From IMG/VR virus record IMGVR_UViG_2671180828_000006: DNA of 20,762 nucleotides; one strand, given 5' to 3'. The notes under the pieces are model-generated. The model saw only the letters and a program-made list of their open reading frames with translations, was not told the DNA's origin and did no database searches. Within the stretch, counting starts at the first letter, position 1. Each line of letters begins with the position of its first letter. Position numbers and translations under genes: made by a program. The stretch comes from a virus (lineage: Duplodnaviria > Heunggongvirae > Uroviricota > Caudoviricetes). This document shows, in pieces, positions 1-20,762 of the stretch.

Positions 1-217
1 TAATGCGGGCAGTTGCCCGGCATCCAACGCCATTCATGGCCATATCAATGATTTTCTGGTGCGTACCGGGTTGAGAAGCGGTGTAAGTGAACTGCAGTTG
101 CCATGTTTTACGGCAGCGAGAGCAGAGATAGCGCTGATGTCCGGCGGTGCTTTTGCCGTTACGCACCCCCCCGTCAGTAGCTGAACAGGAGGGACAGCTG
201 ATAGAAACAGAAGCCAC
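1..217 (-). CDS. insA: IS1 InsA, 5' portion only (GTG start at 215-217, runs off the window edge)
   Basis: Minus-strand translation from the GTG gives [32 protein letters not shown]...; absent from the ORF track because it has no in-window stop. Confidence 0.7.
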
Positions 218-272
218 TGGAGCACCTCAAAAACACCATCATACACTAAATCAGTAAGTTGGCAGCATCACC
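1..272 (-). mobile_element. IS1 insertion sequence, partial (window begins inside the element); terminal inverted repeat ends at ~272
   Basis: The + strand at 250-272 is the reverse complement of the IS1 terminal repeat GGTGATGCTGCCAACTTACTGAT. Upstream sequence on the minus strand encodes the InsA N-terminus ([16 protein letters not shown]...). Recognised from recall of the IS1 sequence. Confidence 0.85.
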
Positions 273-410
273 GCTCACCCCAGTCACTTACTTATGTAAG
301 CTCCTGGGGATTCACTCGCTTGTCGCCTTCCTGCAACTCGAATTATTTAGAGTATATCCATTTATTATCTTTCTGCGCACTTCACGGTGCGCAGATATCT
401 GGAGCATTTG

Positions 411-2672
411 ATGATCAAGTTATCTGAAAAAGGCGTGTTTCTCGCCAGTAATAACGAAATAATTGCCGAAGAACATTTCACCGGCGAAATTAAAAAAGAA
501 GAAGCCAAAAAAGGCACTATTGCCTGGTCTATTCTCTCTTCGCATAATACGTCCGGAAATATGGATAAACTTAAAATTAAGTTTGATTCATTAGCCTCTC
601 ACGATATTACCTTTGTTGGTATTGTACAGACCGCTAAAGCGTCCGGTATGGAACGTTTCCCGCTGCCGTATGTGCTGACCAACTGCCATAACTCACTCTG
701 CGCCGTCGGCGGCACTATTAACGGTGATGACCATGTTTTTGGTTTATCGGCGGCCCAGCGTTATGGCGGTATTTTTGTGCCTCCGCATATTGCGGTCATC
801 CATCAATATATGCGTGAGATGATGGCAGGCGGCGGCAAAATGATCCTCGGGTCAGACAGCCACACCCGTTACGGTGCATTAGGGACAATGGCAGTCGGTG
901 AGGGCGGCGGTGAGTTGGTAAAACAGCTGCTTAATGACACCTGGGATATCGACTATCCGGGCGTGGTTGCGGTGCATCTGACCGGAAAACCTGCGCCGTA
1001 TGTGGGGCCACAGGATGTGGCGCTGGCTATCATTGGCGCGGTGTTCAAAAACGGTTACGTCAAAAACAAAGTCATGGAGTTCGTTGGACCGGGCGTTAGC
1101 GCGCTCTCTACCGATTTCCGTAACAGCGTTGACGTGATGACCACTGAAACGACCTGTTTAAGTTCTGTCTGGCAAACCGATGAAGAAGTCCATAACTGGC
1201 TGGCGCTGCACGGTCGCGGCCAGGATTACTGCCAGCTTAACCCTCAACCGATGGCGTACTACGATGGCTGCATCAGCGTTGATTTAAGCGCCATCAAACC
1301 AATGATTGCGCTGCCGTTCCACCCGAGCAACGTGTATGAAATCGACACACTGAACCAGAACCTGACCGACATTCTGCGTGAGATTGAAATTGAGTCCGAA
1401 CGCGTGGCGCACGGTAAAGCCAAACTCTCGCTGCTGGATAAAGTGGAAAATGGTCGCCTGAAAGTGCAGCAGGGGATTATCGCGGGCTGTTCTGGCGGTA
1501 ACTACGAAAACGTCATCGCGGCGGCGAATGCACTGCGCGGTCAATCCTGTGGCAATGACACCTTCTCGCTGGCAGTTTACCCGTCATCACAGCCGGTGTT
1601 TATGGATCTCGCCAAAAAAGGTGTGGTAGCAGATTTGATTGGCGCAGGCGCAATCATCAGAACCGCGTTCTGCGGCCCATGCTTTGGCGCGGGCGATACG
1701 CCAATCAACAACGGTTTGAGTATTCGCCACACCACGCGTAACTTCCCGAACCGCGAAGGCTCTAAGCCAGCTAATGGGCAGATGTCAGCGGTGGCGTTGA
1801 TGGACGCTCGTTCTATCGCTGCGACTGCGGCAAACGGTGGCTATTTAACCTCTGCCAGCGAACTTGATTGCTGGGACAACGTGCCGGAGTACGCCTTCGA
1901 TGTAACGCCGTATAAAAACCGTGTTTATCAGGGCTTTGTGAAAGGGGCAACTCAGCAACCGCTGATTTACGGGCCGAACATTAAAGACTGGCCGGAATTG
2001 GGTGCGCTGACTGACAATATCGTCCTGAAAGTGTGCTCGAAGATCCTCGACGAAGTGACCACCACCGACGAACTGATTCCTTCCGGTGAAACCTCTTCTT
2101 ATCGTTCAAATCCGATTGGTCTGGCGGAGTTTACCCTGTCTCGCCGCGATCCCGGTTATGTTAGCAGAAGTAAAGCGACTGCTGAGCTGGAAAATCAGCG
2201 TCTGGCGGGGAATGTCAGCGAGCTGACAGAGGTGTTTGCGCGCATTAAGCAGATTGCTGGTCAGGAGCATATTGATCCGCTGCAAACTGAAATTGGCAGC
2301 ATGGTCTATGCGGTGAAACCAGGCGATGGTTCTGCGCGTGAACAGGCGGCGAGCTGCCAGCGTGTGATTGTCGGTCTGGCGAATATTGCCGAGGAGTACG
2401 CGACTAAACGCTATCGTTCTAACGTCATCAACTGGGGGATGTTACCGCTGCAAATGGCGGAAGTACCAACCTTTGAAGTGGGGGATTACATTTACATCCC
2501 TGGCATTAAAGCGGCGCTGGATAATCCGGGTACGACGTTTAAAGGTTATGTGATCCATGAAGATGCGCCGGTAACGGAAATTACGCTCTATATGGAAAGT
2601 CTGACTGCTGAAGAGCGCGAGATTATCAAGGCGGGTAGTTTGATTAACTTCAATAAAAACCGTCAGATGTAA
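411..2672 (+). CDS. ybhJ: Aconitase-family protein YbhJ (753 aa from the ATG at 411; the track ORF begins at an upstream GTG at 387)
   Basis: Track ORF 387..2672; GGAG Shine-Dalgarno about 7 nt before the ATG at 411 (MIKLSEKG...); aconitase-like sequence; chromosomal context next to ybhC and the lambda attachment site. Confidence 0.85.
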
Positions 2673-2679
2673 AAAGCGC

Positions 2680-2895
<216 letters not shown>

Positions 2896-2905
2896 TTAAT
2901 TGCTC

Positions 2906-4189
2906 TTACTTCTTCGCCTCTGCAACCACTTTACTACCCACGCCGCGGTTATTGTATTCCCACATGCGGTTGTAGTTAGTGTCATTCAGATTGCGCTGTA
3001 TTTCGTCGTTATCATCTACGCTGCCGGTATTACCCGCAAACGGACGATTAGAGATCACCGCATCGGCCCACGGTTTAGCCGTGTTAAAACCTTCGTTGAT
3101 GGCGCTATCACGGATCACCACCTGACCGTTGGTATTGGCATCAACATCCAGCGAGCGGCCCAGTTGCGCCACACCATCACCGAAAGCATTGAAACGGCTG
3201 TTTACGGCGAGGAAACCGTAGTAAATGTTGGACAGCGTAGCCGGTGCAAACACATACGCTTCTTGCTGAGTACGTGAGTTCACCACGCGGAATTCGGTGT
3301 TATCGAACACCACTGCGCCGCGACCAGAAACGATATCCACATCCCCTTCAATGTAGCTGTTGGTCACCAGCGTACGCGGCTGACGATTTGTTTCCAGACG
3401 GTTCTGCACACCGCTGTTGGTGACAAAGAAGGTGTTCTGACGACCGAGAATGTTAACGTTGTTAATCTGTACCTGGTCACCATCAGTACGCAGTGCCACC
3501 GCCGGATGGTTACCTGCATCTACGCTATCGCCCAGCGTGTTTTCGATGGTCAGATTTTGCAGTTGCAGGCCATTGTTTTGTGACCAGAAGACCGCAGAGC
3601 AGAGAACACCGATACTGTCGCTGCGTTTGCTCTGGCAGCTATCGTACATATACCACGCTGGTTTACCTGGCATATATTTGCCGCGCGGGTTGACGTCGTG
3701 ACGCCAGTCGGCAGGGCTCATGCCACCATCAAGGGAAAGCCCAATCTTCACATCAATCGGTTTTTCACCTGTACCGTACAGAGTAATTCCACCCGGAGCG
3801 GCAGGGACATATACCGTTCCCTGATACTCACCAGGCATCACGGCAATATACTGGCGCTTGTTGGTACGCTTGATAATTGCCGCATCTACCGCCGCCTGAA
3901 TCGTGGTATGCGTTACACCTTGAGTGCCCGCCGGGCCGACAACAAAGTCAGGTTGCGCAGGCAGGGTAATCGGGGAAGGATTCCACGCTGCAGCACCTGG
4001 TGTCAGGGATGCAAAATAGTGTTGAGCATCGAAATTCTGCGCTTCTTTTGCCGACAGAATCGGGCGAGAAGAGGTACCAGGCGCGGTTTGATCAGAAGGA
4101 CGTTGATCGGGCGGGGTTGAGCTACAGGCGGTCAGCGTCACGCCAAAAGCCAATGCCAGCGCCAGACGGGAAACTGAAAATGTGTTCAC
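2906..4189 (-). CDS. ybhC: Pectinesterase-family outer-membrane lipoprotein YbhC
   Basis: 427-aa ORF with signal peptide and lipobox (LTAC); pectin-esterase-like sequence; known neighbour of the lambda attachment site. Confidence 0.85.
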   Translation of the reverse strand: MNTFSVSRLALALAFGVTLTACSSTPPDQRPSDQTAPGTSSRPILSAKEAQNFDAQHYFASLTPGAAAWNPSPITLPAQPDFVVGPAGTQGVTHTTIQAAVDAAIIKRTNKRQYIAVMPGEYQGTVYVPAAPGGITLYGTGEKPIDVKIGLSLDGGMSPADWRHDVNPRGKYMPGKPAWYMYDSCQSKRSDSIGVLCSAVFWSQNNGLQLQNLTIENTLGDSVDAGNHPAVALRTDGDQVQINNVNILGRQNTFFVTNSGVQNRLETNRQPRTLVTNSYIEGDVDIVSGRGAVVFDNTEFRVVNSRTQQEAYVFAPATLSNIYYGFLAVNSRFNAFGDGVAQLGRSLDVDANTNGQVVIRDSAINEGFNTAKPWADAVISNRPFAGNTGSVDDNDEIQRNLNDTNYNRMWEYNNRGVGSKVVAEAKK

Positions 4190-4230
4190 AGGTTGCTCCG
4201 GGCTATGAAATAGAAAAATGAATCCGTTGA

Positions 4231-4330
4231 AGCCTGCTTTTTTATACTAAGTTGGCATTATAAAAAAGCATTGCTTATCAATTTGTTGCAACGAACAGGT
4301 CACTATCAGTCAAAATAAAATCATTATTTG
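4231..4330. other. Prophage attL: bacterial attB left half, 15-bp core GCTTTTTTATACTAA (~4236-4250), phage attP P' arm
   Basis: Sequence '...tgaagcctgcttttttatactaa|gttggcattataaaaaagcattgcttatcaatttgttgcaacgaacaggtcactatcagtcaaaataaaatcattatttgatttcaa' matches the lambda core and P' arm from recall; int follows immediately. Confidence 0.85.
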
Positions 4331-5394
4331 ATTTCAATTTTGTCCCACTCCCTGCCTCTGTCATCACGATACTGTGATGCCATGGTGTCCGACTTATGCC
4401 CGAGAAGATGTTGAGCAAACTTATCGCTTATCTGCTTCTCATAGAGTCTTGCAGACAAACTGCGCAACTCGTGAAAGGTAGGCGGATCCCCTTCGAAGGA
4501 AAGACCTGATGCTTTTCGTGCGCGCATAAAATACCTTGATACTGTGCCGGATGAAAGCGGTTCACGACGAGTAGATGCAATTATGGTTTCTCCGCCAAGA
4601 ATCTCTTTGCATTTATCAAGTGTTTCCTTCATTGATATCCCGAGAGCATCAACATGCAATGTTGTTGGGATGGCAATTTTTACGCCTGTTTTGCTTTGCT
4701 CGACATAAAGATATCCATCTACGATATCAGACCACTTCATTTCGCATAAATCACCAACTCGTTGCCCGGTAACAACAGCCAGTTCCATTGCAAGTCTGAG
4801 CCAACATGGTGATGATTCTGCTGCTTGATAAATTTTCAGGTATTCGTCAGCCGTAAGTCTTGATCTCCTTACCTCTGATTTTGCTGCGCGAGTGGCAGCG
4901 ACAGGGTTTGTTGTTATATGGCCTTCAGCTATTGCCTCTCGGAATGCATCGCTCAGTGTTGATCTGATTAACTTGGCTGACGCCGCCTTGCCCTCGTCTA
5001 TGTATCCATTGAGCATTGCCGCAATTTCTTTTGTGGTGATGTCTTCAAGTGGAGCATCAGGCAGACCCCTCCTTATTGCTTTAATTTTGCTCATGTAATT
5101 TATGAGTGTCTTCTGCTTGATTCCTCTGCTGGCCAGGATTTTTTCGTAGCGATCAAGCCATGAATGTAACGTAACGGAATTATCACTGTTGATTCTCGCT
5201 GTCAGAGGCTTGTGTTTGTGTCCTGAAAATAACTCAATGTTGGCCTGTATGGCTTCAGTGATTGCGATTCGCCTGTCTCTGCCTAATCCAAACTCTTTAC
5301 CCGTCCTTGGGTCCCTGTAGCAGTAATATCCATTGTTTCTTATATAAAGGTTAGGGGGTAAATCCCGGCGCTCATGACTTCGCCTTCTTCCCAT
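4324..5394 (-). CDS. int: Lambda-type integrase (tyrosine recombinase), 356 aa
   Basis: MGRRRSHERRDLPPNLYIRNNGYYCYRDPRTGKEFGLGRDRR... matches lambda Int from recall; adjacent to attL. Confidence 0.95.
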   Translation of the reverse strand: MGRRRSHERRDLPPNLYIRNNGYYCYRDPRTGKEFGLGRDRRIAITEAIQANIELFSGHKHKPLTARINSDNSVTLHSWLDRYEKILASRGIKQKTLINYMSKIKAIRRGLPDAPLEDITTKEIAAMLNGYIDEGKAASAKLIRSTLSDAFREAIAEGHITTNPVAATRAAKSEVRRSRLTADEYLKIYQAAESSPCWLRLAMELAVVTGQRVGDLCEMKWSDIVDGYLYVEQSKTGVKIAIPTTLHVDALGISMKETLDKCKEILGGETIIASTRREPLSSGTVSRYFMRARKASGLSFEGDPPTFHELRSLSARLYEKQISDKFAQHLLGHKSDTMASQYRDDRGREWDKIEIK

Positions 5395-5590
5395 TTCTGA
5401 TCCTCTTCAAAAGGCTACCTGTTACTGGTCGATTTAAGTCAACCTTTACCGCTGATTCGTGGAACAGATACTCTCTTCCATCCTTAACCGGAGGAGGGAA
5501 TATCCTGCACTCGCGTACCCATCGACGAACTGTTTCAAGGCTTCTTGGGCGTCGCTGGCGTGCGTTCCACTCCTGAAGTGTCAAGTACAT
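5372..5590 (-). CDS. xis: Excisionase Xis, 72 aa, overlapping the start of int
   Basis: MYLTLQEWNARQRRPRSLETVRRWVRECRIFPPPVKDGREYLFHESAVKVDLNRPV... matches lambda Xis from recall. Confidence 0.95.
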   Translation of the reverse strand: MYLTLQEWNARQRRPRSLETVRRWVRECRIFPPPVKDGREYLFHESAVKVDLNRPVTGSLLKRIRNGKKAKS

Positions 5591-5615
5591 CGCAAAGTCT
5601 CCGCAATTACACGCA

Positions 5616-5640
5616 AGAAAAAACCGCCATCAGGCGGCTT
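5616..5640 (-). terminator. Intrinsic-terminator-like hairpin (CCGCC/GGCGG stem then U6 on the minus-strand RNA); the orf55-like stop codon lies in the loop
   Basis: + strand 'agaaaaaaccgccatcaggcggctt'; on the minus strand this is a GC stem followed by TTTTTT. Confidence 0.5.
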
Positions 5641-5797
5641 GGTGTTCTTTCAGTTCTTCAATTCGAATATTGGTTACGTCTGCATGTGCTATCTGCGCCC
5701 ACAGCATCCAGTGGTCATAGCAGTCGCTGATGTTCTCGGCTTCGATAACTCTGTTGAATGGTTCTCCATTCCATTCACCTGTGACTCGGAAGTGCAT
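5630..5797 (-). CDS. Small conserved lambdoid ORF (55 aa) upstream of xis, lambda orf55-like
   Basis: Hand translation: MHFRVTGEWNGEPFNRVIEAENISDCYDHWMLWAQIAHADVTNIRIEELKEHQAA; GGAG Shine-Dalgarno before the ATG; under 60 aa so not in the track. Confidence 0.5.
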   Translation of the reverse strand: MHFRVTGEWNGEPFNRVIEAENISDCYDHWMLWAQIAHADVTNIRIEELKEHQAA

Positions 5798-6039
5798 TTA
5801 TCATCTCCATAAAACAAAACCCGCCGTAGCGAGTTCAGATAAAAGAAATCCTCGTCAGTGCGAGGATGCTGTTCATTGCTGCTATACACTTTTTTGCTCT
5901 CAACGTAAGCGGTAGCCCATTCTGTTGGGTTGGTGCAGTTGCTTTTAGGAAATGCTATTTACCCCTTAAATGTCGGCTGAAAGAGCTAAAATCCATGCAA
6001 AAAATTTACGCAATTTTGTGTATTATTGTGCAGTAAGTA

Positions 6040-6642
6040 ATGAGCTATTTTCTGCGCAAAAAATGGATGGTAAATTTGTCCGGGTCAGGAAAAATTTTAT
6101 GGGCGCTAAACATGAAAAAAGATTCGTATCCTTATTTGATTTGCATGACAGTTTCAGGGCTGATCTTTATTTTCCTTTTCTTCTGGTGGCGGGCAGATAT
6201 CTACAGGGTCACGTTTCTTAATCAGAGTATATCCCACTATTACATTCTGTTTAGCATGGGAATAGCTTTTCTGTTATCTCTGTTTTGGGTTAAGAAGGGG
6301 ATAGTAAAACAAAGAGGCTGGAAGAGTCTGTCAGCATACCTTAAGGTTTATGCAGGGATGTGCATATTTGCTGGATTTTTTCTGATTATACCCCTTACGA
6401 CACTAACTTATTTTTTGCCTGGAGAGACATCGTCTTATGTTGCACCGTATCGGTATACTTCCGGTAGTTCAAAAAGTTGTTCTGGAGCTGAGGTGGATGA
6501 CCCCGATCTACATGAGAATATTCGCATTTGCTATCCGTATGGCAATTATGAGTACGATAATATTATCTATGTTGAAAAGAAAATTAATATATTAGGTGCG
6601 GTAGTGACATATGCACAGACCGCGCGTGATGATACTGAATGA
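6040..6642 (+). CDS. AT-rich accessory gene: predicted three-helix membrane protein with a ~80-aa C-terminal domain; start uncertain (ATG at 6040, 6067 or 6112)
   Basis: 200-aa track ORF; hydrophobic segments LICMTVSGLIFIFLFFWW, YYILFSMGIAFLLSLFWV, VYAGMCIFAGFFLIIPLTTLTYFL; opposite strand to the surrounding leftward operon; visibly AT-rich. Confidence 0.5.
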   Translation: MSYFLRKKWMVNLSGSGKILWALNMKKDSYPYLICMTVSGLIFIFLFFWWRADIYRVTFLNQSISHYYILFSMGIAFLLSLFWVKKGIVKQRGWKSLSAYLKVYAGMCIFAGFFLIIPLTTLTYFLPGETSSYVAPYRYTSGSSKSCSGAEVDDPDLHENIRICYPYGNYEYDNIIYVEKKINILGAVVTYAQTARDDTE

Positions 6643-6677
6643 TATAGTATATAGCGGGAAAGTTTTAGTTAATTTAT

Positions 6678-6711
6678 CGAGGTAATATAATTTACCTCGA
6701 CTCGTTTGTTC
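6678..6711 (+). terminator. Possible terminator hairpin downstream of the membrane-protein gene (cgaggtaa/ttacctcg stem)
   Basis: Inverted repeat 'cgaggtaatataatttacctcg' followed by a U-containing tract; weak U-run. Confidence 0.3.
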
Positions 6712-6852
6712 TGGTATTAATATTTCGCTTTACGACCGATTTTTATCTGATGATATCATGCGGTTTTCATATACTGACTTACTGTCTTTTCTCCGTTAGC
6801 GATTTTCTCCTGCTCAGCGATGATTTTATCTTTGGCTTCTAGTTAATTTCGC

Positions 6853-7074
6853 TCACTTCGAACCTCTCTGTTTACTGATAAGCTCCAGATCCTCCTGGCA
6901 ACTTGCACAAGTCCGACAACCCTGAACGACCAGGCGTCTTCGTTCATCTATCGGATCGCCACACTCACAACAATGAGTGGCAGATATAGCCTGGTGGTTC
7001 AGGCGGCGCATTTTTATTGCTGTGTTGCGCTGTAATTCTTCAATTTCTGATGCTGAATCAATGATGTCTGCCAT
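6853..7074 (-). CDS. TraR/DksA-family C4 zinc-finger protein, 73 aa (lambda Orf73-like)
   Basis: CxxC-(17)-CxxC motif (CCECGDPIDERRRLVVQGCRTCASC); size and position match the lambda TraR homologue from recall. Confidence 0.7.
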   Translation of the reverse strand: MADIIDSASEIEELQRNTAIKMRRLNHQAISATHCCECGDPIDERRRLVVQGCRTCASCQEDLELISKQRGSK

Positions 7075-7124
7075 CTTCCATTAATCCCTGAATTGTTGGT
7101 TAATACGCTTGAGGGTGAATGCGA

Positions 7125-7150
7125 ATAATAAAAAAGGAGCCTGTAGCTCC
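7125..7150 (-). terminator. Intrinsic-terminator-like hairpin on the minus strand between the orf61-like and TraR-like genes (tL-type)
   Basis: + strand 'aataataaaaaaggagcctgtagctcc': GGAGC/GCTCC stem, and on the minus-strand RNA it is followed by U6. Confidence 0.45.
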
Positions 7151-7172
7151 CTGATGATTTTGCTTTTCATGT

Positions 7173-7388
7173 TCATCGTTCCTTAAAGACGCCGTTTAAC
7201 ATGCCGATTGCCAGGCTTAAATGAGTCGGTGTGAATCCCATCAGCGTTACCGTTTCGCGGTGCTTCTTCAGTACGCTACGGCAAATGTCATCGACGTTTT
7301 TATCCGGAAACTGCTGTCTGGCTTTTTTGATTTCAGAATTAGCCTGACGGGCAATGCTGCGAAGGGCGTTTTCCTGCTGAGGTGTCAT
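7173..7388 (-). CDS. Small lambdoid early-left protein (71 aa from the internal ATG; lambda orf61-like)
   Basis: MTPQQENALRSIARQANSEIKKARQQFPDKNVDDICRSVLKKHRETVTLMGFTPTHLSLAIGMLNGVFKER; in the pL operon upstream of exo. Confidence 0.55.
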   Translation of the reverse strand: MTPQQENALRSIARQANSEIKKARQQFPDKNVDDICRSVLKKHRETVTLMGFTPTHLSLAIGMLNGVFKER

Positions 7389-7464
7389 TGAACAAGTCCC
7401 ATGTCGGCAAGCATAAGCACACAGAATATGAAGCCCGCTGCCAGAAAAATGCATTCCGTGGTTG

Positions 7465-7656
7465 TCATACCTGGTCTCTCTCATCTGCTTCTGCTTTCGC
7501 CACCATCATTTCCAGCTTTTGTGAAAGGGATGCGGCTAACGTATGAAATTCTTCGTCTGTTTCTACTGGTATTGGCACAAACCTGACTCCAATTTGAGCG
7601 AGGCTATGTGCCATCTCGATACTCGTTCTTAACTCAACGGGAGATGCTTTGTGCAT
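7465..7656 (-). CDS. Small lambdoid early-left protein, 63 aa (lambda orf63-like)
   Basis: Track [66 protein letters not shown]; size and position match lambda orf63. Confidence 0.6.
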   Translation of the reverse strand: MHKASPVELRTSIEMAHSLAQIGVRFVPIPVETDEEFHTLAASLSQKLEMMVAKAEADERDQV

Positions 7657-7817
7657 ACAGCTCCCCGTTTATTATTTATCTCCTCAGCCAGCCGCTGTGC
7701 TTTCAGGGGATTTCGGATAACAGAAAGGCCGGGAAATACCCAGCCTCGCTTCGTAACGGAGTAGACGAAAGTGATCGTGCCTACGCGGATATTATCGTGA
7801 GGATGTTTCATCGCCAT
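7629..7817 (-). CDS. Small lambdoid early-left protein, 60-62 aa (lambda orf60a-like), immediately upstream of exo
   Basis: Track [65 protein letters not shown]. Confidence 0.55.
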
Positions 7818-8488
7818 TGCTCCCCAAATACAAAACCAATTTCAGCCAGTGCCTCGTCCATTTTTTCGATGAACTCCGGCACCATCTCGTCAAAACTCGC
7901 TATATACTTTTCATTCCGCTCAATCACGACATAATGCAGGCCTTCACGCTTCATACGCGGGTCATAGTTGGCAAAGTACCAGGCATCTTTTCGCGTCACC
8001 CACATGCTGTACTGCACCTGGGCCATGTAAGCCGACTTTATGGCCTCGAAACCACCGAGCCGGAATTTCATGAAATCCCGGGAGGTAAACGGGCATTTCA
8101 GCTCAAGGCCATTGCCGTCACTGCATAAACCATCGGGAGAGCAGGCGGTGCGCATACTTTCGTCGCGATAGATGATCGGGGATTCAATAACATTTACGCC
8201 GGAAGTGAACTCAAACAGGGTTCTGGCGTCGTTCTCGTACTGTTTTCCCCAGGCCAGCGCTTTAGCGTTAACTTCCGGAGCCACACCGGTGCAAACCTCA
8301 GCCAGCAGGGTGTGGAAGTAGGACATTTTCATGTCAGGCCACTTCTTTCCTGATCGGGGCTTTGCTATCACGTTGTGAACTTCTGAAGCGGTGATGACGC
8401 CGAGCCGTAATTTGTGCCATGCATCATCCCCCTGTTCGACAGCTCTCACGTCGATCCCGGTACGCTGCAGGATAATGTCCGGTGTCAT
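7808..8488 (-). CDS. exo: Lambda exonuclease (Red-alpha), 226 aa
   Basis: [65 protein letters not shown]... near-identical to lambda Exo from recall. Confidence 0.95.
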
Positions 8489-9270
8489 GCTGCCACCTTC
8501 TGCTCAGTGGCTTTCTGTTTCAGGAATCCAAGAGCTTTCACTGCTTCGGCCTGTGTCAGTTCTGACGATGCGCGAATGTCGCGGCGAAATATCTGGGAAC
8601 AGAGCGGCAATAAGTCGTCATCCCATGTTTTATCCAGGGCGATCAGCAGAGTGTTAATCTCCTGCATGGTTTCATCGTTAACCGGAGTGATGTCGCGTTC
8701 CGGCTGACGTTCTGCAGTGTATGCAGTATTTTCGACAATGCGCTCGGCTTCATCCTTGTCATAGATACCAGCAAATCCGAAGGCCAGACGGGCACACTGA
8801 ATCATGGCTTTATGCCGTAACATCCGTTTGGGATGCGACTGCCACGGTCCGGTGATTTCTCTGCCTTCGCGGGTTTTGAATGGTTCGCGGCGGCATTCAT
8901 CCATCCACTCGGTAACGCAGATCGGATGATTGCGGTCTTTGCGGTAAATCCGGCATGTGCAGGATTCGTTGTCCTGTTCAAAGTCCATGCCGTCAAACTG
9001 CTGGTTTTCGTTGATGATGCGGGACCAGCCATCAACGCCCACCACCGGAACGATGCCGTTCTGCTTATCAGGGAAGGCGTAAATTTCTTTCGTCCACGGA
9101 TTAAGACCGTACTGGTTGGCGACGATCAGCAATGCGATGAACTGCGCATCGCTGGCATCACCTTTAAATGCCGTCTGGCGAAGAGTGGTGATCAGTTCCT
9201 GTGGGTCGACAGAATCCATGCCGACTCGTTCAGCCAGCTTCCCAGCCAGCGTTGCGAGTGCTGTACTCAT
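8485..9270 (-). CDS. bet: Recombination protein Bet (Red-beta), 261 aa
   Basis: [66 protein letters not shown]... matches lambda Bet. Confidence 0.95.
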
Positions 9271-9275
9271 CCGTT

Positions 9276-9692
9276 TTATACCTCTGAATCAATATCAACC
9301 TGGTGGTGAGCAATGGTTTCAACCATGTACCGGATGTGTTCTGCCATGCGCTCCTGAAACTCAACATCGTCATCAAACGCACGGGTAATGGCTTTTTTGC
9401 TGGCCCCGTGGCGTTGCAAATGATCGATGCATAGCGATTCAAACAGGTGCTGGGGCAGGCCTTTTTCCATGTCGTCTGCCAGTTCTGCCTCTTTCTCTTC
9501 TCGGGCGATCTGCTGGTAGTGACGCGCCCAGCTCTGAGCCTCAAGACGATCCTGAATGTAATAAGCGTTCATGGCTGAACTCCTGAAATAGCTGTGAAAA
9601 TATCGCCCGCGAAATGCCAGGCTGATTAGGAAAACAGGAAAGAGGGTTAGTGAATGCTTTTGCTTGATCTCAGTTTCAGCATTAATATCCAT
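9276..9692 (-). CDS. gam: Gam (RecBCD inhibitor), 138 aa
   Basis: [61 protein letters not shown]... matches lambda Gam. Confidence 0.95.
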
Positions 9693-9790
9693 TTTTTATA
9701 AGCGTCGACGGCTTCACGAAACATCTTTTCATCGCCAATAAAAGTGGCGATAGTGAATTTAGTCTGGATAGCCATAAGTGTTTGATCCAT
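9647..9790 (-). CDS. kil: Kil (host cell-division inhibitor), 47 aa, internal start within track ORF 9647..9916
   Basis: [47 protein letters not shown]; overlaps cIII as in lambda. Confidence 0.85.
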
Positions 9791-9923
9791 TCTTTGGGAC
9801 TCCTGGCTGATTAAGTATGTCGATAAGGCGTTTCCATCCGTCACGTAATTTACGGGTGATTCGTTCAAGTAAAGATTCGGAAGGGCAGCCAGCAACAGGC
9901 CACCCTGCAATGGCATATTGCAT
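9759..9923 (-). CDS. cIII: CIII (FtsH inhibitor protecting CII), 54 aa, internal start within track ORF 9759..9995
   Basis: [54 protein letters not shown]. Confidence 0.9.
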   Translation of the reverse strand: MQYAIAGWPVAGCPSESLLERITRKLRDGWKRLIDILNQPGVPKNGSNTYGYPD

Positions 9924-9995
9924 GGTGTGCTCCTTATTTATACATAACGAAAAACGCCTCGAGTGAAGCGTTATTGGTATGCGGTAAAACCGCAC

Positions 9996-10364
9996 TCAGG
10001 CGGCCTTGATAGTCATATCATCTGAATCAAATATTCCTGATGTATCGATATCGGTAATTCTTATTCCTTCACTACCATCCATTGGAGGCCATCCTTCCTG
10101 ACCATTTCCATCATCCCAGTCGAACTCACAAACAACACCATATGCATTTAAGTCTTTCGAAAGTGCTATAAGCAGAGCATGTTGCGCCAGCATGATTAAT
10201 ACAGCATTTAATAAAGAGCCGTGTTTATTGAGTCGGTATTCAGAGTCTGACCAGAAATTATTAATCTGGTGAAGTTTTTCCTCTGTCATTACGTCATGGT
10301 CGATTTCAATTTCTATTGATGCTTTCCAGTCGTAATCAATGATGTATTTTTTGATGTTTGACAT
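9996..10364 (-). CDS. ea10: Ea10 (early-left protein, SSB-like), 122 aa
   Basis: MSNIKKYIIDYDWKASIEIEIDHDVMTEEKLHQINNFWSDSEYRLNKHGSLLNAV... matches lambda Ea10 from recall. Confidence 0.85.
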   Translation of the reverse strand: MSNIKKYIIDYDWKASIEIEIDHDVMTEEKLHQINNFWSDSEYRLNKHGSLLNAVLIMLAQHALLIALSKDLNAYGVVCEFDWDDGNGQEGWPPMDGSEGIRITDIDTSGIFDSDDMTIKAA

Positions 10365-10567
10365 CTGTTCATATCCTCACAGATAAAAAATCGCCCTCAC
10401 ACTGGAGGGCAAAGAAGATTTCCAATAATCAGAACAAGTCGACTCCTGTTTAGTTACGAGCGACATTGCTCCGTGTATTCACTCGTTGGAATGAATACAC
10501 AGTGCAGTGTTTATTCTGTTATTTATGCCAAAAATAAAGGCCACTATCAGGCAGCTTTGTTGTTCTG

Positions 10568-10747
10568 TTAACCAAGTTCTCTGGCAATCATTGCCGTCGT
10601 TCGTATTGCCCATTTATCGACATATTTCCCATCTTCTATTACAGGAAACATTTCTTCAGGCTTAACCATGCATTCCGATTGCAGCTTGCATCCATTGCAT
10701 CGCTTGAATTGTCCACACCATTGATTCTTATCAATAGTCGTAGTCAT
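10568..10747 (-). CDS. ral: Ral (restriction alleviation), 59 aa as encoded here (ends at an in-frame TAA)
   Basis: Hand translation MTTTIDKNQWCGQFKRCNGCKLQSECMVKPEEMFPVIEDGKYVDKWAIRTTAMIARELG*; under 60 aa so not in the track. Confidence 0.7.
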   Translation of the reverse strand: MTTTIDKNQWCGQFKRCNGCKLQSECMVKPEEMFPVIEDGKYVDKWAIRTTAMIARELG

Positions 10748-10817
10748 ACGGATAGTCCTGGTACTGTTCCATTACATCCTGCGGATGCTCTTCGAACTCT
10801 TCAAATTCTTCTTCCAT
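10731..10817 (-). CDS. Tiny acidic ORF (28 aa; lambda orf28-like) overlapping the ral start
   Basis: Hand translation MEEEFEEFEEHPQDVMEQYQDYPYDYDY*. Confidence 0.45.
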   Translation of the reverse strand: MEEEFEEFEEHPQDVMEQYQDYPYDYDY

Positions 10818-10941
10818 ATATCACCTTAAATAGTGGATTGCGGTAGTAAAGATTGTGCCTGTCTTTTAACCACATCAGGCTCGGTGGTTCTCGTGTACCC
10901 CTACAGCGAGAAATCGGATAAACTATTACAACCCCTACAGT

Positions 10942-11496
10942 TTGATGAGTATAGAAATGGATCCACTCGTTATTCTCGGACGAGTGTTCAGTAATGAACC
11001 TCTGGAGAGAACCATGTATATGATCGTTATCTGGGTTGGACTTCTGCTTTTAAGCCCAGATAACTGGCCTGAATATGTTAATGAGAGAATCGGTATTCCT
11101 CATGTGTGGCATGTTTTCGTCTTTGCTCTTGCATTTTCGCTAGCAATTAATGTGCATCGATTATCAGCTATTGCCAGCGCCAGATATAAGCGATTTAAGC
11201 TAAGAAAACGCATTAAGATGCAAAACGATAAAGTGCGATCGGTAATTCAAAACCTTACAGAAGAGCAATCTATGGTTTTGTGCGCAGCCCTTAATGAAGG
11301 CAGGAAGTATGTGGTTACATCAAAACAATTCCCATACATTAGTGAGTTGATTGAGCTTGGTGTGTTGAACAAAACTTTTTCCCGATGGAACGGGAAGCAT
11401 ATATTATTCCCTATTGAGGATATTTACTGGACTGAATTAGTTGCCAGCTATGATCCATATAATATTGAGATAAAGCCAAGGCCAATATCTAAGTAA
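10942..11496 (+). CDS. sieB: Superinfection exclusion protein B (SieB); start may be the internal ATG (MYMIVIW...)
   Basis: ...MYMIVIWVGLLLLSPDNWPEYVNERIGIPHVWHVFVFALAFSLAINVHRLSAIASARYKRFKLRKR... matches lambda SieB; on the + strand inside the leftward operon as in lambda. Confidence 0.85.
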   Translation: MMSIEMDPLVILGRVFSNEPLERTMYMIVIWVGLLLLSPDNWPEYVNERIGIPHVWHVFVFALAFSLAINVHRLSAIASARYKRFKLRKRIKMQNDKVRSVIQNLTEEQSMVLCAALNEGRKYVVTSKQFPYISELIELGVLNKTFSRWNGKHILFPIEDIYWTELVASYDPYNIEIKPRPISK

Positions 11497-11820
11497 CTAG
11501 GTAAGAGGAATCGATTTTCCCTTAATTTTCTGGCGTCCACTGCATGTTATGCCGCGTTCGCCAGGCTTGCTGTACCATGTGCGCTGATTCTTGCGCTCAA
11601 TACGTTGCAGGTTGCTTTCAATCTGTTCGTGGTATTCAGCCAGCACTGTAAGGTCTATCGGATTCAGTGCGCTTTCTACTCGTGATTTCGGTTTGCGATT
11701 CAGCGAGAGAATAGGGCGGTTAACTGGTTTTGCGCTTACCCCAACCAACAGGGGATTTGCTACTTTCCATTGAGCCTGTTTCTCTGCGCGACGTTCGCGG
11801 CGGCGTGTTTGTGCATCCAT
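11497..11820 (-). CDS. N: Antiterminator N, 107 aa (internal start within track ORF 11497..11910)
   Basis: MDAQTRRRERRAEKQAQWKVANPLLVGVSAKPVNRPILSLNRKPKSRVESALNPIDLTVLAEYH... with the arginine-rich motif. Confidence 0.9.
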   Translation of the reverse strand: MDAQTRRRERRAEKQAQWKVANPLLVGVSAKPVNRPILSLNRKPKSRVESALNPIDLTVLAEYHEQIESNLQRIERKNQRTWYSKPGERGITCSGRQKIKGKSIPLT

Positions 11821-11920
11821 CTGGATTCTCCTGTCAGTTAGCTTTGAGTAACGCGCCGTGATGCTTATCCCCACGGTTGCTGTCTTGCAGCTGCATTTCG
11901 CGCTACTCAAAGCTTTCTGC

Positions 11921-11950
11921 TTTGAATGCTGCCCTTCTTCAGGGCTAAAT
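11921..11950 (-). promoter_or_regulatory. nutL (boxA GCTCTTAAAAA and boxB hairpin GCCCTGAAGAAGGGC on the minus strand)
   Basis: Reverse complement of 11921-11950 gives '...gctcttaaaaatttagccctgaagaagggc'. Confidence 0.7.
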
Positions 11951-12001
11951 TTTTAAGAGCCTCACCTTCAATGGTGGTTAGTGCGTCCTGCTGACGGGCT
12001 A

Positions 12002-12066
12002 AGTATCACCGCTAGTGGTATTTGTGTCAACACCGCTAGAGATATTTTATCACCGCAAATGGTTAT
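12002..12066 (-). promoter_or_regulatory. pL promoter with OL1-OL2-OL3 operators (-35 TTGACA and -10 GATACT on the minus strand)
   Basis: Reverse complement reads 'tatctctagcggtgttgacacaaataccactagcggtgatact'; three 17-bp sites with TATCACCGC-type half-sites. Confidence 0.75.
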
Positions 12067-12225
12067 CTGTATGTTTTTTATATGGATTTATTTTTTCGAG
12101 TGAGTGTATTGCCTCGGCGATGTAAGGAGAGATCAGAATTGCGTTGTTTAGTGAGTTGTATCTATTTATTTTCCAATAAATACAATTGGTTATGTGTTTT
12201 TAGGTGGGGCGATCGTGAGGCAAAG

Positions 12226-12254
12226 AAAACCCGGCGCTGAGGCCGGGCTTTTAG
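12226..12254 (-). terminator. Intrinsic terminator downstream of the cI-operon cargo gene (lambda t_imm position); hairpin flanked by A-run and T-run, so potentially bidirectional
   Basis: 'aaaacccggcgctgaggccgggcttttag' (CCCGGC/GCCGGG stem). Confidence 0.6.
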
Positions 12255-12269
12255 GGCGGGTTGATGCTC

Positions 12270-13307
12270 TTAACACCCTTTAATGGGAGTTGAGATACGA
12301 GATATCATTGCTGATTCAATTATCCCACTTCTGACTTTATAGTCACCAAAAAGAGAAATTGAATCAGAAAGTTTCATGCTTTCATAAAGAAGGTCTGTTT
12401 CGTCTTTATCTATAAAATCAGTAACAACATAAGCAGGGAAGGTATAATCAGTGCCAACCTTTTTGCAAGTTACTGTCAGCTTTCCATCTGATTTTTTAAT
12501 GCCTTCAATTTCAACTTCTTCTGTAAGTTCTTTGTTGGAAAGTTTCTCACGTGGGTTTCTTATCATTTCGGCAATATCACGCTTATCTAATTCGATCTTT
12601 GCCATACCATTAAACTCTACTCTGTCAGCATCTGAGACGCCTTTCAACACCCCAACCACAGCATTTGAAGTATGGGATTGAATTCCCTCTGAAATCTCCC
12701 TCGCAGCTGCTGTGGCAGTATGAGCAGAAAGAACTTCAACCATGCCATCTTTAAGCAGTCTCATTTGCTCAGTTTGGCTGTTGGTGTCGTTGAGGCCTTC
12801 ATCAATCTCAAGTTGCTTCATTTTTTCTATATGGCGATCTTTTTGTCTCGACTTTATCAGCCAAGCCCCAGTAAGGATCAGCGATATGAGAACGAGACAT
12901 ATAGCTTTCTCTGTTCCAGTCATACCTTGTGTTGACCTCTCAAATGCAACACCAAATGAATCAATTACATCCTTTATAGCAACAAGTAGGTCAGTACAGC
13001 CAGGCTCAACTTTAAAAATTATCTCAAGCTCTTTTCTATCACTGTCTTTCAAATGCTTGAGATTATCCGTTCCTCGCCTTACAAGCATAAACGCTTTATA
13101 AAGTTCGGTCTGAAACTCGCACATACCTTGAGCTAAAGAGGACGGTATCGTCCCATTATACCGGTCTGGATCACCATAAATCTTGAAACTTACGTGGTTA
13201 ACAAAATCAATTTTAATGTCATTGATAGATATTTGCTGACCTTTCTGAACTCTTTCTAAAAACTCTGAAACGTCGCTTAATGATGAGATATCAATTTGAT
13301 TGTCCAT
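12270..13307 (-). CDS. Uncharacterised ~345-aa protein with one central predicted TM helix, occupying the rexA-rexB slot downstream of cI (track ORF extends to 13394 via an upstream alternative start overlapping cI)
   Basis: Track ORF 12270..13394; the ATG at 13307 (MDNQIDISSLSDV...) lies 22 nt after the cI stop with a GAGAAAAG Shine-Dalgarno-like tract; hydrophobic segment AICLVLISLILTGAWLI; visibly AT-rich; no resemblance to RexA/RexB as recalled. Confidence 0.6.
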   Translation of the reverse strand: MDNQIDISSLSDVSEFLERVQKGQQISINDIKIDFVNHVSFKIYGDPDRYNGTIPSSLAQGMCEFQTELYKAFMLVRRGTDNLKHLKDSDRKELEIIFKVEPGCTDLLVAIKDVIDSFGVAFERSTQGMTGTEKAICLVLISLILTGAWLIKSRQKDRHIEKMKQLEIDEGLNDTNSQTEQMRLLKDGMVEVLSAHTATAAAREISEGIQSHTSNAVVGVLKGVSDADRVEFNGMAKIELDKRDIAEMIRNPREKLSNKELTEEVEIEGIKKSDGKLTVTCKKVGTDYTFPAYVVTDFIDKDETDLLYESMKLSDSISLFGDYKVRSGIIESAMISRISTPIKGC

Positions 13308-13329
13308 ATCTTTTCTCAATGTTATTGTG

Positions 13330-14046
<717 letters not shown>

Positions 14047-14053
14047 TTAAATC

Positions 14054-14118
14054 TATCACCGCAAGGGATAAATATCTAACACCGTGCGTGTTGACTGCTT
14101 TACCTCTAGCGGTGATAA
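14054..14118. promoter_or_regulatory. OR3-OR2-OR1 operators with divergent pRM (leftward) and pR (rightward; -35 TTGACT, -10 GATAAT)
   Basis: 'tatcaccgcaagggata ... taacaccgtgcgtgttgactgctt tacctctagcggtgataat'; cI starts at 14043 (leaderless) and cro at 14144 after AGGAGG. Confidence 0.8.
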
Positions 14119-14134
14119 TAATTGCATGTACTAA

Positions 14135-14344
<210 letters not shown>

Positions 14345-14351
14345 ATAACAC

Positions 14352-14383
14352 CGCTCTTACACATCACAGCCCTGAAAAAGGGC
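14352..14383 (+). promoter_or_regulatory. nutR (boxA CGCTCTTAC and boxB hairpin GCCCTGAAAAAGGGC)
   Basis: 'cgctcttacacatcacagccctgaaaaagggc' between cro and cII. Confidence 0.7.
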
Positions 14384-14462
14384 ATCCAATTAAACCACAC
14401 CTATGGTGTATGCATTTATTTTCATACATTCAATCAATTGTTATCTAAGGAAATACTTACAT

Positions 14463-14756
14463 ATGGTTCGTGCAAACAAACGCAACGAGGCACTACGAAT
14501 CGAGAGTGCGTTGCTTAACAAAATCGCAATGCTTGGAACTGAGAAGACAGCGGAAGCTGTGGGAGTTGATAAGTCGCAGATCAGCAGGTGGAAGAGGGAC
14601 TGGATTCCAAAGTTCTCAATGCTGCTTGCTGTTCTTGAATGGGGGGTCGTTGACGACGACATGGCTCGATTGGCGCGACAAGTTGCTGCGATTCTCACCA
14701 ATAAAAAACGCCCGGCGGCAACCGAGCGTTCTGAACAAATCCAGATGGAGTTCTGA
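14463..14756 (+). CDS. cII: CII transcriptional activator, 97 aa (internal start within track ORF 14403..14756)
   Basis: MVRANKRNEALRIESALLNKIAMLGTEKTAEAVGVDKSQISRWKRDWIPKFSMLLAVLEWGVVDDDMARLARQVAAILTNKKRPAATERSEQIQMEF. Confidence 0.9.
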   Translation: MVRANKRNEALRIESALLNKIAMLGTEKTAEAVGVDKSQISRWKRDWIPKFSMLLAVLEWGVVDDDMARLARQVAAILTNKKRPAATERSEQIQMEF

Positions 14757-14788
14757 GGTCATTACTGGATCTATCAACAGGAGTCATT

Positions 14789-15688
14789 ATGACAAATACA
14801 GCAAAAATACTCAACTTCGGCAGAGGTAACTTTGCCGGACAGGAGCGTAATGTGGCAGATCTCGATGATGGTTACGCCAGACTATCAAATATGCTGCTTG
14901 AGGCTTATTCGGGCGCAGATCTGACCAAGCGACAGTTTAAAGTGCTGCTTGCCATTCTGCGTAAAACCTATGGGTGGAATAAACCAATGGACAGAATCAC
15001 CGATTCTCAACTTAGCGAGATTACAAAGTTACCCGTCAAACGGTGCAATGAAGCCAAGTTAGAACTCGTCAGAATGAATATTATCAAGCAGCAAGGCGGC
15101 ATGTTTGGACCAAATAAAAACATCTCAGAATGGTGCATCCCTCAAAACGAGGGAAAATCCCCTAAAACGAGGGATAAAACATCCCTCAAATTGGGGGATT
15201 GCTATCCCTCAAAACAGGGGGACACAAAAGACACTATTACAAAAGAAAAAAGAAAAGATTATTCGTCAGAGAATTCTGGCGAATCCTCTGACCAGCCAGA
15301 AAACGACCTTTCTGTGGTGAAACCGGATGCTGCAATTCAGAGCGGCAGCAAGTGGGGGACAGCAGAAGACCTGACCGCCGCAGAGTGGATGTTTGACATG
15401 GTGAAGACTATCGCACCATCAGCCAGAAAACCGAATTTTGCTGGGTGGGCTAACGATATCCGCCTGATGCGTGAACGTGACGGACGTAACCACCGCGACA
15501 TGTGCGTGCTGTTCCGCTGGGCATGCCAGGACAACTTCTGGTCCGGTAACGTGCTGAGCCCGGCCAAACTCCGCGATAAGTGGACCCAACTCGAAATCAA
15601 CCGTAACAAGCAACAGGCAGGCGTGACAGCCAGCAAACCAAAACTCGACCTGACAAACACAGACTGGATTTACGGGGTGGATCTATGA
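14789..15688 (+). CDS. O: Replication initiator O, 299 aa
   Basis: MTNTAKILNFGRGNFAGQERNVADLDDGYARLSNMLLEAYSGADLTKRQFKVLLAILRKTYGWNKPMDRITDSQL... matches lambda O. Confidence 0.95.
   Translation: MTNTAKILNFGRGNFAGQERNVADLDDGYARLSNMLLEAYSGADLTKRQFKVLLAILRKTYGWNKPMDRITDSQLSEITKLPVKRCNEAKLELVRMNIIKQQGGMFGPNKNISEWCIPQNEGKSPKTRDKTSLKLGDCYPSKQGDTKDTITKEKRKDYSSENSGESSDQPENDLSVVKPDAAIQSGSKWGTAEDLTAAEWMFDMVKTIAPSARKPNFAGWANDIRLMRERDGRNHRDMCVLFRWACQDNFWSGNVLSPAKLRDKWTQLEINRNKQQAGVTASKPKLDLTNTDWIYGVDL
15137..15265. repeat. ori-lambda inside O: four ~19-bp iterons followed by an AT-rich tract
   Basis: 'catccctcaaaacgaggga / atcccctaaaacgaggga / catccctcaaattggggga / tatccctcaaaacaggggga' then 'cacaaaagacactattacaaaagaaaaaagaaaagattatt'. 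Confidence 0.8.
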
Positions 15689-16386
15689 AAAACATCGCCG
15701 CACAGATGGTTAACTTTGACCGTGAGCAGATGCGTCGGATCGCCAACAACATGCCGGAACAGTACGACGAAAAGCCGCAGGTACAGCAGGTAGCGCAGAT
15801 CATCAACGGTGTGTTCAGCCAGTTACTGGCAACTTTCCCGGCGAGCCTGGCTAACCGTGACCAGAACGAAGTGAACGAAATCCGTCGCCAGTGGGTTCTG
15901 GCTTTTCGGGAAAACGGGATCACCACGATGGAACAGGTTAACGCAGGAATGCGCGTAGCCCGTCGGCAGAATCGACCATTTCTGCCATCACCCGGGCAGT
16001 TTGTTGCATGGTGCCGGGAAGAAGCATCCGTTACCGCCGGACTGCCAAACGTCAGCGAGCTGGTTGATATGGTTTACGAGTATTGCCGGAAGCGAGGCCT
16101 GTATCCGGATGCGGAGTCTTATCCGTGGAAATCAAACGCGCACTACTGGCTGGTTACCAACCTGTATCAGAACATGCGGGCCAATGCGCTTACTGATGCG
16201 GAATTACGCCGTAAGGCCGCAGATGAGCTTGTCCATATGACTGCGAGAATTAACCGTGGTGAGGCGATCCCTGAACCAGTAAAACAACTTCCTGTCATGG
16301 GCGGTAGACCTCTAAATCGTGCACAGGCTCTGGCGAAGATCGCAGAAATCAAAGCTAAGTTCGGACTGAAAGGAGCAAGTGTATGA
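15685..16386 (+). CDS. P: Replication protein P (DnaB helicase loader), 233 aa
   Basis: MKNIAAQMVNFDREQMRRIANNMPEQYDEKPQVQQVAQIINGVFSQLLATFPASLANRDQ... matches lambda P; start overlaps the O stop. Confidence 0.95.
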   Translation: MKNIAAQMVNFDREQMRRIANNMPEQYDEKPQVQQVAQIINGVFSQLLATFPASLANRDQNEVNEIRRQWVLAFRENGITTMEQVNAGMRVARRQNRPFLPSPGQFVAWCREEASVTAGLPNVSELVDMVYEYCRKRGLYPDAESYPWKSNAHYWLVTNLYQNMRANALTDAELRRKAADELVHMTARINRGEAIPEPVKQLPVMGGRPLNRAQALAKIAEIKAKFGLKGASV

Positions 16387-16673
16387 CGGGCAAAGAGGCA
16401 ATTATTCATTACCTGGGGACGCATAATAGCTTCTGTGCGCCGGACGTTGCCGCGCTAACAGGCGCAACAGTAACCAGCATAAATCAGGCCGCGGCTAAAA
16501 TGGCACGGGCAGGTCTTCTGGTTATCGAAGGTAAGGTCTGGCGAACGGTGTATTACCGGTTTGCTACCAAGGAAGAACGGGAAGGAAAGATGAGCACGAA
16601 CCTGATTTTTAAGGAGTGTCACCAGAGTGCCGCGATGAAACGGGTATTGGCAGTATATGGAGTTAAAAGATGA
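16383..16673 (+). CDS. ren: Ren (Rex exclusion escape protein), 96 aa
   Basis: MTGKEAIIHYLGTHNSFCAPDVAALTGATVTSINQAAAKMARAGLLVIEGKVWRTVYYRFATKEEREGKMS... matches lambda Ren. Confidence 0.9.
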   Translation: MTGKEAIIHYLGTHNSFCAPDVAALTGATVTSINQAAAKMARAGLLVIEGKVWRTVYYRFATKEEREGKMSTNLIFKECHQSAAMKRVLAVYGVKR

Positions 16674-16698
16674 CCATCTACATCACTGAGCTAATAAC

Positions 16699-16730
16699 AG
16701 GCCTGCTGGTAATCGCAGGCCTTTTTATTT
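16699..16730 (+). terminator. tR2-type intrinsic terminator between ren and ninB
   Basis: 'aggcctgctggtaatcgcaggcctttttattt': GC stem followed by a T-run. Confidence 0.75.
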
Positions 16731-16746
16731 GGGGGAGAGGGAAGTC

Positions 16747-17187
16747 ATGAAAAAACTAACCTTTGAAATTCGATCTCCAGCACATCAGCAAAACGCTATT
16801 CACGCAGTACAGCAAATCCTTCCAGACCCAACCAAACCAATCGTAGTAACCATTCAGGAACGCAACCGCAGCTTAGACCAAAACAGGAAGCTATGGGCCT
16901 GCTTAGGTGACGTCTCTCGTCAGGTTGAATGGCATGGTCGCTGGCTGGATGCAGAAAGCTGGAAGTGTGTGTTTACCGCAGCATTAAAGCAGCAGGATGT
17001 TGTTCCTAACCTTGCCGGGAATGGCTTTGTGGTAATAGGCCAGTCAACCAGCAGGATGCGTGTAAACGAATTTGCGGAGCTATTAGAGCTTATACAGGCA
17101 TTCGGTACAGAGCGTGGCGTTAAGTGGTCAGACGAAGCGCGACTGGCTCTCGAATGGAAAGCGCGATGGGGAGATCGGGCTGCATGA
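16747..17187 (+). CDS. ninB: NinB (Orf family recombination mediator), 146 aa (internal start within track ORF 16729..17187)
   Basis: MKKLTFEIRSPAHQQNAIHAVQQILPDPTKPIVVTIQERNRSLDQNRKLWACLGDVSRQVEWHGRWLDAESWKCVF... matches lambda NinB. Confidence 0.9.
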   Translation: MKKLTFEIRSPAHQQNAIHAVQQILPDPTKPIVVTIQERNRSLDQNRKLWACLGDVSRQVEWHGRWLDAESWKCVFTAALKQQDVVPNLAGNGFVVIGQSTSRMRVNEFAELLELIQAFGTERGVKWSDEARLALEWKARWGDRAA

Positions 17188-17711
17188 CTATCAAATCAAA
17201 TACGCCAGCACACGACAAGGACTGCTGGCAAACGCCGCTTTGGCTTTTTGATGCACTGGATATTGAGTTTGGATTCTGGCTGGATTCGGCAGCGAGCGAC
17301 AAAAATGCTCTGTGCGCTCACTGGTTAACTGAGGCCGACGACGCGCTAAATTCTGAGTGGATAAGCCACGGTGCAATCTGGAATAACCCACCGTACAGCA
17401 ATATCAGGCCGTGGGTGGAAAAAGCCGCTGAGCAGTGCATACAACAGCGACAGACGGTAGTTATGCTTGTGCCAGAGGATATGTCAGTCGGATGGTTCAG
17501 CAAGGCTCTGGAGAGTGTCGACGAAGTTCGCATTATCACTGATGGACGGATTAATTTTATCGAACCATCGACAGGGCTGGAGAAGAAGGGAAACAGCAAA
17601 GGCTCCATGCTGCTGATTTGGCGACCGTTCATCAGTCCTCGACGGATGTTTACTACCGTATCCAAAGCGGCATTGATGGCGATCGGGCAGGGCGTCAGGA
17701 GGGCGGCATGA
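17184..17711 (+). CDS. Phage Dam-type DNA N6-adenine methyltransferase (orphan MTase), ~175 aa, in the slot where lambda has ninC
   Basis: [37 protein letters not shown]... with the NPPY catalytic motif (IWNNPPYSN); ATGA start/stop overlap with ninB upstream and ninE downstream. Confidence 0.75.
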
Positions 17712-17884
17712 GGCGACAGCGACGAAGTTTCACCGACATCATCTGCGAAAACTGCAAATACCTTCCAACGAAACGCTCCAGAAATAAACGCAAGCCAATC
17801 CCAAAAGAATCAGACGTAAAAACCTTCAATTACACAGCTCACCTGTGGGATATCCGGTGGTTAAGATATCGTGCGAGGAAATGA
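17708..17884 (+). CDS. ninE: NinE, 58 aa (internal start within track ORF 17618..17884)
   Basis: [58 protein letters not shown]. Confidence 0.8.
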
Positions 17885-18228
17885 CAATGGATTATTCACA
17901 GTTAAGTGATTTTGAAATTAACAGAATGGTAGGAGACATAATTTTTAAAGGACTTTGGGCAAGTAAACCGGAAACATCAGGGAATGACACCAACAAATGG
18001 TATTACGGAAATGCTGATACAACTTTTGAGCCATTAAATCATTTGCCTGACTACTGCAATGATCCGAGCGCTTCATGGCCGATTATTGAGAAATACAGGA
18101 TTTCTATCTTAGACCAGTTAACTGAATGGTGTGTGGATGCAAAAGGCGTAAGCCCAATATTTGATACCAGACCTCTCCGCGCCGCCATGATTGTCTTTCT
18201 CCTGATGCAGGAGGCCAATAATGCTTAG
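17881..18228 (+). CDS. Nin-region hypothetical protein, ~115 aa; ATG overlaps the ninE stop (ATGA)
   Basis: Track ORF 17845..18228 (TTG/GTG-extended); [86 protein letters not shown]... Confidence 0.55.
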
Positions 18229-18309
18229 CCTATCTCAATCCCTTCAATACCTGAAAGGAAGTATAGAGCGGGCTTCAATGTGCACAGAGTGGATTCTATC
18301 TAGGTTTAG

Positions 18310-18438
18310 CGCATACAGAAGATTGCCGGTAAAGGGCATGCCAAGCAAGTCGATGCTGCATATGCAAAAGAATACGCGCTGGAAGGTATGGCGAGAACAC
18401 AGGTTATCTGGCTGAAAGAGGGGGTTATTAAGGCGTGA
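18310..18438 (+). pseudogene. 3' remnant of a ybcO-like (DUF1364) gene: ~42 C-terminal codons with no start codon, ending at the rusA start
   Basis: Frame reading ...[38 protein letters not shown] matches the YbcO C-terminus from recall; preceded by an in-frame TAG and lacking the N-terminal ~55 codons. Confidence 0.4.
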
Positions 18439-18797
18439 ATACCTACAGCATCACATTACCCTGGCCTCCGAGCAATAATCGCTATTACCGCCATAATCGC
18501 GGGCGCACGCACGTCAGCGCAGAGGGGCAGGCATACCGCGATAACGTCGCCCGAATCATTAAAAACGCAATGCTGGATATCGGCCTGGCTATGCCTGTGA
18601 AAATCCGCATTGAGTGCCACATGCCGGATCGCCGTCGCCGTGACCTGGATAATCTGCAAAAAGCCGCTTTTGACGCACTCACTAAAGCAGGTTTCTGGCT
18701 GGATGATGCTCAGGTCGTTGATTACCGCGTTGTGAAGATGCCTGTTACCAAAGGTGGGAGGCTGGAACTGACCATCACCGAAATGGGGAATGAATGA
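18435..18797 (+). CDS. rusA: RusA Holliday-junction resolvase, 120 aa, GTG start
   Basis: [120 protein letters not shown]. Confidence 0.9.
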
Positions 18798-18938
18798 TGT
18801 TTGAGTTTAATATGGCAGAACTTCTTCGCCACCGCTGGGGGCGTCTGCGCTTATATCGTTTCCCCGGTTCTGTTTTGACCGATTACCGAATACTGAAGAA
18901 TTACGCCAAAACACTGACAGGAGCAGGAGTATGAAGTC
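18798..18938 (+). CDS. ylcG: Small ORF (46 aa), YlcG-like, directly after rusA
   Basis: Hand translation [46 protein letters not shown]; same position as in the DLP12 rusA-ylcG-quuD arrangement. Confidence 0.55.
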
Positions 18939-19019
18939 AGAGATAACAATCAACTAATACTGTTTTGTTGATTTTTGCTTGTAATTGGCGTTCTGGTCTG
19001 ATTTTTGTGGAGTAAGTTG

Positions 19020-19403
19020 ATGCGTGATATTCAGATGGTTCTTGAGCGTTGGGGAGCGTGGGCGGCTAATAATCATGAAGATGTGACCTGGTCGTCCATT
19101 GCCGCCGGTTTTAAGGGATTAATTACTTCAAAAGTAAAATCTCGCCCGCAATGTTGTGACGATGACGCGATGATCATTTGCGGGTGCATGGCCCGTCTGA
19201 AAAAGAACAACAGCGATTTGCACGATTTATTAGTAGATTATTATGTAGTCGGTATGACATTCATGTCACTGGCAGGTAAGCATTGCTGCTCTGATGGTTA
19301 TATCGGGAAAAGGTTACAGAAGGCTGAGGGCATAATTGAAGGGATGTTAATGGCATTAGATATCCGGTTAGAGATGGATATCGTTGTTAATAACTCTAAT
19401 TAA
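19020..19403 (+). CDS. quuD: Late-gene antiterminator Q, QuuD-type, 127 aa (ATG at 19020; track ORF starts at an upstream TTG)
   Basis: [71 protein letters not shown]...; position between rusA/ylcG and the porin gene as in DLP12. Confidence 0.75.
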
Positions 19404-19426
19404 TACGCCAATTATTTACTAAAAGT

Positions 19427-19454
19427 TATTAAAAATGGGGCGTTGAAACGCCCC
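19427..19454 (-). terminator. Intrinsic terminator for the leftward porin transcript (GGGGCG/CGCCCC stem followed by AUUUUU on the minus-strand RNA)
   Basis: + strand 'ttattaaaaatggggcgttgaaacgcccc'. Confidence 0.55.
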
Positions 19455-19542
19455 CAAAAATAAAGGGTAATATATAACAGAAGGTTTGTATAGTTAGAAG
19501 CAAGGTTGTGCTTCTAAAGGAAGTGGCTTGAGGGAGCCACTT

Positions 19543-19583
19543 ATATGTTGGGGAGGCAAAGCCTCCCACAACATATCTTTTAG
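19543..19583 (+). terminator. tR'-like terminator hairpin for the short late leader transcript (long stem followed by CUUUU)
   Basis: 'atatgttggggaggcaaagcctcccacaacatat' + 'cttttag', ~140-180 nt downstream of the Q stop and just before the 3' end of the convergent porin gene. Confidence 0.5.
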
Positions 19584-19591
19584 TAATCAAA

Positions 19592-20674
19592 TTAGAACTG
19601 GTAAACCATACCTACAGCAACGATATCATCGGTAGCAACGCCAGATGCTTTCGTGAAATCGCTCTTATCAATCAGGTTGATTTTGTAGTCAACAAAAGTG
19701 GACATATTTTTGTTGAAGTAATAGGTTGCACCTACATCAACATATTCAACCAGGTCCTGATCACCCCAAACACCCAAGTCTTTTCCTTTAGAATGCAGGT
19801 AAGCAACGGATGGACGCAGGCCGAAGTCGAACTGATATTGTGCAACAGCTTCGAAGTTTTGTGCTTTGTTGGCAATATGGTTATTACCAAAAACAGTCAT
19901 GTTCTGGGTTTCAGAATAGGTGGTGGCCAGATAGATGTTGTTCGCATCATATTTCAGACCAGCTGCCCATACTTCAGCATTTTGACCAGAAGCATTCAGA
20001 CCGTTGTTACCGTAGATAACCTGATTATTAGTGCGATCAGATTTAGCATAGGTTGCACCCACGCCGAATCCTTCATACTCATAAGTAGTTGAGAAACCGA
20101 AACCATCGCCATTAGCTTCAGTTACTTCATTTCGGTCATTTTTGCCCTGATACTGAGCTGCAAAGTTCAGGCCATCAACCAGACCAAAGAAGTCGTTGTT
20201 ACGATAAGTTGCAACACCTGTGGTGCGACCAGTCATGAACACATCTGTTTGGGTCCAGGTATCGCCACCGAATTCTGGCAGAACGTCAGTCCACGCACCG
20301 ATGTCGTATGCTACACCGTAGTTACGGCCGTAATCGATTGAGCCGTAGTCACCGAATTTCAGGCCTGCAAATGCAAGACGGGTTTTGTCTTTGGAGGAAC
20401 CTTGAGATTCAGCGCGGTTGCCTTTGAATTCATATTCCCACTGACCGAAACCAGTCAGTTGATCGTTGATTTGGGTTTCACCTTTGAAGCCAAGACGGGC
20501 ATAAGTAGTATCACCATCATCTGCATCATTAGAGGAGAAGTAGTGCTTAGCATTAACTTTCCCGTACAGATCCAGCTTGTTACTGTCTTTATTATAAATT
20601 TCAGCTGCCTGAGCAGACATCGCCATCAGTACTGATGCAGCTACAGCAGAAATTGCCACTGTTAATTTTTTCAT
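19592..20674 (-). CDS. nmpC: Prophage-encoded outer-membrane general porin (OmpC/PhoE superfamily; NmpC/Lc-type), 360 aa, intact
   Basis: Signal peptide [23 protein letters not shown]|AEIYNKD..., porin motifs and the C-terminal ...VAVGMVYQF; located between Q and the expected lysis genes, transcribed opposite to the late operon. Confidence 0.85.
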
Positions 20675-20762
20675 CGTGAGCCCTTTTTTTTGAACTATTA
20701 TTAAAAAATGATGTCACTGCGCGATAAATATTCATCTAATCAATGTGATTATTTCAAGATGT

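Follow-up and report, generated by a model that had tools for sequence, protein, structure and literature searches.

A one-gene membrane-protein cassette in the ea8.5/ea22 slot of a lambda-like prophage and phage 434, a candidate for blocking infection by other phages

Described exclusion proteins of lambdoid phages

The SieA protein of phage P22 blocks DNA injection (PMC10883804). It is an inner-membrane protein of ~160 aa with three predicted transmembrane (TM) helices, expressed from the prophage by its own promoter, and the protein that we describe here resembles it in size and in its predicted inner-membrane location and three predicted TM helices, and may also be expressed from the prophage by a putative promoter of its own. 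An hhalign comparison with SieA gave a probability of 0.1%, and the conserved SieA motif FxRYPxEAxxFNK (PMC10883804) is absent from the translation of our gene in the window, by which we mean the whole 20,762-nucleotide stretch of lambda-like prophage DNA analyzed (IMG/VR record IMGVR_UViG_2671180828_000006). The SieA motif is predicted to be cytoplasmic, whereas the conserved domain of our protein is a predicted periplasmic beta-barrel with two cysteines.

Lambda and P22 encode a further such protein, SieB (PF14163), within the leftward early operon but on the opposite strand; sieB has its own promoter and is expressed from the prophage. The window carries a SieB gene of its own at 10942-11496 (profile score, 1e-29), and in orientation and setting our gene resembles sieB in the pL operon of both the window and P22. 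SieB acts by abortive infection, unlike the entry block that we propose below, and our protein had no Pfam hit to the SieB profile and an hhalign probability of 0.2%. A third small membrane protein, gp15 of HK97, is a lambdoid moron, labeled "moron product" in its record, and Cumby and colleagues reportedly found in 2012 that it causes exclusion at DNA entry. It differs from our protein in having 62 aa and no beta-barrel domain, and hhalign gave the pair a probability of 0.7%. No study of the gene's function emerged from the literature on 434, mEp332, ECs0804, lambdoid morons, and heteroimmune exclusion, and the 434 genome paper and the 434, mEp332, and Sakai records leave it without an assigned function.

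The cassette and its reading frame

We aligned the window with lambda by blastn. Lambda 27724-29355 matched window 4236-5867 at 98.6% identity, and lambda 30380-32100 matched window 6841-8560 at 97.6%. Because the flanking matches end at 5867 and resume at 6841, the 973-bp AT-rich segment at 5868-6840 stands in for ea8.5 and ea22 (lambda 29356-30379). This agrees with the sequence-only reading of the window, which had proposed that ~1 kb with an AT-rich open reading frame (ORF) on the opposite strand replaces these genes. The GC content of the ORF is 39.0%, whereas that of the window is 46.7% and that of the flanks 46-53%, and the cassette at 39%, against 47-53% elsewhere, is foreign in composition. 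The alternation among lambda relatives that the same reading had set as a check was also borne out, with ea8.5/ea22 occupying the slot in five phages (lambda, HK630, DE3, O276, and 4W) and the membrane-protein cassette occupying it in three (434, mEp332, and 2B8), whose copies are 98.5 to 99.7% identical to the window segment at the nucleotide level. A site filled differently in related phages, together with deviant base composition, is the pattern by which a moron is recognized, and the cassette shows both. We put at roughly 0.9 the probability that the cassette is a moron-type accessory of a lambda-like prophage, also found in 434, whose single gene (6112-6642) encodes an inner-membrane protein of 176 aa.

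The cassette is an already known sequence, present in phage 434 and annotated in 2022. The same gene is CPT_434_36 (UMO75300.1) in 434, XSB40999.1 in mEp332, and ECs_0804 in prophage Sp3 of O157:H7 strain Sakai, at 98.5 to 99.7% nucleotide identity and, as in the window, between the orf55-like and TraR-like genes. Its sole annotation in 434, mEp332, and 2B8 is "putative membrane protein." It is an overlooked gene in 434, one of the founding model phages. The cassette is carried by 916 of 5,426 complete Escherichia coli genomes (17%), with O157:H7, O55:H7, and O104:H4 strains among the carriers.

The ORF at 6040-6642 (plus strand, 200 aa) was confirmed as the sequence-only reading gave it, but its probable start is ATG 6112 (MKK..., 176 aa) rather than ATG 6040. 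The equivalent of ATG 6112 is the start in nearly all homologues, the Salmonella copies have ATG-TAG where the window has ATG 6040, and a conserved promoter-like footprint lies downstream of 6040. The in-frame 24-codon extension (6040-6111, plus strand) is missing from nearly all homologues, lies upstream of the inferred transcript start, and is probably untranslated. Annotated starts differ, with TTG at window 6076 in 434 and ATG 6040 in mEp332 and Sakai; we rejected both on the same evidence. We therefore treat 6112-6642 on the plus strand, stop codon included, as the coding sequence, based on the conserved start, the family alignment, dN/dS ratios, and the AlphaFold model.

These inconsistent annotations are also what would favor reading the region as an AT-rich spacer in which the ORF is spurious or the remnant of a gene in decay: besides the TTG start in 434, the 2B8 record splits the gene into two small ORFs, and the E. 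coli allele of the P2-type prophages described below is often listed as a 112-aa truncated product. The DNA itself argues otherwise. The sequence-only reading had looked to interruption of the frame in close relatives as the sign of a noncoding spacer, and we found the frame unbroken in 434, mEp332, 2B8, and Sp3 and intact in 63 of 64 lambdoid IMG/VR loci. The dN/dS ratios against the Salmonella copies were 0.09 and 0.17, the AlphaFold model is confident, and homologues with as little as 36% identity keep the protein's motifs. By these conservation data, the gene is real and constrained and no chance ORF, and the spacer explanation is effectively refuted.

A second ORF, of 56 aa, lies at 5866-6036 (plus strand) and appears in the 434 record as CPT_434_35, "putative membrane protein." It matched nothing in NCBIfam or PADLOC and is doubtful as a gene. 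We rejected it as a partner gene because it is absent from every P2-borne copy and starts at, and straddles, the lambda/cassette junction. The spacer at 6643-6852 contains no ORF longer than 34 aa.

Predicted membrane topology and protein family

Hydropathy analysis of the 200-aa frame gave Kyte-Doolittle means of 1.5 to 2.1 in three 19-residue stretches (aa 32-50, 66-84, and 104-126), and AlphaFold modeled the same three segments as long helices, in agreement with the three hydrophobic helices read from the sequence, for which TM prediction had been set as the check. The full-length model has a pLDDT of 87, and the C-terminal domain modeled alone has a pLDDT of 90. Numbered on the 176-aa protein, predicted TM helix 1 spans aa 5-29 (6124-6198), helix 2 follows a conserved periplasmic loop, IYRVTFLN, and spans aa 38-61 (6223-6294), and helix 3 follows a Lys/Arg-rich cytoplasmic loop and spans aa 70-101 (6319-6414), all on the plus strand. 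A predicted five-strand beta-barrel follows at aa 103-171 (6418-6624, plus strand). The C-terminal "soluble" domain of ~80 aa in the sequence-only reading thus stands as a folded domain that includes the quoted YPYGNYEYDNIIYVEKKINILGAV, but it has ~70 aa and is predicted to be periplasmic.

Across the family, the net charge is +1.2 for the N terminus, +3.8 for loop 2, +0.2 for loop 1, and −1.8 for the C-terminal domain, so that the positive-inside rule is obeyed. We predict a topology with the N terminus in, three TM helices, and the C terminus out, in which a short, positively charged N terminus and the Lys/Arg-rich loop between helices 2 and 3 would be cytoplasmic and the barrel would face the periplasm. 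By hydropathy and the AlphaFold model, the cytoplasmic parts have only ~8 and ~19 residues. A short strand of loop 1 lies beside the barrel in the model, and the barrel would pack against this conserved first periplasmic loop.

The barrel is the most conserved segment, with a mean pairwise identity of 61% compared to 33 to 48% for the TM helices, and it is the best-conserved part even between chromosomal and phage-borne copies. It carries the motifs CSGAxVxxP and ICYPxGxY and two near-invariant cysteines, Cys123 (6478-6480) and Cys140 (6529-6531), which are present in 23 of 24 sequences and probably form a disulfide.

The family is small and restricted to the Enterobacterales. A word-indexed search gave 74 clusters, and when 1.84 billion proteins were searched exhaustively with an HMM, 57 clusters at 50% identity resulted, all of ~165 to 190 aa or fragments. 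Among isolated phages, just three in a set of 50,697 phage records have a homologue, which counts against the exclusion role proposed below. PHROG 1416 matches the C-terminal part (aa 113-200 of the 200-aa frame; E = 7e-51). Other searches gave no informative match: a Pfam scan returned only DUF6057 (E = 0.18, far under its cutoff), NCBIfam had zero matches, PADLOC-DB v2.0.0 had no matching family at an E value of ≤1, the best match by sequence among solved structures had an E value of 0.32, and Foldseek against BFVD found nothing at an E value of ≤0.001. Small OB-like beta-barrels (DUF1093/YxeA, 3npp; cold-shock domains) can be listed for comparison with the C-terminal barrel. NfeD-like proteins, which combine TM helices with a C-terminal OB-fold, gave no profile match or significant fold similarity.

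Upstream elements and a downstream hairpin

The ~95 bp 5′ of ATG 6112 are common to the lambdoid and P2-like copies and include an extended −10-like element, TGnTAAATT; downstream, homology between the two groups ends at the stop codon. Within this stretch we place a putative promoter at 6048-6076 (plus strand), proposed from the conservation footprint only, with a −35-like TTTTCT (6048-6053), a 14-nt gap, TG (6068-6069), and a −10 hexamer, TAAATT (6071-6076). The transcript would start near 6083. The TTTTC and TGnTAA(A)TTT elements keep a fixed distance to the ATG in lambdoid, Salmonella P2-like, and Citrobacter copies. A consensus scan reported no strong sigma-70 promoter upstream of the gene and did not report this footprint. 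Downstream, a hairpin with a perfect 9-bp stem and a weak T tract behind it (CTCGTTTGTT; 6677-6700, plus strand) may be a terminator. An 81-nt stretch that includes the hairpin has a folding energy of −20.3 kcal/mol (z = −3.2), and the P2-like prophage copies do not have the hairpin in common with the window. The flanking hairpin noted by the sequence-only reading is therefore present, and the idea of an independently expressed cassette gains indirect support from the shared upstream footprint. The weak extended −10 promoter would be the gene's own and would oppose leftward early transcription from pL, which could allow expression of the gene from a repressed prophage.

Rightward transcription could also be the main role of the cassette in cis, possibly activated by CII, opposing pL and modulating the distal early-left genes, a situation that would resemble that of aI, the C1-activated antisense RNA beside xis in P22. 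The cassette is antisense inside the pL operon, the P22 C1-activated rightward promoter lies at the same relative position, and the 434 record labels window 6016-6029 "CII binding site consensus." This label falls within a direct repeat that is degenerate and has a period of 10 bp, TTGTGTATT-ATTGTGCAG (6016-6033, plus strand), upstream of the putative promoter. However, TTGY-N6-TTGY occurs in the window at chance frequency (5 observed versus 5.3 expected), the site reads TTGT/TTGT rather than TTGC, and P2-like phages, which have no CII, conserve it too, with ATTGTGC(A/G) kept at −86/−87 from the ATG, in two or three tandem copies, in the Salmonella P2-like copies of the gene. We rejected a CII-activated promoter as an established feature because of the chance frequency of the motif and its conservation where CII is absent. 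Strong purifying selection on the protein indicates that the coding function is primary, and we regard a main role in cis as very improbable.

Homologues in P2-like prophages and chromosomes

Seven divergent homologues (50 to 78% identity) lie in P2-like prophages of E. coli, Salmonella, Klebsiella michiganensis, Enterobacter hormaechei, and one metagenome, each solitary and in the same orientation between the portal gene gpQ and the replication gene gpA. This locus is an experimentally supported antiphage hotspot that also holds old and tin (Rousset et al. 2022, PMC9122126). One entry in the catalog of that study, "System #4, 3 TM, no Pfam" (Table S5B), is 51% identical to our protein over 168 aa (E = 2e-56) and belongs to the same family. 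It has the same three-TM architecture with CSGAxVDDP and ICYPxGxY motifs and is also single-gene hotspot cargo; it differs in phage family and locus, which are P2-like rather than lambdoid. System #4 is catalogued at 470 occurrences, ranks fourth in frequency among the cargos of the P2 defense hotspot in E. coli, and does not appear in the table of tested systems. In hotspots of P4-like satellites, which are parasites of P2-like phages, six of eight randomly picked cargos of unknown function protected against phages in a 2026 study (PMC13586616).

Accessory-gene hotspots of two unrelated prophage families contain relatives of the gene. The recurrence of homologues in the gpQ-gpA defense hotspot strengthens the antiphage idea, though through position only. 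On this analysis the gene is a good candidate for blocking infection by other phages. We propose that in a lysogen the protein would block genome entry of superinfecting phages at the periplasmic face of the inner membrane, a form of superinfection exclusion to which we assign somewhat short of an even chance. The conservation of the barrel, which extends across phage and chromosomal copies, favors binding of a conserved host factor, of the envelope or of inner-membrane entry, over binding of fast-evolving phage proteins. Should exclusion be its role, the protein would be a compact 176-aa entry-level defense of new architecture, and it could help to identify a host factor needed to cross the inner membrane that would be relevant to predicting host range in phage therapy.

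The same setting could suit an abortive-infection or toxic membrane effector that depolarizes or permeabilizes the inner membrane upon infection, as in the RexB/SieB type, or a toxin. TM proteins in known systems are often suicide effectors (PMC9122126), our gene is a small multipass membrane protein gene found in defense hotspots and has the same orientation as sieB in the window, and a YafO toxin gene adjoins the homologue in one Salmonella locus. On the other hand, the gene travels alone, with no conserved sensor or operon partner across the ~40 loci examined. Its cytoplasmic parts are too short to offer much for sensing phage components inside the cell, constraint falls on the periplasmic part, and stable chromosomal copies argue against a hazardous toxin. 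We consider an effector of this type improbable.

The chromosomal copies, which branch more deeply in the family, occur in Enterobacter, Klebsiella, Phytobacter, and Kosakonia, where they have host-like GC content and conserved synteny and no phage genes within 8 kb. In six Enterobacter species the copy adjoins the same GGDEF gene, and a comparison of Enterobacter mori with E. cloacae gave a dN/dS of ~0.33. Such stable copies fit a cellular envelope function later borrowed by phages, in which case the cassette would be a lysogenic-conversion or host-physiology factor with no link to phage defense, its periplasmic domain acting on some component of the host. It would benefit the lysogen directly, for example, by supporting envelope homeostasis, by making the cell more tolerant of stress, or by conferring immunity to a contact-dependent toxin or to a bacteriocin that acts in the periplasm. 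The strong conservation of the periplasmic domain between chromosomal and phage copies suits this explanation as well, as does the lack of a defense-database hit, and the P2 hotspot also holds nondefense cargo, such as partition systems and a cytolethal distending toxin (PMC9122126). What speaks against it is that the mobile AT-rich clade recurs at antiphage-enriched loci in two phage families, that the chromosomal neighborhoods are heterogeneous with no conserved operon partner pointing to a pathway, and that we found no sequence or fold similarity to known immunity or envelope proteins. A host-physiology role is, in our judgment, rather unlikely, and it would mean that a chromosomal gene has been recruited repeatedly into prophage accessory hotspots.

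The exclusion proposal can be widened, in a form that we likewise hold doubtful, to make this protein the founding member of a single-gene envelope antiphage family in lambda-like and P2-like prophages, present in about one-sixth of E. coli genomes, whose disulfide barrel would bind a host entry factor and so block several phage types, the chromosomal copies being either domesticated or ancestral. The cassette offers one small gene, and two of its carriers, 434 and mEp332, are available as culturable phages.

Cassette in the ea8.5/ea22 slot

In the window, a lambda-like prophage occupies the lambda attachment site of E. coli; the host gene ybhC spans 2906-4189, int 4324-5394, and xis 5372-5590. 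When aligned to lambda, the left flank (window 4236-5867, lambda 27724-29355) was 98.6% identical and the right flank (window 6841-8560, lambda 30380-32100) was 97.6% identical. Because the lambda matches break there, 973 bp (5868-6840) stand in for the 1024 bp with ea8.5 and ea22, the replacement that the sequence-only reading had proposed. That reading had also described a rightward, AT-rich frame with a flanking hairpin, and we found both: ORF 6040-6642 (+) encodes 200 aa at 39.0% GC, where the window averages 46.7% and the flanking phage genes 46-53%, and a perfect 9-bp stem lies at 6677-6700 with a weak T tract after it.

The cassette sequence is not new, and databases already hold it. 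Window positions 5900-6860 are 99.7% identical to mEp332, 98.6% to 2B8, and 98.5% to phage 434. The 2022 annotation of 434 lists the gene as CPT_434_36, "putative membrane protein," with no function assigned in the 434 genome paper, and in O157:H7 Sakai it is ECs_0804 of prophage Sp3. Among 5426 complete E. coli genomes, 916 carry the cassette, in every case chromosomally and with at least 95% identity. The suggested alternation with ea8.5/ea22 is observed among lambda relatives: with both flanks in common, lambda, HK630, DE3, O276, and 4W carry ea8.5 and ea22, and 434, mEp332, and 2B8 carry the cassette in the same slot.

A 56-aa ORF at 5866-6036 (+), the "putative membrane protein" CPT_434_35 of 434, starts exactly at the lambda/cassette junction; it had no family match, is absent from P2-borne copies, and is probably not a gene. 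A 3.5-kb contig labelled as a Candidatus Nanosynbacter metagenome-assembled genome (JARKOR010000073.1) has cassette, TraR, exo, and bet sequences 99-100% identical to E. coli prophage and is almost certainly E. coli contamination of that bin.

Translation start and coding constraint

Homologues are nearly all 169-180 aa long, and their first Met corresponds to residue 25 of the 200-aa frame, ATG 6112, which gives a 176-aa protein. The start at 6040 taken in the sequence-only reading was thus probably too far upstream, and a DNA alignment with Salmonella and Klebsiella prophage copies showed ATG-TAG at that position in the Salmonella copies. In the same alignment, ~95 bp 5' of ATG 6112 are conserved, and similarity is lost within a few nucleotides of the stop. 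The conserved blocks are ATTGTGC(A/G), in one to three copies with 10-bp spacing; TTTTC (6048-6053); and TGnTAA(A)TTT (6068-6076), which resembles an extended -10 element. From this conservation we infer a putative promoter upstream of ATG 6112; a generic promoter scan did not report it at 6048-6076. The latter two blocks would place the transcript start near 6083, downstream of ATG 6040, ATG 6067, and TTG 6076 (the start in the 434 record), and would exclude all three as starts.

Direct repeats of the ATTGTGCAG type with a 10-bp period lie ~55-75 bp 5' of the predicted transcript start and are kept between lambdoid and P2-like copies. There is one exact and one degenerate copy in the window (6016-6033), and there are two and three copies in the compared P2-like loci L004 (5904-5922) and L005 (5894-5922), respectively. 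The 434 record labels this site a CII box, an assignment we did not accept as established because P2-like phages are without CII and the pattern turns up in the window as often as chance predicts.

Comparison with two Salmonella copies gave dN/dS values of 0.09 and 0.17, which indicate purifying selection on the gene. Interruption of the frame in close prophages had been named as an argument against it; 434, mEp332, 2B8, and Sakai all keep the frame open, as do 63 of 64 lambdoid viral contigs. These results strongly support a real, constrained gene, and beside them a spurious ORF or a purely cis-acting antisense role is less likely.

Predicted structure and topology

Kyte-Doolittle means reached 1.5-2.1 in three 19-residue stretches (aa 32-50, 66-84, and 104-126 of the 200-aa frame). 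AlphaFold, given a 24-sequence alignment, returned a confident model of the 176-aa protein (pLDDT 87) with long helices at aa 5-29, 38-61, and 70-101 and a five-strand beta domain at aa 105-171 that is adjoined by a short first-loop strand and reached pLDDT 90 when modelled alone. The three strongly hydrophobic helices called from sequence were borne out, and the ~80-aa C-terminal soluble domain was retained as this beta domain, with the periplasm as its predicted side. Family-wide net charges are +1.2 for the N terminus and +3.8 for loop 2, both predicted cytoplasmic, and +0.2 for loop 1 and -1.8 for the C-domain, both predicted periplasmic; because these charges obey the positive-inside rule across the family, the predicted topology is N terminus in, C terminus out. 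Cys123 and Cys140, present in 23 of 24 sequences, are on neighbouring strands of the model, a placement that is compatible with a periplasmic disulfide. Conservation is highest in the periplasmic domain, with a mean pairwise identity of 61% versus 33-48% for the helices. Together, these data strongly support an inner-membrane protein that crosses the membrane three times and has a conserved predicted periplasmic domain.

Family distribution and proposed function

The family is tiny: 57 clusters emerged when 1.84 billion representative proteins were searched exhaustively with a profile. The genome and homologue searches named organisms of the Enterobacterales only. Lambdoid E. coli and Shigella prophages carry the window's allele. 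In P2-like prophages, the gene is always solitary, in constant orientation, between portal gpQ and replication gpA; these copies are 78% identical in E. coli, 71% and 59% in Salmonella, 55% in K. michiganensis, 57% in E. hormaechei, and 50% in one metagenome. The gpA-gpQ locus is a documented anti-phage hotspot that carries old and tin (PMC9122126). The family is already catalogued as hotspot cargo: "System #4" in Table S5B of that paper is a 51% identical member (no Pfam, 3 TM, 470 occurrences), and its protein is not in the paper's table of tested systems. The cassette is strongly supported as mobile, swapping with other cargo and recurring in prophage accessory hotspots.

At least 1000 contigs record a 112-aa product of the P2-like allele of E. 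coli (cluster of P0039; proteins P0127 and P0129) that starts at an internal GTG (VKQSGW...) and comprises TM3 and the periplasmic domain. The full-length 176-aa form is in far fewer contigs (68 for the commonest member among those listed), which points to a widespread allele with a truncated or disrupted N-terminal part; its product would remain a membrane-anchored periplasmic domain. PHROG 1416 likewise covers the C-terminal part only. In the K. michiganensis P2-like hotspot (L016-L018), the gpQ-gpA interval contains, besides the family member, a 790-aa protein with a weak AAA_16 match and a 279-aa protein with no Pfam match (locus coordinates 2281-5623); these two may form a two-gene defence system.

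Plain chromosomal copies occur in Enterobacter, Klebsiella, Cedecea, Citrobacter, Pantoea, Erwinia, Serratia, Phytobacter, Kosakonia, and Pseudescherichia. Within 8 kb of those copies, tblastn of species-representative genomes found no lambda or P2 marker genes, and the genes called beside the copies in Cedecea, Enterobacter mori, and Klebsiella are non-phage as well. A neighbour-joining tree nested the lambdoid allele within an AT-rich mobile clade that also holds the P2-borne copies; deeper branches, with host-like GC, lead to the copies from Enterobacter, Klebsiella, Phytobacter, and Kosakonia. In Phytobacter and Kosakonia (L027, L029, and L033), a ~1235-aa ORF starting MPTSASQPRQIRLFLSSTFRDMENERHEL... 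lies 0.5-3 kb upstream, and its N terminus, judged by eye, resembles a DUF4062/STAND-type NTPase; Pantoea and Erwinia loci have an upstream ~434-aa ORF with an HTH-like N terminus.

We consider the gene an uncharacterised prophage moron for a membrane protein, probably with an exclusion role. The lysogen would express the protein from its own promoter, and the protein would act at the envelope to hinder other phages from infecting. An entry block via a conserved host factor is the favoured form, because the constraint falls on the predicted periplasmic surface, just ~8 and ~19 residues would lie in the cytoplasm, and no partner gene co-travels; abortive infection is less likely. Its main rival is an envelope function outside defence that came down from the family's chromosomal branch, and the present data cannot tell the two apart. 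The protein had no match in Pfam, NCBIfam, or PADLOC, and profile comparison with P22 SieA, P22 SieB, and HK97 gp15 gave 0.1-0.7% probability; if the entry block holds, the resemblance to SieA and HK97 gp15 would be functional. The earlier observation is borne out, and its interpretation is reasonable but unproven. A specialist would not find the gene surprising, and its prevalence, presence in a classic phage, and easy testing make it a worthwhile candidate.

The window also carries a sieB superinfection-exclusion gene (10942-11496, +; PF14163, E = 1e-29) on the opposite strand within the leftward early operon, the same geometry as the cassette gene. Directly downstream of the lambda-type cI repressor gene (13330-14043), where lambda has rexA and rexB, a 374-aa ORF (12270-13394, -) overlaps the cI 3' end; it had no match in Pfam or PADLOC and is a possible further accessory or defence gene expressed from the prophage. 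Near the right end, a 360-aa ORF (19592-20674, -) with a signal peptide and, by eye, OmpC/NmpC-like sequence looks like a prophage-borne porin gene.

Follow-up and report, generated by a model that had tools for sequence, protein, structure and literature searches.

The window analysed here, a stretch of 20,762 nucleotides, is 99.9% identical to phage mEp332 (EF120456.1; PV340541.1). On its minus strand, at positions 12270–13307, lies an open reading frame of 345 codons, defined by its translation and by an identical annotated CDS, mEp33204, in mEp332. Its stop codon occupies 12270–12272. The mechanical reading frame opens at 13394, within the 3′ end of cI, and specifies 374 amino acids; a start at the later ATG, 13307, gives the 345 amino acid product and agrees with the GenBank CDS mEp33204 (EF120456.1) and with PV340541.1. 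The corresponding RefSeq entry, WP_001507092.1, carries the name 'hypothetical protein'. A preliminary description of this DNA had placed an ORF of about 345 amino acids in the rex slot, and the start at 13307 and stop at 12270, shared with mEp33204, bear this out. The gene is not without annotation, however: EF120456 (GenBank, 2007) already lists it as a conserved hypothetical. That mEp332 lacks rexAB and has another gene in its place, and that the cI–N slot varies between phages, had likewise been published and is not new.

Upstream in the operon is the cI repressor gene of lambda immunity (13330–14043, minus strand), which shows 96% nucleotide identity to lambda cI. The stop codon of cI is separated from the start of the 345-aa ORF by 22 nt, and no terminator was seen in this gap. 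The pRM promoter, presumed to serve cI and the ORF in the lysogen, lies over OR3/OR2 at 14050–14078 (minus strand), as placed from the EF120456 annotation (record positions 3538–3566 plus an offset of 10512). Directly 3′ of the ORF is the intrinsic terminator t_imm (12222–12251, minus strand), recognised by its fold, by the Timm annotation in EF120456 and by its conservation with lambda. It was folded directly because the minus-strand terminator scan did not list it, and consists of a 6-bp GC stem extended by A/U pairs, a 6-nt loop and a U-run (dG −20.4 kcal/mol, z −2.4). The pL promoter is found beyond t_imm at 12002–12030. The ORF is co-oriented with cI and located between its stop codon and t_imm and, from this position, cI transcripts initiated at pRM or pRE would read through it before reaching the terminator. 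Promoter-like sites within the ORF are no commoner than in shuffled sequence (5 versus 4.7 expected), and we therefore do not propose an internal promoter resembling pLit.

Comparison with lambda by blastn revealed that homology ends at window position 12247, immediately before the rexB stop codon, and resumes at 13334, four nucleotides inside the end of cI. From these junctions and the conserved flanks, the segment 12248–13333 (a cassette without assigned strand) substitutes for lambda 35825–37230, comprising rexB, rexA and the spacer, and the whole stretch from cI to t_imm is taken up by one ORF, as had been suggested. The ORF has a GC content of 38.5% (GC3 32.4%) compared with 45.4% (GC3 44.1%) for cI, 50.3% (GC3 47.2%) for N and 46.7% for the window as a whole. 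The earlier impression that the gene is more AT-rich than its neighbours was thus correct, and acquisition of the gene as an AT-rich cassette is likewise supported. Lambda rexA and rexB are likewise low in GC (40.2% and 42.5%, respectively).

The occupancy of this slot was compared by megablast with window positions 11900–14400. Phages with lambda immunity matched in the flanks only, at 56–57% coverage, and in phages of the same immunity the slot is occupied by RexAB, by an NYN-domain protein or by diverse hypothetical proteins. Such variable gene content between shared cI, operator and N flanks is as expected for cargo of the cI–N hotspot. This interval is presented in the literature, after Degnan et al. 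2007, as a hotspot of diversity and defence, whose occupants include RexAB, BstA and HigBAC (PMC8585504; bioRxiv 10.1101/2024.02.24.581848). It is among the best-known prophage sites for genes that protect the lysogen, and these three occupants have become model defence systems.

HMM searches revealed a full-length match to PHROG 6191 (E=6.3e-116; residues 1–344 against positions 4–337 of the 338-position profile). The function of this group is unknown, and since it has no functional annotation, membership is uninformative as to mechanism. The query had no match in Pfam, NCBIfam or PADLOC (Pfam and PADLOC at E<=1). When the 142 family members were compared with Pfam and PADLOC, only scattered single matches without consistency were obtained: LeoBC in two members, and JetC, BrxB, DUF7947 and others in one each. 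We regard these as noise, given that each is inconsistent and restricted to one or two of the 142. A sequence search of the PDB with the single query gave no match; with the family profile it returned only the transmembrane regions of MotB and Tom20 (E>=0.016), which fall in the helix region and reflect a transmembrane-like segment and not homology. The preliminary description had seen no resemblance to RexA or RexB, and this held in each comparison: the best BLASTP E-value was 1.6, hhalign with the 142-sequence family profile gave probabilities of 0.5% for RexA and 0.2% for RexB, and there was no Rex match in Pfam or PADLOC. Among 50,697 phage records searched by tblastn only ten matched, from Escherichia/Enterobacteria, Pasteurella and Salmonella phages. 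The homology and PADLOC searches which had been recommended thus matched no characterised family, PHROG 6191 being the only assignment, and literature searches on the ORF and its homologs found no report of expression, phenotype or anti-phage activity.

In PV340541.1 the CDS is labelled GspM, a component of the type II secretion system. We rejected this label on several grounds. The query has no Pfam match at E<=1, and T2SSM is absent from the families matched by the 142 members (E<=0.01). GspM has a short cytoplasmic N-terminus before its transmembrane helix, whereas the N-terminal domain here is 134 amino acids long, and the locus is a phage immunity region with no type II secretion operon context.

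The protein was modelled with AF2. An alignment of 11 sequences proved too poor (pLDDT 60), whereas the 142-sequence alignment gave a model with a pLDDT of 90.8 and a pTM of 0.85, in which the two soluble parts may have been modelled as one body. Residues 1–125 (12933–13307, minus strand) are predicted to form an N-terminal alpha/beta domain (pLDDT ~90–96). By per-column conservation this is the best-conserved part of the family, exceeding the C-terminal domain, with conserved positions at G45, Y50, Q66, L86 and G103-S/C104-T105, and at M129 just beyond the domain. It had no recognisable fold match, the structural matches listed for the full model all being OB-fold proteins. It is followed by a central hydrophobic helix, AICLVLISLILTGAWLI (residues 135–151; 12855–12905, minus strand), a putative transmembrane anchor by hydropathy (Kyte-Doolittle 19-residue mean 2.09) and by the AF2 helix at 131–148. 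Its placement is kept across the family, with a median start at residue 131 and a score of at least 1.6 in 105 of 144 members. Of the single central transmembrane helix first reported, the conserved central hydrophobic helix therefore stands; a single-pass topology finds no support in the positive-inside rule, which is uninformative family-wide (58 members in one orientation versus 62 in the opposite). The domains on either side, put at about 160 and 170 amino acids, are in fact about 134 (N-terminal) and 194 (C-terminal).

Beyond the helix, the AF2 model contains a charged helical region (residues 152–223; 12639–12854, minus strand) composed of a juxtamembrane helix (150–165, pLDDT ~60) and a hairpin of helices 170–194 and 200–223 (pLDDT ~92). 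The C-terminal domain (approximately residues 255–340; 12288–12545, minus strand) has the order beta1-3, helix, beta4-5, and is a predicted OB-fold: its barrel of five strands, interrupted by a helix after strand 3, resembles OB-folds already known. OB-folds of the toxin-B and YgiW type bind sugars or small ligands. Foldseek against BFVD returned two uncharacterised phage proteins and nothing else. The domain is acidic, with a sequence-based net charge of −4 over residues 255–340 and a family mean of −2.4 (sd 4.0) over the last 115 residues. Cysteines are absent after the helix in 97 of the 142 members, and the N-terminal domain often contains an odd number of them. No catalytic or pore-forming motif was found, the conserved residues being mostly Gly, Leu, Met and aromatic.

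At 50% identity the family falls into 810 clusters, almost all of them 310–350 amino acids long. Values of dN/dS between 0.035 and 0.10, at dS 0.1–0.86, indicate that the gene, which is intact, is functional and under strong purifying selection; diversifying selection was not apparent between close pairs. In the contexts examined, members occur in prophages and phages only, with hosts that include E. coli, Salmonella Typhi, Yersinia, Morganella, Pantoea, Klebsiella and Pasteurellaceae. The mEp332 allele was found in 18 of 5,426 complete E. coli genomes, and a common E. coli prophage variant carries an in-frame deletion and is without the hydrophobic helix. A profile search of genome contigs, using the 11-sequence alignment, identified one locus.

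Linkage to a repressor gene was observed in 26 of 29 IMG/VR loci, and again in PhiR12_2, Pantoea, Morganella, phi458 and Salmonella. The PhiR12 allele shows 42% identity to that of mEp332. In E. coli CFS3246 a 100% identical gene stands behind a cI whose N-terminal half differs, as does cro, the block of homology covering the cassette and the C-terminal half of cI. Two different cI/cro types were also seen with one protein. In P2-like prophages the gene is directly downstream of the repressor, and in one of them it starts at the base after the repressor end coordinate. Unrelated repressors, some bearing an S24 peptidase domain and others not, precede the same protein. Distant members are located far from any repressor in other accessory-gene slots, whether behind Q, adjacent to int or among Mu-like late genes, and one Lederbergvirus record carries a member. 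The recurrent linkage to many immunity types and in P2-like prophages strengthens the case for an accessory function expressed in the lysogen. Judged by its sequence relatives, the 345-aa protein is a member of an uncharacterised, phage-only family which usually adjoins prophage repressors.

In several of these loci the neighbouring cargo is defence-related (type VI retron, DUF3800, DndB). In Pasteurella phage Pmp14 the family member has a complete type VI retron as its neighbour (RT_VI E=2e-88; HTH_VI E=2e-32). A role as retron effector was considered and rejected: the Pmp14 retron is complete by itself, the adjacency was seen once, PADLOC gave no retron-effector match, and no reverse transcriptase was called in the other contexts examined.

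Among known systems, RexA/RexB occupy a slot identical to that of the ORF, bounded by the cI stop codon and t_imm and upstream of OL/pL, and are AT-rich relative to cI as the 345-aa ORF is. They too include a membrane component (RexB), and the ORF presumably shares their transcription with cI in the lysogen. The Rex system has two genes, for a sensor and a membrane channel, in contrast to the single ORF here; RexB is a polytopic membrane protein, whereas one hydrophobic helix is present in the ORF product; and the fold of RexA differs from the OB-fold. PdpSau of Staphylococcus aureus prophages and AbiP of Lactococcus are single-protein abortive infection systems combining a membrane anchor and an OB-fold, in the order N-terminal membrane helix and then positively charged cytoplasmic OB-fold C-terminus (PMC10127798). 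Like the protein described here, each is a single phage- or prophage-borne protein with one hydrophobic helix and an OB-fold. Their anchor is N-terminal; that of the ORF product is central (135–151) and follows an additional conserved domain of 134 amino acids. Their OB domain is basic and binds nucleic acid, whereas that of the ORF product is acidic, and the PdpSau slot comes after the lysis genes and not after cI. By tblastn no sequence similarity to PdpSau or AbiP was detected: the phage records searched, among them Staphylococcus phage 53, yielded matches from neither Staphylococcus nor Lactococcus phages.

BstA and HigBAC share the location directly downstream of a prophage repressor and presumably its promoter (PMC8585504; bioRxiv 10.1101/2024.02.24.581848). 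BstA, which is cytoplasmic and associates with DNA, and HigBAC, a toxin-antitoxin-chaperone module, are both unrelated to the ORF product, and neither matched the query or the 142 family members in PADLOC. HK97 gp15, P22 SieA, T4 Imm and SNIPE resemble it in being membrane-anchored and phage- or prophage-associated, and its putative anchor and presumed constitutive expression mean that it could act where phage genomes enter. None of the four is homologous. The first three are much smaller, and the ORF product differs from them in having a conserved non-membrane N-terminal domain. SNIPE is a membrane-bound defence nuclease, and the ORF product has neither a nuclease nor a DUF4041 domain.

As a large phage-only family usually found beside repressors and here in the rexAB slot, the protein is a good candidate for a new anti-phage protein. 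By analogy with other occupants of such positions, it probably is expressed in the lysogen, anchored in the membrane and active against phage in one way or another. We propose that its job would be to shield the lysogen from other phages. It would be co-transcribed with cI from pRM, like lambda rexAB, and would insert in the inner membrane. The variable C-terminal stalk and OB domain would then recognise a component of the infecting phage, while the conserved N-terminal domain, together with the hydrophobic helix, would act as effector at the membrane, the response being perhaps abortive infection through membrane perturbation in the manner of Rex, AbiP or PdpSau, or arrest at the membrane. 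The better conservation of the N-terminal than of the C-terminal domain fits a conserved effector with a variable sensor. A sensor-effector on one polypeptide, in this abortive form, is a possible but tentative reading. The reading of the gene as a defence candidate is sound in that the gene is real, under selection, unrelated to Rex and linked to a repressor; it overstated the defence role, for which the evidence is position, membrane anchoring with an OB-fold, and analogy only.

Several observations count against a sensor-effector. No PADLOC model was matched by the query, or consistently across the 142 family members, and no catalytic or pore motif was found; the OB domain is acidic, unlike the basic OB of PdpSau and AbiP; the positive-inside rule favours neither orientation; E. 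coli commonly has the variant from which the hydrophobic helix is deleted; and purifying selection without diversification is unusual for an arms-race sensor.

The protein might instead act by superinfection exclusion, in an N-in/C-out orientation in which a periplasmic stalk and OB domain bind the tail tip, tape-measure, ejection proteins or an inner-membrane entry factor, so that genome entry is blocked and the cell survives. An N-terminal domain of 134 amino acids without a signal peptide is most simply cytoplasmic, which would place the C-terminal part outside, where its poverty in cysteines, next to the often odd count in the N-terminal domain, would fit; its acidity may speak against nucleic-acid binding. 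Known prophage exclusion proteins, such as HK97 gp15, P22 SieA and T4 Imm, work at the inner membrane. The defence protein SNIPE acts at the site of injection (PMC13190303). We nevertheless consider an entry block unlikely. The best-conserved part is the N-terminal domain, whereas the entry blockers known to us are small and have no large conserved cytoplasmic domain. The positive-inside rule lends no support, the query has no match to an exclusion family in Pfam or PHROG at E<=1, and a family spread over lambdoid, P2-like and Mu-like phages and one Lederbergvirus record is not tied to a single injection route. Lysogenic conversion unrelated to defence, by an envelope protein that alters stress tolerance, surface or colonisation of the host as do lambda lom and bor, seems to us distinctly unlikely, even though a putative membrane protein whose gene lies where lysogens would express it, and which occurs in Gammaproteobacteria of gut and pathogen association, would suit it, as would purifying selection without obvious diversification and the sugar or small-ligand binding of toxin-B/YgiW-type OB-folds. 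To our knowledge, all slot occupants of known function act on phage, and the defence-related neighbours and the restriction of the family to prophages and phages also argue against conversion.

The very tight linkage to repressor genes of many specificities could also mean that the protein modulates the phage's own lysis-lysogeny switch or induction, feeding an envelope signal into the repressor circuit. The P2-like gene that starts at the base after its repressor and the homology block which CFS3246 shares with the C-terminal half of cI point in this direction, and the two-domain, membrane-spanning layout would resemble one-component transmembrane signal transducers. RexA is reported to influence the lambda switch (PMC11077077). 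This is nonetheless improbable: the same protein stands behind unrelated repressors, with or without the S24 domain, which makes a specific protein-repressor contact unlikely; distant members are far from any repressor; and phages of the same immunity do without the gene. Finally, the common helix-deleted variant and the rarity of the mEp332 allele could suggest a decaying or selfish passenger of no current function for phage or host, which is scarcely credible in view of the low dN/dS, full-length conservation over 810 clusters and synteny kept in unrelated phage types.

Returning to the sensor-effector, its broadest form would make the protein the first example of a kind of prophage immunity that is widespread, has so far escaped notice and needs one protein only. 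Lambdoid and P2-like lysogens would express this transmembrane sensor-effector along with their repressor; its stalk and OB domain would detect attack at the envelope and its novel-fold N-terminal domain would act across the membrane, so that one polypeptide with a new mechanism would take over the function of RexAB. We regard this as doubtful. It should be readily testable, since mEp332 is a laboratory phage able to form lysogens in E. coli K-12, and its difference from lambda here is a clean exchange of cassettes. What the analysis describes is a large phage-only family, lying behind the repressors of lambdoid and P2-like prophages, which no functional annotation library recognises. If its members are defence or exclusion proteins, they would constitute a new family, novel in the fold of its N-terminal domain and unusual in that a membrane helix at the centre separates two domains of some size, and would bear on the prediction of phage susceptibility in clinical Enterobacterales.

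The window corresponds to the early region of mEp332, a lambdoid phage, nucleotides 11900–14400 being 99.9% identical to its immunity region (EF120456.1) and its complete genome (PV340541.1). The ORF under study (12270–13307, minus strand) encodes 345 amino acids from an ATG at 13307, the start annotated in both GenBank records; the mechanically called ORF begins at 13394, overlapping the end of cI, and has the same minus-strand stop at 12270. cI (13330–14043, minus strand) ends 22 nt upstream, and a GC-rich hairpin with a U-run lies 3' of the stop (t_imm, 12222–12251, minus strand, ΔG -20.4 kcal/mol; Timm in EF120456), with pL (12002–12030) and the OL operators beyond it. Alignment to lambda bore out the preliminary description of one ORF in place of rexA-rexB, and set the junctions at 12247, the base preceding the rexB stop codon, and at 13334, which is 4 nt within the end of cI; 1,086 bp in mEp332 replace 1,406 bp in lambda (rexB, rexA and the cI-rexA spacer). 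The gene is also, as had been noted, AT-richer than its neighbours, with GC and GC3 values of 38.5% and 32.4% versus 45.4% and 44.1% for cI and 50.3% and 47.2% for N (window GC 46.7%). Lambda rexA and rexB likewise have low GC contents (40.2% and 42.5%).

Other accessory genes of the pL region adjoin, namely ral (restriction alleviation; 10568–10747, minus strand), sieB (superinfection exclusion B; 10942–11496, plus strand) and ea10 (9996–10364, minus strand), and sieB (39.1% GC) and ea10 (38.2% GC) match the ORF in AT-richness. A promoter-like site (12319–12346, minus strand; GTGACT, 16-nt spacer, GATAAT, extended -10 TG) near the 3' end of the ORF faces t_imm. It is probably a chance match, since the region holds no more such sites than shuffled sequence.

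To call the replacement previously unrecognised was an overstatement, the ORF having been annotated since 2007 (EF120456) as a conserved hypothetical protein. This record reportedly derives from the 2007 study by Degnan et al. of wild phages with lambda immunity. In RefSeq the product is a hypothetical protein (WP_001507092.1), and in the 2025 record PV340541.1 it is labelled 'T2SS GspM containing protein' (XSB41013.1). No Pfam model backs a GspM identity for either the query or 142 relatives, and the label therefore looks like an over-reading of the membrane helix region. Our literature search found no study of this protein. The cI-N region is described, after Degnan et al. 2007 as cited in later papers, as a hotspot of mosaic diversity, and the occupants that these papers name for the slot are RexAB, BstA and the toxin-antitoxin-chaperone system HigBAC (PMC8585504; bioRxiv 10.1101/2024.02.24.581848). 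A nucleotide search with 11900–14400 agreed with this: where cI and the operators are of lambda type, the phages align on the flanks only, the slot holding RexAB in lambda, ev243 and SfI, an NYN-domain protein in ev099, and other hypothetical proteins in HK244, HK542, HK544, CL707 and PhiR5_2.

The protein has no match in Pfam, NCBIfam or PADLOC, nor in a sequence search of the PDB, and BLASTP and profile comparison agree with the earlier impression that it is unrelated to RexA and RexB. The sole library match is PHROG 6191, a phage family of unknown function (full length, E=6e-116), to which we assign it on this profile evidence; it belongs to neither the Rex family, GspM, the known exclusion-protein families nor the retron effector families. 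A word-indexed database search returned 11 relatives. When 1.84 billion cluster representatives were searched with a profile, 810 clusters were obtained at E≤1e-3 and 340 at E≤1e-10, nearly all of 310–350 amino acids and aligned end to end. Relatives with named sources are from E. coli, Salmonella, Yersinia, Morganella, Citrobacter, Enterobacter, Klebsiella, Shewanella, Pontibacterium and Pasteurellaceae, with one from Pantoea found by DNA scan; all named relatives are from Gammaproteobacteria and labelled hypothetical, and the family is without a characterised relative. Family pairs with unsaturated synonymous divergence have dN/dS values of 0.035–0.10, which points to strong purifying selection.

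Few genomes carry the mEp332 allele: 18 of the 5,426 complete E. coli genomes have it at 99.7–100% identity. This species also has a second allele, the PhiR12 type, with 42% identity to it, as well as more distant ones. The PhiR12-type allele has a common 245-aa in-frame deletion variant (P0010; 4001–4738 in each of loci L025 and L026), present in 82 blocks of the collection for E. coli, which lacks approximately residues 64–159, i.e. the second half of the N-terminal domain and the hydrophobic helix. It is still directly downstream of cI, and could be either a product of decay or a soluble derivative.

With 11 sequences the AlphaFold model was poor (pLDDT 60); with 142 family members it reached a pLDDT of 90.8 and a pTM of 0.85. 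The predicted protein comprises an alpha/beta N-terminal domain (residues 1–125), a hydrophobic helix (131–148), a charged helix of low confidence (150–165), a helical hairpin (170–223), a small beta-alpha unit (229–250) and a barrel (257–339; order beta1-3, helix, beta4-5), the C-terminal domain being an OB-fold in the model. The N-terminal domain had no match in the searches run, structural ones included, and a BFVD fold search returned two uncharacterised phage proteins and nothing else. The central hydrophobic helix of the preliminary description was recovered at residues 135–151 (2.09 on a 19-residue Kyte-Doolittle window), and its flanks, given there as ~160 and ~170 amino acids, are in fact about 134 and 194. 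Its position is kept across the family (median start 131), with scores of ≥1.6 in 105 and ≥1.2 in 140 of 144 members. In the family alignment the N-terminal domain is the best-conserved part (G45, L86, G103 and M129 in at least 90% of members; Y50, Q66 and S/C104-T105 common), with more variation in the C-terminal half. The positive-inside rule splits the members almost evenly (58 in one orientation, 62 in the other). Since no signal peptide precedes the 134-aa domain, an N-in/C-out topology is favoured, and cysteine counts weakly suggest the same. The high pTM, on the other hand, may mean that both soluble parts are packed together in the model.

The strongest evidence is the genomic context of the relatives, which was phage or prophage in every case examined. 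In a series of cases the gene comes directly after a prophage repressor gene and has the same orientation. It is found behind lambda cI in mEp332, directly behind the repressor in phage PhiR12_2 and a Pantoea prophage, and behind the repressor in phage phi458 (full-length member, hhalign E=5e-40), in a very common Salmonella prophage (466 blocks of the collection) and in P2-like prophages of Pasteurellaceae and gut metagenomes, in one of which it starts at the base after the repressor end coordinate. In Morganella prophages a gene for a 113-aa DUF3024 protein (locus L006, 5566–5907) intervenes, showing that the slot is not limited to a single cargo gene. Of the 29 IMG/VR viral contigs whose upstream sequence was long enough, 23 have a CI-type repressor gene as the closest co-oriented ORF upstream (gaps of 22–222 nt), and three more have one within about 1.3 kb. 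One identical family protein stands behind two different cI/cro pairs. E. coli CFS3246 carries a 100% identical gene behind a cI shared with mEp332 in its C-terminal half only; the DNA-binding N-terminal half, operators and cro differ. Homology runs from 12222 to 13740 (2453–3971 of CFS3246 locus L028), placing the cassette and the end of cI in one block, which indicates that recombination took place within cI, with a breakpoint near 13740, and that the cassette has passed from one immunity type to another.

More distant members are found at other classical sites for accessory genes: behind the Q antiterminator in Avibacterium, between head genes in a Mu-like Shewanella prophage, and between icd and int at a Klebsiella prophage edge. 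In Pasteurella phage Pmp14 (OR544131.1; locus L004, 2653–5017) a 25%-identity member directly follows a complete type VI retron (HTH_VI, E=2e-32; RT_VI, E=2e-88), whose reverse transcriptase is annotated only as 'polymerase'; Rfam detected no msr/msd RNA there. No conserved partner gene was seen in the contexts examined. DUF7424 and DUF3800 proteins in a Glaesserella P2-like prophage (L021, 5573–7331) and a DndB-family protein in a Salmonella prophage (L070, 8190–8999) suggest that the gene is often among other accessory or defence-type genes.

The ORF is a genuine gene under selection, seen in phages and prophages only; it lies within the repressor transcription unit and moves between immunity regions as a cassette, and its predicted product combines a conserved N-terminal domain, a conserved hydrophobic helix and an OB-fold. 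It resembles RexAB in its slot and probably in its expression; by analogy with lambda, a lysogen transcript would run from cI through the gene and stop at t_imm. From position and architecture, the protein may shield the lysogen from other phages at the membrane, and we consider an anti-phage role of some kind rather probable. Against such a role, PADLOC gives no match and no catalytic or pore motif can be recognised; close pairs show strong purifying selection, not diversification; and there is the common deletion variant without the helix. Lysogenic conversion unrelated to phage is an unlikely alternative, modulation of the prophage's own switch is more doubtful still, and a functionless passenger is very improbable.

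As to mechanism, we slightly and tentatively favour a one-polypeptide sensor-effector that would abort or arrest infection at the membrane, because the soluble parts are both sizeable, conservation lies on the putative effector side, and abortive-infection proteins with a membrane anchor and an OB-fold exist (PdpSau and AbiP; PMC10127798). Their domain logic is similar, but the arrangement and charge differ. Almost equal in likelihood, if somewhat doubtful in itself, is a protein that purely blocks entry and has its OB domain in the periplasm; this reading better fits both the acidic OB domain (net charge -4) and the default N-in topology. The gene is cargo of a repressor-linked prophage hotspot, and the proposal that it is a good candidate for a hitherto undescribed gene of exclusion or defence still holds, strengthened because the repressor linkage spans lambdoid and P2-like prophages.
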